A DNA stretch of 64,000 nucleotides from Gammaproteobacteria bacterium (GTDB lineage: Bacteria; Pseudomonadota; Gammaproteobacteria; Eutrophobiales; Eutrophobiaceae). The translations under genes were made by a program, and so were the position numbers. This document shows, in pieces, positions 1 to 64,000 of this stretch. Numbering within the stretch: position 1 is the first letter of the stretch; each line of letters opens with the position of its first letter. A model generated the notes under the pieces. That model ran no database searches, was not told the origin of the DNA, and was given only the letters and a program-made list of their open reading frames with translations. Location: NCBI GenBank assembly GCA_028281365.1, contig JANQJZ010000048.1:5238-69237 (forward strand), in the 5' to 3' direction.

Positions 1-466
1 TCATCGCAGTAAAATTTCTTCGGTTCAAATCAGGTGCACTTAACATCGCCGTATGTGCATTGGTATTTGCCGGATTACCGACAACCAGAACTTTTACATC
101 ACGACTGGCATTTTCATTCAGGGCCTGTCCCTGAACCTTAAAAATACCACCATTCGCTTCCAGTAGATCACTACGTTCCATTCCCGGGCCACGAGGTTTT
201 GCACCAACTAATAAGGCATAATCGACATCTTTAAATGCAGTACTGGCATCATCTGCCAAAACAAAACCGGCTGCGAGTGGAAAAGCACAATCGTCTATCT
301 CCATAACGACACCTTCCAGTGCCTTCATTGCCGGTGTGATCTCCAACAGTTGTAAGATTACAGGTTGATCAGGTCCCAACATTTGACCAGATGCGATTCT
401 GAATAAAAGTGAATAACCAATTTGACCTGCTGCCCCGGTAACAGCAACACGAACAGGGGATTTCAT
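1..466 (-). CDS. mdh: malate dehydrogenase (5' part; runs off the window)
   Basis: Manual translation from ATG at 466: [43 protein letters not shown]...[15 protein letters not shown]...[10 protein letters not shown]; AAGGAG RBS upstream. Confidence 0.95.
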
Positions 467-507
467 TTTTACAAGTTCTCCTTAATAATTTTATTTATCA
501 GTATGTT

Positions 508-1803
508 TTAACCACGTTTTTCTATAGGGATATAGTCACGTGTTTCTGAACCAATGTAGAGTTGTCTCGGACGTCCAATCTTGAAATCAGGATCCTCCAT
601 CATTTCTAACCATTGCGCTATCCAACCTGCTGATCTTGCCAGGGCAAACATCACGGTATACATCGGTGTCGGGATACCCAGTGCCTTAAGAATAATACCT
701 GAATAGAAATCAACGTTTGGATAGAGTTTACGTTCAATAAAGTAGTCATCCTTCAGTGCAATCTCTTCCAGTTGCATCGCAATCTCAAATGTTGGTTGAT
801 CGACTGTATCGATCGCTTCGAGTAAATCATGACAAACCTGTCTGATGATCGTCGCACGCGGATCATAATTTTTGTACACACGATGACCAAAGCCCATCAA
901 TCTGAACGAATCGTCTTTATCTTTAGCTCGTGCAATAAATTTTGGAATATTGTCAGCAGATTCAATCTGAGCCAACATTCTTAATACCGCCTCGTTGGCA
1001 CCGCCATGCGCACGACCCCATAGAGTGACAACACCCGCAGCAATACAGGCAAATGGATTAGCTTCAGCGCTGCCCGCCAGGCGAACTGTTGATGTCGAAG
1101 CATTTTGTTCATGGTCTGCATGCAATATAAGCATCAGGTTTAATGCACGTACGGCAACAGGATCGGGAATATATTCCCGCATTGGAACCGAGAACATCAT
1201 ATTCAGGAAGTTTTCGACGTAGCCCAAATCATCACGGGAATAGACAAACGGGTGACCCATTGCATAGTTGTAGCAGTGTGCTGCCAAAATCGGCATCTTG
1301 GCAATAACCCGAATAGCGGTTAAATCACGATCTTCAGGATCGTTTATATCCATTGCCTCGTGATAATAAGAGGATAGCGCACCGGTAACACCGATCAGCA
1401 TCGACATCGGATGTGCATCATAACGATAACCGGTATAAAACCGTTCCAGATGTTCATGCACCATATTGCGCTTATTTAAATTTAAACGAAATTGATCAAA
1501 CCCAGATTGAGTCGGGAGTTCTCCATATAACAACAGATAACATACTTCGAGGTAAGAACTGTTTTCGGCCAATTGTTCAATTGGATAACCACGGTGAAGT
1601 AATATGCCCTTTTCACCATCCAGATAAGTGATTGCACTCCTGCAAGATGCTGTTGTTACAAAACCCGGATCGAAAGTAAACATACCGAGTTCCTTGTAAA
1701 GTGTTTTGGTATCGATGACCGGAGCACCATATACCCCTGTAAGAATTGGACACTCTATCTCTTTGCCGGTGCGATTATCGGTAATTGTGACCGTATCAGC
1801 CAT
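508..1803 (-). CDS. gltA: citrate synthase (type II)
   Basis: [31 protein letters not shown] and YPNVDFYSG motifs; likely start MADTVTI at 1803 after GGGAGA. Confidence 0.97.
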
Positions 1804-2113
1804 TAAACTTCTCCCTAACTTTTGTCTTATATTTATTGTTGTGATTTGAAAAATGGCATAAGCATACAGCCCTTTATGGCATTGCAGCAAGGCCAGTTAA
1901 ACCAGTTCGGTCTGGTTTATGCATAAAATTAGCAACAAGTAAATGAAAAATAGTCTAAAGTTATAGGAATTATTTTCAGGAAATCTTATAGTTAGATGTA
2001 ATATCTAGATTAATTCAGCCAATTATTACAGTACGATGAATTTTTTTTTCAAAATTCTCGTCATATTGACTCAAACTGGTAACAAACATAATAAGAAAAT
2101 GAAGGAATAGCCC

Positions 2114-4966
2114 ATGAAAAACACGGTTCCATCGTGCTTATATAGTGGAAATGCATGGTTTGTTGAAGAGTTATATGAATCATATTTAAATAAGCCGGAA
2201 AGTATTGATCCTGAGTGGCGTGATTACTTTGATTCACTCCAGGATGGAACATCAACCAAGGATGTCCCGCATGCGCCTATCCAACAGGCCTATGCAAATG
2301 CTGCAAAACATCGTTCTCAAGGACTTACTGTCCAGGCTCCGGCAGCAGATGCTATCTCCCATCAAAAACAGGCCGCTGTTCTTCGTTTGATCAATGCACA
2401 CCGTTTTAATGGTCATCGCCAGGCCAATCTTGATCCGTTAAAACAATATCAACGTCCGGAAATGCAGGAATTGGAGCCGGCATTTCACGGATTAACTGAA
2501 GAAGATATGGATAGTACTTTTAATACGGGTTCATTATTTGCACCTGATGAAATCACATTACGTGAAATTATCCACATTATAAAAACCACTTACTGTGGTT
2601 GTATTGGTGCCGAATACATGCACATCAATGAAACCGAACAAAAACGGTGGCTACAAAAACGACTGGAAGAACCTTTATCAACTCCGGATTACGATAACGA
2701 AAAACGTATTCGAATTCTGGATCGCGTTATCGACTCTAATGCACTGGAAGAGTATCTACACAAAAAATACGTTGGCCAAAAAAGATTTTCACTCGAAGGC
2801 GGTGAATCATTGATCCCTGCGCTTGATGAAATTGTCCAGTCGGGCGGTATGCAGGATATTAAAGAGATTGTTATTGGTATGGCACACCGTGGTCGATTAA
2901 ATGTCCTGGTCAATATCATAGGTAAAAAACCCAGTGAATTATTTGATGAGTTTGAAGGTAAAACAATTGATACCTTAACAGGCTCCGGTGACGTGAAATA
3001 TCACATGGGATATTCTTCTGATATAAGTACGCCCGGTGGCAGTGTTCACCTGACGATGGCCTTTAACCCGTCTCACCTTGAGATTATCGATCCCGTCGTT
3101 GAAGGATCGGTCCGAGCAAGACAGGACAGGCGTGCTGACTTTGCACATAATGAAGTACTACCCATATTAATCCATGGTGACGCCGCTTTTGCCGGCCAGG
3201 GTGTCATAATGGAAACCTTTAATCTCTCACAAACGCGTGGCTATACCACGGGTGGGACAGTACATATCATCGTTAACAACCAGATTGGTTTTACCACAAG
3301 TGATCCTCTTGATTCGCGCTCATCACTTTACTGTACCGATGTCGCGAAGATGGTCCAGGCACCTATTTTCCATGTGAATGGCGATAATCCTGAAGCTGTT
3401 GTCTTTGCAACCAAGATAGCACTTGATTTCAGGATGGAATTTAACAAAGACGTTGTTATCGACATGGTCTGTTTTCGTAAGCATGGCCACAGCGAAGCAG
3501 ACGAACCGATGGCCACGCAACCCATCATGTATCAACAAGTCAGAAAACATCCAGGTGTACGAAAGCTACATACTGATAAATTAATTGCCGAAGGCATTAT
3601 TACCCAGGAAGGAGCTGATGCCATCGCGAATGAATATATTGATTCATTGGAAAGCAATATGGGTGTTGCCGGTGCGCATGCCGAACACTCCAATCCGAAA
3701 TTTTTGATCGATTATTCACGTTTTACCGGAACCGAATGGACACACGACACCGACACGACAATTAGTGAAAGTTCTGTCTCTAAATTAACGGAAGCCATAA
3801 CAACTATTCCTGATGAATTCGAATTAAACCCTGCGGTTGATAAAATTATTGAATCACGCAAGAAAATGGGCACTGGTGAAATGTTAATGGATTGGGGCTA
3901 TGCGGAAACGATGGCCTATGCATCACTGATAGACGCCGGTTATCCCATACGTATCTCCGGACAAGACAGTGGCAGGGGTACCTTTTTTCATCGACATGCA
4001 GTAATCCATAATATGAAAGACGGTAGAACACACTTACCACTACAGCATATCAAGCAGGGACAACCGAGTTTTCTGGTTATCAACTCGACCCTTTCAGAAG
4101 AAGCCGTGCTTGCTTATGAATATGGATATAGTAGTGCAGAACCGAATTCTCTGGTGTTATGGGAAGCGCAGTTTGGTGACTTTGCCAATGGTGCACAGGT
4201 TGTCTTTGATCAGTTTATCAGTTCTTGTGAAGCCAAGTGGGGACGCTATTGCGGTTTAATCGTTTTCTTACCGCATAGTTATGATGGACAGGGTCCTGAA
4301 CACTCATCAGCAAGACTAGAGCGCTATCTGCAACTTTGTGCCGAACAAAATATGCAGGTTTGTTTCCCCAGCACTGCAGCACAGATGTTTCATATGTTAC
4401 GCCGACAAATTTTACGTCCTTATCGTAAACCACTTATTATAATGAGTCCTAAAAGTTTATTGAGGAGAAAGTTGTCCACATCACCGGTTGATGAATTGAT
4501 TAACGGACGTTTTCAGACTGTCATCGATGAAATTGATGAACTGGATAAAGAAGGAATAACAAGATTACTGGTATGCAGTGGCAAAGTTTATTTTGATCTC
4601 CTTGAACAACGTCGTGAAAACAATATTACGAATATCGCTATTATGCGGGTTGAGCAACTGTTTCCATTTCCAAGAGATGAAGTAAAAGCTATAGTCCATT
4701 CTTACCCTAACCTTAAAGAAGTCGTTTGGGTCCAGGAAGAACCAAAAAACCAGGGTAGCTGGTATTACATGCAATCAAGAGGAACCATGATAGGTTGCCT
4801 GAGTGATCATCATACCTTTGGTTACGCCGGACGTTTCTATTCCGCATCGCCGGCGACTGGATTGATGCCAATACATCTTGCCCAACAAAAAGAATTGGTC
4901 TCAGATGCATTACAACTTGATAAACTTGAAGTAACGACCCATAAGAAACGTAGTACTGCTAATTAA
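2114..4966 (+). CDS. sucA: 2-oxoglutarate dehydrogenase E1
   Basis: KRFSLEGGE, GMAHRGRLN, GDVKYHMG, HGDAAFAGQG, WEAQFGDF motifs. Confidence 0.98.
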   Translation: MKNTVPSCLYSGNAWFVEELYESYLNKPESIDPEWRDYFDSLQDGTSTKDVPHAPIQQAYANAAKHRSQGLTVQAPAADAISHQKQAAVLRLINAHRFNGHRQANLDPLKQYQRPEMQELEPAFHGLTEEDMDSTFNTGSLFAPDEITLREIIHIIKTTYCGCIGAEYMHINETEQKRWLQKRLEEPLSTPDYDNEKRIRILDRVIDSNALEEYLHKKYVGQKRFSLEGGESLIPALDEIVQSGGMQDIKEIVIGMAHRGRLNVLVNIIGKKPSELFDEFEGKTIDTLTGSGDVKYHMGYSSDISTPGGSVHLTMAFNPSHLEIIDPVVEGSVRARQDRRADFAHNEVLPILIHGDAAFAGQGVIMETFNLSQTRGYTTGGTVHIIVNNQIGFTTSDPLDSRSSLYCTDVAKMVQAPIFHVNGDNPEAVVFATKIALDFRMEFNKDVVIDMVCFRKHGHSEADEPMATQPIMYQQVRKHPGVRKLHTDKLIAEGIITQEGADAIANEYIDSLESNMGVAGAHAEHSNPKFLIDYSRFTGTEWTHDTDTTISESSVSKLTEAITTIPDEFELNPAVDKIIESRKKMGTGEMLMDWGYAETMAYASLIDAGYPIRISGQDSGRGTFFHRHAVIHNMKDGRTHLPLQHIKQGQPSFLVINSTLSEEAVLAYEYGYSSAEPNSLVLWEAQFGDFANGAQVVFDQFISSCEAKWGRYCGLIVFLPHSYDGQGPEHSSARLERYLQLCAEQNMQVCFPSTAAQMFHMLRRQILRPYRKPLIIMSPKSLLRRKLSTSPVDELINGRFQTVIDEIDELDKEGITRLLVCSGKVYFDLLEQRRENNITNIAIMRVEQLFPFPRDEVKAIVHSYPNLKEVVWVQEEPKNQGSWYYMQSRGTMIGCLSDHHTFGYAGRFYSASPATGLMPIHLAQQKELVSDALQLDKLEVTTHKKRSTAN

Positions 4967-4981
4967 ATTAAGGAGAAGATC

Positions 4982-6301
4982 GTGCTGGTTGATATTAAAG
5001 TCCCTGTATTAGCGGAATCAGTTGCTGAAGCAACATTAATGACCTGGCAGAAACGTACAGGAGATTCGGTAAAACGCGGTGATAACCTGATTGATATTGA
5101 AACCGACAAGGTCACTCTTGAGGTCTCTGCATTAAATGATGGCGTGATTTCTGAAATTCTAAAAGAAGATGGCGAGATCGTGCAAAGTGATGAAGTAATA
5201 GCACGAATTGATACAGAAGCAACTGCAGAAACAGCCGCACCGGAAAATCCGGAAGCAGCACCGGAACAACAATCACTCCCGGAAATGGATACCAAAGCTG
5301 AAGAAATAGCGGAGCAAGATTTACCTAAATTAAGTCCTGCGGTCAGGAACCTGTTAGAAGAACATCAACTGGATGCAGGCGAGATAATAGCTAAATCGGA
5401 TCGTATCACTAAAGAAGATGTACTTCGTCATATTGAAGGAAAGGCACCGATTCAGGCAACTGCACCTTCAGAAGATAAAGCTGCCGAACCAGCTCCACCT
5501 GCAAGTGCTCCGGAACCAAGCCCGGCGCCTGCAAAAACGGAATCGAACAAAAACCTGACTGAATCTGTCGCGGTACCTGTTTTAACCAGTAGTACAGGTA
5601 ACAGGCCGGAAGAAAAAGTCCCGATGACACGTTTGCGCAAACGTGCAGCCGAGCGGTTACTCAATGCACAACATGAAAATGCAATACTGACGACCTTTAA
5701 TGAAGTCAATATGCAGCCTGTTATGGATATCAGAAGTAAATACAAAGACGAGTTTGAAAAAACACACGGTATTAAACTGGGCTTTATGTCATTCTTTACC
5801 CGGGCTGCGGTTGAAGCATTAAAAAAATTCCCGGTAATTAATGCATCAGTTGATGGTGATAACATCCTTTACCACGGTTACTTTGATATCGGTATTGCTG
5901 TTAGCTCTCCTCGTGGACTTGTTGTTCCTATTGTGCGTAATGCGGACATGCTGCCGTTAGCAGAGATAGAAGCACAAATACGTTCCTATGGTGAAAAAGC
6001 CCGTGATGGTAAATTAACGATTGATGATTTAACCGGTGGGACATTTACCATCACCAATGGTGGTGTTTTTGGATCATTATTGTCTACACCAATAATTAAT
6101 CCACCACAAAGTGCGATATTAGGTATGCATGCGATAAATCAAAGACCAATGGCTGAGAATGGTGAAGTTGTAATCAGACCGATGATGTATCTGGCATTGT
6201 CCTATGATCATCGCATTATTGATGGTCGTGAAGCTGTACAATTCCTGGTTTCAATTAAACAACAACTGGAAGATCCGTCTCGACTTCTATTACAGCTTTA
6301 A
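4982..6301 (+). CDS. sucB: dihydrolipoyllysine succinyltransferase E2
   Basis: Lipoyl domain ETDKV, Ala/Pro linker, catalytic DHRIIDG; GTG start after AGGAGA. Confidence 0.97.
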
Positions 6302-6394
6302 CTGAACGTGAAAAGTGAAGTGTGAAATGTATCTGAATTTCAAAAATAGGGCTTTGAATATCGTTTCACCTTTCACGTTTAACATTTCACAGTG
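6302..6394. repeat. tandem heptamer repeats with an inverted heptamer array (imperfect hairpin)
   Basis: tgaacg-tgaaaag-tgaagtg-tgaaatg (6303-6329) and cgtttca-cctttca-cgtttaa-catttca (6362-6389). Confidence 0.7.
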
Positions 6395-6449
6395 AAAGAC
6401 AACTAAAGTTTTTTTACGAGAAATTATATAAATATTTCAGGTATCCTAA

Positions 6450-7876
<1,427 letters not shown>

Positions 7877-7877
<1 letters not shown>

Positions 7878-8008
7878 AAAAAAGACACATCCTTGTGTTA
7901 AGTATTTAGTGTTTTACAAGAGGAGGTTAAATACACTAAATGGAGATTTATTTATTTATTTCACTAGAAATTGAATCTCTAGCTACATCCCAAGTTATTT
8001 TCCTAATA
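7877..8008 (-). ncRNA. candidate small RNA divergent from the LysR gene
   Basis: Minus-strand TTGTAA-N17-TATCTT (8043-8015); no ORF; 9-bp stem with CCUCCUC in the loop; terminal ACACA-AGGA-UGUGU hairpin followed by a U run. Confidence 0.4.
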
Positions 8009-8060
8009 CGCCATAAGATAGAATCCACACATTTAGTTTACAATAGTAATTTTGTTGATA

Positions 8061-8085
8061 TATTGTTTCAAATAAAGAAACAATA
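8061..8085. promoter_or_regulatory. LysR-type operator palindrome
   Basis: TATTGTTTC-N7-GAAACAATA perfect 9-bp inverted repeat containing T-N11-A, just upstream of the LysR start codon. Confidence 0.65.
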
Positions 8086-8098
8086 GTGGTATTAATCA

Positions 8099-9010
8099 AT
8101 GGACAAAATTATGGGAATGCGGGTTTTTTCTGCGGTTGCCAGACATGGGAGTTTCTCTGAAGCTGCAAAAAAATTATCGATCTCTAAAGCCATGGCTTCA
8201 AAACATGTGCTTAATCTGGAAAACTCGCTTGGTGTCAGATTATTCAACCGTACAACCAGGAAACTTAATCTCACCGAAGTCGGTCATGCCTATTTCGACA
8301 AGGTAGATTCCATCCTGACAGATATTGACGAAACTGAATCAGCAATTAGCCAACTAAACTCTGAACCAAAAGGAAAGTTGAAGATAATGGCGCAACCTTC
8401 ATTCGGTGCATTTCATTTATCGCGTGCGGTTTCTCTGTATCTCAATAAATACCCGGATGTAACTACAGAGATTGAATTGAGTAATCGCTTGCCGGACCTT
8501 GTCGAGGATGGAATCGATCTCGCGTTTTACGTCGGTGAGCTGGGTGATTCAATGTTTATTGCACGTAAAATCGCATCAGCGCGCAGAGTCGTCTGCGCTT
8601 CTCCACAATATTTAAAAGAGCACGGTATACCTAAAAATCCCGGGGATCTGGAACAACACAACTGTTTAATCTATTCACCGAGATCAAGTGTACAGGCGTG
8701 GGAATTCATCGATAAAGAAAAACGAAAATTAAACTGTAAGGTTTCCGGAGATATTCAGTGTAATGACGGTGATGCACTTCGTATCGCTGCTATCCAGGGT
8801 TGTGGTATAACGCAATTGCCCACCTATATTGTCGGTCTTGATATACAATCCGGGCGTTTGAATGCATTATTAGAAGACTATGAACCGGAGAGGCTACCTG
8901 TTTTTGCCATATATAGTCACCGTAAGTATCTGTCTGCAAAAATACAAACGTTTATCGATTTTATGTATGAGCTTTATCAACCTGAAGCCTACTGGAATAA
9001 ATGGACCTGA
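8099..9010 (+). CDS. LysR-family transcriptional regulator (CrgA/DmlR-like)
   Basis: N-terminal HTH GSFSEAAKKL...LENSLGVRLFNRTTR; substrate-binding domain DLVEDGIDLA, VVCASPQYL. Confidence 0.95.
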   Translation: MDKIMGMRVFSAVARHGSFSEAAKKLSISKAMASKHVLNLENSLGVRLFNRTTRKLNLTEVGHAYFDKVDSILTDIDETESAISQLNSEPKGKLKIMAQPSFGAFHLSRAVSLYLNKYPDVTTEIELSNRLPDLVEDGIDLAFYVGELGDSMFIARKIASARRVVCASPQYLKEHGIPKNPGDLEQHNCLIYSPRSSVQAWEFIDKEKRKLNCKVSGDIQCNDGDALRIAAIQGCGITQLPTYIVGLDIQSGRLNALLEDYEPERLPVFAIYSHRKYLSAKIQTFIDFMYELYQPEAYWNKWT

Positions 9011-9082
9011 AATCAGGCCAAAATAAATAATATTTTAAAGGCTAGACATTCTTAATCGTGATCTGTTAGGATGCGCATCAAA

Positions 9083-9097
9083 TGTTGCACTGCAACA
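9083..9097. promoter_or_regulatory. putative PhaR-binding palindrome upstream of phaA
   Basis: TGTTGCA-C-TGCAACA perfect palindrome with the TGC-N3-GCA core. Confidence 0.55.
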
Positions 9098-9171
9098 AAC
9101 AAGAAACACTTCTGTTGCTTTATGAAACAACAGGATATGACAAATAAACGGGATTAACGGAGGATAGAAAA

Positions 9172-10353
9172 ATGGCAGATAACGTTGTAATCGTTGCTGC
9201 AGCACGTACAGCAATTGGAAATTTTGGGGGTTCTTTAGCTGGTATACCCGCCCATAAACTTGGTGCAACGGTAATTACAGATGTAATCAAACGCGCAGGC
9301 ATCAAACCGGAACAAATTGATGAAGTTATCTTTGGTCAGGTTTTAACTGCCGGCACAGGTCAAAATCCGGCAAGACAAGCTGCAATCGAAGCGGGGCTTT
9401 CACATAGCGTGCCTTGTATGACTATCAATAAAGTCTGTGGCAGTGGTTTAAAGACTGTTCATCTTGCTGCTCAGGCAATCAAATGTGGCGACGCAGACAT
9501 TATCATTGCCGGCGGACAGGAAAATATGAGTCTGTCTCCACATGTTCTACCTAAATCACGCAACGGAACCAAAATGGGTGACTGGAAGATGCAGGATTCA
9601 ATGATTGTTGATGGTCTATGGGATGCATTTAATAACTATCATATGGGCGTTACTGCAGAAAACATTGCAAAGAAATATGAAATCTCCCGTGAAGAACAGG
9701 ATGAATTTGCTGCTGCTTCACAAAACAAGGCAGAAGCAGCAATCAATGCCGGCAAGTTCGATGAAGAAATTGTCCCGGTAGAAATTCCACAACGTAAAGG
9801 TGATCCAATCGTCTTCGATAAAGATGAATTTCCAAAGGCAGGTGTAACTGCTGATGGCATTGCAAAATTACGACCTGCTTTCGACAAGGAAGGCACTGTC
9901 ACTGCTGCTAACGCATCCGGTTTAAATGACGGTGCTGCTGCAGTTCTGGTTATGTCTGAAGATAAAGCCAAAGAATTGGGACTTGAGCCACTTGCAACAA
10001 TAAAAGCATATTCAAGCGCCGGTGTTGATCCTGCGATCATGGGAACAGGCCCCATCCCGGCAAGTAAACTCTGTCTGGAAAAAGCGGGTTGGTCAGTCGA
10101 TGACCTTGACTTGGTTGAGGCCAATGAGGCATTTGCTGCACAGGCTATTTCAGTAAACCGTGATGTTGGTTGGGATACCGCTAAAGTTAATGTAAATGGT
10201 GGCGCAATTGCGATTGGTCATCCTATCGGTGCATCCGGCTGCCGCGTTCTGGTTACATTACTACATGAAATGAAACGTAATGATGCGAAAAAAGGTCTTG
10301 CTACGCTCTGTATAGGTGGCGGACAAGGCGTCGCACTAGCCTTAGAGAGGTAA
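9172..10353 (+). CDS. phaA: acetyl-CoA acetyltransferase (beta-ketothiolase)
   Basis: [29 protein letters not shown] motifs; adjacent to phaB and phaR. Confidence 0.93.
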
Positions 10354-10359
10354 ACGATT

Positions 10360-11106
10360 ATGTCTGGAATAGAAGGTAAAGTAGCCCTGGTCACAGGTGG
10401 AACAGGTGGTATTGGTGCAGCGATCTGTATTGAATTAGCCAAGGCCGGTGCCAAAGTTGCAACTAATTATCGAAACCAGGAAAAAGCTGAAAAGTGGCAA
10501 GCCGAAGTAAAAGAACAGGGATTTGGTATAAAGATCTACCAAGCTGATGTCTCTGATTATGGCGCTTGTGAAAAGATGGTTGCTAAAGTTACATCTGATT
10601 TAGGTCCTGTTGATATCCTGGTAAATAATGCCGGTATAACCAAAGATGGTATGTTCAAAAAAATGACCAAGGATAAATGGGATGCGGTTATGAACATCAA
10701 TCTGGACAGTCTGTTTAATGTCACCAAGCATGTAGTTGAAGGGATGACGGAACGTGGTTGGGGAAGGATCGTGAACATATCCTCAATTAATGGACAAAAA
10801 GGCCAACTCGGGCAGACAAATTATTCAACTTCCAAGGCTGGCATGCATGGCTTTACTATGTCACTGGCTCAGGAAGTTGCCCGAAAAGGTGTGACAGTCA
10901 ATACGGTTTCCCCCGGTTATATTGCGACAGAAATGGTCATGGCGGTCCCTGAGGATATACGTAACCAGATCATTGCTGGTATCCCTGTTAATCGATTGGG
11001 TACGCCTGAAGAAATTGCCGCTTTAGTCGGCTTCCTGTGCTCAGAAAATGCAGGTTTCACTACCGGTGCAGACTTTGCAATGAATGGCGGACAGCATATG
11101 ATGTAG
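10360..11106 (+). CDS. phaB: acetoacetyl-CoA reductase
   Basis: SDR TGGTGGIG, NNAGITKD, SSINGQKGQLGQTNYSTSK, PGYIATEMV. Confidence 0.93.
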   Translation: MSGIEGKVALVTGGTGGIGAAICIELAKAGAKVATNYRNQEKAEKWQAEVKEQGFGIKIYQADVSDYGACEKMVAKVTSDLGPVDILVNNAGITKDGMFKKMTKDKWDAVMNINLDSLFNVTKHVVEGMTERGWGRIVNISSINGQKGQLGQTNYSTSKAGMHGFTMSLAQEVARKGVTVNTVSPGYIATEMVMAVPEDIRNQIIAGIPVNRLGTPEEIAALVGFLCSENAGFTTGADFAMNGGQHMM

Positions 11107-11174
11107 TGCTGTGGTTCGGCATTTAGCGTTATACTAGGTGCTGAACCAGTCCTGATTTTATGCTGGGAGAAAAA

Positions 11175-11654
11175 ATGGAAGACAAACGAATAATCAAGAA
11201 ATACCCAAATCGTCGTCTTTACGACACGCAGGAAAGTAAATACATCACTCTTGAGGACATCAAGAAACTGGTACTGGCTAACGAAGAGTTCATCGTAAAG
11301 GATGTAAAATCCGAGGAAGACTTAACCAGAACCATCTTATTGCAAATTATCATCGAACAGGAAGATGATGGTGAGCCCTTGTTTTCAGCACAGGCACTGG
11401 CGCACATTATTCGTTTTTACGGTGATTCGGTACAATCCGTTGCCGGTGATTATTTACAAAAAAGCATCGACCTTTTTGTTTCTCAACAAAAACAATTACA
11501 GGAACAACTCCAATCTGCAGTATCTACCAACCCTCTAACAGCCATGGCTGAATTGACGGAAAAGAATCTGGAAACATGGAAATCCATGCAAGAGAGTTTT
11601 TTCAATGCCGCTATGAAATCTTCAACGATGGGTAGTGAAGACAAAGAAAAATAA
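11175..11654 (+). CDS. phaR: polyhydroxyalkanoate synthesis repressor
   Basis: IIKKYPNRRLYDT signature, EDLTRTILLQII; start chosen after GGGAGA RBS. Confidence 0.95.
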   Translation: MEDKRIIKKYPNRRLYDTQESKYITLEDIKKLVLANEEFIVKDVKSEEDLTRTILLQIIIEQEDDGEPLFSAQALAHIIRFYGDSVQSVAGDYLQKSIDLFVSQQKQLQEQLQSAVSTNPLTAMAELTEKNLETWKSMQESFFNAAMKSSTMGSEDKEK

Positions 11655-11747
11655 TTTTTTTACTGAAAACTGTTCAGGAAAAACTTTTTTTAGTTTTTAT
11701 TCAATAAGTTACATAAATATATCAATTATTTTTCTTGTTCTAATTAG

Positions 11748-11803
11748 TTGACAAACCCCTATTTTCAGCTTATGCTGCATTGCAATATTGTTGCGCTGCA
11801 CAA
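11748..11803 (+). promoter_or_regulatory. sigma70 promoter of the phasin gene overlapped by tandem PhaR-like boxes
   Basis: TTGACA (11748)-N17-TATGCT (11771); TGCATTGCAATA and TGCGCTGCACAA (11792-11803). Confidence 0.7.
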
Positions 11804-11847
11804 TGACTAGCGCGAAATTTACAAAGCCCTTTACAGGAGAATGACAA

Positions 11848-12210
11848 ATGAACAAAGACATTGCTGAAAATTTAAACAAGTTTGGTAAAGCTTCATACGA
11901 TGCAACCAAAGAGCTTTATGAGATCAATCTGAAAATCGCCGGCCAAATGTATGATCAACAGTTGGCTTTTTTCAATCTTTCTTTTGAATATGCAACAGCA
12001 ACTATGGAATTAATTGGTAACTCAAAAGGTTACAACGATATCGTTTCCGGACAAACCGCACTAATCAGTGATGCAAGTGAAAAGGTACAAGGTATTGCCA
12101 GAAACACTGTTGACATCATGAATGAATCAAAAGATGAAGTCAGTGCCTGGGTCGAAAAGGGTGTTGAAGATGCTGCTGCTATCGTCCCTTTTGCACAAAA
12201 GAGTGCTTAA
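11848..12210 (+). CDS. phaP: phasin family protein
   Basis: 120-aa amphipathic helical protein after phaR, AGGAGA RBS, PhaR-like boxes upstream. Confidence 0.75.
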   Translation: MNKDIAENLNKFGKASYDATKELYEINLKIAGQMYDQQLAFFNLSFEYATATMELIGNSKGYNDIVSGQTALISDASEKVQGIARNTVDIMNESKDEVSAWVEKGVEDAAAIVPFAQKSA

Positions 12211-12260
12211 AACCTGTTTAGACACTAAAGAAAATTTTAAAAGAATTACCCCTGCTTAAT

Positions 12261-12300
12261 TCCACGGCTCTATTATAAATAGACCGTGGATTTTTTTATT
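12261..12300. terminator. intrinsic terminator between the convergent phasin and purF genes
   Basis: TCCACGG(c)TCTATT...AATAGACCGTGGA stem followed by a T run. Confidence 0.75.
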
Positions 12301-12303
12301 GGA

Positions 12304-13818
12304 TTAACGATTTTCAGTAAGATCTGTCAGTCCTTCATCTGCATTCTGTAATTGTTTGGCCGAATCATTTCGTAAAGATTCGATTTGTGCAAGATAATCT
12401 GCACTGACATCTCCGGTAACATATTCGCCTGTAAAACAGGATGTATCAAAGTTTTCGATCTCTTCGTTTCCTTTTCTGGCTGAATTGATTAAATCTTCTA
12501 TATCCTGATAGATTAACCAGTCGGCACCGATAATTTCTGCAACTTCTTCCACAGTACGATCATAGGCAATTAACTCTGTTGCCGACGGCATATCAATACC
12601 ATACACATTCGGATAACGAACCGGTGGTGCAGCAGAGGCAACATAGACTTTGTGTGCTCCAGCTTCCCGTGCCATTTGTACAATTTCTCTTGAAGTCGTG
12701 CCTCTGACAATAGAGTCATCGACCAATAACACATTTTTATCCTTGAACTCCAAATCAATAGCATTCAATTTTTGTCGCACTGATTTTTTCCGAATATTTT
12801 GTCCCGGCATAATAAATGTACGAGGTATATATCGATTCTTAACAAAGCCTTCACGATATTTAACACCAAGCTCATTGGCCAGAGGCAACGCTGCAGTTCG
12901 ACTGGAGTCCGGTATCGGGATTACAACATCAATATCATGCTCCGGATAAACCCTTAGTATCTTTTGCGCAAGTAGTTCGCCCATTCGTAAACGTGCTTTA
13001 TGTACGGAAATCCCGTCGATGATTGAATCTGGTCTTGCTAAATAAACATGCTCAAATATACAAGGACTATAGTTAGGCTTATCAACACAAAGTTGAGTAT
13101 GCAGTTCTCCATCAACAGAAATGAATACCGCTTCACCAGGCTCTATATCTCTAAGTAATTCAAAATCAAGTGCATCGATAGCGACACTCTCGGAAGCAAT
13201 GATAAATTCTGTACCTATATCGGTTTTACGCTCACCGAAAATAACAGGTCGTATACCATTAGGGTCACGAAAACCAAGTATCCCTACACCCGTTATCATG
13301 GCAACAGCTGCGTATCCACCTTTACATCGTTGATGTAATTTTTTTACTGCCTGAAAAATGTCACTACTTTCTAATTCATTTCTATGTTTACCGATCGCAT
13401 TTAATTCATGCGCCAGAATATTAAGTAATACTTCAGAATCAGAATTGGTGTTCAAATGTCGAAGATCATCACGCATCAAGTCTTCTTTCAGAACATCTGC
13501 ATTTGTCAGATTGCCATTATGAGCGAGAGTAATTCCATACGGGGAGTTAACATAAAATGGTTGTGCCTCTGCAGAAGAAGAACAACCTGCAGTCGGGTAA
13601 CGAATATGCCCAATACCCATATTACCTTTCAGGTTCAACATATGGCGGGTGTGGAATACATCCCTGACAAGGCCGTTATCTTTCCTTAAATACAGTTTGC
13701 TGCCATCACAAGTGACCATGCCTGCAGCATCCTGTCCGCGATGCTGTAATACTGTCAGGCCATCATAGATAGCCTGGTTTACAGGATTTTTAGCAACTAA
13801 TCCGATTATTCCACACAT
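12304..13818 (-). CDS. purF: amidophosphoribosyltransferase
   Basis: N-terminal [17 protein letters not shown] motif [13 protein letters not shown]. Confidence 0.98.
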
Positions 13819-13833
13819 AAAACTGGCCTATGT

Positions 13834-14343
13834 TTAACTGTTCTCTTCAGGTGGTTCATATGAATGATACTCTATAAACGATTCCGGTAAAAAACGTGTA
13901 CTCCAGATACTAATTCGTTCAAACGGTTCAACCAGCTTTGACTCTTCCCACCAGGGCTCCTGGGGAAAAGCCGTAAAACCCGCCAAAAATATGATAACGG
14001 CAACAATCAACCCTCCAAGGCCCATACCAAAAAATAGACCTAATATTCGATCTGCTGCCGTTAGTCCTGTTCTACCCAGTAATTTAACAATGAAATAACT
14101 AATGCCACTCATTATTACCAAGCTTAAAATAAATAAGCCAATAAATGCCAGAATTATTCGCAAAATTGGCGTATCGACATGTCCCTCAAGAAGCGGGGCA
14201 AAATAAGGAACCAGCTTGATTGACAAGCCCAATGATATCGCCCAGGACAGCAGGGAAAATACGATATTTAAAAACCCGTAAAACACACCCACAATTGTCG
14301 GCAATGCGATCAAACATAGAATAACGATATCAGCAGTAGACAT
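13834..14343 (-). CDS. cvpA: CvpA family membrane protein
   Basis: Four hydrophobic segments, DRILGLFFG; conserved position between dedD and purF. Confidence 0.92.
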   Translation of the reverse strand: MSTADIVILCLIALPTIVGVFYGFLNIVFSLLSWAISLGLSIKLVPYFAPLLEGHVDTPILRIILAFIGLFILSLVIMSGISYFIVKLLGRTGLTAADRILGLFFGMGLGGLIVAVIIFLAGFTAFPQEPWWEESKLVEPFERISIWSTRFLPESFIEYHSYEPPEENS

Positions 14344-14373
14344 GGAACCTGGACCTATAAAGATATTCTGGGT

Positions 14374-14940
14374 TTATGGATAGCTCAATACCATTCCTTC
14401 CAAGTCCATTTTAGATTTAATATTTTTTAACAATTTATCTGCATCGGATCGCAATAATTCCGGCCCAACACGGACACGATATACTGTTTCTTTATCTTGT
14501 GTTATCGGCTCAACAAATGCTGGAAAACCGGATTTTTGCAACTTTAACTTAAGTTGATCGGCATTAACTTTACTCGTAAAACTACCCAATTGAACTACCC
14601 AGGCTGTCAGTCCAACCTGCTTGTCTGCTGTTTTATTTGTAGAGATTGACTCGGGTTGTTGTTGAGTTTGCTCACCTGTTTTAACATCCTCAACTTGAGT
14701 ATTTACTCCAGATTCGATATTGCTATCTGCTTCTACCCGGGTTTCAGAAATAACAGGATTTATTTGTTCTGTTATAGGAACTAATTTTGATTCAAATTTT
14801 TCCGTTGGTCTTTCCGGTATATTCGTCTTCGTTATTGAACCCGTATCAACCGGGCCGGTTAATATCATCGGAATAAAAATAACCGCAATGATAACCAATA
14901 CTGCAGCACCTACTAAACGTTCCTTTAACCGCTGATGCAT
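14374..14940 (-). CDS. dedD: SPOR-domain cell division protein (DedD-like)
   Basis: LKERLVGAAVLV N-terminal anchor; SPOR WVVQLGSF...YRVRVGP; TGATG overlap with folC (alternative start 14946). Confidence 0.85.
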   Translation of the reverse strand: MHQRLKERLVGAAVLVIIAVIFIPMILTGPVDTGSITKTNIPERPTEKFESKLVPITEQINPVISETRVEADSNIESGVNTQVEDVKTGEQTQQQPESISTNKTADKQVGLTAWVVQLGSFTSKVNADQLKLKLQKSGFPAFVEPITQDKETVYRVRVGPELLRSDADKLLKNIKSKMDLEGMVLSYP

Positions 14941-16265
14941 CAACATTCCTGCTTCAAATAACGAAGCGCTGCGCCTACTGTTAGAAATGATCCTGTAATA
15001 ATAATTCTGTCCCCGGGCATGGCACTTTTTTGAAGTTTATCCAATGCTTCGTTAACATTGATAAATGTTTGTATATTTTCATTTACTTTCAATTTATTAA
15101 GAATTGAAACCAATAAATCTGCTTCTGTTCCCCGCTCTTCCTGATTCAAACTGACAATATTCCAGCTATCTGCAACTTTGTTTAATATTTTGAGTACTTC
15201 CTGGTGATCTTTGTCTTTCAACATTCCTATCAATATATGTGTTTTACCAACACAGGGTATTTTACTTAAGTTATTGACCAGTGCTCTGACAGATTGACGA
15301 TTATGCGCAACATCAAGAATCTTTTGTATTTCGCCAGGAATAATTTGCATACGTCCATTTAATCGAAAGTTATTAAATCCCTGTTTAATATTTTCCTCAG
15401 AAACAGGGTAATCATGTTTAATCTTTTCCAGGATCATCATGACACCTGCAGCATTCTGTAACTGAAAATCACTGTATTGCATGGGCCTGGGCAGATCATT
15501 AAATTCTGTCGTACTGGATTGCCATGACCATAGATCACGATGAATAGTAAAATTGTAATCACGACCCGCTAAAAATAATGGCGTACCTAATGCATTCGCA
15601 CAATCCAGTAAACTCTGCGGTGGCTTGGGATCTGAACAGATTGCCGGTGCCATGTTCCTGAAGATACCGGCTTTTTCCCTGCCGATGCTTTCCCGGTTGT
15701 TACCTAACCATTGTTGATGATCCAAATCTATACTACTAATAAGTGCAACGTCAGCATCCAGCACATTAACAGCATCCAGCCTGCCGCCTAATCCAACTTC
15801 AAGGATTGCCAGGTCAACCTTGTGTTGTCGAAACAAATCCAGTGCTGCAAGTGTGCCAAATTCAAAATAAGTTAACGATATATCTCCACGCGCTCTATCA
15901 ATACGGTCGAAAGATTCACAAAGTTCCGTATCGGTAACTTCCTCACCACTAATGCAAATACGTTCGTTATAACGTAAAAGGTGCGGAGAAACATAGCGAC
16001 CGGTTTTGTATCCTGCACTGCAAAGAATTTGATCAAGCATAATAACACTTGATCCTTTACCGTTAGTTCCAGCAACACTGATGACAGTATAGCCAGGTTT
16101 AAGTAAACCCATATTATCTGCAACACGGCGGCAACGCTCGAGACCAAGTTCAATAGCAGTGAAATGTAAACTTTCCTGCCAACGTAACCATTTATTTAAA
16201 TTATTAAAACGTAATTGACCTGGCTTCAATACCGGTTCTTTGATCGATTTTATCTTTTCGGACAT
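14940..16265 (-). CDS. folC: dihydrofolate synthase / folylpolyglutamate synthase
   Basis: VAGTNGKGS, LEVGLGGRLDA, LDVAHN, TGSF motifs. Confidence 0.97.
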   Translation of the reverse strand: MSEKIKSIKEPVLKPGQLRFNNLNKWLRWQESLHFTAIELGLERCRRVADNMGLLKPGYTVISVAGTNGKGSSVIMLDQILCSAGYKTGRYVSPHLLRYNERICISGEEVTDTELCESFDRIDRARGDISLTYFEFGTLAALDLFRQHKVDLAILEVGLGGRLDAVNVLDADVALISSIDLDHQQWLGNNRESIGREKAGIFRNMAPAICSDPKPPQSLLDCANALGTPLFLAGRDYNFTIHRDLWSWQSSTTEFNDLPRPMQYSDFQLQNAAGVMMILEKIKHDYPVSEENIKQGFNNFRLNGRMQIIPGEIQKILDVAHNRQSVRALVNNLSKIPCVGKTHILIGMLKDKDHQEVLKILNKVADSWNIVSLNQEERGTEADLLVSILNKLKVNENIQTFINVNEALDKLQKSAMPGDRIIITGSFLTVGAALRYLKQEC

Positions 16266-16285
16266 TGTTCGATATTGAATTATCG

Positions 16286-17149
16286 TTATGCGATCAGGGT
16301 TTGATGAGTTAACAATGAAATTATATTGGCGATCCGATCGCGTAATTCCCTGCGATCAATAATTATATCTATATCTCCATGTTCTAATAAAAACTCACTT
16401 CGTTGGAAACCTTCCGGCAGAGTCTCTCTTACTGTCTGTTCTATAACACGAGGTCCGGCAAATCCGATTAAAGCATTGGGTTCTGCAATATTAATATCAC
16501 CCAGGCTGGCCAAACTGGCAGAAACACCACCCATAGTCGGATTAGTTAGTACAGAAATATAAGGCAAATTATTTTTACGAATTGATGAAATTGCTGCTGT
16601 CGTTTTTGCCATCTGCATCAATGAAAATAATGCTTCCTGCATTCTCGCTCCACCACTGGTAGAAAAACATATAAATGGAGTTTTTTGTTGAATAGCAGAT
16701 TCAGCAGCAAGTACAAATCGTTCACCGACAACAGAACCCATTGAACCGCCCATAAAATCAAACTCGAAAGCACAACATACCACAGGCATTCCTTTTAGCG
16801 TGCCACTTATGGCGACTAACGCATCATTTTCACCGGTTTGCTTTTGAGACTGATTTAACCTGTCTTTATAACGTTTGCTATCTTTAAACTTCAGGATATC
16901 AATTGGTTTTATGCTAGTACCAATCTCCTCCCTGTCGCCTTCATCGAGAAACCTTTCGAGTCGAATACGCGCAGTGATTCGCATATGATGATTACATTTT
17001 GGACAAACTTCCAGATTTCTATCCAGTTCAGCGCGATACAAAACTGCATTACATGCTTCACATTTTGTCCACACCCCCTCTGGTACTGTGCGACGATTAT
17101 TTCCATTAGTCTTGTTTCTGGAAGGAAGTATTTTTTTAAACCAACTCAT
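16286..17149 (-). CDS. accD: acetyl-CoA carboxylase carboxyltransferase beta subunit
   Basis: CxxC...CPKC zinc finger, [19 protein letters not shown]. Confidence 0.98.
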
Positions 17150-17161
17150 ATATTCGGGCCT

Positions 17162-17971
17162 TTAATCAATATTATCCAATGCTTCACGCAGTGAGCGTAT
17201 AAACGCTGATACTTCCAGTTTCATTTTTTCCTTTTCATCTGCATGTTCTGCAATACGTTCAACCAATGCACTGCCAATCACAACAGCATCGCTTATTTTA
17301 CCAACTGCCCCGGCTATTTGTGGATCTTTAATACCGAAACCTACCCCTAATGGCAATGATGTTTTGCTACGAATTTGGTTCAGTTTTTCCGCAACCACAT
17401 CCACATCGAGCCTGTCACTTCCGGTTACACCCTTTAATGAAACATAATAAAGAAACCCTGACGCAACTTCACAGATGCGATCAAGACGCCCATCATTCGT
17501 GGTCGGTGATAACAAATATATTTGATCCAGGCTTTTTGGTTTGAAAGCTTTATTTAAGTCTCCTGATTCTTCTGGTGGCAGATCGACGACTAAAACACCA
17601 TCTACACCAGACTTATTGGCCTTATCAGCAAAATTCTCATACCCCATAATTTCGATAGGATTCAAATAACCCATCAAAATTACGGGCGTTGTATCGTCCT
17701 GTTGTCTAAATTCAGCCACCATCTTAAAAATGTCATCCGTATGTGTACCATTAGCTAATGCCCTTTCACTGGCGCGTTGTATAACAGGACCATCCGCCAT
17801 TGGGTCTGAAAATGGGATGCCTAATTCAATAATATTTGCGCCTGCGCTAACCAAATCATGCATTAATCCAACCGTTAAACCAGGATCCGGATCACCAGCT
17901 GTGATAAATGGGATAAGTGCTTTTTTATTATTATCTTGTAACGCACTAAAACAGGCTTGAATTCTACTCAT
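17162..17971 (-). CDS. trpA: tryptophan synthase alpha subunit
   Basis: IELGIPFSDPMADGPVIQ, GVTG, VGFGI. Confidence 0.98.
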   Translation of the reverse strand: MSRIQACFSALQDNNKKALIPFITAGDPDPGLTVGLMHDLVSAGANIIELGIPFSDPMADGPVIQRASERALANGTHTDDIFKMVAEFRQQDDTTPVILMGYLNPIEIMGYENFADKANKSGVDGVLVVDLPPEESGDLNKAFKPKSLDQIYLLSPTTNDGRLDRICEVASGFLYYVSLKGVTGSDRLDVDVVAEKLNQIRSKTSLPLGVGFGIKDPQIAGAVGKISDAVVIGSALVERIAEHADEKEKMKLEVSAFIRSLREALDNID

Positions 17972-18036
17972 ATTAAATACTGATTAATTAATGACAGGAA
18001 AAAATAAATTTTGAAAAAGTGTTATTTAAAAAAAGC

Positions 18037-18228
18037 TTATTCTTTTAAGCCTAATTTTAGTTCTAATAATTCTATTGCCATATCCGGCACTTCTTTATGA
18101 TTTTTAGATTCATTCGACAATAACCAATAATCCACTTCATCCCGCTTGACCTTGACCAATTCTGCTATCGTCATTCGATCGAGTTCTTTATCAGTCATTA
18201 TTTCCATCAAACGTTCACGGTTATTCAT
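18037..18228 (-). CDS. small hypothetical protein, possible helix-turn-helix
   Basis: 63 aa; AAGGAA RBS; IAELVKVKRDEVDYWL resembles an HTH; lies between trpB and trpA. Confidence 0.7.
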   Translation of the reverse strand: MNNRERLMEIMTDKELDRMTIAELVKVKRDEVDYWLLSNESKNHKEVPDMAIELLELKLGLKE

Positions 18229-18245
18229 GTTAATTTTCCTTACTG

Positions 18246-19484
18246 TTAAAGCGTTATACCTTCGTGAGCAGCCACCGTGTGGATATCTTTATCACCCCGG
18301 CCGGACAAGTTGGCAATAATTATCGCATCTTTATCCATTTCAGGTGCAATTTTTGCCGTGTATGCCAGGGCATGACTGGATTCCAGTGCAGGAATAATAC
18401 CTTCAATCAAAGTCAGATCATGGAAGGCCTGCAAGGCTTCTTTATCGGTAACAGAGACGTAACTGGCACGACCGCTATCTTTTAACCATGCATGTTCCGG
18501 CCCAACCCCGGGATAATCCAATCCAGCCGAAATTGAATGCGTTTCAATAATCTGGCCGTACTTATCTTCCATAAGGTAAGTCCTGTTGCCATGCAATACA
18601 CCAGGTTTGCCAGCATTTAATGGTGCCGCATGATGACCTGTTTCAATACCCTCTCCTGCGGCTTCAACACCGAAGATTGAAACCTGCTTATCATCAAGAA
18701 ATGGATGGAATAATCCAATGGCATTTGATCCGCCGCCTACACATGCCACCAGGGTATCCGGTAATCTTCCAGCTTGTTCCAGACACTGTTGTCGCGCTTC
18801 TCTTCCTACCACAGCGTTGAAATCTCTGACCATCGCCGGATAAGGATGCGGTCCGGCAACGGTACCGATAATATAAAATGTATCATCGACATTAGTTACC
18901 CAGTCACGCATTGCTTCATTTAATGCATCTTTCAGGGTTTTTGAACCCGCTTCAACTGAGACAACCTTCGCACCAAGCAATTTCATACGAAAAACATTGA
19001 TCGCCTGCCGCTGTATATCTTCAGCACCCATATAAACAACACACTCCATCCCATAGCGGGCGGCTACAGTTGCCGATGCAACGCCATGTTGACCAGCTCC
19101 TGTTTCAGCAATGATTCGCTTTTTACCCATTCGTCGGGCTAATAAAGCCTGTCCCACAGTGTTGTTAATTTTATGTGCGCCGGTATGGTTTAAGTCCTCC
19201 CGTTTAAGATAGATTTGAGCGCCACCCAATTGCGCACTCCAGCGTTTGGCATGATAAAGTGGTGATGGTCGGCCAACATAATGTTTTAATTCGTTTTCAA
19301 ACTCTGAAAGAAATTCCGGATTCTTTAAATATTGATTGTAGGCTTGCTCTAATTCATCCAGAGGTCCCATTAATGTTTCAGCGACAAACCTTCCACCATA
19401 GGGACCAAAATGCCCTCGATCATCCGGCATTTCTTTTAATGGCTCGTCTGTTGTAGAGTTAATTTTATTCGTTACTTCCGACAT
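18246..19484 (-). CDS. trpB: tryptophan synthase beta subunit
   Basis: [15 protein letters not shown] (PLP lysine), [27 protein letters not shown]. Confidence 0.98.
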
Positions 19485-20107
19485 TCATTCACTTCTTTAA
19501 TAAAGTTAATTATCTTGTTTGGGTCCTTCTTGCCTTTTTCTATTTCAACACCACCACTCACATCAACTGCATAAGGTTTAACCTTTGCTATGGCTTGTTT
19601 TACATTATTTATATTAAGTCCTCCAGCAAGAATAATCGGTTTAGTTAAATCTTTCGGTATCCTGTCCCAATCAAACGAAATACCGGTACCCCCGGGCGTA
19701 TCTTTTACAAAAGTATCCAATAATAACGCCCTGGCCGACGCATAAGTCTTAATTTCTGAACCCAAATCAACATCACTACTCATTCTTATAGCCTTAATAT
19801 ACGGCCTGCCATATAAAGTACAAGCTTGTTCCATTTCCTGTCCATGGAATTGTAATGTATCTATTGGAACCTGTTTTAGTATTTCTCTAATATAATTTTC
19901 ATCCGCATCAACAAATAAACCTGTACAATTTATAAATGGTGGCACGCTATTTACTATGCGACTAGCTGTATCTATAGAAACATAACGTGGGCTTTTTTCA
20001 TAAAAAACCAGGCCTATTGCATCTGCTCCAGCTTCAACTGCAACCATCGCATCTTCAAGACTGGTAATACCGCAAATCTTTACCCTGGTGCGACTAATAT
20101 TATTCAT
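19472..20107 (-). CDS. trpF: phosphoribosylanthranilate isomerase
   Basis: VKICGIT, QFHG, GGTG, LAGGL, DVSGGVE. Confidence 0.97.
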
Positions 20108-20898
20108 TGAATCGCTTCCATTTGTTCAAGCAACGTTTTCACTTTTGGTATGTTGAATCGCGCCGGATATTTAACATCAACCAGATACAAACCGTCTGGT
20201 TCTGCCGTGACTCCACCTGCTGTTCGATCTTTCGCATCCAATACTTCTTTTGCCCAGGAAATATTTTCTCCGCCATATCCAATAGTCATTAATACACCAG
20301 CAATATTTCTTACCATATGATGTAAAAAGGCATTCGCACATATTGTAATTACAAACGTATCACTCATTTTATTTATTGTCAGATTATACACGGTACGGAT
20401 CGGGGATTTTGCCTGGCATGCTACTGCCCTATACGAAGTAAAATCATGTTCACCAACGAAACAACTGGCAGCTGTTTTCATTTTTTCCAGATCGAGTGAA
20501 CGACATTCCCAACTTGCTAATCCATTTAAAATGGCCGGTCGAGATCGGCGGTTAATAATAAGGTATTGATACGTTCTTTGTTCAGCACAAAACCGTGCAT
20601 GAAAATCTTCTTCAACTTCCTTTGCCCAGGTTACGGCTATATTACCAGGGAGCTTGGTATTGGTACCTAATACCCAGCCGTGATCCTCTCTTTTTGCTGA
20701 TGTTTCAAAATGCACAACTTGTTGAATTGCATGCACACCGGTATCAGTACGTCCAGCACATACTACCGTGATTTCTTCATCAGCAATTTCGGACAAGGCC
20801 TGCTCTAGTGTTGCCTGAACAGTTATTGCATGATCCTGTTTCTGCCAACCGGAATAATCTTGTCCATTGTATTCAATTCCCAGTGCAATCTTCATCAT
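20104..20898 (-). CDS. truA: tRNA pseudouridine(38-40) synthase
   Basis: CAGRTDTGVHA, FHARF, AFLHHMVRNI. Confidence 0.97.
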   Translation of the reverse strand: MMKIALGIEYNGQDYSGWQKQDHAITVQATLEQALSEIADEEITVVCAGRTDTGVHAIQQVVHFETSAKREDHGWVLGTNTKLPGNIAVTWAKEVEEDFHARFCAEQRTYQYLIINRRSRPAILNGLASWECRSLDLEKMKTAASCFVGEHDFTSYRAVACQAKSPIRTVYNLTINKMSDTFVITICANAFLHHMVRNIAGVLMTIGYGGENISWAKEVLDAKDRTAGGVTAEPDGLYLVDVKYPARFNIPKVKTLLEQMEAIQ

Positions 20899-20976
20899 GA
20901 CCGGTGATTGGATCGATATTGAAAGTTACGGAATGTTAAAAAAAGGCGAAATTAAAAACGAACTCAAAAACTAAAA

Positions 20977-23900
20977 TCACACCTGTGCCAATAATTCTTC
21001 AGCTTGTTTCTTTTGTTCATCATTCCCTTCAACCATTACTTCGTCGAGTATTGTCTTTGCACTCTCTTTATCGCCAAGCTCGACATAAGCCTTGGCTAAA
21101 TCAAGCTTGGTTGCAACTTCATCTTCGACGCTTTGTTCTTCAGGTTGAGCTGCCCTGGGAACAAATACAGTATGGTCTTCATCATCATCATCGTCTTCAT
21201 CTTCAGATGGAAGTGCCATCTTTGGCATTTCTACAGTACCTTCAAGATCGATATCAGCTGCTGGCTGTTCATCAGTTGCCGGTTCTTCACTGTCAGCATC
21301 CATATTCAGATCGAAATCCAATTCAGCGCCATCCGTTGGTTCCTCTGACTCACCGGCTATATCAGGACTGACTTCAGGTTTGGAATCGGAATCCGTATCT
21401 AAAGATATTCCATCATCCGCTTCTGACATATCCAGTTCAATTCCACCTTCACTGGTTTCACCCATATCCAGGTCGAGTGAAATTTCACTATCCTCTTTGG
21501 CCACACTATCTGCACCTGCATCCATATCCAGCGAAATTTCGTCGCCACCTTCTGCAGTAACATCATCAGTTGCTTCACCCATATCAAAATCGAGAGATAT
21601 TTCTCCATCGCCGGCACTATCGTCTCCGCTATCAGGTTGAACAGGTTCTTCATCACCTGTATCAAGCTCGATTTCACCGGCACCGGATTCATCTGTTACA
21701 ACTTCCGACTCTGCTTCTGTATCAGTAGCGCTAGCTAAATCAAAATCAAGTACATTATCATCATCAGCGGGTTCTGCCGCTGCTTCACTTTCGGGTTCAG
21801 TACCAACATCTAATAGTTCGTCACTATCAGCTCCCGCACTGGTGGCAGCAGTAACATCAAGTAAATCTTCTTCTGTATCCAGTTCAAGATCTGCAGCAGT
21901 AGTTACATCAAGCAGATCTTCACTATCAGCACTACCAGCTGACAGATCAAGCATGTCATCATCGGTACTTGCTTCGGTAGATTCAGCTGGCTCATCGGTC
22001 CCGGTAGCTGCAGTCACATCAAGTAGATCTTCTGCGCCAGTCCCTGCACCAGTACCTGAAATATCAAGCATATCTTCGTCCGCACCTGGTTCAGGCAAGG
22101 CTTCAGAGTCTGCTTCAATTCCTACCGCTGCAGTAACATCAAGGATATCTTCACCTTCTTCAGAAGCCGTTAAATCAAGGGCACCATCATTGCTATCTGT
22201 TGCCGGTGTTTCGGCAGCTTCGGCACCTGTACCAATATCAAAATCCAGTCCTCCTTCATCACCACCGCCGGACTCTTCATCAGCAGTTACATCAACAAAT
22301 CCGCCGCCTGTTGTCTCTGCAGCGCCATCATCTTCATCATCGGCACCTTCTTCAAACAATGCACGATTTGGAGACATCTCCTGCCACATTGCAACTGCCA
22401 TACCCCAGTTTTCATCTGCCTCACCAAATTTATCATGCAAGACCTTTGCGATCTCCTCATACCCCTTCTTGTTACCTGATGTATAAAAGACTTCAAGCAA
22501 CTTGGTATAGTATTCCGGATTCTCCGGATCATCATTGATGGCATTACGTACCATCTCTTCTGCTTGATCGAATTGTTCAAAAGCGAGATAGGTATTAACC
22601 TCTTGTAATGGATCTTCTTCAGCTTCTTCTTCATCAGGGGCCGCAGCTTCAGGAGCAATAAATTGTGTTTTTTCTTCTTCTTCCTGCTCATCATCAGTAT
22701 CAAGATCAAACTCAGGTGCTTCTTCTTCAGGCATTGCCGTTTCTGCTTCAGATTCTGATTCTGGCAGAGCAGTAACCGCTTCTGAATCAGGAGCTTCCCC
22801 GCCTGTATCACCCAGATCACCAGAATCGAAATCCGGAAATGCTTCAGCAGTCGGTGCATCAATATGCATTACTTCGGCGGGCTCTTTTTTAAACTTCAGT
22901 ATTACAATCACAATTAGTAATAACAGGATAACGCCACCAACCGCCATACCGATGATTGGATTACCAAGCAGCATTTCTTTAACCGGGCCAAGGTACTGAT
23001 TAACCATACCCATAATGCCTGCATCTGCAGGAGCAGGTTCATCGATTACCTCAATGACCTCTTCAGGTTCTTCTTCTATAAGCTCTTCTTCTTCCGCAAC
23101 GGGTTCTTCTTCAACGAGCTCTTCAGGCTCCTCTTCTATAACCTCTTCTTCTTCCGCAACCGGTTCTTCTTCTATAAGCTCTTCTTCTTCCGCAACCGGT
23201 TCTTCTTCAACAAGCTCTTCAGGCTCCTCTTCTATAACCTCTTCTTCTATAACCTCTTCTTCTTCCGCAACCGGTTCTTCTTCTATAACTTCTTCTGCTT
23301 CTGCGGCGGCATCACTTCTTGCCATTTGTTCCTGAAGAGCGGCAAGTTCATCATCCTTAAGTTCAAGTAAACGTTTTAAATCAGAAAGCAATGTTTCTGA
23401 TTCCTGTAATCGATCTTTTAGTTCAATGTTTTCCTGGGTAAGTGCTTGTATCGTTTCATTCGCCAGGATCAAATCATTACCTGTACCTGAGTCCACACTA
23501 ACTGCTTGTTCAGTAGTCTCGTCTGATTCATTGGCTGCAACGAGTTTTAATTCAGGATCAGATTCAACAACCTCTTCTGCCTGACCTGTAACTTCTTCTT
23601 CATCTTCCGCCTCAACGGGCTCGGGAACTGAACTGACCTCAGGCCGCTCACTGACTGCTGTAGATAAATTGTCCTTAATACTTCCCCACGCAGTATATTG
23701 TGATTGGACCTCTGCCAAAGCCTGGGCATTAGTCAGTGTCGTAAGCTCACTTTCATCTGGCATACGTAAGATCTGACCGCGCTTAAGCCCGTTTATATTC
23801 TGACCATTGAATGCCTCCGGGTTAGCCCTTAATAAGGCCAGCATCATTTGGTTAACACTAACCGAACTATCAGGACGCGTTGCTGAGGCAACAGACCAAA

Positions 23901-24498
23901 GGGTATCTGATCCAGTCGTTGGACCATAATCACCACCGGAATAATCTATTGCAGGTGAAGAGACAGGTGTAACAGTCGAAGCGCTGTGCGCTTCGAAATC
24001 CTCGGCATAAACAACCTTATGTTCCGGATCATCGATGGTTGATGCGACATCATCAATCAATTCAACCTGATTTCTAAATTCTTCAGCACGTGCGCTTGAA
24101 TCATATAATGGTGGATCGAGTAATACCGTATATTCGCGGTATAGACGACCTTTAGACCAACTTACTTCAACCAGGAAATTTAGAAATGGTTCACGGATCG
24201 GTTCTGTACTAAACACACGAATATAATCAGGCCCACCATCAACCGAACGGCGTAACGCAAATCTTAAATTACCTAAAATAAAAGCCCGTTCAATCTTTGC
24301 CCGTGCAAATGCTTCGCTATCAGCAAGTGCAACATTAAGAGAATCCAGCTCGTCTGCAGTAGGTGATAATAATTCGATTCTTGCATCAAACGGCTCATTC
24401 AATGCTGAATTAAGATCTAGCCGTCCTAAGCCAAGTGCACTGGCAATAGATGGAACCAGTATCAGTAAAATGGCAAAGTGGAGTTTATGTCTCATCAT
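20977..24498 (-). CDS. fimV: FimV/HubP-like polar landmark protein
   Basis: Signal peptide, ALGLGRL..SALNEPF N-domain, LysM-like DTLWSVA...NPEAF...NGLKRGQIL, coiled coil, TM, acidic region, C-terminal TKLDLAKAYVELGD; sits between asd and truA. Confidence 0.93.
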   Translation of the reverse strand: MMRHKLHFAILLILVPSIASALGLGRLDLNSALNEPFDARIELLSPTADELDSLNVALADSEAFARAKIERAFILGNLRFALRRSVDGGPDYIRVFSTEPIREPFLNFLVEVSWSKGRLYREYTVLLDPPLYDSSARAEEFRNQVELIDDVASTIDDPEHKVVYAEDFEAHSASTVTPVSSPAIDYSGGDYGPTTGSDTLWSVASATRPDSSVSVNQMMLALLRANPEAFNGQNINGLKRGQILRMPDESELTTLTNAQALAEVQSQYTAWGSIKDNLSTAVSERPEVSSVPEPVEAEDEEEVTGQAEEVVESDPELKLVAANESDETTEQAVSVDSGTGNDLILANETIQALTQENIELKDRLQESETLLSDLKRLLELKDDELAALQEQMARSDAAAEAEEVIEEEPVAEEEEVIEEEVIEEEPEELVEEEPVAEEEELIEEEPVAEEEEVIEEEPEELVEEEPVAEEEELIEEEPEEVIEVIDEPAPADAGIMGMVNQYLGPVKEMLLGNPIIGMAVGGVILLLLIVIVILKFKKEPAEVMHIDAPTAEAFPDFDSGDLGDTGGEAPDSEAVTALPESESEAETAMPEEEAPEFDLDTDDEQEEEEKTQFIAPEAAAPDEEEAEEDPLQEVNTYLAFEQFDQAEEMVRNAINDDPENPEYYTKLLEVFYTSGNKKGYEEIAKVLHDKFGEADENWGMAVAMWQEMSPNRALFEEGADDEDDGAAETTGGGFVDVTADEESGGGDEGGLDFDIGTGAEAAETPATDSNDGALDLTASEEGEDILDVTAAVGIEADSEALPEPGADEDMLDISGTGAGTGAEDLLDVTAATGTDEPAESTEASTDDDMLDLSAGSADSEDLLDVTTAADLELDTEEDLLDVTAATSAGADSDELLDVGTEPESEAAAEPADDDNVLDFDLASATDTEAESEVVTDESGAGEIELDTGDEEPVQPDSGDDSAGDGEISLDFDMGEATDDVTAEGGDEISLDMDAGADSVAKEDSEISLDLDMGETSEGGIELDMSEADDGISLDTDSDSKPEVSPDIAGESEEPTDGAELDFDLNMDADSEEPATDEQPAADIDLEGTVEMPKMALPSEDEDDDDDEDHTVFVPRAAQPEEQSVEDEVATKLDLAKAYVELGDKESAKTILDEVMVEGNDEQKKQAEELLAQV
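23058..23297 (-). repeat. intragenic tandem repeats encoding PVAEEEE(V/L)IEEE and PEELVEEE units in FimV
   Basis: Near-identical DNA units such as ttcttctataacctcttcttcttccgcaaccggttc occur four times. Confidence 0.85.
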
Positions 24499-24516
24499 TA
24501 CTCAGCTTCCTTGAAT

Positions 24517-24900
24517 TCAATTTTGCGGTGGATCAATCAGGAATGAATACTTACGAACGATATGTCCATCAGACCAACCGATATCCAGTGTAAATTCTAT
24601 AACCGGCTCACGAACTACATCACTGCTGGAGATCTTTAAATAGCTACCGGTATCGCTTTTTACCAGCTCATATTTTAATTGATAGCGACTGACATTATTT
24701 TCAGCATTTTGAGTGAGTTCTATCTCAAGATGATCCAATTCATCCGGATTGTCCGTGATAATATCAATCCGCACATCAAGTCTTTGATTTAAATAGGATT
24801 TTATATCTGCGTTAGATAACACCAGGGCATGACCAAAAGAACTATATAAGCCCAAACAAATGACCACTATTAACCTTGAAATTGTTTTGTAGGTACCCAT
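24517..24900 (-). CDS. secreted protein consisting of a FimV N-terminal-like domain only
   Basis: Signal peptide then ALVLSNADIKSYLNQRLDVRIDI...VREPVIEFTLDIGWSDGHIVRKYSFLIDPP, matching FimV ALGLGRLDLNSALNEPFDARIEL...IREPFLNFLVEVSWSKGRLYREYTVLLDPP. Confidence 0.8.
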   Translation of the reverse strand: MGTYKTISRLIVVICLGLYSSFGHALVLSNADIKSYLNQRLDVRIDIITDNPDELDHLEIELTQNAENNVSRYQLKYELVKSDTGSYLKISSSDVVREPVIEFTLDIGWSDGHIVRKYSFLIDPPQN

Positions 24901-25056
24901 TAATTGCGCACTAAATTATTGTTTTATATGATTATTTTGACCCCAATAAGCGCCATCTTCAGCACATTATAAAGCATAAAAACACGCATTATTTTCTCTG
25001 TTTTCGCCCAACACAGAACTTACGAATGTGCTTTATATATTACCGATAACTATAGT

Positions 25057-26082
25057 TTATAAGTAGTGTTTTACCAGAAATTCAGCAATTTGAACACTAT
25101 TTAATGCGGCCCCTTTTCTGACATTGTCTGAAACTACCCACATATTCAATCCACGTGGATGTGAGATATCTTCTCGAATACGACCGACAAATACGGCATC
25201 CTCACCTGCAGCTTCTGAAACTGCTGTTGGATAACCACCATCCTCATGTTTATCAAGTACCGTCACGCCAGGCATGTTTTCCAGTAATTCCCGGGCAAAT
25301 TCAAGTCCGATCTTCTCTTTTGTCTCGATATGTACTGCTTCAGAATGACCATAAAAGACCGGTATCCTGACTGTTGTCGGGTTAACCAAAATTGAATTAT
25401 CTTCAAAAATCTTTCGTGTTTCCCAAACCATTTTCATCTCTTCCTTGGTATAGCCATTTTCCTGAAAAGCATCGATATGCGGTAAAGCATTAAATGCAAT
25501 TTGCTTTGGATAGACACTGCATTCTATATCTTTTGCATTTAATAAATTTGCCGTTTGTGTTGCCAGTTCTTCAATAGCTTCTTTACCTGTTCCAGATACC
25601 GCTTGATACGTACAAACATTAATTCGATCTATACCAACTGCATCATAGATTGGCTTTAGTGCCACCAACATCTGTATTGTTGAGCAGTTTGGGTTAGCTA
25701 TAATGCCTCTGTTTTTATAATCGGCAATAGCATGAGGATTTACTTCGGGTACCACTAAAGGAATATCATCGTCGTACCGAAACTGTGATGTATTATCAAC
25801 AACCACACAACCGGCCTCGGCAGCACGCGGGGCATGTATCTTCGAAACTGATGCACCAGGAGAAAATAACCCGATTTGCACATTACTAAAATCAAATGTT
25901 TCCAGGTCTTCAACAACGAGCTGCTTGTCTTTAAATGGAATTCGTTTACCGACCGATCGACTACTGGCCAAGGCATAGACTTCAGCAACCGGAAAATCAC
26001 GTTGTTCCAATATTGACAACATGGTTTCGCCAACGGCACCCGTTGCACCTGCTACAGCAACATTAAATTTCTTCTCTTCCAT
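25057..26082 (-). CDS. asd: aspartate-semialdehyde dehydrogenase
   Basis: GATGAVG, NPNCSTIQ, YQAVSGTG, DNVRKGAALN. Confidence 0.97.
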   Translation of the reverse strand: MEEKKFNVAVAGATGAVGETMLSILEQRDFPVAEVYALASSRSVGKRIPFKDKQLVVEDLETFDFSNVQIGLFSPGASVSKIHAPRAAEAGCVVVDNTSQFRYDDDIPLVVPEVNPHAIADYKNRGIIANPNCSTIQMLVALKPIYDAVGIDRINVCTYQAVSGTGKEAIEELATQTANLLNAKDIECSVYPKQIAFNALPHIDAFQENGYTKEEMKMVWETRKIFEDNSILVNPTTVRIPVFYGHSEAVHIETKEKIGLEFARELLENMPGVTVLDKHEDGGYPTAVSEAAGEDAVFVGRIREDISHPRGLNMWVVSDNVRKGAALNSVQIAEFLVKHYL

Positions 26083-26111
26083 TTTTTCTACTCTAAAAAC
26101 TAATAATATAA

Positions 26112-27197
26112 TTAAAATTGATTTGATAATGCCGTAACAACAGCATCACCCATTTCATTTGTGCCAACACAAGTCATACCATCTGCATGGATATCTTTTG
26201 TCCTTAATCCATCTGTTAATACCTGGTTTACGGCATTATCAATCTTGTCCGCAATTACATTTTCAGAAAGTGAATAACGCAACAACATGGACAAAGATAA
26301 AATTGTCGCCAATGGATTTGCAATATCCTGTCCCGCAATATCCGGTGCCGAGCCATGAATCGGTTCATACATTCCCTTACCGTCACTTGCTAAAGACGCT
26401 GATGGCAACATGCCTATAGAACCCGTTAACATCGAAGCAAGATCAGAGAGAATGTCGCCAAACATGTTCGTTGTTACAATGACATCAAATTGTTTTGGTT
26501 CACGCACCAATTGCATGGCAGCGTTATCTACATACATATGTTGTAACTCGACATCGGGATAATCTTTGGCAAGTTCACTAATAACTTCGCGCCATAACTC
26601 GGTGGCTTCGAGTACGTTTGCCTTGTCCACTGAACAGACCCGCCCCTGACGTTTACTGGCAACTTCGAATGCAATCCTAGCGATACGTTTTATTTCATTT
26701 TCACTATAGACCAGCGTATTAAATCCCTGACGTTGTCCATCATCAAGCTTCTTAATGCCTCTTGGTTGGCCAAAATAAATGCCGCCTGTTAGTTCCCTGA
26801 CAATCATGATATCCAGGTTATTCACAACATCTGCCTTCAATGTAGACGCTGATGCCAACTGCGGAAATAAAACAGCAGGACGTAAATTGGCAAATAAATC
26901 CAGACCGGCGCGAATAGCCAGGAGCCCCCGTTCCGGTCGTAAGGGCCGGTCGATCTGCTCCCATTTTGGACCGCCAACCGCACCCAATAATACAGCGGCA
27001 GATTCCCTGGCCCTGGCCAGGCTTGAATCTGGCAATGGTACTCCTTCAGCATCAACGGCACTGCCACCGATTAATCCATGTTCAAACTCAAGGTCCAGAG
27101 CCTGTTCATCGATTAAATAAGCAAGTATTTTCTCTGCCTGATTGATAATTTCCGGACCAATACCATCACCCGGTAAGATTAAAATTTTTTTCGTCAC
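26112..27197 (-). CDS. leuB: 3-isopropylmalate dehydrogenase
   Basis: [31 protein letters not shown]. Confidence 0.97.
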
Positions 27198-27286
27198 GAT
27201 CTAATTTTCCAGGGCCTTGCAGCATATCTTTTGCAAAGGGCGCAAAGCATACATCAAAATCAACCCAGGTCGAACTATTGTTAAGG

Positions 27287-28183
27287 CTAATCCCGAGTAT
27301 TGTCGCTTTTTAATACACTAATCAGACCAGCAGCGATAATAAGTACCCCGCCGAAATATTCATTTTTTTGTACAATTTCATTTGTTAACAACGCCGCCGA
27401 GACAGCGCCGGCCACTACTTCCATCAAAAACAGGATCGATGAACGTTGGATCGGTAAATGTGTAACACCATATTGTGCCGTCCATGTCATAACAAACATA
27501 AAAGGAAAACCCAGTAAAAAAACCAATAGTCCGGATTGAATCGTGATTGGAGGCCTGGGAACTTCAACAATAAATAAACCTAACAAGGTAAGGACTATTA
27601 CGCCTGCCCAGGCTGATCCCATTTTAAATTGTATAGGTACATTACCCGTCTTACGCACAACGATATTGGTCATGGCAAAAGTCAGTCCTGAACTAATGGC
27701 AAACAGATCAGCGCGGCTCATTAACACCATATAATCCAGATCTGTTTGCCAGAGCATCAATATTGCTCCCAACATCGCAATGATTAATGCTATTGCACTC
27801 GTTAATGTCAGGCGTTCACCTAATATAAAGATTGCCATCAGGATTGCCCATATCGGCGATAAATAAAATAACAACAAGACCCTGACAACTTCGCCTTCCA
27901 ACATAGCCAGAATAAATGCAAAATTTGTCCAACCTGCGAACAGACTAATCAGGGCATATTCAATTTTATTTGCCAGAAATACCGAACGTTTCTGCCAACA
28001 TGGAATAATGATGAAAAAAATTGCAGAACAATATAAAAGTAAGGCAGACCACAAACCGTGAAAACCCATTGCCTCCAATAAACGAAGTGGATACCACAGC
28101 ACGCCCCACAAGATAGCCGCAATGATGCACGAAATTGATGCTAAATATTGTGATCTCATTTGGGGAGATGAAGTCGATAGCAT
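27287..28183 (-). CDS. DMT/EamA family transporter
   Basis: About 10 hydrophobic helices in two repeats, LLFYLSPIW...ILGERL; start uncertain. Confidence 0.85.
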   Translation of the reverse strand: MLSTSSPQMRSQYLASISCIIAAILWGVLWYPLRLLEAMGFHGLWSALLLYCSAIFFIIIPCWQKRSVFLANKIEYALISLFAGWTNFAFILAMLEGEVVRVLLLFYLSPIWAILMAIFILGERLTLTSAIALIIAMLGAILMLWQTDLDYMVLMSRADLFAISSGLTFAMTNIVVRKTGNVPIQFKMGSAWAGVIVLTLLGLFIVEVPRPPITIQSGLLVFLLGFPFMFVMTWTAQYGVTHLPIQRSSILFLMEVVAGAVSAALLTNEIVQKNEYFGGVLIIAAGLISVLKSDNTRD

Positions 28184-28228
28184 ATACTTGGCCGTTTTCT
28201 GTACGTCATTAAATTAATTGTATTACTA

Positions 28229-29431
28229 ATGAATCCTGGTTTAGAAAATTTACACGCTTATCCTTTTGAAAAGTTGAACATGCTGCTTGAAGGATGCGTC
28301 GCCAATGCTGATAAAACAGCAATCAGTCTTGCTATTGGCGAACCGAAGCATCCGACACCGAAATTCATACTGGATTCACTACATTCCAACCTGGACGATA
28401 TTGCAATCTATCCTACCACACGCGGTGCTGATGAATTACGCCAGACTTTTAGTCAATGGTTATGCCAACGATTTAATTTACCGGAAGGATCGATTAACCC
28501 GGAACGACATGTGCTACCGGTCAATGGTACCCGGGAAGCATTATTTGCAATCACACAAACACTAATTAATAGTGATAAGGAAAAACCTTTAGTTGCATTA
28601 CCGAATCCCTTCTATCAAATCTATGAAGGGGCGGCATTACTTGCAGGAGCAGAACCCTATTATCTTAACTGCACAAAAGAAAATAATTTTATCCCCAACC
28701 TTACATCCGTCCCTGATAATATCTGGCAACGATGCCAACTTATTTATCTTTGTTCTCCTGGTAATCCTAGCGGTGCTATCATTGATGAAGAAACTGTCAA
28801 ACAATTACTAAATCTGGCTGAACAATACGATTTTGTCATTGCTGCAGATGAATGCTATTCAGAAATATATTTCGATGAGACACAGCCACCACAAGGACTA
28901 CTTGAATATGCAAATAAACTGGGCAATGAAAACTACAGGCGTTGTCTTGTATTTCATAGCCTGTCAAAACGGTCTAATGTACCTGGTTTGCGATCCGGTT
29001 TTGTCGCCGGGGATAGCGATCTGATCGATCTGTTTTTTCGTTATAGAACCTATCATGGTTGTGCCATGCCTGCACATACACAAAAAGCGAGTATTGCAGC
29101 CTGGCAAGACGAAACACATGTGATACAAAACAGAAAAAAATATAGGGAAAAATTCCAGCAAGTCTGTAAAGTATTAAGTCCGAGCCTGGATGTTGAACCG
29201 CCACCTGCAAGTTTTTATCTCTGGCCAGAGCTGCCTGGTTCGGACACAGATTTTGCAAGGGAATTATATAAACACGAAAACATAAAAGTATTACCCGGTT
29301 CTTATTTATCGCGGGATAATAACGGTATCAATCCTGGTAAAGACCATGTGCGGATTGCACTGGTTGCGGAACTTGAAGAATGCATCGATGCTGCAAACAG
29401 AATTAACACATTTATTAAAAAATCATACTGA
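28229..29431 (+). CDS. dapC: succinyldiaminopimelate transaminase
   Basis: YPFEKL, IGEPKH, CSPGNPSG, DECYSE, SLSKRSNVPGLRSG; directly upstream of dapD. Confidence 0.93.
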   Translation: MNPGLENLHAYPFEKLNMLLEGCVANADKTAISLAIGEPKHPTPKFILDSLHSNLDDIAIYPTTRGADELRQTFSQWLCQRFNLPEGSINPERHVLPVNGTREALFAITQTLINSDKEKPLVALPNPFYQIYEGAALLAGAEPYYLNCTKENNFIPNLTSVPDNIWQRCQLIYLCSPGNPSGAIIDEETVKQLLNLAEQYDFVIAADECYSEIYFDETQPPQGLLEYANKLGNENYRRCLVFHSLSKRSNVPGLRSGFVAGDSDLIDLFFRYRTYHGCAMPAHTQKASIAAWQDETHVIQNRKKYREKFQQVCKVLSPSLDVEPPPASFYLWPELPGSDTDFARELYKHENIKVLPGSYLSRDNNGINPGKDHVRIALVAELEECIDAANRINTFIKKSY

Positions 29432-29443
29432 TTAGGAATATCC

Positions 29444-30265
29444 ATGAGTGAATTAGAGAAATTAATTACTGAACAATTTGATAACCGGGCCGAGCTCGAA
29501 AAAAATGACCCCAGCAAGGAACTTAAGGACGCTGTGGAAGAATGTATCTGGAAACTGGACAGTGGTCAGGCAAGGATTGCAGAAAAGATTGATGGCGAAT
29601 GGGTCGTGCATCAATGGTTAAAAAAAGCCGTGTTGCTTTCTTTCATTATTGATAAAAACATCGTTATACAGGGTGGCCACACAAATTATTTTGACAAGAT
29701 TCCAAACAAATTTTACGGCTATACCAAAACCAATTTCATCGAAACCGGTGCGCGTGTCGTCCCCACTGCAACTGTAAGACGTGGCAGTTACATTGGCCAG
29801 AACGTCGTGTTAATGCCCAGTTTTGTCAATATCGGTGCCTATGTAGATAACGGCACAATGGTTGATACCTGGGCTACGGTCGGGTCATGTGCCCAGATCG
29901 GAAAAAATGTTCATCTGTCTGGCGGTGTCGGTATCGGCGGAGTACTGGAGCCATTACAGGCCAACCCAACGATTATTGAAGACAACTGTTTTATCGGTGC
30001 CCGTTCAGAAGTTGTCGAAGGTGTCATCGTTGGCGAAGGTTCTGTTATTTCAATGGGTGTTTACATCGGCCAAAGTACACGTATCTATAACCGTGATACA
30101 GATGAGATCAGTTATGGTTATGTTCCCCCCGGATCGGTAGTCGTTTCCGGAAACTTACCCTCTAATGATGGCAAATACAGCTTGTATTGCGCCGTTATTG
30201 TTAAAACTGTGGATGAGAAAACAAGAAGTAAGGTTGGTATCAACGAAATTCTTCGAGATCTCTAA
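29444..30265 (+). CDS. dapD: tetrahydrodipicolinate N-succinyltransferase
   Basis: [44 protein letters not shown]. Confidence 0.98.
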
Positions 30266-30271
30266 AAAGGT

Positions 30272-30628
30272 ATGTCATCAAAAACTGTTACGCTTTACGG
30301 TATAAAAAATTGCGACACAGTTAAAAAAGCACGGCAATGGCTAGACAAACAGGCCGTGCCTTATAGCTTCCATGATTTTCGTAAAGACGGCATAAACAAA
30401 ACATTGGTTAATGATTTTCTAAAACAGATCGATATGGAAATATTAATTAATAAACGTGGGACCAGTTGGCGAAAATTAACGGATAAGGAAAAGGACATTA
30501 AAACAAAAAACCAGGCTGTTAAAATAATGCTTGAACATCCTACCGTAATTAAACGGCCTGTATTACTAAAAAATAAAAAATATTATATCGGTTTTAATGA
30601 TGAGTTGTATAAGTCTATAAAATTCTAG
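30272..30628 (+). CDS. ArsC/Spx family protein (YffB-like)
   Basis: YGIKNCDTVKKA, INKRGTSWRKL, PTVIKRP. Confidence 0.92.
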   Translation: MSSKTVTLYGIKNCDTVKKARQWLDKQAVPYSFHDFRKDGINKTLVNDFLKQIDMEILINKRGTSWRKLTDKEKDIKTKNQAVKIMLEHPTVIKRPVLLKNKKYYIGFNDELYKSIKF

Positions 30629-30643
30629 TTTGCCTGCTTTTTT

Positions 30644-32572
30644 CTAGTCACATTTATCAGTCAAAATCTTTTTCAATTGAATATCAGACGCAATATCCTT
30701 TTTACCCTTGAATATCTTACATGCGGCATCAATATCATTTTTCAAAATATAGGTTTTAACAAGGTTGATATTTGCAAATTGATAATCCTTTCTTATATTT
30801 AGTGCCTTGTTAAAATGTATAACCGCAGAATCATAGTTACCCTGTTTTGCATCAATGATTCCAATCTGGACAAAGGCATCCGCCAGCGAAGGATCATATT
30901 TAATCGACTTGTAAAAATGCGCCCTGGCTAATTTAAATTCATTTAATACACCGTAAATTTCAGCAATATTATAATGTGTAGGCGAATAATCCGGGACCAG
31001 GGAAATCGATTTCTTATATGAATTTATTGCATCATTATATTTTCCATCTAATGATAAGGTATGCGCCATATTATAATGTAGTAAAAAATTATCAGGTGTA
31101 ATATGAGATGCAATTGTATAATGCTCAATCGCATTATCTAAATCACCAATCTTTTTTAAAGCATTAGCAAAATTAATATGCGCATTCGCATGGTCAGGTT
31201 TTAATCTTATAGCATGTTTAAAATGAATAAGTGATTCCTCAACCCGACCTGTTTTAGATAACTCTGTTGCAAGATTATAATGTGCACGATAACTGGCCTG
31301 GTTTTTATTAATTACATCCCGCCACATTACCTCTGCACTTTTCCAGGTTTCATTCCTTATATGAGTACCCATACCGAGTAGAAAAATAATCAACATGCAT
31401 ACGATATAAGTAGTATTTTTGTAGTTAATTAATGCATTGATTAATAAATAAGCACTTGCTATTGCTAAACCTGTCATTGGAAGATAAAGACGATGCTCAA
31501 AAATTATCTCCAACGGAATTAATGTAGATTCAATCGATAAGTGTAGATAAAACCATATTATGCAAAATGAAATCAGCCTGTATTTCCTTGCATATAGAAT
31601 GGCAATACCTAATACCAAAATATGAAAAATAATGGCAATCGCTGTCGTTACCGGATCAAATAATGAAGATGAGATTGGAAACTCGTGAATTAAATTCAGC
31701 CGCGAAGGTAAAGGCAAAATAAATAAACCAAGGTAAAATACGATGACTCTCGACTGTGTTAATAATCGTTCATACATTGTAAAATCGCGCGCGTTATACC
31801 CCTCCTGAATAGTTGTAATTGGTGAACCACCCAAGTAAAAATAAGCACTGGCTACAATTAATAGCACTGCAAATAACATGAATGGAAGATTTTGTTTTAA
31901 CCAACTCCATTCAAGATTCCGGAAAAAATACCATTCAAACATTAAAATTGTAATTGGTAATAAGACAGCAATCTCTTTACAACCGAGGGAAAGGAACCAC
32001 GAAAATATTGCCGTAACATATAAAACTATTTTCAGCCATTTCGTTCCATCTATTTGCCTGGCAACAATGTAGACGCATAATGACAACAAATAGAAAAGTG
32101 TCGCCATACTATTCATTCTTTGAACAATATAGGTAACAGATTGAGTTTGAATGGGGTGGGCTATAAAAATACTGGCAGCAAAAGCAGCAATTAAAAAAAC
32201 TGGCGAGAAGACCCTGTCATCTTTAACCGGGTGCCGTTGAAGTATTAATCGTGTTAAAAAGTAAACCAGTATTCCATTAATAAAATGTATCAGGATATTG
32301 ACTACGTGGTATGAGTAAACGTTTAACTTATCGAAATAAAAATTTATTGCAAAACTGATATTTGCAATTGGCCGTGTTGGTAATCTGGCTTCAGCTACTA
32401 CATTGCGTAATGTATTAAATTTTAAATCTGAAATATGTATGGCTTCGACGTGTGAAATATTTTTTTCATCATCGAAAATAAAAGGAACATTCAGACTATT
32501 TGCATAGATAGAAACTACTATAACGAAAAGGAATAAAAAAAGACCAACATGAAGTTTGGTGTTAACACTCAA
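30644..32572 (-). CDS. multi-pass membrane protein with C-terminal TPR repeats (TMTC/GT-C-like)
   Basis: PFIFDD first loop, RP, HPIQTQSVTYIVQR, KE, EHRLYLP, RNETW, then several TPRs; TTG start. Confidence 0.8.
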   Translation of the reverse strand: MSVNTKLHVGLFLFLFVIVVSIYANSLNVPFIFDDEKNISHVEAIHISDLKFNTLRNVVAEARLPTRPIANISFAINFYFDKLNVYSYHVVNILIHFINGILVYFLTRLILQRHPVKDDRVFSPVFLIAAFAASIFIAHPIQTQSVTYIVQRMNSMATLFYLLSLCVYIVARQIDGTKWLKIVLYVTAIFSWFLSLGCKEIAVLLPITILMFEWYFFRNLEWSWLKQNLPFMLFAVLLIVASAYFYLGGSPITTIQEGYNARDFTMYERLLTQSRVIVFYLGLFILPLPSRLNLIHEFPISSSLFDPVTTAIAIIFHILVLGIAILYARKYRLISFCIIWFYLHLSIESTLIPLEIIFEHRLYLPMTGLAIASAYLLINALINYKNTTYIVCMLIIFLLGMGTHIRNETWKSAEVMWRDVINKNQASYRAHYNLATELSKTGRVEESLIHFKHAIRLKPDHANAHINFANALKKIGDLDNAIEHYTIASHITPDNFLLHYNMAHTLSLDGKYNDAINSYKKSISLVPDYSPTHYNIAEIYGVLNEFKLARAHFYKSIKYDPSLADAFVQIGIIDAKQGNYDSAVIHFNKALNIRKDYQFANINLVKTYILKNDIDAACKIFKGKKDIASDIQLKKILTDKCD

Positions 32573-32609
32573 GTTAATATTTTATAAAAACAGGTTAAAG
32601 TATTATTAA

Positions 32610-33008
32610 TTATTTTGGTTTGACATAAAGTACCAGACTATGCTCGACTAATTCATAACCATGTTTTTCTGCAATCTCTTTTTGCAAACGTTCAATCTCT
32701 TCATTCTGAAATTCAATTACTTCACCTGTGTTTAAACAAACCATATGATCATGATGTACACCACGATCCAGTTCAAAAACCGAATGGCCGGAATCAAAAT
32801 GATGTCGAATAACCAGACCCGCTGCTTCAAATTGTGTTAGTACCCGATATACAGTCGCCAAACCAACTTCTTCATCATGCTCCAATAATGTTTTGTAAAC
32901 ATCTTCAGCACTCATATGGCGCTCACTGGATTCTTCCAGTATTTGTAAAATGCGAATCCTGGGTAGTGTTGCTTTAAGTCCGGCTTTTTTTAAGTCAATG
33001 GCTTCCAA
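32610..33008 (-). CDS. fur: ferric uptake regulator
   Basis: LKKAGLKATLPR, GLATVYRVLTQFE, HHDHMVC; TTG start at 33008 after GGAGG. Confidence 0.97.
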   Translation of the reverse strand: MEAIDLKKAGLKATLPRIRILQILEESSERHMSAEDVYKTLLEHDEEVGLATVYRVLTQFEAAGLVIRHHFDSGHSVFELDRGVHHDHMVCLNTGEVIEFQNEEIERLQKEIAEKHGYELVEHSLVLYVKPK

Positions 33009-33169
33009 TGTGACCTCCAGCAATAATATGTAGATAATGAAAGGGTTGCCGAAATTGCTGAAAAAGTATACTTGATACAAAAATAAATGTCGTTGAGGAA
33101 ATTGGCAACAACAGTTATCCTGCCCCGTCCCGAAAATGACTATAATAGATTCTAAATAGACTATAACAC

Positions 33170-33637
33170 ATGAATAAATCAGTAGTTTTTATCTTTATCG
33201 CGTTGATGCTAACTGCGTGTAGCCGTAGTTACGATGGTGGTTATAACCTTCCCCTGCTCTATAAAATTGATATCCAGCAGGGGAACGTCATCGAACAGGA
33301 AATGATTGATAAACTCAAACCCGGCATGGATAAAAACCAGGTCAAATTCATTATGGGGACACCGGTATTAATCGATCCATTTCATAATGACCGCTGGGAA
33401 TATATTTACAGTTTTCAAAAAGGAGGCAATGTAAGAGAACAGCGTCATATTACCCTGCACTTTGAAGAAGAAAAACTGGCTTATATTTCAGGCGATATAG
33501 AAGTATCCAACCTGCCCCGAAAACAAAACGATATTGTCACAGAAGAAGAGGCGATCGTCGTTCCTGAAAAAGAAAAAGAAGAAAAAGGGATATTCAGTCG
33601 TATGCTGGATGCGATAAACCCGCTGGATGATGAATAA
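33170..33637 (+). CDS. bamE: outer membrane protein assembly lipoprotein
   Basis: Lipobox LTAC, IDIQQGN, GMDKNQVKFIMGTP, RWEY; divergent from fur. Confidence 0.95.
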   Translation: MNKSVVFIFIALMLTACSRSYDGGYNLPLLYKIDIQQGNVIEQEMIDKLKPGMDKNQVKFIMGTPVLIDPFHNDRWEYIYSFQKGGNVREQRHITLHFEEEKLAYISGDIEVSNLPRKQNDIVTEEEAIVVPEKEKEEKGIFSRMLDAINPLDDE

Positions 33638-33656
33638 ATCTTAAATTCAAAATTTT

Positions 33657-34184
33657 AAGGGCTCTGACCCCTTTAACTTTTTACCCCTTTAACTTTTAAC
33701 TACCTTACCCCTTTAACTACCTTCCTTTAACTCATTCAGATCAGAAATGCCTGTACTAAATAATATACAATGATAATTAATAAATACAAAAATAAAAATA
33801 GATGTACGAAAAAATACTCTTTTGCTAGTTTTTTAATCTCTTTATATACATCATCATCAAAATCATTGTTTTTATAAAAAAAAGGAACCCTAAATAAAAA
33901 AAGTTTATCTGAAAAATTCAACTTTAGATCACGATTTTTTATGATTTTATCTACCCTATACTGATGTATTACTGTATAAACAATAATTATCGCTATAAAT
34001 ATGTGAAATATATATGGAAATAAAATTATTTCTTCAAATAATTTCATAAATTAATTCCTATTAATAGTAATTAAAATGGAGATAAAGTCCCACATACAGC
34101 CCCAGCAACTAAAATCACAGCGCCATATGCAAAACCTTGTGCAGTTGTTTGTGCTATTAACAATTTTAAGGGGTCAGAGCCCTT
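33657..34184. mobile_element. small cassette bounded by 17-bp inverted repeats (REP/MITE-like)
   Basis: AAGGGCTCTGACCCCTT (33657-33673) and its exact reverse complement (34168-34184); decayed ACCCCTTTAACT copies at 33683, 33707 and 33724. Confidence 0.6.
33736..34047 (-). CDS. small two-TM hypothetical protein, very AT-rich
   Basis: 103 aa, hydrophobic N- and C-terminal segments, AGGAA RBS; lies inside the inverted-repeat cassette. Confidence 0.7.
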   Translation of the reverse strand: MKLFEEIILFPYIFHIFIAIIIVYTVIHQYRVDKIIKNRDLKLNFSDKLFLFRVPFFYKNNDFDDDVYKEIKKLAKEYFFVHLFLFLYLLIIIVYYLVQAFLI

Positions 34185-34188
34185 TAAT

Positions 34189-34476
34189 CTATTTTTTAGT
34201 TGCACGGCGGCGGCGTGCTTCTTTTGGGTCAACTTGTAACGGTCGATATATCTCCACGCGATCACCATCTTCCAGGATGTAATCCGGATTTTGTATTTTG
34301 CTGTACACACCAACTTTATTAACGTTTAGATCTATTTCGGGATACAGGGATAAAACATCTGACTTCCTGATTGCATCTTCAATACTGCTTCCTGTTGGAA
34401 CCTCGAGTTTTACAACATGCTGACTTTCAGGGTTAATGTAGACGAGTTCGATCTGAATCGTTTCATTTTGTGCCAT
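34189..34476 (-). CDS. rnfH: RnfH/RatB ubiquitin-like protein
   Basis: VGVYSK...GDRVEIYRPLQVDPKEARRRRA. Confidence 0.93.
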   Translation of the reverse strand: MAQNETIQIELVYINPESQHVVKLEVPTGSSIEDAIRKSDVLSLYPEIDLNVNKVGVYSKIQNPDYILEDGDRVEIYRPLQVDPKEARRRRATKK

Positions 34477-34903
34477 AGATCATCCGGGCGCGTTCAACAA
34501 AGGCATCAACCAATGAATCAATTATTTTCTGAAATGCTGTACCTAGCGTGTGTTTAACCAACTTGTTCTTGAATTCAAAATTCATATCCAGCATTACTGA
34601 ACAGCCGCCATTATTATTTTCCTTAAACTGCCAGTGACCACTTAATTCCTTAAACGGTCCTTTCACAAGGTTCATGGATATTGAACTATTCGGTTCCATC
34701 GTATTGGCTGTTGTAAAAGTTTGTTTAATCTTGCCTACCGCGATTGAAACAGACGCCGTCAATGCATTGTCATTGTTTTCCAATACATTCGTTGCGGTAC
34801 ACCAGGGAAGGAAATCCGGATACGACTCAATATCATTGACCAATGAATACATTTGATTAGCACTATACTCAACAGTGGCTTGTTTATTAATGTGTGTCAC
34901 CAC
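34463..34903 (-). CDS. ratA: RatA/PasT (Coq10-like START domain) protein
   Basis: MYSLVNDIESYPDFLPWC, GPFKELSGHWQF, VDAFVERA; GTG start. Confidence 0.92.
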   Translation of the reverse strand: MVTHINKQATVEYSANQMYSLVNDIESYPDFLPWCTATNVLENNDNALTASVSIAVGKIKQTFTTANTMEPNSSISMNLVKGPFKELSGHWQFKENNNGGCSVMLDMNFEFKNKLVKHTLGTAFQKIIDSLVDAFVERARMIYGTK

Positions 34904-34914
34904 AACAACCCTGT

Positions 34915-36327
34915 TTAATTAACCAGTCCTATTAACTTGAACAAACCGATGGCATTCAGGAAAATAATTATCACACCGAATGGTGCAATATAACGTACAG
35001 CAAAACGCCAGGATTGATACAACAAACTATCGCCCAATCCGAGTTCATCAATCGTTGATTTACGCGCCATTAACCATGCAGTAAATATGGCAATCAATAA
35101 ACCACCTATTGGCAACATGACATTCGAGGTCAAAATATCGAAGATATCAAACATACCGTTCTCTTTAACCACTCCGGCAAACTCAAACGAGAAGGCCCAG
35201 TAATTAAATGATAATACGGTAATCAAACCCAATAACCAGCCAATTACGCCGGCTAATGCCGTCGCCTTGACACGAGACATGTTTTTGTTTTCAACCAGCC
35301 AGGTTACTGCAGGTTCCAGTAAAGAAATGGCGGAGGTCCATGCAGCAAACATCAATAAGACAAAAAACAAAGTACCGAAAAAAGTACCGAACGGCATCTG
35401 CCCAAAGGCAATCGGTAGTGACATAAAGATTAAACCCGGGCCACCTCCAGGTTCTAATCCATAGGTAAACACGATTGGAAAAATGGCGATACCGGCAAGC
35501 ATAGCCACAGTCGTATCCGCGATTGCAATCGTAAAACTATTGAATGTGATCGATGATCGTTGTGACAGATACGATCCATAGATCATGATCGCACCCATAC
35601 CGATACTTAAACTAAAAAAAGCCTGTCCAAGAGCGGGTAATAAAATATCGGCAAAAAAGTTTTTTTCAGCAAGCTGTTCAAAATTCGGCACAAATAAATA
35701 ATTAATGCCATCCATAAACTTTTCCGTACTCATCGCATAGCCAACCATGACCAGTAACAGGATGAACAGTGCCGGCATTAAAAATCGTACTGCCTGTTCC
35801 AGACCGCTTTTTACCCCACGCGAAACAACGATCACTGTCATCAACATGAAAGTGGTATGCCAGGCAAGTAGTTTTTCCGGATCGGAAATGAGTTCGACAA
35901 AGATCTTTTTAGAATACGTCGCATCAGCATCAATAAACAGACCGGAACCGGTCCTGAAGATATAGGCCACGGTCCAGCCCGCTATAACACTATAATAAGA
36001 AAGGATAATAAAACCGGCAGCTACGCCCATCCAACCCAGCAAGCTCCAGTACCGGCTAAGCCCCTCTTCTTCTGCCAATGCATACATTGTATTAATGGGG
36101 CTTTGACGACCCCGACGTCCGACCAGGATTTCAGCCATTAAAATAGGAATACCGACCATCAATACGCAGATCAGGTAGACCAGAACAAAGGCAGCACCGC
36201 CATTTTCACCAGTTAAATAGGGAAATCGCCAGATATTACCTAAACCAACAGCAGAGCCGGTTGCAGCAAGGATAAAGGCCCAACGGGAGGACCACTGACC
36301 ATGAATTGAGGAACGTTTTGCAGACAT
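34915..36327 (-). CDS. sodium-dependent transporter (NSS family)
   Basis: GSAVGLGNIWRFPY, GQAFFSLSIG, GPGLIF. Confidence 0.95.
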   Translation of the reverse strand: MSAKRSSIHGQWSSRWAFILAATGSAVGLGNIWRFPYLTGENGGAAFVLVYLICVLMVGIPILMAEILVGRRGRQSPINTMYALAEEEGLSRYWSLLGWMGVAAGFIILSYYSVIAGWTVAYIFRTGSGLFIDADATYSKKIFVELISDPEKLLAWHTTFMLMTVIVVSRGVKSGLEQAVRFLMPALFILLLVMVGYAMSTEKFMDGINYLFVPNFEQLAEKNFFADILLPALGQAFFSLSIGMGAIMIYGSYLSQRSSITFNSFTIAIADTTVAMLAGIAIFPIVFTYGLEPGGGPGLIFMSLPIAFGQMPFGTFFGTLFFVLLMFAAWTSAISLLEPAVTWLVENKNMSRVKATALAGVIGWLLGLITVLSFNYWAFSFEFAGVVKENGMFDIFDILTSNVMLPIGGLLIAIFTAWLMARKSTIDELGLGDSLLYQSWRFAVRYIAPFGVIIIFLNAIGLFKLIGLVN

Positions 36328-36618
36328 TTTTAGCTCATTTTTAGGTTTATTGTCCGTGAATTTACATCGTCCGACAAGCTTGCCCCGCCAAGCTATTTTG
36401 TTTCAGCCTGCAAAAAAGTAAAAGGTATTAACCCTGACGACAACAGCTTTTGTAAGAACTTTATAAACTTCGTCAATGCACAACTGGAAAAATAAACTCA
36501 GGCTGAACACGTTTAAACATAGTTGCCTTCAACTCATCAGCCACTCCGATATAGACCATTACAGAATGCATAGTCCTGTTATAATCCGCCGGATTATTGA
36601 TCGGGACACGATATATTA

Positions 36619-37089
36619 ATGAGTAAAAACAAACCGGCTGGCGGAGGCAAAACTATCGCGCTCAATAAAAAGGCCCGTCATGATTATTTTATTGAAGAGC
36701 GTTATGAAGCTGGCATCTCCCTGCAGGGTTGGGAGGTCAAGAGCTTGCGTGCGGGTAAAGTCCAGATCATCGATAGTTATATCCTGCTAAAGGACAGCGA
36801 AGCCTACTTGTTTGGTGCCCTGATTACGCCATTACCTACCGCATCTACCCACACTAATCCCGACCCACAACGCACACGAAAACTGCTATTGCACAGGGCG
36901 GAGTTAAATAAACTTATTGGTGCCGTTGAACGCAAAGGCTTTGCGCTGATACCAACAGCACTGTATTGGAAAAACAGTAAGGTCAAACTTGAGATTGGCA
37001 TCGCCCGCGGCAAGAAGTCACATGATAAGCGCGAAACAGAAAAAGAACGCGACTGGCAACGGCAAAAAGCCAGGTTGATGAGACACTAG
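36619..37089 (+). CDS. smpB: SsrA-binding protein
   Basis: [39 protein letters not shown]. Confidence 0.98.
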
Positions 37090-37229
37090 TTCAGGACAAT
37101 TAGTTTTATTAGTTTTACTGATAAATCAAATCATTTTTTTTCATATTTTCACCAGGAACAATCCCTGACCACTCCTGTCATATCGAGCACAACTTTTTAA
37201 TTTATGATTACATACAGGAGAAAGAAAAG

Positions 37230-37457
37230 ATGAAAGAAGCATTTTTAGCGGGATTATTGGCAATGAGTGCAAATGCAGATAACAATGACATTAATATTAA
37301 ACAGGTTGTAACACCTTTAAGTGTTGGATCTGAAAGCGAACAGCATACATTGCTACGCCAAACGTATCATTATGCTGATTTTTCACTAACAGCGGATGGT
37401 ACCAAAGCAGGTAAACCACACATTGTTCGTCACCTATTAAGCCCAACCGGAAGCTAA
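37230..37457 (+). CDS. small hypothetical protein, possibly exported
   Basis: AGGAGA RBS; short hydrophobic N-terminus ending in ANA; followed by a strong hairpin. Confidence 0.6.
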   Translation: MKEAFLAGLLAMSANADNNDINIKQVVTPLSVGSESEQHTLLRQTYHYADFSLTADGTKAGKPHIVRHLLSPTGS

Positions 37458-37464
37458 GCTGTTT

Positions 37465-37486
37465 GGAGTGGGCGTAAGCCCACTCC
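37465..37486 (+). terminator. GC-rich hairpin with GNRA loop after the small ORF
   Basis: GGAGTGGGC-GTAA-GCCCACTCC; U tract is weak. Confidence 0.55.
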
Positions 37487-37633
37487 TGATATTAATCGTA
37501 CTAATCTCCAGCCATTATTTTTTTCAATCATCGTTATTAAAAAATTTCATCCCTGCAAACAGGAACCCGGTTTTTTCGTTCATTGTCCAATACATTATTT
37601 AACTGAACCCGAATTTAAACCCGGAGAAATAAC

Positions 37634-37759
37634 ATGATTGAATTCTTTTTAAACAGGCTGTTTGCCGAGACTTCGCTTGTTTGTGAAAGTAATGGGTCAA
37701 ACCAAAATGACACAGACGACGAAGATACCACCATACCGCCTTATGAAGATACCCAATAA
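37634..37759 (+). CDS. 41-aa acidic small protein (not in the ORF track)
   Basis: GGAGA RBS 6 nt before ATG; MIEFFLNRLFAETSLVCESNGSNQNDTDDEDTTIPPYEDTQ*. Confidence 0.45.
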   Translation: MIEFFLNRLFAETSLVCESNGSNQNDTDDEDTTIPPYEDTQ

Positions 37760-37852
37760 TTGGCTGTACACTCTTTAAAAATCTGTCCCGGCATCAATAT
37801 ATAAAGGTAGATGAATAGTCTATAATTTACCCTTCTTCAGGAAATCGATTTC

Positions 37853-38215
37853 GGGGGCGTACTGGCTTCGACGTGGATACGAAACCTGAGGGGCATGCCG
37901 AGGCGCAGATTACCTCGTAAACACAACTGCAAATTTAATAGTTGCCAACGAAGACAACTACGCACTAGCTGCTTAATAACCAGTCATAGTGCCGTCTGCC
38001 TACTGTAGTGCTTGTGCTCGGTAGAACAGGCGTCGACTCACACAAGACCGCGATGAAGCTTGTCCGAGGTAGATTCGTTAAACTTTAATCGGAATCGCTG
38101 TTTGTTTTCCCTGCCGTTCGGGTAGCACTCAGTTAAATTTAAAGAGTCGGCTAAGCATGTAGATCCGATGGCAGAGGATTTGCGGACGCGGGTTCAATTC
38201 CCGCCGCCTCCACCA
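37853..38215 (+). ncRNA. ssrA: tmRNA
   Basis: 5' GGGGGCG pairs with 3' CGCCTCC-ACCA with a G3.U wobble; T-arm GGGTTCAATTCCC; tag ANEDNYALAA* at 37944-37976; TATAAT at 37821; smpB upstream. Confidence 0.98.
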
Positions 38216-38220
38216 AAAAT

Positions 38221-38254
38221 ATAAAACCTCCTATACGGAGGTTTTTTATTTTTT
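38221..38254 (+). terminator. ssrA intrinsic terminator
   Basis: AAAACCTCC-tatac-GGAGGTTTT followed by a T run. Confidence 0.85.
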
Positions 38255-38593
38255 ACGGCCGGGATTGAGCCCTTGTAGCGGGCCGCATAAATGGATTAGC
38301 GGTACGATTACATGGATGTAATCGGTAGAGTCGAGTCTGGAAGTGCGCAGCCTGCCCTTGGGTACAGAGACCGAGAAAACGTCGGGAAGTGCGTAGCCTG
38401 CCCTTGGGTACACGTTTTCGAAAAAGTAAAATCAACCTAGGAATTTAAATGGAGGTAAATTATAGATGACCGGGAGCGACCAGCAAAGGACGTGCGCGGT
38501 AGAAAATGCAGGAGCATATTTTCGAGGATGTTATACGCTAACTAGAGATTTAAACGGAGGTTAATTTATGGATGGCCGGGAGCGAACCCGCCT
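38237..38593. repeat. repeat cluster after ssrA: three degenerate inverted copies of the tmRNA 3' end and a 28-bp direct repeat
   Basis: GGAGGT...CCGGGA..(A)CC units at ~38237-38272, 38437-38481, 38542-38592; GGAAGTGCG(C/T)AGCCTGCCCTTGGGTACA at 38339-38366 and 38385-38412. Confidence 0.7.
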
Positions 38594-38623
38594 ATGTATG
38601 AAAATTAATTTTATAAATATCCA

Positions 38624-39277
38624 CTATAGTCTAATTATCGACTCTATTATTACTAATAATATTATAAATATAATGAGTGAAATTCGATATTTACACATAA
38701 AAATTTTGATTTTAAAAAATGAACCTTTGACTTCATAGATAATTTCACTAATTGTTGAATATTTATCATGTAAACATACACAAGAATTTTCAACTTTATT
38801 TACAGTTTCAGTTAATTCACTAAGAAATTCATTAATTATTGTGTGTCTTTCATTACGATTTTTAATATGTGCGTTTTCAATATTCAATGTTAATCTAAAT
38901 TTTAATTTTGAAATATCCTCTGTACTTAAAACATTTAATTCATAATCTTTTAATATTTTCGCATACAACTCTATATTTGAAAGATCGTATAAAAATTTAC
39001 GTAATTGAATTCTATTCTTTTGTTTTTTATTGATTTTGCTTGTTATTTCTTCTGGTTTAGTTATTGATACTTCATTCCAAAATTTATAACCATCTTCACC
39101 AAGTTTCTTTAGAAGGTTAATTATTTTACTATGCAGATCCTTTTTTTCTACTCGAAAAAGGATTCGGTTTGAATTCCAAATAAAAATTAACCACCCAAAA
39201 ATAATTAAAGAAGGAATTATATTTGATGAAATAAGTTTATATGTTGAGCAAAATCCATTTATTAATAAATCTAACAT
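38624..39277 (-). CDS. hypothetical membrane protein (N- and C-terminal TM), very AT-rich
   Basis: 217 aa; IIPSLIIFGWLIFIW and ISLIIFIILLVII hydrophobic segments; last gene of a tight 3-gene operon. Confidence 0.75.
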   Translation of the reverse strand: MLDLLINGFCSTYKLISSNIIPSLIIFGWLIFIWNSNRILFRVEKKDLHSKIINLLKKLGEDGYKFWNEVSITKPEEITSKINKKQKNRIQLRKFLYDLSNIELYAKILKDYELNVLSTEDISKLKFRLTLNIENAHIKNRNERHTIINEFLSELTETVNKVENSCVCLHDKYSTISEIIYEVKGSFFKIKIFMCKYRISLIIFIILLVIIESIIRL

Positions 39278-39283
39278 TTCCTT

Positions 39284-39634
39284 TTATTCTGATTCTATTA
39301 AAGGAATATCTCTTTCAATACCATATGCAGCGTTATCTACGACATATTTATAATCTTCAAGGTAGGACTTAAGTTCATGTTTAAACGTAACTTTTGCAAG
39401 TAGCTCTTTTTTATTCATATAACCTCTTCTAATAATGCCACCAAAAGTTTCTTCAATAAAAGAAGGGCCACATAACACATCTTCAAAATCGACAATTACG
39501 TACTCGAAGTCATTCAAAGCAGGCATAATAAAGTCTTCTCTAAATCTTTGCCCATTGTCAGGACCATCTCTTGGATCTCTTCCGTAAGGATCTGTAGAAA
39601 AGTCACTCTTTACATTTATTTTTTTTGTCATCAT
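39284..39634 (-). CDS. STAS-like domain protein (DUF4325-like)
   Basis: GR...GP.NGQRFRE, VIVDFEDV..GPSFIEETFGG pattern typical of stand-alone STAS-like proteins. Confidence 0.75.
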   Translation of the reverse strand: MMTKKINVKSDFSTDPYGRDPRDGPDNGQRFREDFIMPALNDFEYVIVDFEDVLCGPSFIEETFGGIIRRGYMNKKELLAKVTFKHELKSYLEDYKYVVDNAAYGIERDIPLIESE

Positions 39635-39637
39635 TTC

Positions 39638-40696
39638 TTATTTGCGTTCTGTACTGCTGGGAAGTGAAATATTCCATTGTATAAGAGTACCATTAATAGA
39701 GTGTTTCGAGTCGTACATAGTTTCAGATTTTTTGTTTACACTGACATTATCATAAAGATAAGTTCCTTTATTACTGAATATCCATAGTAAACCTTGAGGG
39801 TTATTTTTTGCAAATCTCATAATTCTATCAAGACCGGTTCCTCTGCCACTACCTTCCTGTTCATAACGTGATCTTCTAAACTCTGTTGCTGCTTTAATCA
39901 TAGCACAGTCATTCCCTAACGGTAGAAATTCTGAAACTATTCCTCTCACTTTTTCATAACCTGATTGCTTTGGTAATGTGACAGGAATTCCATGGCCTAA
40001 ATCATATAGTGCAATATGAATTTGATCATTAATTTGATGCCCAAGTACCCACCATCTTTCACCAAATAACCTTAAAAATTTATCTTCAAAATCCTCGTAA
40101 GCATGATTAGTAATGTTTAATAAAGCTTCATGAATTGCTTGATACACAACATTTCTTTTTTCTAAATCCGCTTCTAGCTCACCAGAGTAAAATGTTTTAT
40201 CCATATCAGTAACAACTTTATTGACAGAATGACCTGCATCATGCGCAACACCAGTTCTAATTGGAAGTAAATTTGGAATCGTAATTGCTTCATCAGATAT
40301 ATCTACATCTTCTCTCAAAAAACCTAATGAACTTAATAACTCGTTATGTAAAGGATCTTTTACGTTTATGTATCTAAATCTAACACCTTTATTAAACTGC
40401 TTAATTACCGAAACTGTAGAATGTAAACACAAAGTTGCAGCTGCTGTAATACTTGTTGTATTAACAAAATTAAGTATTATCAAATCAACATCATGTGAAT
40501 TAAAACTTTTAATTTTATTAATAAACCGAAGTGTTTTATCAGCACTTTTTCTGTTATAGAGCGAGAAATCAACAGGTGCTAGAAAAGAATGGCTACGTAT
40601 TATATTTTTTTTATGCTTTGCTTTTTTACTTCTCTTTTGTTCATTCCTTTGTTGTCTAATTACCCATTCTTGTACATCAGGATTAATTTTTTTCAT
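39638..40696 (-). CDS. STAS-like plus GHKL (HATPase_c) ATPase/kinase
   Basis: IILNFVNTTSITAAA (STAS-like); N-box EALLNITNHAY; G1 YDLGHGIP; G2 GRGTGL; terminal GTLIQW. Confidence 0.75.
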   Translation of the reverse strand: MKKINPDVQEWVIRQQRNEQKRSKKAKHKKNIIRSHSFLAPVDFSLYNRKSADKTLRFINKIKSFNSHDVDLIILNFVNTTSITAAATLCLHSTVSVIKQFNKGVRFRYINVKDPLHNELLSSLGFLREDVDISDEAITIPNLLPIRTGVAHDAGHSVNKVVTDMDKTFYSGELEADLEKRNVVYQAIHEALLNITNHAYEDFEDKFLRLFGERWWVLGHQINDQIHIALYDLGHGIPVTLPKQSGYEKVRGIVSEFLPLGNDCAMIKAATEFRRSRYEQEGSGRGTGLDRIMRFAKNNPQGLLWIFSNKGTYLYDNVSVNKKSETMYDSKHSINGTLIQWNISLPSSTERK

Positions 40697-40810
40697 TTAA
40701 ATATCCATATTTATCAGCACAATTTATATATTCATATACTGTATTATGAAACATATTATCAATGATTTTAATATTTATATTAAATAAAATTCAGAATGAA
40801 TCGTATTTCT

Positions 40811-41647
40811 TTAAATTTCAGAAATAATCACTTTAAACTCATCCTTATATTTATTAATTTCGCGTTTTAAATAGCGACTTTGCTCATCTGTTCGTGCATT
40901 TACAACCTTCGCGATAACTAATTTAATTTGTTCTGTATTATGGTCGAGATAGGCATGGTATTTTTCCGTCCTTATTTTATCTCTTTCTTTATACGCATCA
41001 TTAAACTGTTGCTGCCAACCCGGTTCACGATTTAATAATTGCTCTAATGTTGCATACCACTGTTGTCGTTCTTCGAGCCAGGCCTGATCAAATCGTTTAA
41101 AGGATCGTGTTGCTGATTTAATAATGTCTTCCTGTTCATCAGTTAATGGCCCCAAAAATCGACCCAGATTATCACTAAGTCTTTCAGCGCTATCGTTTGA
41201 ATATTCTTCGTCGCTGCGACTCAGGTATTCTTCTTCATTTTCCTTTTGTTTCTCCCACAGATTCATTATTAAAGCTTCAACCTGCTCCTGAGATAAATCT
41301 TCAGTTGTTGTAATAAATAGTTGAATAAATTTATCATCGACCCGGCCTAGTGCGTCCAGTACCTGCTCAGTCCAATCATCAACAATCTTGGCATCGACTG
41401 GTTTTTCAATGTCCGTTTCAATTTGATCCAGGAATTCGATATAACGACTTAACTCTTCATTACGATGCCAACTTAGGACCGTATTCAGATTTTTATCAAA
41501 ATTTACCTGTTGTTCACGATCCAGCTCGACGAAGTCATCAACATACCAATTGATTAATGTATCCAGTCGATTATAAAAAAATGACTGGCTACAGCCGACG
41601 ATTAATAGAATGAATAAAAATGGGGCAAAAAATTTAATGTGCATCAA
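40811..41647 (-). CDS. lipoprotein (DUF6279-like)
   Basis: Lipobox LIVGC; FFYNRLD.LI.WYVDDFV.L...Q and WHR.EEL pattern; helical. Confidence 0.75.
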   Translation of the reverse strand: MMHIKFFAPFLFILLIVGCSQSFFYNRLDTLINWYVDDFVELDREQQVNFDKNLNTVLSWHRNEELSRYIEFLDQIETDIEKPVDAKIVDDWTEQVLDALGRVDDKFIQLFITTTEDLSQEQVEALIMNLWEKQKENEEEYLSRSDEEYSNDSAERLSDNLGRFLGPLTDEQEDIIKSATRSFKRFDQAWLEERQQWYATLEQLLNREPGWQQQFNDAYKERDKIRTEKYHAYLDHNTEQIKLVIAKVVNARTDEQSRYLKREINKYKDEFKVIISEI

Positions 41648-41828
41648 TGTCTAATTTTTTTAGTTTTCAATATGAGAATTAATTCACAATAGAGTTCAAA
41701 AATATGGTGTTTTTTTATAATTTTGGTTTGATATTTCATCGACATAGCTGAATTACTGCCTATACTTAACTATATATCTTGAGAAATTTAGTTATAGATG
41801 AACCTCTCCGTTTTTCAATTCTTTTCCT

Positions 41829-42686
41829 ATGCTCAATAAAATCTTCAACAAACCATTGGAACTAAAAATTGGTGACCAGACACTCCAGTTTAATTCTGTT
41901 GCCGAGATTGTATTTTGTCTGGAAGGCAGGACATCTGTTTCTTCTACCAAGCTGGCTGAATTACTCAAAATGCCGATTGATCAGTTAGAAGAGCAACAAA
42001 AAAAGATTGAGGAGATTAATAAATCTCTTCTAACGATGCTTAATGAGATTATTGATAAGCCGGATAATATTGATCGTTCCATGCGTGAACTGGATACCCA
42101 GATTTTTTCACAAGATCACGGTTGGCGGGAAATCATACAGGCATTAAATAAAGTAGAAGGAGGTATCAACGATATTCGTACAGCTGTTTTAACAAAATAT
42201 ATGAAGTATTTGTCGACAGCTGAAGACACCGTTAAACATATCTGCGAAGAAAAGAAACGCTATGCCAGGGATCTTGTTAAAGATGTCCCGGAAGACCTGG
42301 ATGCAACCTGGGCCATCAGCCAACTGCGTAAAGATGCCAAAAAAGAAATTCCCACGGATGATAACTTTAAACAACTCCCTAAAAACCAGAAAGTATCCGT
42401 TAACCTGTCTCCCGGTGAAAAGATTGATATACGTTTGGCATCTTACCCCTGCCAACTTGCCGCGATGAATGACAGTATTAATTTTATCGATAACAATGGC
42501 ACAACAAGCTTAATGAAGGGACAAAATACTATCGGCAGGAGTGTGAAATGTTCTGTACAGATTGATCCGAATCAAAGACATGTATCAAGAAGACATCTGC
42601 ATGTTTTAGTCACCGATGGACATATACTTCAATTAACGGATACTTCTTCGGAAGGGACGTTTATTAACTCTGATTTTATTACATAG
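41829..42686 (+). CDS. FHA-domain protein with an uncharacterised helical N-terminus
   Basis: C-terminal TIGRS...VSRRHL...LTDTSSEGTFIN is an FHA signature. Confidence 0.8.
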   Translation: MLNKIFNKPLELKIGDQTLQFNSVAEIVFCLEGRTSVSSTKLAELLKMPIDQLEEQQKKIEEINKSLLTMLNEIIDKPDNIDRSMRELDTQIFSQDHGWREIIQALNKVEGGINDIRTAVLTKYMKYLSTAEDTVKHICEEKKRYARDLVKDVPEDLDATWAISQLRKDAKKEIPTDDNFKQLPKNQKVSVNLSPGEKIDIRLASYPCQLAAMNDSINFIDNNGTTSLMKGQNTIGRSVKCSVQIDPNQRHVSRRHLHVLVTDGHILQLTDTSSEGTFINSDFIT

Positions 42687-42795
42687 TGCAAAAATTAACT
42701 CACTCCACATATTATAGACTCAATTTCGCAAAATCCCTGATATACCAGCGAATTAGCTGCCCCACCCCTTTGAAATACCGTATGTCATTGAATAA

Positions 42796-42822
42796 TAAAG
42801 TATTTGATTGTCAAGCCGATAT
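42796..42822 (+). promoter_or_regulatory. sigma28 (FliA)-type promoter
   Basis: TAAA-N15-GCCGATAT versus consensus TAAA-N15-GCCGATAA. Confidence 0.6.
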
Positions 42823-43103
42823 GCCGGTTAAGGCCGATTTCGGATAGTTACCGTGTTTGTAACAGGTTCGAAATTGAACCCTTTTTACATTGAATACGAA
42901 GACTTAGCTACTAAACTTTAATAATAGAAAGTGCAAGAGTCGATATGCAGATGACTCAATAAGAGCACTTAACAGAAGTAAGGCGATTTTGAGGTGTTTG
43001 TTAATAAAGTGGATTGATTCGAGAAAGAACCCGGTTCAATCCGTAGTTGGAACTTAAAAATTTATATTGATGATTGTTAACCTGGTTATATGGAGAGTCT
43101 ATA

Positions 43104-44123
43104 ATGAATAACAAACTTGCAGCTAAACGTGAATATGAAAGCAACGAACCCTCAAACTGGATAGAAAGGGTTGCCGAAGCTTTTCTTAATAACAAGATCA
43201 AAAGTAATCTTAAATCAGCTACCAAGGTACATCCTTGTATTATTAATAATCAGCGTGTGTTGGTGTATGAACATGGCCTGCAGGAAAAAAATCCTGAAGC
43301 CTATCAACAGCTAAAGACATATGCTGATAAAAATAGTTTTGGCATTAAAGAAGATCAACGTGTTACCGGTGACAAACCGGTCAAGTTTGAACGACGATTG
43401 GCAGAAAGTTTACCGATGTTATTTCTTGCAAGTGGTATCTTTATGTCCGGCAATACCAACGCTGGCGATATCCCCATGCCGGGTTCTGATTCCGATATTA
43501 AGGTAATGTCTGATGTCGAAGTAACCGCTGAATATGACAGAAATGATCGTGCTTATACCCAGCAGAATGGTAAACGTTTTATTACTAATCCTTATGGTGA
43601 AACCGAATCTATCCTTGCAGTCGCGGCACAAACCAAGGCCCAGGGTGAACTAAAACGTGTTAGTACGCGTGGCATTAAGATGCCTTCGGGTTACGTTGGT
43701 GGATTTATTAATAAATACGAACATACCTTTGCTAATGGCCAGACCTTTAGTTATTACGAAGGTGAAGGCTTTGGTGCCCTTGGTTATCATGCAGATGAAG
43801 GAAAAGTTATTCTTGATGTACTTGCCGGTGGTGGTGCGTTCTCTTCGCCAAAACTTTGGGGACCGTATGATCAATTACTTGGTGACAAGGACAATTCTTC
43901 CATGCATCTGATGATGGGTGACGGTAGCAAGGATGGTATGGGGTTATTAAAAGCATCTTATGCGATCGGTTACACCGCTGTCATGGCTGAAGAAGATTAT
44001 GCAACCTTAGGTAATGCCTATAGTGGTGCTGTCCAGGACACGATGCAGCAACTTGTTGCCAGTGGTGCTACAGGTGATATAAATGTAGCTTCTACCGAAG
44101 ATATTAGCGGAGACAAGATTTAA
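43104..44123 (+). CDS. hypothetical protein: shared N-terminal domain, internal signal-like segment, Gly-rich C-terminal part
   Basis: GGAGAG RBS before ATG 43104; N-domain homologous to that of the next ORF; RR..LPMLFLASGIFMSGNTNA segment. Confidence 0.8.
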   Translation: MNNKLAAKREYESNEPSNWIERVAEAFLNNKIKSNLKSATKVHPCIINNQRVLVYEHGLQEKNPEAYQQLKTYADKNSFGIKEDQRVTGDKPVKFERRLAESLPMLFLASGIFMSGNTNAGDIPMPGSDSDIKVMSDVEVTAEYDRNDRAYTQQNGKRFITNPYGETESILAVAAQTKAQGELKRVSTRGIKMPSGYVGGFINKYEHTFANGQTFSYYEGEGFGALGYHADEGKVILDVLAGGGAFSSPKLWGPYDQLLGDKDNSSMHLMMGDGSKDGMGLLKASYAIGYTAVMAEEDYATLGNAYSGAVQDTMQQLVASGATGDINVASTEDISGDKI

Positions 44124-44171
44124 TTTTTTAGTCATTAAATTTGTTTTCGTCGAATATGATATCGTACAGCT

Positions 44172-45059
44172 ATGGTCAAAGATACCGACGCCCTTGATAA
44201 TCTGAAGCGTATCGAGGCACAAAAACAACCTGGAAACTGGGTGGATCGCATTGTTAACTCAATGCGATCCAAAAAGAAACGGGCCATGGTTCACCCTTGC
44301 GTTATCGATGGCCATCGAACTCTCGTCTATGAACGTGGATTAGCAGAGACTGATCCCCACTCGTTCCAACTGCTGGTTGAATATGCTGACGCATATGGTT
44401 ATCTGCTGAAAGAAGACCAACGTGCTGACTTCCTCGAAGGTGTTAAACGAGTTAGAAATAAAAGTTGTGCGAATGTTATCTCTATCATGGTTCTAACGGC
44501 TGGTCTTATGTCACAAACGGCTTATGCCATCGATGATGATGATCATGACCATGCAGCACATATTGATCCGGATATTACACAGAACAGAATCGAAACGGGT
44601 TATGATTTTAATCTCGATAGTTTTAAGACCCAGGATGAACTGGCAGCAGGATTATTGACCTGGATTAATCAACATTCTTCTTTTGATTACAACATCGACA
44701 AGGTTCCGAAGATTAAAAAGGTATCGGCGCACCAGATTGCTAAAGTGGCATTCGGTGGTGAATTACCTAAAGCAATTAATCCCGAAAGCCTGCAGATTTT
44801 TGGTTTGTATAACTTCAATGAGGAAACTGTTTACCTGCTTGATTCAATTGATCTGGAAACAAACGAAGGCAAAGCGATCCTGCTACATGAGTTAGTCCAT
44901 TTTCTGCAATACCAGACCGGTATTGATAAAGATGCGAAATGCAAGAATGAACTGGAATCGTTGGCTTACGTTCTGGAAGCGAAGTTTCTGGACGCCCATC
45001 ACCATGATCATAACATCAGTATGAGCCATATCTGGAAAGTCAGCCAATGTAAAGTTTAA
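44172..45059 (+). CDS. HExxH metallopeptidase-like protein (DUF6647-like) with the same N-terminal domain and an internal signal-like segment
   Basis: GLY...ETVYL, ILLHELVHFLQ, C...LESLAY; KRVRNK..VISIMVLTAGLMSQTAYA segment. Confidence 0.8.
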   Translation: MVKDTDALDNLKRIEAQKQPGNWVDRIVNSMRSKKKRAMVHPCVIDGHRTLVYERGLAETDPHSFQLLVEYADAYGYLLKEDQRADFLEGVKRVRNKSCANVISIMVLTAGLMSQTAYAIDDDDHDHAAHIDPDITQNRIETGYDFNLDSFKTQDELAAGLLTWINQHSSFDYNIDKVPKIKKVSAHQIAKVAFGGELPKAINPESLQIFGLYNFNEETVYLLDSIDLETNEGKAILLHELVHFLQYQTGIDKDAKCKNELESLAYVLEAKFLDAHHHDHNISMSHIWKVSQCKV

Positions 45060-45163
45060 AAAAGCCGACCTATTTCCTGATTTAAGCCGAGGGCAATTAA
45101 GCAATTCTACGATCAGGACGCTGTTGTAAAAGATATATTAAAAATCTGATGAATGTCTGTGTA

Positions 45164-45667
45164 TCAAGTTGATTGAGAGAGTGAAATTTCTGCAAGGAGT
45201 CCTGTAGTCTGACGTAAACGTAAACTGATTATTTGTGCAATACGCCAGAGTAGTTTCACGGCAAGATTACTATTTTCCTTAACCAATTTGTCAAAATCAT
45301 TACGTGTAATCATTAGAACTTTTGAATCTTTAGATGCAATAGCAGATGCAGAAAGAGGTCTGCCATCAATAATTGCCATTTCGCCAATGGTGCCACCGGC
45401 TATTACATCGGCAATTTTCAAGAACTCACTGGGAGAAGTTTCTTTAAATATTGCCACTTCACCTTCTGCAATAAAACACAAGGAAGCATCTGTACTACCT
45501 TCAGTAAAAATATTTGAACCCGCTTCAGCAGAGTATACCTTGACCCAATTAGCCAGGTTCTCTGCATCAGTATCTTCCAGGTCAGAAAAAAATTGTGTTT
45601 TTTTAATATAACCTTTTACTGTGTCAAATGACGCCGTCCCTTCACTGACTAGTTTCATCTCGGCCAT
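45164..45667 (-). CDS. stand-alone cyclic nucleotide-binding domain protein
   Basis: IFTEG...FIAEGEV...IGEMAIIDGRPLSASAIA; no HTH; ATG 45667 after AAAGGTGA (alternative GTG 45676). Confidence 0.88.
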   Translation of the reverse strand: MAEMKLVSEGTASFDTVKGYIKKTQFFSDLEDTDAENLANWVKVYSAEAGSNIFTEGSTDASLCFIAEGEVAIFKETSPSEFLKIADVIAGGTIGEMAIIDGRPLSASAIASKDSKVLMITRNDFDKLVKENSNLAVKLLWRIAQIISLRLRQTTGLLAEISLSQST

Positions 45668-45794
45668 GTTTATCACCTTTAATTGTTTTTATAATAATAT
45701 AGTGACCATCCATGTCGTGTTTTAACTACATTTTTATAATTGTTTATTTTTAATGATAGTGATACATGCCAATGATGACAACATCATTACTATT

Positions 45795-46238
45795 CTAATT
45801 TAAAGGCATACAACGTTTAGGCAACAAGTCCTTACCAAGATCACTGCGGCAAACCCAATCCAGCTTATTGTCTACGACAACAGGCTTTAACATTACTTTC
45901 CTGTCATTTATATCCTGCTTAACATTGATATGTGGCTTATTCATGAAGATAACTGTTATAACTCCTGGTTCATCCTTACTGACCTCCACCTGTTTAACTA
46001 AAGACTTGCTAAAATCCAGGGGTTCCAGTTTTAATTCCCGTTCTACAGCAACAGAATCGGGTAGTGTTCCTTTCTCATTCCAGTATTTTATTACTGCTAT
46101 TTTATATTTTAATACGAGTGATAATCCTTGAAGCACTTTTGCCTGATCAGTTAAATCAATCTTTTTCTCCGAAGTAAAAATAAAATTCCAGGAAAGAAGA
46201 ATAACAGCCAATATTAATACAATTAGTGTTTTGTACAT
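45795..46238 (-). CDS. pilin-domain protein lacking a class III (prepilin) signal
   Basis: AKVLQGLSL...KIAV..YWNEKGTLP and C-terminal WVC...LPKRC resemble type IVa pilin; no G|FTLIE motif. Confidence 0.7.
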   Translation of the reverse strand: MYKTLIVLILAVILLSWNFIFTSEKKIDLTDQAKVLQGLSLVLKYKIAVIKYWNEKGTLPDSVAVERELKLEPLDFSKSLVKQVEVSKDEPGVITVIFMNKPHINVKQDINDRKVMLKPVVVDNKLDWVCRSDLGKDLLPKRCMPLN

Positions 46239-46247
46239 TTTTAAAAA

Positions 46248-46970
46248 TTACTCATTAATTGTTTGTTTAGCCATATCAACTAATGCCTTTCTGACTTCAC
46301 CGGTATTTGTTACAGGTTTCTCAAAATTTATACGATATATTCTTTCACCAATACGTAAATTAAATCCCTCACTATCGACACCAATCATTTCAGGAGTTAG
46401 TGTTTCAGCATAATTTATAGTATTCAATTCGCAATAATGTTTGATCGCCTCCGTATGATCAGCGTTCATATGATCCAGCATTTGTTTTTCAGTTTCAAAA
46501 TAAAATGGATTTATTTTGATGAAATCCTGCTTTTCAATCCAGTGAATCTGTCCGAAACCACCAATGAAACGGATACGTACCGGTTTAATAATATAAAAAT
46601 TAAAATCATGCGTTTTATGATAATCGCGTGATTGAGGAAAAAAATTATAGTAGCGATTAACAGGATCTATATTATTCACATCCAGTTTCTCAGCATCACC
46701 AATGTAGGTTACTCTACCAACTGTTTGCCAATCACCAGCGTGTTCTTCTGTAGCAATTAACGAAACCCTGGGGTCCGCCAGGATATTTTTCGAATGCTGT
46801 GCAATGCTGCTGATTAAAATAACCGGCATGCCGCTTTTATCAAGACAATACGGAACTATGGAACCAAATGGATAACCCGGTACATCAACAGAATGTGTAC
46901 TTAAAACACCCTGATAATTGGCGAGTAATAAATCTCTGGCTTGTTTTGCAGCATTTTGTCTTTTTGCCAT
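46248..46970 (-). CDS. HugZ-like pyridoxamine 5'-phosphate oxidase family protein with DUF2470-like domain
   Basis: GVLSTHS...GYPFGS, AQHSKNI..DPRVSL, RFIGGFG.IHW, HMNADH. Confidence 0.88.
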   Translation of the reverse strand: MAKRQNAAKQARDLLLANYQGVLSTHSVDVPGYPFGSIVPYCLDKSGMPVILISSIAQHSKNILADPRVSLIATEEHAGDWQTVGRVTYIGDAEKLDVNNIDPVNRYYNFFPQSRDYHKTHDFNFYIIKPVRIRFIGGFGQIHWIEKQDFIKINPFYFETEKQMLDHMNADHTEAIKHYCELNTINYAETLTPEMIGVDSEGFNLRIGERIYRINFEKPVTNTGEVRKALVDMAKQTINE

Positions 46971-47057
46971 AGCAGGATGTTATCAGAATTAACTGATATT
47001 GATATGTTCATCAGAACAACATAATAATATTACCGTGTTAATGTAGAATAGCGTTTT

Positions 47058-48473
47058 ATGGGACAGGAAATAACATCCAGCCAATTCTCTGCGAATGACT
47101 TCAATACTTTTTCCAATATTCTGGAAGAAGAAACACGAAGTTTGGCCAGTCTATTTAAAAGTGATGCCTTCTTTAATACAGAATATATTGGCGGTTTTGA
47201 AATCGAAACAATACTGGTTAGTCATTCGGGATTACCCGTTCCTGCTAATCAGACTTTTCTTGCTAATATGAATAGTCCGCTGGTTGTACATGAACTTGCC
47301 GCTTTCAATATTGAACTAAACAGTACACCAGTATCATTGCAGGAATTTGCACTGAGTACTATGGAAGTTCAATTAAAATCTACCTGGGATAAATGCCGCA
47401 GCATCGCGCAGGAATTATCTTTGGAGATAATGATGGTTGGAATTTTACCCAGTATCAAGGAACAGCACCTGACTTTAGCAAACATGTCCAAGCTCAACCG
47501 TTACCAGGCCCTGAATCAGCAGGTTATAAAAATGCGTGATGGCAAACCAATTCAATTACATATCGATGGAAAGGAATCAATCCGGGCAAAACATCATAAT
47601 GTAATGATTGAATCAGCCTGTACGTCACTGCAACTTCATCTACAGGCGCCAATCGAGAAAGCTGTTGATATTTATAATGCTTCAATAATGGTTTCAGCAC
47701 CAATAGTCGCTGCGACAGCTAATTCACCCTATTTTTTTGGACATGACCTTTGGGATGAAACACGTATACCTTTATTTGAACAGTCCGTTGAACTCGGTGA
47801 CAAGGATTATCGGCGGGTTACCTTTGGTAGTGCTTATTGTAATGAGTCGCTGTTTGAATGTTTTAAAGAAAACCTGGATCATTATCCGGTGCTTGTACCA
47901 TTAACAAACACAGAGGAAAAAAAATACCTCGATTGTCTCCGCTTTCATAATGGAACAATCTGGCGCTGGAACCGGCCATTGATCGGTATTGATGAAGACA
48001 ATAATCCACATATCAGGATTGAACACCGGGTCATTCCATCCGGACCAACAGTGATTGATAGTATTGCAAACGCTGCGTTATATTTTGGACTGGTTAACAA
48101 AATCTCCGGGCAAATTACTCCTTACATGGAAGATCTAAGTTTCGAAAATGCGAGATCTAATTTTTACAATTGCGCTAAACATGGCTTGTCTGCAGAAATT
48201 AATTGGCCAAATAAGGATATTACCCCGGTCAGGGACCTACTACTTGAAGAATTGATACCTTTGGCAAGGTCCGGATTACAACATCTTAATATCGCAGCAG
48301 AAGATATCGATCTATATCTATCCATTATTGAACATCGCGTAGATACAGGCCAAAACGGAACTAAATGGCAACGAGAATGGATCAATAAAAACGGTAAAGA
48401 CATGAATTATTTAACCCGCTGTTACCTGGAGCAACAAAACTCGGGTTGCCCCGTACATGAATGGACATTATAA
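47058..48473 (+). CDS. glutamate--cysteine ligase family 2 (carboxylate-amine ligase)
   Basis: MGQEI, GFEIE, ELAAFNIELN, TSLQLHLQ, ANSP, ETRIPLFEQSV, HNGTIWRWNRP, RIEHR..PSGPT. Confidence 0.85.
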   Translation: MGQEITSSQFSANDFNTFSNILEEETRSLASLFKSDAFFNTEYIGGFEIETILVSHSGLPVPANQTFLANMNSPLVVHELAAFNIELNSTPVSLQEFALSTMEVQLKSTWDKCRSIAQELSLEIMMVGILPSIKEQHLTLANMSKLNRYQALNQQVIKMRDGKPIQLHIDGKESIRAKHHNVMIESACTSLQLHLQAPIEKAVDIYNASIMVSAPIVAATANSPYFFGHDLWDETRIPLFEQSVELGDKDYRRVTFGSAYCNESLFECFKENLDHYPVLVPLTNTEEKKYLDCLRFHNGTIWRWNRPLIGIDEDNNPHIRIEHRVIPSGPTVIDSIANAALYFGLVNKISGQITPYMEDLSFENARSNFYNCAKHGLSAEINWPNKDITPVRDLLLEELIPLARSGLQHLNIAAEDIDLYLSIIEHRVDTGQNGTKWQREWINKNGKDMNYLTRCYLEQQNSGCPVHEWTL

Positions 48474-49514
48474 GTGTTAAACATTGTTGAAAAATTTGAT
48501 GATGAAATTCTGGGTTTACCGGCACATCGTTTACATGAAAAATTATCCGGACCAACCTTACTCCATCTGAAAGGAAAAAAAGAACCCTGTCTTTTCCTGT
48601 CAGCATTGTTACATGGTAATGAAAATAGTGGTTGGGAGGTTGTTAAAAACATTCTACTCAAATATAAAACACAACAATTACCTCGCACCTTATCGATTTT
48701 TATCGGTAATGTTAAAGCGGCGCGCTATAAAAAGCGCAGACTTGAAAATCAGCTTGACTTCAATCGTACCTGGTGCCGGGGTGAGGCAGATGAAAATAAA
48801 ATGATGTCGTCTATCATCGAACATATGAGAAAACGGAAAGTTTTTGCCAGTATTGACATTCATAATAACAATGGTCTGAACCCGCACTATGGTTGCATAA
48901 ATAAACTTGATAAACCTTTTCTAAAACTTGCAAAAGAATTTTCAAGTATGGTGATTTATTTTATCCGCCCTTTCGGTGTCCAAAGTCTGGCATTCTCGGA
49001 TTTTTGCCCGGCAATCACGCTCGAAACAGGATTGCCTGGAGACGAATACGGAATTAATTTGACAACAAAGTTTGTTGATCATGTACTCAATATGACTTCA
49101 CTTGACACAAATGAAGATGTAGATAAAGAGATTGATCTTTATCATACAATCGGTGTTATAAAATTGCCTGGTTCATACGACTTTAGTTTTGATGGAAAGA
49201 AAGCGGATATCCAGTTCATAAAAGGTATTGAAGGTGTTAATTTTATTGAAATCAGCAGTGACACACTACTATGCCGCTTAAAACGCAATATTGATAGACC
49301 TCTAATTGCAATGGACGAAGAAGGGAAAGATATTTTTGATGTCTTCTTTACAATTAAGGAGGATGGTCTATACACAAAAAAAGCAATAATGCCCGCCATG
49401 TTGACCACAGATATAAATATTGTTCGCCAGGATTGTCTTGGCTATTTAATGGAGCATTACGACATTAAGCGCGGTGAAAAAACCACGGATAGTAATTCAG
49501 CATTATGGAAATAA
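48474..49514 (+). CDS. M14-type (succinylglutamate desuccinylase/aspartoacylase-like) metallopeptidase
   Basis: LLHGNE, DFNRTW, IDIHN, ITLETG; starts immediately after the ligase stop codon. Confidence 0.85.
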   Translation: MLNIVEKFDDEILGLPAHRLHEKLSGPTLLHLKGKKEPCLFLSALLHGNENSGWEVVKNILLKYKTQQLPRTLSIFIGNVKAARYKKRRLENQLDFNRTWCRGEADENKMMSSIIEHMRKRKVFASIDIHNNNGLNPHYGCINKLDKPFLKLAKEFSSMVIYFIRPFGVQSLAFSDFCPAITLETGLPGDEYGINLTTKFVDHVLNMTSLDTNEDVDKEIDLYHTIGVIKLPGSYDFSFDGKKADIQFIKGIEGVNFIEISSDTLLCRLKRNIDRPLIAMDEEGKDIFDVFFTIKEDGLYTKKAIMPAMLTTDINIVRQDCLGYLMEHYDIKRGEKTTDSNSALWK

Positions 49515-49588
49515 AATACTTTGTAATATAGACATTTATTTAAGTAGTGCCTATAACAATGTCTAGTTAAAAACTTGTTAGCGTTAAA

Positions 49589-50446
49589 ATGAAATCAATC
49601 AAGCTGGGCAATACGATAATCGAGGCTAACCGTGTCGGTCTTGGTGCTATGCCTTTGTCCCTGGAAAACCGGCCTGATGAAATGGCTGCCATGGAAGTTA
49701 TCCGGACTTTCATTGAAGGGGGCGGGAATTTTATCGATACCGCTAATGTATATTGTATCGATGATACTGATGTGGGACACAATGAAAAACTGATCGCAAA
49801 AACTCTTAATTGCTTAAATAACACTACAAATATTATTGTCGCCACTAAAGGCGGCCTAAGGAGACCAAAAGGAGCATGGACAGTTGATGCCAGTCCGTCA
49901 TGGTTAAGACAGTCCTGTGATAAAAGTCTGGTTGATCTGGATTGTGATTCTATCTTTTTGTATCAGTTACATGCCCCTGATCCTGATATACCGATCACGG
50001 AATCTATTGTCGAGTTAGCACAACTAAAAGAGGAAGGAAAAATCCTCCATATTGGTTTATCCAATGTTGATGTTGAGCAAATAAAACTGGCTTTATCAGT
50101 TACCGATATTGTTTCTGTTCAAAACAGATGTAATCTGTTTGAAAAAAAGTCATTTGAAAATGGTGTTGTTGAATTTTGTGAACTTAATGAAATAACATTC
50201 ATTGCACATAGTCCTGTTGGCGGGCATTTTCAACACCAGCAACGGAATCAAAATCTATTATTAAATAAAACTGCTGAAAAATATCAGGCATCAACTTATC
50301 AGATAATGCTTGCATGGTTATTAAATAAAAGTCCAAACATTCTTGTAATCCCCGGGGCATCGAAAATTACAAGTATCACGGATAGCCTTAAAGCAGAAAA
50401 CCTGGAAATCAATGAAACAGACATGCAGTTACTCGGAAGAATTTAA
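49589..50446 (+). CDS. aldo/keto reductase
   Basis: GLGAM, IDTANVY, VATKGG, LYQLH, IGLSN, IPG. Confidence 0.93.
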   Translation: MKSIKLGNTIIEANRVGLGAMPLSLENRPDEMAAMEVIRTFIEGGGNFIDTANVYCIDDTDVGHNEKLIAKTLNCLNNTTNIIVATKGGLRRPKGAWTVDASPSWLRQSCDKSLVDLDCDSIFLYQLHAPDPDIPITESIVELAQLKEEGKILHIGLSNVDVEQIKLALSVTDIVSVQNRCNLFEKKSFENGVVEFCELNEITFIAHSPVGGHFQHQQRNQNLLLNKTAEKYQASTYQIMLAWLLNKSPNILVIPGASKITSITDSLKAENLEINETDMQLLGRI

Positions 50447-50451
50447 ATAGC

Positions 50452-51561
50452 CTATAAAAGATCAGAAAACGGCTTATATAAAGTATTCATATCCAGCGAT
50501 TCTGCAACAGGCTTATAAATAATATATCCTTTATAGGTATTCAATCCTTTTGCAAACTCATTGTCATTCTCTAAGGCTGTTATTCCTTCATTAGCAAGCT
50601 TTATTACATAAGGTAATGTTGCATGGGTTAATGCAAATGTTGCTGTTCTGGGATAAGCCCCCGGCATATTACTAACGCAATAATGGATGACATCATGCTT
50701 AATAAATATTGGATCTGAATGTGATGTCGCACGGGAAGTCTCTACACAGCCACCCTGATCGATCGCAACATCAACAATAACAGAGCCTGCTTGCATTGTT
50801 TTTATCATTTCTTCTGTAACCAGATAGGGTGCTTTAGCACCGGGTAGCAGTACAGCACCAATCAATAAGTCTGTGTCAATAATATGTTCTGCAATATTAT
50901 CCGGTGTTGATTGTATAAACTGGATATTGTCTGAGTGAGATTTTTCCTGTTCTATAAATTTATTTTCATCAAGTCCCATAATAAAAACATTGGCGCCAAG
51001 ACCATCCGCAGTAATGGCTGCATGTTGTCCTACAATACCATTCCCAATAACCATTACCTTGCCATGGCGCTCTCCAAGTACCCGGCCTAATTGTATCCCC
51101 TTCCCCCGATTGAATTTTGTCAGATAATAAGCGCCCACTGTCGCTGCCATATTACCGGCTATAGCACTCATAGGCGCAAGTAACGGAAATCTCCCGTTAG
51201 TATCCTCAACTGTTTCGTAAGCTATGGCCGTTGTTCCCGCATTGATCAAAGCTCTGGTGAGAGTCTCGGGAACACCGGCAAGATGAAGATAGGTAAATAG
51301 AATATTGCCCTTAAAGTATGAAAATTCCTGTTCCAGGGGTTCTTTAATCTTGATAACTAAATCAGCAGCCCAGGCTTCCTGAGTTGATACAATATTAACA
51401 CCCAGGTTTTCATATTCCTGATTGCTAAATCCGGCGCCTGAACCGCCATTATTTTCCAACAATACGGTATGCCCGGATGAAATTAATGTTTTCGCACCTT
51501 CAGGTGTTAAAGCAACCCGATTTTCCTGATCCTTGATTTCCTTAACAACACCAATTTTCAT
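50452..51561 (-). CDS. ald: alanine dehydrogenase
   Basis: EIKDQENRVALTP, FTYLHLA, PLLAPMS, VDVAIDQGGC.ETS, NMPGAYP. Confidence 0.95.
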   Translation of the reverse strand: MKIGVVKEIKDQENRVALTPEGAKTLISSGHTVLLENNGGSGAGFSNQEYENLGVNIVSTQEAWAADLVIKIKEPLEQEFSYFKGNILFTYLHLAGVPETLTRALINAGTTAIAYETVEDTNGRFPLLAPMSAIAGNMAATVGAYYLTKFNRGKGIQLGRVLGERHGKVMVIGNGIVGQHAAITADGLGANVFIMGLDENKFIEQEKSHSDNIQFIQSTPDNIAEHIIDTDLLIGAVLLPGAKAPYLVTEEMIKTMQAGSVIVDVAIDQGGCVETSRATSHSDPIFIKHDVIHYCVSNMPGAYPRTATFALTHATLPYVIKLANEGITALENDNEFAKGLNTYKGYIIYKPVAESLDMNTLYKPFSDLL

Positions 51562-51644
51562 ATCTGTTTATCCCCTAAATTAAATAGTTCTTAAAACTAT
51601 TAGACAGATAATAATTACTATGTTCTTTTTCTAAATGACAAAAA

Positions 51645-54600
51645 TTATTGGTAAATCCATTCTCGCCAACCCTGTAACAATGGAAAATACAAACCTAATT
51701 TTATATCCTCTTCCCCAAACTGTTTCATAATACCACCGTATTTTTCCAGTTGGTCCTGATAACGCTGTTGTTGTTGATCAAGAAAGGCCTCGATGTCGGG
51801 ACCTTCATGTGGACTGGTTTTATAATCGATTATCCAGCGAATACCTTCTCCATCGATAAAAGTCCTGTCCAAAACTACATTAATGAGTTTATTTTTATAG
51901 AGCCCACTAACAGGGTATTCATTGCGTTGCTGTTTGTGCTTTCCGGAAAGAATCCATTGCCCACGTTTATCATCAAGCATATTGGTTAAAGCATTTACAA
52001 CATGATTGATTGCATCTGGTCGTTCCTCATCCAGAACACCCAATTGTTTTAATGAAAGATCAAACCAGTCCCGGGATGAAATTATCCTGTTATGGTCCCA
52101 TTTGTTAACGCCCTCTTCAGCGATAATCTGGATTAGGTTATGTACCACTAAACCAATATGTTTAATGGTTTCTCCTGCCCATTCAAATTCAATGTTATTT
52201 TGCTCCTGTTCCAACTCGCGGCTTATTGTATTCTGCCATTTAACAACAGAAGGCGCTTCAGGCAGGTCCCATTCGTCTGATAATCGCCTGGTTTCCTGAT
52301 TGATAACAATTTTCGAATCTATATATTCGCTACTTATATCGTCAGGTAAAGATTTCTCATATCTATCTTTTTCCACCGGCCATAAGTGGCTTAATAAAGA
52401 CCGCTTCTGTGGCGCACAATTTACTTGCCCTTTGTTTTCATATACCGATACATGACCAAGTATATGCAAGGAATGTTTGGCCCGTGTCGTAGCGACATAA
52501 AGCAAGCGGGCATCCTCAAATGATTGTTTGTGTTTATCATTATTATTTATGTAGTCATAAATTGCCGCCTGATGGCTACCTGCTTCCCGTATCGGAGCAA
52601 GTATTAATTCTTCCCGTTGTTTTCGCTGACGTAATAACCAGACTAATAATTCCCCCTGACTTGAACGTGGAGACCTGCCAACACCCGGTAAGATGACATG
52701 ATCAAACTCAAGGCCTTTGGCTTTATGAATTGTCATAACCTGAACCGGGTTATCATCTGTTTTATACGGAACTGCATATAATTGTTTTACCTGTTCATCG
52801 AGTTCCTGCATATCCTCAATTGTTCCTCCCTGGTCCAACTGTCCCAATAACCGGAAAAAAGATTCACAATTTTCTATTTCAGTCTCATTATTTAACGTTG
52901 CCGGACCACCTAATCGATACCAGAGTGATTCAATTGCAATACGAACAGGATAGCGTTGTCGATCATTTATTGTCTCCTTAAAAACCGAGATGAATTTTTC
53001 CAGTCGTATTCTTTGTTTTTCTTCAAGTTGTGTTATTAAATTGTCATTATTAATACAATCCCAGATAGTTTTATCCTGATGTTCATTACTAAATAGATAC
53101 AAGGAAGATATTGTCATGCCACACCAGGGAGCACGAAGACAGGACAACCAGGCAATTCTATCGGCCGGTTGTAAATATGCCCTGGTCAGTGATAGTAAAT
53201 CCTGTATCTCCGGTTGAGTGCCAAGGCCTTCAATGTCGATTGCCTCAAAGCTTATATCTGCTTTTCTTAATGCGGGTACTATTTCATTTAAGTGAGAACG
53301 ACTACGCACCAATATTGCGATACGTTGATCCGGATATTTACTTTTCAATTCCTTAATAAACTTTATAGTCTGGCTGGCCTCTTTTTGATCAGAACGACCA
53401 TAGAGTGGATAAACTACGACATTATTTGGAGTAGTTGCTTCATTATTTGCGATGGTTTCGTTAAAGGAAACAGCACCCGTTACAATATCATCATTTTCCG
53501 GCAGAATTTTTTGAAAACTATCGTTAATCCACCTGACTATAGATTCCTCGGATCGAAAATTAACTTTCAGGCGTAATGGCACAAGAGGAACATTGCCTAA
53601 ACATTGTTCATGAAATGTTTTTATAAACACCCCTACCTCAGCTTCACGGAAACGATAGATTGATTGCATTGGATCGCCCACCAGAAACAAACTGCGGTTA
53701 TCACCCAATGACCACTCACGTGTTAAACATTGCAACAAGCGATATTGATTCACAGAGATGTCCTGATACTCATCAACCAATATATGTTTAATCTGGTAAT
53801 CAAGTGTAGCCGCCAAATCTGTTGGATCATCATCAGTTCCCAGGGCCATGATTGCAGATCGGGCAATGCCAATAAAATCTATTTTATTTCGTTCTGCAAA
53901 GACAAGCTGTAATTGTAATGCTGCAAGTTTAAGTAGCTCGGACAAGGCCTGAACAATCTGCCATTCAGCATCAGTATAATTTGCTGGTGGACATTGACTG
54001 ATTTTTATCAAATCATCTTGTAAACCATCAACTTTTTGCAACTCGGTAATTAATCCAAGAATCTGTTTTTTACGACTGGCACGTTCCTCTTCCTCCAGTT
54101 TGTTTCCACCAGCAGGGGGGAAACCATTTTTAACAGTAAATTGTTTACGCCATGTGCCACTTTTAGTTAATAAAAGTTCACTAATGCCACGCCAATATTG
54201 AAGATCTGAAATAGTTGAGGTTGGTAAAGATTCCAGATCAATACAGCATGTAATCGGGTTGTCAGAATTATTTTGCAGCAGGTGTTTTGCAGCATAATTA
54301 ATTAATGCAACCAGATCATCAGAAAACTCAACAGGAAATCTTTTTTCAATAATAACGAGTTCTTCTTCAATAAGGTTTTTCAACGACTCCTCCATATCGT
54401 TGCGATTATGTTTTTGCATGACATAGGGCAGCCACTGATCACGCTTTGCCAACATATCCATGATCAACTTTCTTATGCGTGGAAGGTCATTATCAAGATG
54501 TAATACCAGGGCAGCAATCGAATCAGACCAGCCTTTACCACTTTCCAGTTCTGCCAATGTATTTATTGCTGCCTGTTTATATAGTGATTCGGGCTCTTCC

Positions 54601-55028
54601 ACTGTTTCCGGCAAACTACCCAATCTGGACATTAATGGCATTTGTCTGGTTAAAGAACTACACAATGAATCTATTGTTTGTATCTGTAACCTTTCGGGGT
54701 TCTCGGTTATTTGCCAGCCTAACTCCTCATCACGCTTTAATACTTTCTTTGCCAAATCATCAATAGTTTTATGGTATTCAGTTTCAGCCTCGCTGGATGC
54801 TATACCTTCCAAAGCAGCAAGTATTCGGCTCTGCATTTCTGCTGCAGCCTTGCGTGTGAATGTAATGGCGATTATCTCCTCTGGAGAATCGACTAACGAT
54901 AATAATTTTAAATAGCGTTGGATTAATAAGCCGGTTTTTCCGGATCCGGCCGGCGCCTGAACAATATAGGAATGTTCGGGACTGAGGGCCTGTTCGCGCT
55001 CACTGTGATCACTGACAAAATCAGGCAT
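51645..55028 (-). CDS. UvrD-like helicase with C-terminal PD-(D/E)XK nuclease (AddA-like)
   Basis: APAGSGKT, ITFTRKAA, VDEYQD, VGDPMQSIYRFR, TIHKAKGLEF, YVATTRAK, DR...IIDYKT; start 55028 overlaps the partner stop (ATGCCTGA). Confidence 0.9.
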   Translation of the reverse strand: MPDFVSDHSEREQALSPEHSYIVQAPAGSGKTGLLIQRYLKLLSLVDSPEEIIAITFTRKAAAEMQSRILAALEGIASSEAETEYHKTIDDLAKKVLKRDEELGWQITENPERLQIQTIDSLCSSLTRQMPLMSRLGSLPETVEEPESLYKQAAINTLAELESGKGWSDSIAALVLHLDNDLPRIRKLIMDMLAKRDQWLPYVMQKHNRNDMEESLKNLIEEELVIIEKRFPVEFSDDLVALINYAAKHLLQNNSDNPITCCIDLESLPTSTISDLQYWRGISELLLTKSGTWRKQFTVKNGFPPAGGNKLEEEERASRKKQILGLITELQKVDGLQDDLIKISQCPPANYTDAEWQIVQALSELLKLAALQLQLVFAERNKIDFIGIARSAIMALGTDDDPTDLAATLDYQIKHILVDEYQDISVNQYRLLQCLTREWSLGDNRSLFLVGDPMQSIYRFREAEVGVFIKTFHEQCLGNVPLVPLRLKVNFRSEESIVRWINDSFQKILPENDDIVTGAVSFNETIANNEATTPNNVVVYPLYGRSDQKEASQTIKFIKELKSKYPDQRIAILVRSRSHLNEIVPALRKADISFEAIDIEGLGTQPEIQDLLSLTRAYLQPADRIAWLSCLRAPWCGMTISSLYLFSNEHQDKTIWDCINNDNLITQLEEKQRIRLEKFISVFKETINDRQRYPVRIAIESLWYRLGGPATLNNETEIENCESFFRLLGQLDQGGTIEDMQELDEQVKQLYAVPYKTDDNPVQVMTIHKAKGLEFDHVILPGVGRSPRSSQGELLVWLLRQRKQREELILAPIREAGSHQAAIYDYINNNDKHKQSFEDARLLYVATTRAKHSLHILGHVSVYENKGQVNCAPQKRSLLSHLWPVEKDRYEKSLPDDISSEYIDSKIVINQETRRLSDEWDLPEAPSVVKWQNTISRELEQEQNNIEFEWAGETIKHIGLVVHNLIQIIAEEGVNKWDHNRIISSRDWFDLSLKQLGVLDEERPDAINHVVNALTNMLDDKRGQWILSGKHKQQRNEYPVSGLYKNKLINVVLDRTFIDGEGIRWIIDYKTSPHEGPDIEAFLDQQQQRYQDQLEKYGGIMKQFGEEDIKLGLYFPLLQGWREWIYQ

Positions 55029-57684
55029 CCTGTGGATCCTCTCGATTAATGTCATCCGGATTTTCAATTCGATCATAAACCCGACACAAAGAATGCAGAT
55101 CACAATAACGGCAAGCCGTTACGGTGGGGTCAACATTAATATCTCCTTTACAAAAATTTTCAGCCAGTTTTGTTAATATATTTCGCCATATTTTAATTTG
55201 TTCATTCCACTTAATACTGTTATTTGTTTTAATCGCTGGCAGAAGATTTTCTTCTTCTGAATATCCAACATAACCTAATTTACCTCTTTTTAAACTTGCA
55301 AATGCCAATGCAACAATTTTCTGTTCACTTGTTACTGCATATAAAGGTAATTGTGGGTCTTTCGGGTTTTCACTATCCCAATCACGTACACTTATTTGTC
55401 CCGTTTTATAATCAATGATGACAAAACGACCATCATCTAATTCATCAATTCGATCAACACGAAGTTGTAAGTTAATACCTGAAAACTTTATTTCCTTTTT
55501 TTTCTCTGTTGCAACAACTTTAAATTGATCTCTTTGCCGTTCTATGGATAACCAGTCCGATAATAATCTTTGCAAACGTTTTTTTTCCAATTCAGTAAAT
55601 CTGTCGGTGAATGTTTCCGGTTGATACAGAGCCTGCTGTTTTATCGCGTCATCAATAACAGAAACAATTAAAGATTGAATTTCAGCATCTGATTTATAAT
55701 GCAAATTTTCAGAATCTTTTAATCTTTGCCATAAATATTGTAATGATCGATGTGCAAGGTTTCCTCTCTCCATCGCATTTAAACCTATATCTATGTTTTG
55801 TAATGACTGTGCATGAAGGCGGTGACGGGCAAATGCCTTGAAAGAACATGCTGCCTGGTCCTTGAATAACAAGCTGCCTCCCTTAACCTCTTTAGCAACA
55901 GAAGCTGCAGGATTTTCAAGATCAATGAATTTTTCAATCCTGGCTGAAGAAAAAATAGTACTTATAAACTTTGGATATATATCCAGGTAATTATTTTTGT
56001 CCCTGTCAATAGATTTAATGAGTGGGCTTGGACGACACTCTTTATCACTTTCCTGTCTTGTATAGCTGAATACAACATGTTTCGATGATTCAATTAATTG
56101 CTGTGTCATTTTCCTTGCTTTTTCATATTGTAATTCAGCACTGGAACCGGGAACGTTATAATCTTTAAGACAAGACCGGGGTATAAACGGATTTGTAATT
56201 TTTTTCTCCGGCCATGCATCATCTTGCATACCTAAAACCCATAAACAATCAAACTGCATACCTGCTGCACCGGTCAAGCCTAATATCTGGACCGGAGTTT
56301 CTTCTGTCTCGGGTTGAAACCTTGAATCAGATAATATTCGGTTCAATTGATATATTGCGGTCTGAAAATTAACCGGACCACTGACGACACTACTCAGGCT
56401 ACCTAATTGTGACAATGCAGCCTGCCAGGCATTTACCGTTTGGTGTTCATCACTGGTAAGGCTTCGTTCACCCGGCCAACCAAATAATTTCAGCCATTCA
56501 GAAAAAATAACAATCCACTCATTTAAAGTATGTTGTTTGGCATGGCTTAGAACGGAAAGCTCAAATGATTTCAATAACTCAATAAACTCATCACAACGTG
56601 CAAATTCATGACAACGTTCAGAATGGATCCAATACAGTGCTTTAAAACCGATTTTCTGTTCGCCAAATTGGCGTAAAAGATAATAAAATTGTGCCCGCTT
56701 TGAATACTCTTCATTTGACCCTTTGATAAAAGGCGAATGCAATAACTTGTCAAATGTATTTATATCAACAGAACGTGTACCCAGCATTAGCAAATTTATT
56801 GCTGTTTGAACGAGTGGATAAGCTGATAATGGCTGGCCAATAGAAATGGAATATAAATTTTGATTTGTATACGTTGATATGTTGCCTGTATCTGGCATAA
56901 AGACAGACCGAAAACCATGATCTATATCTTCACGAATTGAGTTTAAATTGAGAGATACGATTCCTATACTGGCCGATGGATTTTGTTCAAGCTGTTTTCT
57001 GGCCCACGCTGCAGCTGCATATAATTCCTTTTTCTGTTCAATATACTCGTTTTTAACAGCCTTTATATTATGATCATCAAATTCATACACGATTACTTTT
57101 ACAGCTGACTCTTTCAGCGATTGAATTAAATTTATCTGCTGTGTGGTTAGATAATCAAACCCATAGAAAACAATCTTTGAATTTTTTAATTTATCAGCTT
57201 CTATTTCATTAACTAAAATATCAGGCAAACTCGCTTCATCAGTTAAACCCTCTTTTTGTTTACGTTCTTCATAACTATTTACCCAGTTTTTAAATGCCAT
57301 TGCATCTTCACCAGGATAAACCCCCTTTGGAAAAATAGGGATGCACCATTCTTTACAAACCTGGTAGCTATGTGCTACCTGCCTGGCAGTTGCCGTAATA
57401 TGTAATAGCTTGTCTTTATCGGGAGAACTTTTAATGATTTCCTGCAATATCCATAGTTGCTGGGCCGGGTTTAATAAGATTTGTATACTGTCAAGGTCAG
57501 ATAAAGACTTATAATTTCGTTTACACCATCCAGACCAGGGTAAAATATCCGGTGTTTCCCAGGCCCTTTTGTCATTGGCAATATTTTTCTTTGCAAATTG
57601 ATAACGGAGATGACGAGCGAGACGTTGTGTTGGTGTAATCAGGCTAGCACCTTCAGATAGCCATTGAAAAACCCTGTCATCCAA
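55021..57684 (-). CDS. AddB-like inactive helicase / PD-(D/E)XK nuclease
   Basis: CSFKAF, RG...H, LRVDRID...IIDYKTG, QLPLY, C-terminal CRYCDLHSLC; TTG start. Confidence 0.88.
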   Translation of the reverse strand: MDDRVFQWLSEGASLITPTQRLARHLRYQFAKKNIANDKRAWETPDILPWSGWCKRNYKSLSDLDSIQILLNPAQQLWILQEIIKSSPDKDKLLHITATARQVAHSYQVCKEWCIPIFPKGVYPGEDAMAFKNWVNSYEERKQKEGLTDEASLPDILVNEIEADKLKNSKIVFYGFDYLTTQQINLIQSLKESAVKVIVYEFDDHNIKAVKNEYIEQKKELYAAAAWARKQLEQNPSASIGIVSLNLNSIREDIDHGFRSVFMPDTGNISTYTNQNLYSISIGQPLSAYPLVQTAINLLMLGTRSVDINTFDKLLHSPFIKGSNEEYSKRAQFYYLLRQFGEQKIGFKALYWIHSERCHEFARCDEFIELLKSFELSVLSHAKQHTLNEWIVIFSEWLKLFGWPGERSLTSDEHQTVNAWQAALSQLGSLSSVVSGPVNFQTAIYQLNRILSDSRFQPETEETPVQILGLTGAAGMQFDCLWVLGMQDDAWPEKKITNPFIPRSCLKDYNVPGSSAELQYEKARKMTQQLIESSKHVVFSYTRQESDKECRPSPLIKSIDRDKNNYLDIYPKFISTIFSSARIEKFIDLENPAASVAKEVKGGSLLFKDQAACSFKAFARHRLHAQSLQNIDIGLNAMERGNLAHRSLQYLWQRLKDSENLHYKSDAEIQSLIVSVIDDAIKQQALYQPETFTDRFTELEKKRLQRLLSDWLSIERQRDQFKVVATEKKKEIKFSGINLQLRVDRIDELDDGRFVIIDYKTGQISVRDWDSENPKDPQLPLYAVTSEQKIVALAFASLKRGKLGYVGYSEEENLLPAIKTNNSIKWNEQIKIWRNILTKLAENFCKGDINVDPTVTACRYCDLHSLCRVYDRIENPDDINREDPQDA

Positions 57685-57820
57685 AATTACGCCACCTTAT
57701 TATTATGAATTATCGAACTTCTCTGTAATTAACAAGTCACACTGGCATTATATACTGTCGATGTTAACCTTGTGAGCTACGTAGAAGAATAAATTTCTCA
57801 ACAAGGAATCAAGAATAATA

Positions 57821-58816
57821 ATGCAAGTCAGTTATCAAGAAAGACAAGCTGGTGAGATTGCCTGTACAACAGTCATGCCGACACGTCCGGTCCCGGGCAT
57901 GGTTGAGGATATAAGGGAATCCTTGCTGAAACAGCCCAGAAGCATTTCTCCCAAATACTTCTATGATGAGCGCGGCTCTGAGCTTTTTGATCAAATATGT
58001 TCAACGCCGGAATATTATCCGACGCGCACAGAAAACAATATATTAGACAGATACGCCAAAAAGATAATAGACAAAACCCGTCCGGACCAGATCCTCGAAC
58101 TTGGAAGCGGCTATTCTACAAAAACCCGACACCTGTTTGATGCCTGTGAGTTCGTCAATCACAATTGTGGTTATGCGCCGTTTGATGTCTGTGAAGAAGT
58201 ACTTATTGATTCAGCTGTAAAACTTACTGAAGAATATCAATGGCTGGAACTAAATCCGTTACTGGGTGATTATCACGCCGGTCTCGGCAACCTGCCATTA
58301 ATTCATGCCAATCGATTATTTGTTTTTCTCGGTAGTACGATCGGTAATTTTGAAGAAAATAATGCTCTTAAATTTATTGCTGAATTAAGCAATATCATGA
58401 AACCAGGTGATTACCTGTTACTAGGTGCAGATCGGGTTAAAGAGAACAAGGTATTGCATGCCGCTTACAATGATGCAGAAGGTATTACTGCCGAATTTAA
58501 CCTCAATGTCTTACGCGTAATTAACCGGGAACTGGATGCAAATTTCAACCTTGATGAATTTACGCACTCAGCTTCATTTAATACAACAAAGAACAGAATT
58601 GAAATGCGACTAATTTCAAATATGAACCAGGATGTTGAAATAAATGAAATGAATGAATCGATTCATTTTGAACAAGGTGACGATATCCTGACTGAAATCA
58701 GTCAAAAATATACATATGAAGGTATTGAAGGCATGCTTGCAGCAGCCAATTTAACCACTATTGATCATTTTGAAGATGATAAGGCGTATTTCTCATTAAT
58801 ACTTGCTGGCAAGTAA
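57821..58816 (+). CDS. egtD: L-histidine N-alpha-methyltransferase
   Basis: PKYFYDERGSELF..I...PEYYPTRTE, ELGSG, FLGSTIGNF, AYND..GITAEFNLN, TEISQKY. Confidence 0.88.
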   Translation: MQVSYQERQAGEIACTTVMPTRPVPGMVEDIRESLLKQPRSISPKYFYDERGSELFDQICSTPEYYPTRTENNILDRYAKKIIDKTRPDQILELGSGYSTKTRHLFDACEFVNHNCGYAPFDVCEEVLIDSAVKLTEEYQWLELNPLLGDYHAGLGNLPLIHANRLFVFLGSTIGNFEENNALKFIAELSNIMKPGDYLLLGADRVKENKVLHAAYNDAEGITAEFNLNVLRVINRELDANFNLDEFTHSASFNTTKNRIEMRLISNMNQDVEINEMNESIHFEQGDDILTEISQKYTYEGIEGMLAAANLTTIDHFEDDKAYFSLILAGK

Positions 58817-58826
58817 GCTGGTAAAA

Positions 58827-59540
58827 TCATTCCTCAGCAATCCATTTATCTGAAATCTGCTCTGCCAAGGCAGGATTATCAATATAAGGATTACGGTTAC
58901 CCTGAAGTTCTTCAATCAAATTATTTCTCAACATTTCCTGTTTACTTGGCGGGTCATCTCTATTCCAGCCCTTTAGGGACTGCAACATTTTATTATCTAT
59001 GGGAACGCCATATTGGCTATGCATATAAAAAATTGCGCGGGCAATATTACCCCTGGCAATTGGACGGGGCTCGGTTACACCTGAACGACGTTCAAAGTCA
59101 CAATTTTCATAACGCCAATCCTCTCCTTCAACCATGCCATAAATCGTATCCCTGCGGATAACATCTACCTCCTGCCATACAGGATAAAGATTATGCATAT
59201 CTGCCTCCATTTTTGTGTATCGCGATTTATCACTTAAGCGGCATTGTCGTCGACTGTTGCATTTCATATGTTTTAACATCCAACTCACAGGATAAATATG
59301 CTCAATAACAAAATAACGGCCATCACTTTGATCATCCGTACGACCAAACTGGTAACCACAATATAGTGACCAACCGCCATTAGCATAGAGTTCGTTCCAA
59401 AACGTATTTACTGCAATTTCATCGAAGGTTTCTACTGGTAATGAGACAGCCTGACTGGTATTGAGTACGCCAAATAAAAGGAATAATGAAGTTATCTGCA
59501 TTAAGCGGAATAATTTATCAGTTTTGATTAGTCTAATCAT
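58827..59540 (-). CDS. endonuclease I family secreted nuclease
   Basis: Signal-like N-terminus; LYCG, IEHIYP, EADMHNLYP, EPR..ARGNIARA..YM, E..RN..I...QGNRNPY. Confidence 0.9.
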   Translation of the reverse strand: MIRLIKTDKLFRLMQITSLFLLFGVLNTSQAVSLPVETFDEIAVNTFWNELYANGGWSLYCGYQFGRTDDQSDGRYFVIEHIYPVSWMLKHMKCNSRRQCRLSDKSRYTKMEADMHNLYPVWQEVDVIRRDTIYGMVEGEDWRYENCDFERRSGVTEPRPIARGNIARAIFYMHSQYGVPIDNKMLQSLKGWNRDDPPSKQEMLRNNLIEELQGNRNPYIDNPALAEQISDKWIAEE

Positions 59541-59653
59541 ATACCAGACAGAATAATAAAGTGAATACGGTCTTTATTGTACATATATGGCAGAATGAAT
59601 CTCGACATACTGAATTTTATAAAAATTTACTATTTCAAATATAATAATTAAAA

Positions 59654-61087
59654 ATGATTCAAGTCAAAAAAAATACACGTCGTCTGGTCATACTGCATAC
59701 CATTATCATGGTAATACTTGCACAAACGGCCTGCACAGACGATCAATCTCAAATCGAACGTATTCGAAACCGTGGTAATTTACGTGTAGCAATGATTGCC
59801 ACTCCCCCTCTTTACTTCCCCGATGAATCACTGATTAAGGGTTATGGCTATGAAATGGCTGAATCATATGCAACATCCCTTGGTGTTGATCTGGAGGTCA
59901 CCAGAGCCAATACCGTGCAGGAAATTATTACACAGTTAAAACAGGGAAAGGCACATATTGGTATTGCAGGTAATGCACCGGGACATACTGATGATAATAT
60001 AGAAACTGAGACCACTTACAATAACAACGAATGGTACGTAATAGGTAACCGGGAAAATAAACTCCCAAAATCAATTGAAGATATTATCCCCAGCACCATA
60101 ATTGTCGCTAAGGGGAGTCGACCGGCGTTAGTCCTGAAAAAACTAAAAACAGCATATCCATCTCTATTCTGGCTGGAATTACCTGGTGGAAATACGCGGC
60201 AGGTATTGGAACAGGTCAATCTAAACAACTTTAAATTAAGTGTCATTGATGCTGATGTCTTTACCTATTACCGTTACCTTTACCCTGAACTAAAAATTGC
60301 CATCTCATTATCTAATCAATATCCATCACACTGGATGACACACAAAAATAAAGACACAAGTATTTCCGAGTCTATAAAAAAGTTTATCGAACAATACAAA
60401 AATAGTGGCAAGCTGGATAAAAAATATAATACCTATTTTCGTCATATGAATGTCTTTAATTATATAGATAGTCTTCATTATTTAAGACGAATCGATATTA
60501 CTTTACCCAAATATATGCCTCTTTTTAAAGCCGCAGCAATTGACAACGAATTTGATGAACGTTTTCTGGCCGCGATTAGCTATCAGGAATCACATTGGAA
60601 TGAAAAAGCCCGCTCATACACCGGTGTAAGGGGGCTGATGATGTTAACACTGGAAACAGCGAAACGTGTTGGCATTAAGGACCGTCTTGACCCGGAAGAA
60701 AGTATCATGGGCGGTGCCAAATACCTTAACATTCTTAAATCATCACTAGCGGAACATATTATGGAGCCGGATCGATCCTGGATGACATTAGCTGCATATA
60801 ATGTAGGTTTGGGACACCTGGAAGATGCGCGAGTATTGACTGAGAAGCTTGGTGATAATCCTGACCTATGGATTGATGTAGAAAAGCACTTGCCCAAATT
60901 AAGTCAAAAAGAATGGTACAGTAAAACCAGACATGGATATGCCCGCGGACATGAACCGGTAGAGTTTGTCAGACGAATAAGGCGTTATTATGATATTTTG
61001 CGTCTGTATCAACAGGAAGAGTTACTCGAAAAACTTGATAAACCACTGGAGCTGGATAACCTCCAGCTAATATCACCCGCTCTTTAA
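59654..61087 (+). CDS. mltF: membrane-bound lytic murein transglycosylase F
   Basis: N-terminal solute-binding-like domain plus SLT motifs YQESHW, GVRGLMMLT, AAYNVG.GH, GYARG.EP. Confidence 0.92.
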   Translation: MIQVKKNTRRLVILHTIIMVILAQTACTDDQSQIERIRNRGNLRVAMIATPPLYFPDESLIKGYGYEMAESYATSLGVDLEVTRANTVQEIITQLKQGKAHIGIAGNAPGHTDDNIETETTYNNNEWYVIGNRENKLPKSIEDIIPSTIIVAKGSRPALVLKKLKTAYPSLFWLELPGGNTRQVLEQVNLNNFKLSVIDADVFTYYRYLYPELKIAISLSNQYPSHWMTHKNKDTSISESIKKFIEQYKNSGKLDKKYNTYFRHMNVFNYIDSLHYLRRIDITLPKYMPLFKAAAIDNEFDERFLAAISYQESHWNEKARSYTGVRGLMMLTLETAKRVGIKDRLDPEESIMGGAKYLNILKSSLAEHIMEPDRSWMTLAAYNVGLGHLEDARVLTEKLGDNPDLWIDVEKHLPKLSQKEWYSKTRHGYARGHEPVEFVRRIRRYYDILRLYQQEELLEKLDKPLELDNLQLISPAL

Positions 61088-61106
61088 AATCAAACCAGGT
61101 TCCTTT

Positions 61107-62372
61107 TTAATGCGAACCGACAATATTGCGGCCACGTTCCCGATCATATGCCTGACTATATTCACTTGCGAGAACTTCTGCTTCCGCCCGTTGACCATCT
61201 GATAATTTTTCACGAAGACGGGTTAATGCTTCGTTTACATTATCATCACCATTTTCATCCGCAAGTAATAACCATGCATATGCGCGTTTGTAATCCTTTT
61301 CAACTCCCAGGCCTTTCGCGTAGCGTACACCTAACATATGTTGTGCTTTTTGATAACCTTGTTTGGCGGAACGTTCAAACCATAAACACGCTTCTGTTTC
61401 GTCTTTTGCTACACCCTGACCATTTAGATAGAGATATCCCAAACGATATTGGGCTTTGTTATAACCGCCTTCAGCTGCCAATCGGTAATATTTTGCCGCT
61501 TCAATCTCGTTAACAGGAACACCCAAACCAAACGCATGTAGCTTTCCTAACTGGTAATTTGCTTTTACATAAGATTGTTTAGACGCCAATTCAAAACATT
61601 TGGCAGCTTCATCATAATCCTGGGCAACACCCAATCCATTAACATAGAACAATCCCATATTAAATTGGGCACGTGCATAGCCCTGTTTTGCTGCAAGTTG
61701 ATGCCACTTAAATGCAGCCTCGTCGTCCTGGGAGACACCGAGACCACCGCCATACATTAACGCCAGATTATATTGCGCTTTGGCATAACCCTGGTTGGCC
61801 GCTTCCTGATACCAGTGTGCCGCTTCCTTTTCATTTATCTCCGTACCCTGTCCGCGCGCAAACATCAGTCCAACATTAAGTTGTGCCTTCATGTGTCCCT
61901 GCTCTGCGGCACGTAGATACCATTTAACGGCCTCGGAATAATCTTGCTCGGTGCCAACACCATTTGAATACATATAGGCCAGGTTATAACGCGCACCTGC
62001 ATGACCTGACTCGGCTGATTTTAAATACCATTCGAAAGCCTGTTTGAAGTCTTTATCAACACCAAGTCCATGTTGATAGCACCAGGCAAGGTTTGCCTGT
62101 GCCGTGGCCTCCCCTTTTTCAGCCGATTTTTGTAACCAGGTTGCTGCCTGATTATGATCTTCCGGTACCCCGATACCACGTAAGTACATTTGTCCTAATC
62201 TTGATTGGGCCTTTGTTGCATCTTGATCTGCAGCCTTACGATACCAATAAGCCGCCTGTCCCTGGTCGAGCGGGACGCCAAAGCCGTTCTCATAAAGCTC
62301 GGCGAGCTGAAACTGGGCATCAACATCTCCCAGGTTTGCCTCTTCTGTCAATGCTGATAATTGAACACTCAT
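61107..62372 (-). CDS. Sel1-like repeat protein
   Basis: About 10 repeats of AQ..LG.MY..G.GV..D...A..WY..AA.QG; no signal peptide seen. Confidence 0.93.
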   Translation of the reverse strand: MSVQLSALTEEANLGDVDAQFQLAELYENGFGVPLDQGQAAYWYRKAADQDATKAQSRLGQMYLRGIGVPEDHNQAATWLQKSAEKGEATAQANLAWCYQHGLGVDKDFKQAFEWYLKSAESGHAGARYNLAYMYSNGVGTEQDYSEAVKWYLRAAEQGHMKAQLNVGLMFARGQGTEINEKEAAHWYQEAANQGYAKAQYNLALMYGGGLGVSQDDEAAFKWHQLAAKQGYARAQFNMGLFYVNGLGVAQDYDEAAKCFELASKQSYVKANYQLGKLHAFGLGVPVNEIEAAKYYRLAAEGGYNKAQYRLGYLYLNGQGVAKDETEACLWFERSAKQGYQKAQHMLGVRYAKGLGVEKDYKRAYAWLLLADENGDDNVNEALTRLREKLSDGQRAEAEVLASEYSQAYDRERGRNIVGSH

Positions 62373-62478
62373 AACTCGTTATCGTTATCCTGTTCTTCCA
62401 GAAATCACCAGTATCTTACTGTTTTGTATAGCATTGCAATCAATTATAGCAAGTCATATTCTGCTAAACTGATGAACC

Positions 62479-63477
62479 ATGCCGGAAAATAACAAATATC
62501 ATGGTTATAACGAACTCACCCCTGACACCATCGTAAATGCAATTGAATCACTGGGCTACCTGTCCGATAGACGAATCCTCGCCCTGAATAGTTATGAAAA
62601 CAGGGTATATCAAGTTGGAATAGAAAATGATTCGCCAATAATTGTGAAATTTTATCGTCCCGGACGCTGGACGAATGAAATGATAATTGAAGAACATCAA
62701 TTTACATTGGACCTGGCCAAACAGGAAATCCCCGTTATTGCACCGAATTTAATCGACGGAAATAGTCTGTTTAATTATCGTGAATATCGATTCTCGATCT
62801 ATCCACGCTTCGGGGGTTATGCGCCTGAGCTGGATAATTCGGATCATTTATTACAACTGGGGCGTATCATTGCCCAGATTCACAATATTGGTGAAACTAA
62901 AATCTTTCAGGCAAGACCTGAAATAAGTATCAACGATTTTGCTACCAGACCAGTTAATTATTTACTGGAAAATAATTTCATCCCGATTGATCTAATTGAT
63001 GCTTACACCAGCCTGACCAAAGATCTGATAAAACGGATTAAAGATTGCTTTGATCAAGCAGGTAAAATAAAAACAATTCGATTACACGGCGACTGTCATC
63101 ATGGTAATGTTTTAACGCGGGATGAGAATTTTTACATAGTTGATTTTGATGATGCACGAACCGGTCCTGCTATACAGGATATCTGGATGTTTTTATCGGG
63201 TGATCGGCAATATATGACTTCCAGACTCAATGATTTTATGGAGGGTTATATTGAATTTCGAGGTTTTAATCCTTCAGAATTACATTTGATTGAAGCCCTG
63301 AGGACGTTAAGATTAATACATTATTCAGCCTGGTTGGCAGAGCGTTGGGATGATCCGGCATTTCCGATCGCATTCCCGTTTTTTAATACGCAACGCTATT
63401 GGGAAGAACAAATACTAAGTTTAAGAGAACAGGCTGCATTAATGGAAGAACCATCCCTGGATTGGCATTTGCATTAA
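62479..63477 (+). CDS. srkA: stress response Ser/Thr kinase (RdoA/SrkA)
   Basis: LNSYENRVY, VKFYRPGRW, RLHGDCH.GN, DFDD, RWDDPAFP. Confidence 0.93.
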   Translation: MPENNKYHGYNELTPDTIVNAIESLGYLSDRRILALNSYENRVYQVGIENDSPIIVKFYRPGRWTNEMIIEEHQFTLDLAKQEIPVIAPNLIDGNSLFNYREYRFSIYPRFGGYAPELDNSDHLLQLGRIIAQIHNIGETKIFQARPEISINDFATRPVNYLLENNFIPIDLIDAYTSLTKDLIKRIKDCFDQAGKIKTIRLHGDCHHGNVLTRDENFYIVDFDDARTGPAIQDIWMFLSGDRQYMTSRLNDFMEGYIEFRGFNPSELHLIEALRTLRLIHYSAWLAERWDDPAFPIAFPFFNTQRYWEEQILSLREQAALMEEPSLDWHLH

Positions 63478-63485
63478 TTTTTAAT

Positions 63486-64000
63486 ATGACGATAAGCAAT
63501 ATAGAAAAACTGGATACAGAATATAATGCATCCAACAAAGATGTAGAGGAATATAATTGGCAATATATTCTCGATATTGCCAAACAACACAAACCTCAAT
63601 TGATTATGGCAAACGTGATCGCGGTAGTCGCGACACTGGCCAGCGTACCTGTACCGCTATTATTACCGCTACTTGTCGACGAAGTTTTGTTAAACCAACC
63701 CGGGTTTGTTGTAAGCACTATTAATAAAATAACGCCTGTAGAATGGCATGGACCAATCCTTTATATATTATTTATCCTGTTTCTTACTTTATTTTTACGT
63801 CTCACTGCGTTGTGTTTGAATGTTCTGCAAACACGTCAATTTACAATAATTGCCAAGGATGTGATTTTTTTAATACGCCAACGTTTATTGTCGCGTTTGA
63901 ATACCGTCTCCATGTCAGAATATGAGACCCTGGGCAGCGGTACCGTCGCGTCCTATTTTGTCACTGATCTGGCAACGGTTGACGAGTTTGTCGGAACAAC
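63486..64000 (+). CDS. ABC transporter fused permease/ATPase (5' part; runs off the window)
   Basis: Manual translation: MTISNIEK...ANVIAVVATLASVPVPLLLPLLVDEVLL...SMSEYETLGSGTVASYFVTD, an ABC transmembrane-domain pattern. Confidence 0.8.
   Translation, partial: MTISNIEKLDTEYNASNKDVEEYNWQYILDIAKQHKPQLIMANVIAVVATLASVPVPLLLPLLVDEVLLNQPGFVVSTINKITPVEWHGPILYILFILFLTLFLRLTALCLNVLQTRQFTIIAKDVIFLIRQRLLSRLNTVSMSEYETLGSGTVASYFVTDLATVDEFVGT

What the first reader, a model, noticed from the sequence alone, without database searches (positions are those of the whole stretch)
43104..45059. Two tandem genes share an unrecognised N-terminal domain placed before a signal-peptide-like segment and different C-terminal cargo
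Seen: both proteins start with KR...P.NW..R, followed by a gap-free 45-aa block: VHPCIINNQRVLVYEHGLQEKNPEAYQQLKTYADKNSFGIKEDQR versus VHPCVIDGHRTLVYERGLAETDPHSFQLLVEYADAYGYLLKEDQR (24/45 identical by hand count; domain at nt ~43149-43361 and ~44229-44423). In both, a basic stretch follows, then a hydrophobic core ending in a signal-peptidase-like site (..GNTNA|GD, ..QTAYA|ID) near residue 120. After that the proteins are unrelated: a Gly-rich domain I do not recognise, and an HExxH metallopeptidase-like domain (DUF6647-like). Known: Sec signals normally lie in the first ~30 residues, and known extensions such as the autotransporter ESPR are short and unlike this. Inference: this is a modular cytoplasmic 'pre-signal' domain with a conserved HPC motif. 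It could gate or time export, target the proteins, or be released as a signal after cleavage. That would make it a possibly undescribed export or signalling system with swappable cargo.
Basis: partly seen in the sequence, partly recalled or inferred. Interest (0 to 1): 0.82.

Follow-up and report, generated by a model that had tools for sequence, protein, structure and literature searches.

The report
DUF3579 domain placed before signal peptides
Two neighbouring genes of a coral-associated marine bacterium carry a small, catalogued but unstudied cytoplasmic domain (DUF3579) directly in front of what looks like an ordinary export signal, and the same module sits in front of several unrelated exported proteins in other bacteria, which is an unusual and undescribed way to build a secreted protein.

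Summary
Gene A (43104-44123) and gene B (44172-45059) share only their first ~113 residues (BLASTP E 5e-19; 24/45 identical in the gap-free block). Each then has a basic stretch, a short hydrophobic core and an AxA site at residues 120 and 119.

The domain is not unrecognised. It is a divergent DUF3579 (PF12112; NMR structure 2L9D), whose function is unknown.

A profile search found 87 representative proteins. In 57 of the 58 with enough sequence after the domain, a hydrophobic run starts about 14 residues (range 13-40) after the domain ends. The cargoes fall into five kinds:
- an unknown Gly-rich domain (A)
- a DUF6647-like zincin (B)
- a second HExxH family
- one PagP outer-membrane barrel
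- one multihaem cytochrome c

Relatives of cargoes A, B and PagP exist with ordinary N-terminal signal peptides. One is a 211-aa paralogue of A in the same genome.

Best reading: these are Sec preproteins whose signal peptide is preceded by a cytoplasmic DUF3579 domain and is probably cleaved. What the domain does is open. Release of a free DUF3579 coupled to export, and a link to neighbouring FHA proteins, are inferences only.

This is a new variant of a known kind and of moderate to high interest.

The parts
43104..44123 (+). Gene A: DUF3579-like domain, signal-peptide-like segment, then Gly-rich exported domain (339 aa)
   Evidence: ORF and translation. 67 hits at E<=0.001 to its first 125 residues, most of them 330-353 aa (a few are shorter, 193-270 aa).
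43104..43361 (+). N-domain of A (residues 1-86), a divergent DUF3579 with the VHPC and EDQR motifs
   Evidence: PF12112 at 32.8 bits, E 9.5e-8, residues 15-82. 2l9d_A at E 4.9e-5. Profile of A5 against the PDB: E 1.3e-7.
43392..43463 (+). Signal-peptide-like segment of A (residues 97-120): ERR, a ~15-aa hydrophobic core, then NTNA|GD
   Evidence: In 36 aligned homologues the -1 position is Ala in 32 and the -3 position is A/V/T/S/L in 34. The RR pair is invariant, 36/36.
43464..44120 (+). Cargo A: Gly-rich domain with no known family
   Evidence: No Pfam or NCBIfam hit. 50% identical (94/188, E 8e-66) to a 211-aa paralogue on own-genome contig C68:11388-12023(-), which has an ordinary N-terminal signal peptide.
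44172..45059 (+). Gene B: DUF3579-like domain, signal-peptide-like segment, then HExxH zincin-like domain (295 aa)
   Evidence: ORF and translation. 122 hits to its cargo region; the 120 listed are mostly 272-305 aa (six are shorter, 190-268 aa) and the same architecture where PF12112 is recorded.
44172..44423 (+). N-domain of B (residues 1-84), a divergent DUF3579
   Evidence: PF12112 at 24.0 bits by hmmscan, just under the cut-off of 25. 25.8 bits, over the cut-off, in the six-frame genome search. 45% identical to A's domain.
44445..44528 (+). Signal-peptide-like segment of B (residues 92-119): KRVRNK, a hydrophobic core, then TAYA|ID
   Evidence: In 46 aligned homologues the -1 position is Ala in 40 (plus Ser in 2) and the -3 position is A/V/G/T/S in 44.
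44529..45056 (+). Cargo B: DUF6647-like minimal zincin domain, with HELVH at residues 239-243 (nt 44886-44900)
41829..42686 (+). Upstream FHA-domain protein (285 aa). It may be functionally associated; this is an inference from gene order only.
   Evidence: FHA at 32.1 bits. It is one of 6 FHA genes in the genome. FHA or VWA-FHA genes lie directly upstream of A-like genes in L020, L024, L029, L030 and L035.

Best explanation
Genes A and B encode Sec-type secretory preproteins whose signal peptide is not at the N-terminus. It is preceded by a folded DUF3579-type domain of about 90 residues that stays in the cytoplasm.

How it most likely works:
- The basic stretch ((E/D)RR in A, KRVRNK in B) and the short hydrophobic core insert into the inner membrane with the N-terminus inside.
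- The C-terminal cargo is threaded to the periplasm. Cargo A is an unknown Gly-rich domain; cargo B is a small HExxH zincin.
- Signal peptidase I probably cuts after the conserved AxA (A120|G121 in A, A119|I120 in B). This frees the cargo and leaves the DUF3579 domain attached to the spent signal peptide on the cytoplasmic face.

Shown here: the homology, the architecture, its recurrence with five cargo types, and the existence of cargo relatives with ordinary signal peptides.

Inferred: the topology, Sec use and cleavage.

Speculative: the stub is trimmed by signal-peptide peptidases to give a free DUF3579, so that one cytoplasmic DUF3579 is made per exported molecule. Contact with neighbouring FHA-domain proteins is also speculative.
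For: Domain identity:
- PF12112 and 2L9D match the N-domain.

Recurrence:
- A profile of the two domains finds 87 representatives among 1.84 billion proteins, and the domain is always N-terminal.
- Of the 58 (counting A and B) with at least 45 aa after the domain, 57 have a hydrophobic run starting a median of 14 aa (13-40) after the domain ends. The run free of D/E/K/R/H/N/Q has a median length of 14 aa.
- 53 of the 57 have a basic n-region, and 55 of the 57 pass a loose AxA test that had no control.

Cleavage site:
- The AxA columns are conserved while neighbouring columns vary.

Hydrophobicity:
- The best 19-residue windows score 1.10 (A) and 1.61 (B).
- The true membrane helix of the neighbouring-family VWA-FHA protein scores 2.2-3.7, and that protein's own signal peptide scores 1.64-2.11.

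Orientation:
- Net charge is positive before the core and negative after it: +2/-3 in A and +3/-7 in B.

Cargo relatives with ordinary N-terminal signal peptides:
- The own-genome paralogue of cargo A aligns from its residue 24 to A's residue 128, and a small family resembles it.
- A DUF6647 protein in L063 has one, if it starts at an internal Met.
- PagP-like genes lie in frames of 158-253 aa.

Cargoes that must leave the inner membrane or mature in the periplasm (established knowledge):
- P0139 carries PagP, an outer-membrane barrel (52.3 bits).
- P0077 carries three CxxCH haem motifs (Paired_CXXCH_1, 25.8 bits).

Against an internal start:
- The Val codons at the basic stretch are GTC and GTT, which are not start codons.

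Standalone relatives:
- Standalone DUF3579 proteins end a few residues after the second (D/E)RR, exactly where the hydrophobic core begins in the fused forms.
- The own genome has no standalone copy.
Against: - No signal-peptide predictor and no experiment was available, so export, topology and cleavage are all inferred.
- The stretch free of D/E/K/R has a median of 19 aa and is at least 21 aa in 19 of 57 representatives. Some members could be uncleaved membrane anchors.
- The PagP and cytochrome fusions are single-member clusters seen on one contig each.
- The structure models give low confidence for the hydrophobic segment, and the whole gene A model is poor at pLDDT 47.
- The invariant RR is unusual for Sec n-regions, and TatC is present in the genome.
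- The RNA evidence is one 184-nt metatranscriptome contig inside cargo A.
- Nothing here shows what the N-domain does.
Confidence: 0.55

Rival explanations
1. The hydrophobic segment is an uncleaved signal anchor. A and B would be bitopic inner-membrane proteins (N-terminus in, C-terminus out). The DUF3579 domain would act as a cytoplasmic input or output module and the C-terminal domain as a membrane-tethered periplasmic enzyme or sensor, as in ToxR/CadC-type or anti-sigma-type proteins.
For: The same topology evidence applies as for the best explanation. The D/E/K/R-free stretch is 18 aa or longer in 37 of 57 representatives and 21 aa or longer in 19 of 57. In B it is about 21-23 aa. Membrane-spanning partners with a cytoplasmic FHA domain are encoded next to A-like genes.
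Against: The truly hydrophobic core has a median of only 14 aa, and in many members it is interrupted by D or E at about position 13-14. The AxA is conserved in three cargo families, which an anchor would not need. Cargo relatives use ordinary cleavable signal peptides. A PagP barrel cannot reach the outer membrane while anchored (established knowledge).
Confidence: 0.25
2. The segment is a twin-arginine (Tat) signal, and the cargo is exported folded.
For: RR is invariant in 36 of 36 A-type sequences. The second Arg is invariant (14 of 14) and the first is Arg in 11 of 14 sequences of the third family. TatC is present. Two cargo families are putative metalloenzymes.
Against: The residues after RR do not fit S/T-R-R-x-F-L-K (consensus recalled) and are often charged. 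Window gene B has KRVRNK and no RR. The same (D/E)RR pair occurs in standalone DUF3579 proteins that have no hydrophobic segment, so it belongs to the domain's tail. The A-cargo paralogue has a signal peptide with no basic residue at all. c-type cytochromes and outer-membrane barrels use Sec (established knowledge).
Confidence: 0.07
3. The fusion is an annotation or assembly artefact, or the N-domain is a decaying remnant. On this reading the real proteins start at the signal peptide.
For: Signal peptides are normally N-terminal. No clear ribosome-binding site or promoter was identified.
Against: There is no ATG, GTG or TTG at the basic stretch in either gene. The in-frame domain is conserved, with invariant motifs, in 67 listed homologues of A and 120 of B and in 10 of 401 sampled genomes from 7 families. 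The same DNA is present in an independent coral-reef metagenome at 90-99% identity.
Confidence: 0.03

Closest known systems
Standalone DUF3579 proteins (Pfam PF12112; NMR structure PDB 2L9D, 'uncharacterized protein')
   Same: The domain is the same: W..R near the start, a PC motif, and L...P..Y....FA..N.L.I.EDRR. Many also have a tail with a second (D/E)RR 10-12 residues later.
   Different: Standalone forms are about 90-150 aa, have an extra N-terminal strand region and end right after the tail. They have no hydrophobic segment and no cargo. In the tree the 20 standalone sequences form one side of a branch (SH-aLRT 98) against all 45 fused ones. In 11 of 22 loci they lie next to dksA. Their function is unknown, and full-text searches for 'DUF3579' and 'PF12112' found no papers.
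Anti-sigma factors RsiV and RsiP, cut at site 1 by signal peptidase (PMC4183432, PMC8844934; search listing and first lines of the abstracts seen only)
   Same: It works alike in outline: a cytoplasmic N-terminal domain, a signal-peptide-like membrane segment with a signal-peptidase site, and an extracytoplasmic C-terminal domain. Cleavage leaves a cytoplasmic stub for further proteolysis.
   Different: The N-domain is not an anti-sigma domain. No ECF sigma gene was found among the seven neighbouring ORFs scanned. The C-terminal parts are enzymes or structural proteins, including an outer-membrane barrel and a cytochrome, rather than ligand sensors. Whether cleavage here is regulated or constitutive is unknown.
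ESPR, the extended signal peptide region of autotransporters and two-partner secretion proteins (recalled, not from a call)
   Same: It is a conserved N-terminal extension in front of a Sec signal peptide.
   Different: ESPR is about 25 residues and not a folded domain (recalled). The Pfam scan listed no signal-extension family for either protein at E<=1. The extension here is a folded domain of about 90 aa with free-living homologues.
DUF6647 (PF20352), proposed as a member of peptidase clan MA (PMC11467057, one passage read)
   Same: Cargo B has the HExxH motif, a near-threshold DUF6647 match and a zincin-like predicted fold. Some close homologues carry PF20352 in precomputed annotation.
   Different: The window protein scores 22.4 bits against a cut-off of 24.1. 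Typical DUF6647 genes in this class lie in frames of 144-235 aa without the N-domain (4 of 301 genomes).

Membership tests
DUF3579 (PF12112) | Score at or above the Pfam gathering cut-off (25 bits) | tested here: met
   A scores 32.8 bits and 35.2 bits in the genome search. B scores 24.0 bits by hmmscan but 25.8 bits, over the cut-off, in the genome search.
DUF3579 (PF12112) | Sequence homology to the solved family member 2L9D | tested here: met
   phmmer E 4.9e-5 over residues 14-83. Profile of 36 homologues: E 1.3e-7. The fold itself was not compared, because no separate model of the domain could be made.
Sec-type (signal peptidase I) signal peptide | Basic n-region, hydrophobic core of about 7-15 residues, and small residues at -3 and -1 | tested here: met
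   The test used hand-made rules, not SignalP.
Sec-type (signal peptidase I) signal peptide | Position at the extreme N-terminus | tested here: not met
   The segment starts at residue 97 in A and residue 92 in B.
Sec-type (signal peptidase I) signal peptide | Actual translocation and cleavage | not testable with these tools
   This needs fractionation, PhoA fusions and N-terminal sequencing.
Tat signal peptide | S/T-R-R-x-F-L-K consensus with an invariant RR (consensus recalled) | tested here: not met
   A has ERRLAE. B has KRVRNK without RR. The residues after RR are often charged in homologues.
DUF6647 (PF20352) / zincin metallopeptidase | Gathering cut-off of 24.1 bits | tested here: not met
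   22.4 bits and 23.5 bits. Several close homologues are annotated with PF20352.
DUF6647 (PF20352) / zincin metallopeptidase | HExxH motif and zincin fold | tested here: met
RsiV/RsiP-type anti-sigma factor | Anti-sigma N-domain and an adjacent ECF sigma gene | tested here: not met
   The Pfam scans of A, B and seven neighbouring ORFs listed no anti-sigma or sigma family at their E-value limits.
ESPR (extended signal peptide region) | Match to the Pfam ESPR model | tested here: not met
   It is not among the Pfam hits at E<=1.

The most novel reading that the evidence does not exclude
DUF3579 is an export-coupled cytoplasmic signalling module.

After the cargo is translocated and signal peptidase cuts, the DUF3579-plus-signal-peptide stub would be trimmed by intramembrane or signal-peptide peptidases. 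The product would be almost co-extensive with the natural standalone DUF3579 proteins.

The cell would then receive one free DUF3579 per exported molecule. This 'receipt' could feed into cytoplasmic regulation, possibly through the FHA / Ser-Thr kinase proteins encoded next to A-like genes.

That would be a modular secretion-reporting system with swappable cargo, and nothing like it has been described.
Probability: 0.18. Interest if true: 0.85.

Novelty: new variant of a known kind. Interest (0 to 1): 0.6.

Why it matters
Textbook bacterial signal peptides sit at the very N-terminus. Here a folded domain with free-living homologues is conserved immediately upstream of signal-peptide-like segments. 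It occurs in many proteobacterial proteins and with at least five unrelated exported cargoes.

If cleavage is confirmed, this would be a natural, widespread case of a cytoplasmic domain produced stoichiometrically with protein export. It would also give the first functional handle on DUF3579, a family with a solved structure but no known role.

It bears on genome annotation too. Predictors that look only at the first ~70 residues may call these proteins cytoplasmic or membrane-anchored.

Tried and rejected
Tools that were unavailable or gave nothing:
- The search for related loci on genome contigs gave no answer twice, so I have no organism names.
- Complex prediction of the upstream FHA protein with A's N-domain returned 'no answer', which is evidence neither way.
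- The ESM Atlas search with cargo A gave no usable hit.

Weak or uninformative results:
- The AlphaFold model of gene A was too poor to search (pLDDT 47.3).
- Foldseek against the PDB with the gene B model found no hit at E<=1e-3.
- The homologue search with cargo B returned almost only ~296-aa proteins, so it says nothing about plain DUF6647 proteins.
- The promoter and terminator scan found no more than the shuffles did.
- Rfam found nothing in 42000-45500.

Sequencing runs:
- One 184-nt RNA contig lies in cargo A. Contigs cannot show transcript starts.
- The parts of the stretch without cover in X2-X4 prove nothing.

Ideas considered and rejected:
- An internal start codon at the basic stretch.
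- A Tat signal (see rivals).
- A recent tandem duplication. The two domains are 45% identical, against about 70% between A's N-terminal region and its listed homologues, and each is nearest to proteins of its own cargo type.
- A secretion-related gene context for standalone DUF3579. Its neighbours are dksA, a gluQ-like gene, a HAD hydrolase and an aminotransferase.

Literature:
- Full-text searches for 'DUF3579' and 'PF12112' found 0 papers, and 'DUF6647' found 1.
- A four-term search for internal signal peptides with cytoplasmic domains found 0.
- Subscription journals are not covered by these searches.
Full report
**1. The observation**

The window has two + strand ORFs. Gene A runs 43104-44123 (339 aa from the ATG; a TTG at 43074 is also in frame). 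Gene B runs 44172-45059 (295 aa). They are 48 nt apart.

BLASTP aligns only their N-termini: 40/109 identical, E 5e-19. Nothing after about residue 113 is significant.

The shared region is followed in each protein by:
- a basic stretch (FERR in A, KRVRNK in B);
- a short hydrophobic core;
- a small-x-small site: NTNA|GD after residue 120 in A, and AYA|ID after residue 119 in B.

Net charge is +2 before and -3 after the core in A, and +3 and -7 in B. This is the positive-inside pattern for an N-in orientation.

The Val codons at the start of the basic stretch are GTC (A) and GTT (B). An alternative start that would make an ordinary N-terminal signal peptide is therefore not available.

**2. 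The domain is known, but only as a DUF**

Pfam DUF3579 (PF12112) matches A at 32.8 bits (cut-off 25). It matches B at 24.0 bits by hmmscan and at 25.8 bits in the six-frame genome search.

The only solved relative is 2L9D, a 108-aa 'uncharacterized protein'. It matches at E 4.9e-5 with the single sequence and 1.3e-7 with a 36-sequence profile.

Full-text searches for 'DUF3579' and 'PF12112' found no paper.

The own genome (2.2 Mb, 76 contigs) has no other DUF3579 copy and no standalone one.

**3. Recurrence and modularity**

A profile of the two domains was searched against 1.84 billion representative proteins. It found 87 at E<=1e-3, and the domain always lies near the N-terminus. I analysed these together with A and B, 89 sequences in all.

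- 58 of the 89 have at least 45 aa after the domain.
- 57 of those 58 have a hydrophobic run that starts a median of 14 aa (range 13-40) after the domain ends.
- The stretch free of D/E/K/R/H/N/Q has a median length of 14 aa (range 9-23).
- 53 of the 57 have a basic n-region.
- 55 of the 57 pass a loose AxA pattern, for which I ran no control.
- The other 31 are standalone DUF3579 proteins or fragments.

I clustered the 45 sequences with at least 80 aa of cargo:
- 17 are B-like HExxH proteins.
- 14 belong to a third family. It has a conserved PADALLHELLH motif and four conserved Cys, has no Pfam match, and was not found in the own genome.
- 12 are A-like Gly-rich proteins.
- 2 are singletons.

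The singletons are informative. P0139 carries PagP (52.3 bits, cut-off 24). P0077 carries three CxxCH motifs (Paired_CXXCH_1 at 25.8 bits, cut-off 20.6). Each is a one-member cluster seen on one contig, so they are single observations.

In a sample of 401 genomes of the class, 85 have a DUF3579-like match, and most of these are standalone. After inspection, fused forms occur in 10 genomes from 7 families. Two long open frames, in G317 and G132, turned out to be standalone genes.

A tree was built from 65 of the 89 domains. The 24 fragments or sequences of unassignable cargo were dropped. The 20 standalone sequences fall on one side of a branch (SH-aLRT 98). The fused ones are unresolved among themselves. 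Window A and B are each nearest to proteins of their own cargo type, so the pair is not a recent duplication.

**4. Is the segment a real, cleavable signal peptide?**

Evidence for:
- (a) The conserved core is too short and too weakly hydrophobic for a typical membrane helix. The best 19-residue windows score 1.10 (A) and 1.61 (B). The true helix of the VWA-FHA protein family encoded next to A-like genes scores 2.2-3.7, and that protein's own signal peptide scores 1.64-2.11.
- (b) The -1 and -3 positions are conserved while flanking columns vary. For A-type, -1 is Ala in 32/36 and -3 is A/V/T/S/L in 34/36. For B-type, -1 is Ala in 40/46 and -3 is A/V/G/T/S in 44/46.
- (c) The cargo domains exist elsewhere behind ordinary N-terminal signal peptides.
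  - The own genome encodes a 211-aa paralogue of cargo A on contig C68 (11388-12023, minus strand). It is 50% identical (94/188, E 8e-66), and the alignment starts 4 residues after its signal peptide and 8 residues after A's predicted site.
  - A small family of such proteins exists: 9 hits in all (one is the query itself), of which P0273, P0274, P0275 and P0279 show N-terminal signal-like starts.
  - A DUF6647 protein in L063 has a signal peptide if it starts at an internal Met.
  - PagP-like genes in the class lie in frames of 158-253 aa.
- (d) An outer-membrane barrel must be released from the inner membrane, and c-type cytochromes mature in the periplasm after Sec export (established knowledge).

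Evidence against:
- The stretch free of D/E/K/R has a median of 19 aa and is at least 21 aa in 19 of 57, so some members could be anchors.
- No predictor or experiment was available.
- The structure models are uninformative for this segment.

**5. Sec or Tat?**

RR is invariant in 36/36 A-type sequences. In the third family the second Arg is invariant (14/14) and the first is Arg in 11/14. TatC is present in the genome.

Against Tat:
- The residues after RR do not fit the Tat consensus (recalled).
- Window gene B has no RR.
- The A-cargo paralogue's signal peptide has no basic residue.
- Standalone DUF3579 proteins without any hydrophobic segment carry the same EDRR, 10-12 residues, (D/E)RR tail.

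The RR therefore looks like part of the domain's own tail. The fused proteins begin their hydrophobic core exactly where standalone proteins end.

**6. The cargoes**

H239, E240 and H243 are invariant. The DUF6647 match is just under threshold. A published analysis proposes DUF6647 for peptidase clan MA (PMC11467057, one passage read).

Cargo A has no family match and no usable model.

**7. Gene context**

The tandem A+B pair is conserved in three other genomes of the family: L022, L023 and L026.

A second context holds a single A-like gene directly downstream of an FHA-containing gene and upstream of birA-coaX.
- It occurs in four genomes of the family (L020, L024, L029, L030). Here the upstream gene is a VWA-FHA protein.
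- It also occurs in a 71% GC genome of another family (L035). Only an FHA domain was detected in the upstream gene there.
- L034 has birA downstream, but its upstream ORF has no family match.

The VWA-FHA protein has a signal peptide, a VWA domain, a strong membrane helix and then the FHA domain. Its topology is therefore the mirror image of the A-like protein's.

In the own genome that backbone lies on contig C13 without an A-like gene. The window pair is instead preceded by another FHA protein, one of 6 in the genome.

Other A-like genes sit next to a DUF815 ATPase. The three other tandem pairs are preceded by a small unknown gene. The FHA link is therefore recurrent but not universal, and it rests on gene order alone.

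Standalone DUF3579 genes lie next to dksA in 11 of 22 loci. This gives no clear functional hint.

**8. Mechanism and verdict**

Most likely (0.55), these are Sec preproteins with a cytoplasmic DUF3579 'pre-signal' domain. The cargo is exported, signal peptidase I cuts at the AxA, and the DUF3579 domain remains on the cytoplasmic side attached to the spent signal peptide.

The main rival (0.25) is an uncleaved anchor.

The closest working analogues are the anti-sigma factors RsiV and RsiP, which are cut at site 1 by signal peptidase (listing and first lines of the abstracts only). Neither an anti-sigma domain nor a sigma gene was found here.

The boldest reading still open is that the stub is trimmed to a free DUF3579. 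The cleavage of spent signal peptides by RseP and SppA is recalled, not taken from a call. Protein export would then be reported to the cytoplasm.

The DNA occurs in coral and coral-reef metagenomes. The only RNA evidence is one 184-nt contig in cargo A.

Novelty: a new variant of a known kind. Interest: 0.6.

Noticed in passing
window 37853-38215 (+), then 38500-41000: There is a tmRNA gene (tag VANEDNYALAA), followed directly by a stretch of very low GC (24-30%, against ~38% nearby). That stretch holds three minus-strand ORFs, including a 352-aa protein with a weak HATPase_c match. This could be an island inserted at ssrA.
   Followed up: partly
own genome G000, many contigs: The Pkinase family gives 15 matches and there are 6 FHA-domain genes in a genome of only 2.2 Mb. 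That is an unusually rich Ser/Thr phosphosignalling set for a small gammaproteobacterial genome.
   Followed up: no
window 41829-42686 and L020:3477-4373: In this FHA protein family the protein ends inside the FHA model (positions 2-51 of 67 matched). The domain appears C-terminally shortened in all members seen.
   Followed up: no
P0142 (465 aa), P0091 (596 aa), P0115 (494 aa): Some A-like proteins are longer than the rest. P0142 ends in a ChaC-like domain (43.6 bits). P0091 and P0115 carry the Gly-rich cargo domain twice.
   Followed up: partly
L043 (G150:C15) 4927-5638: Two standalone DUF3579 genes (116 and 113 aa) lie in tandem next to dksA.
   Followed up: no
L038, L040, L041, L042: Short A-like genes (271-316 aa) in three other families have a divergently oriented DUF815 AAA ATPase as neighbour. 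This was confirmed by Pfam in 3 of the 4 loci; L042 was not scanned.
   Followed up: partly
window 45795-46238 (-) and 45164-45676 (-): A type IV pilin-like gene and a standalone cyclic-nucleotide-binding protein lie just downstream of gene B on the opposite strand. They are syntenic in related genomes.
   Followed up: no
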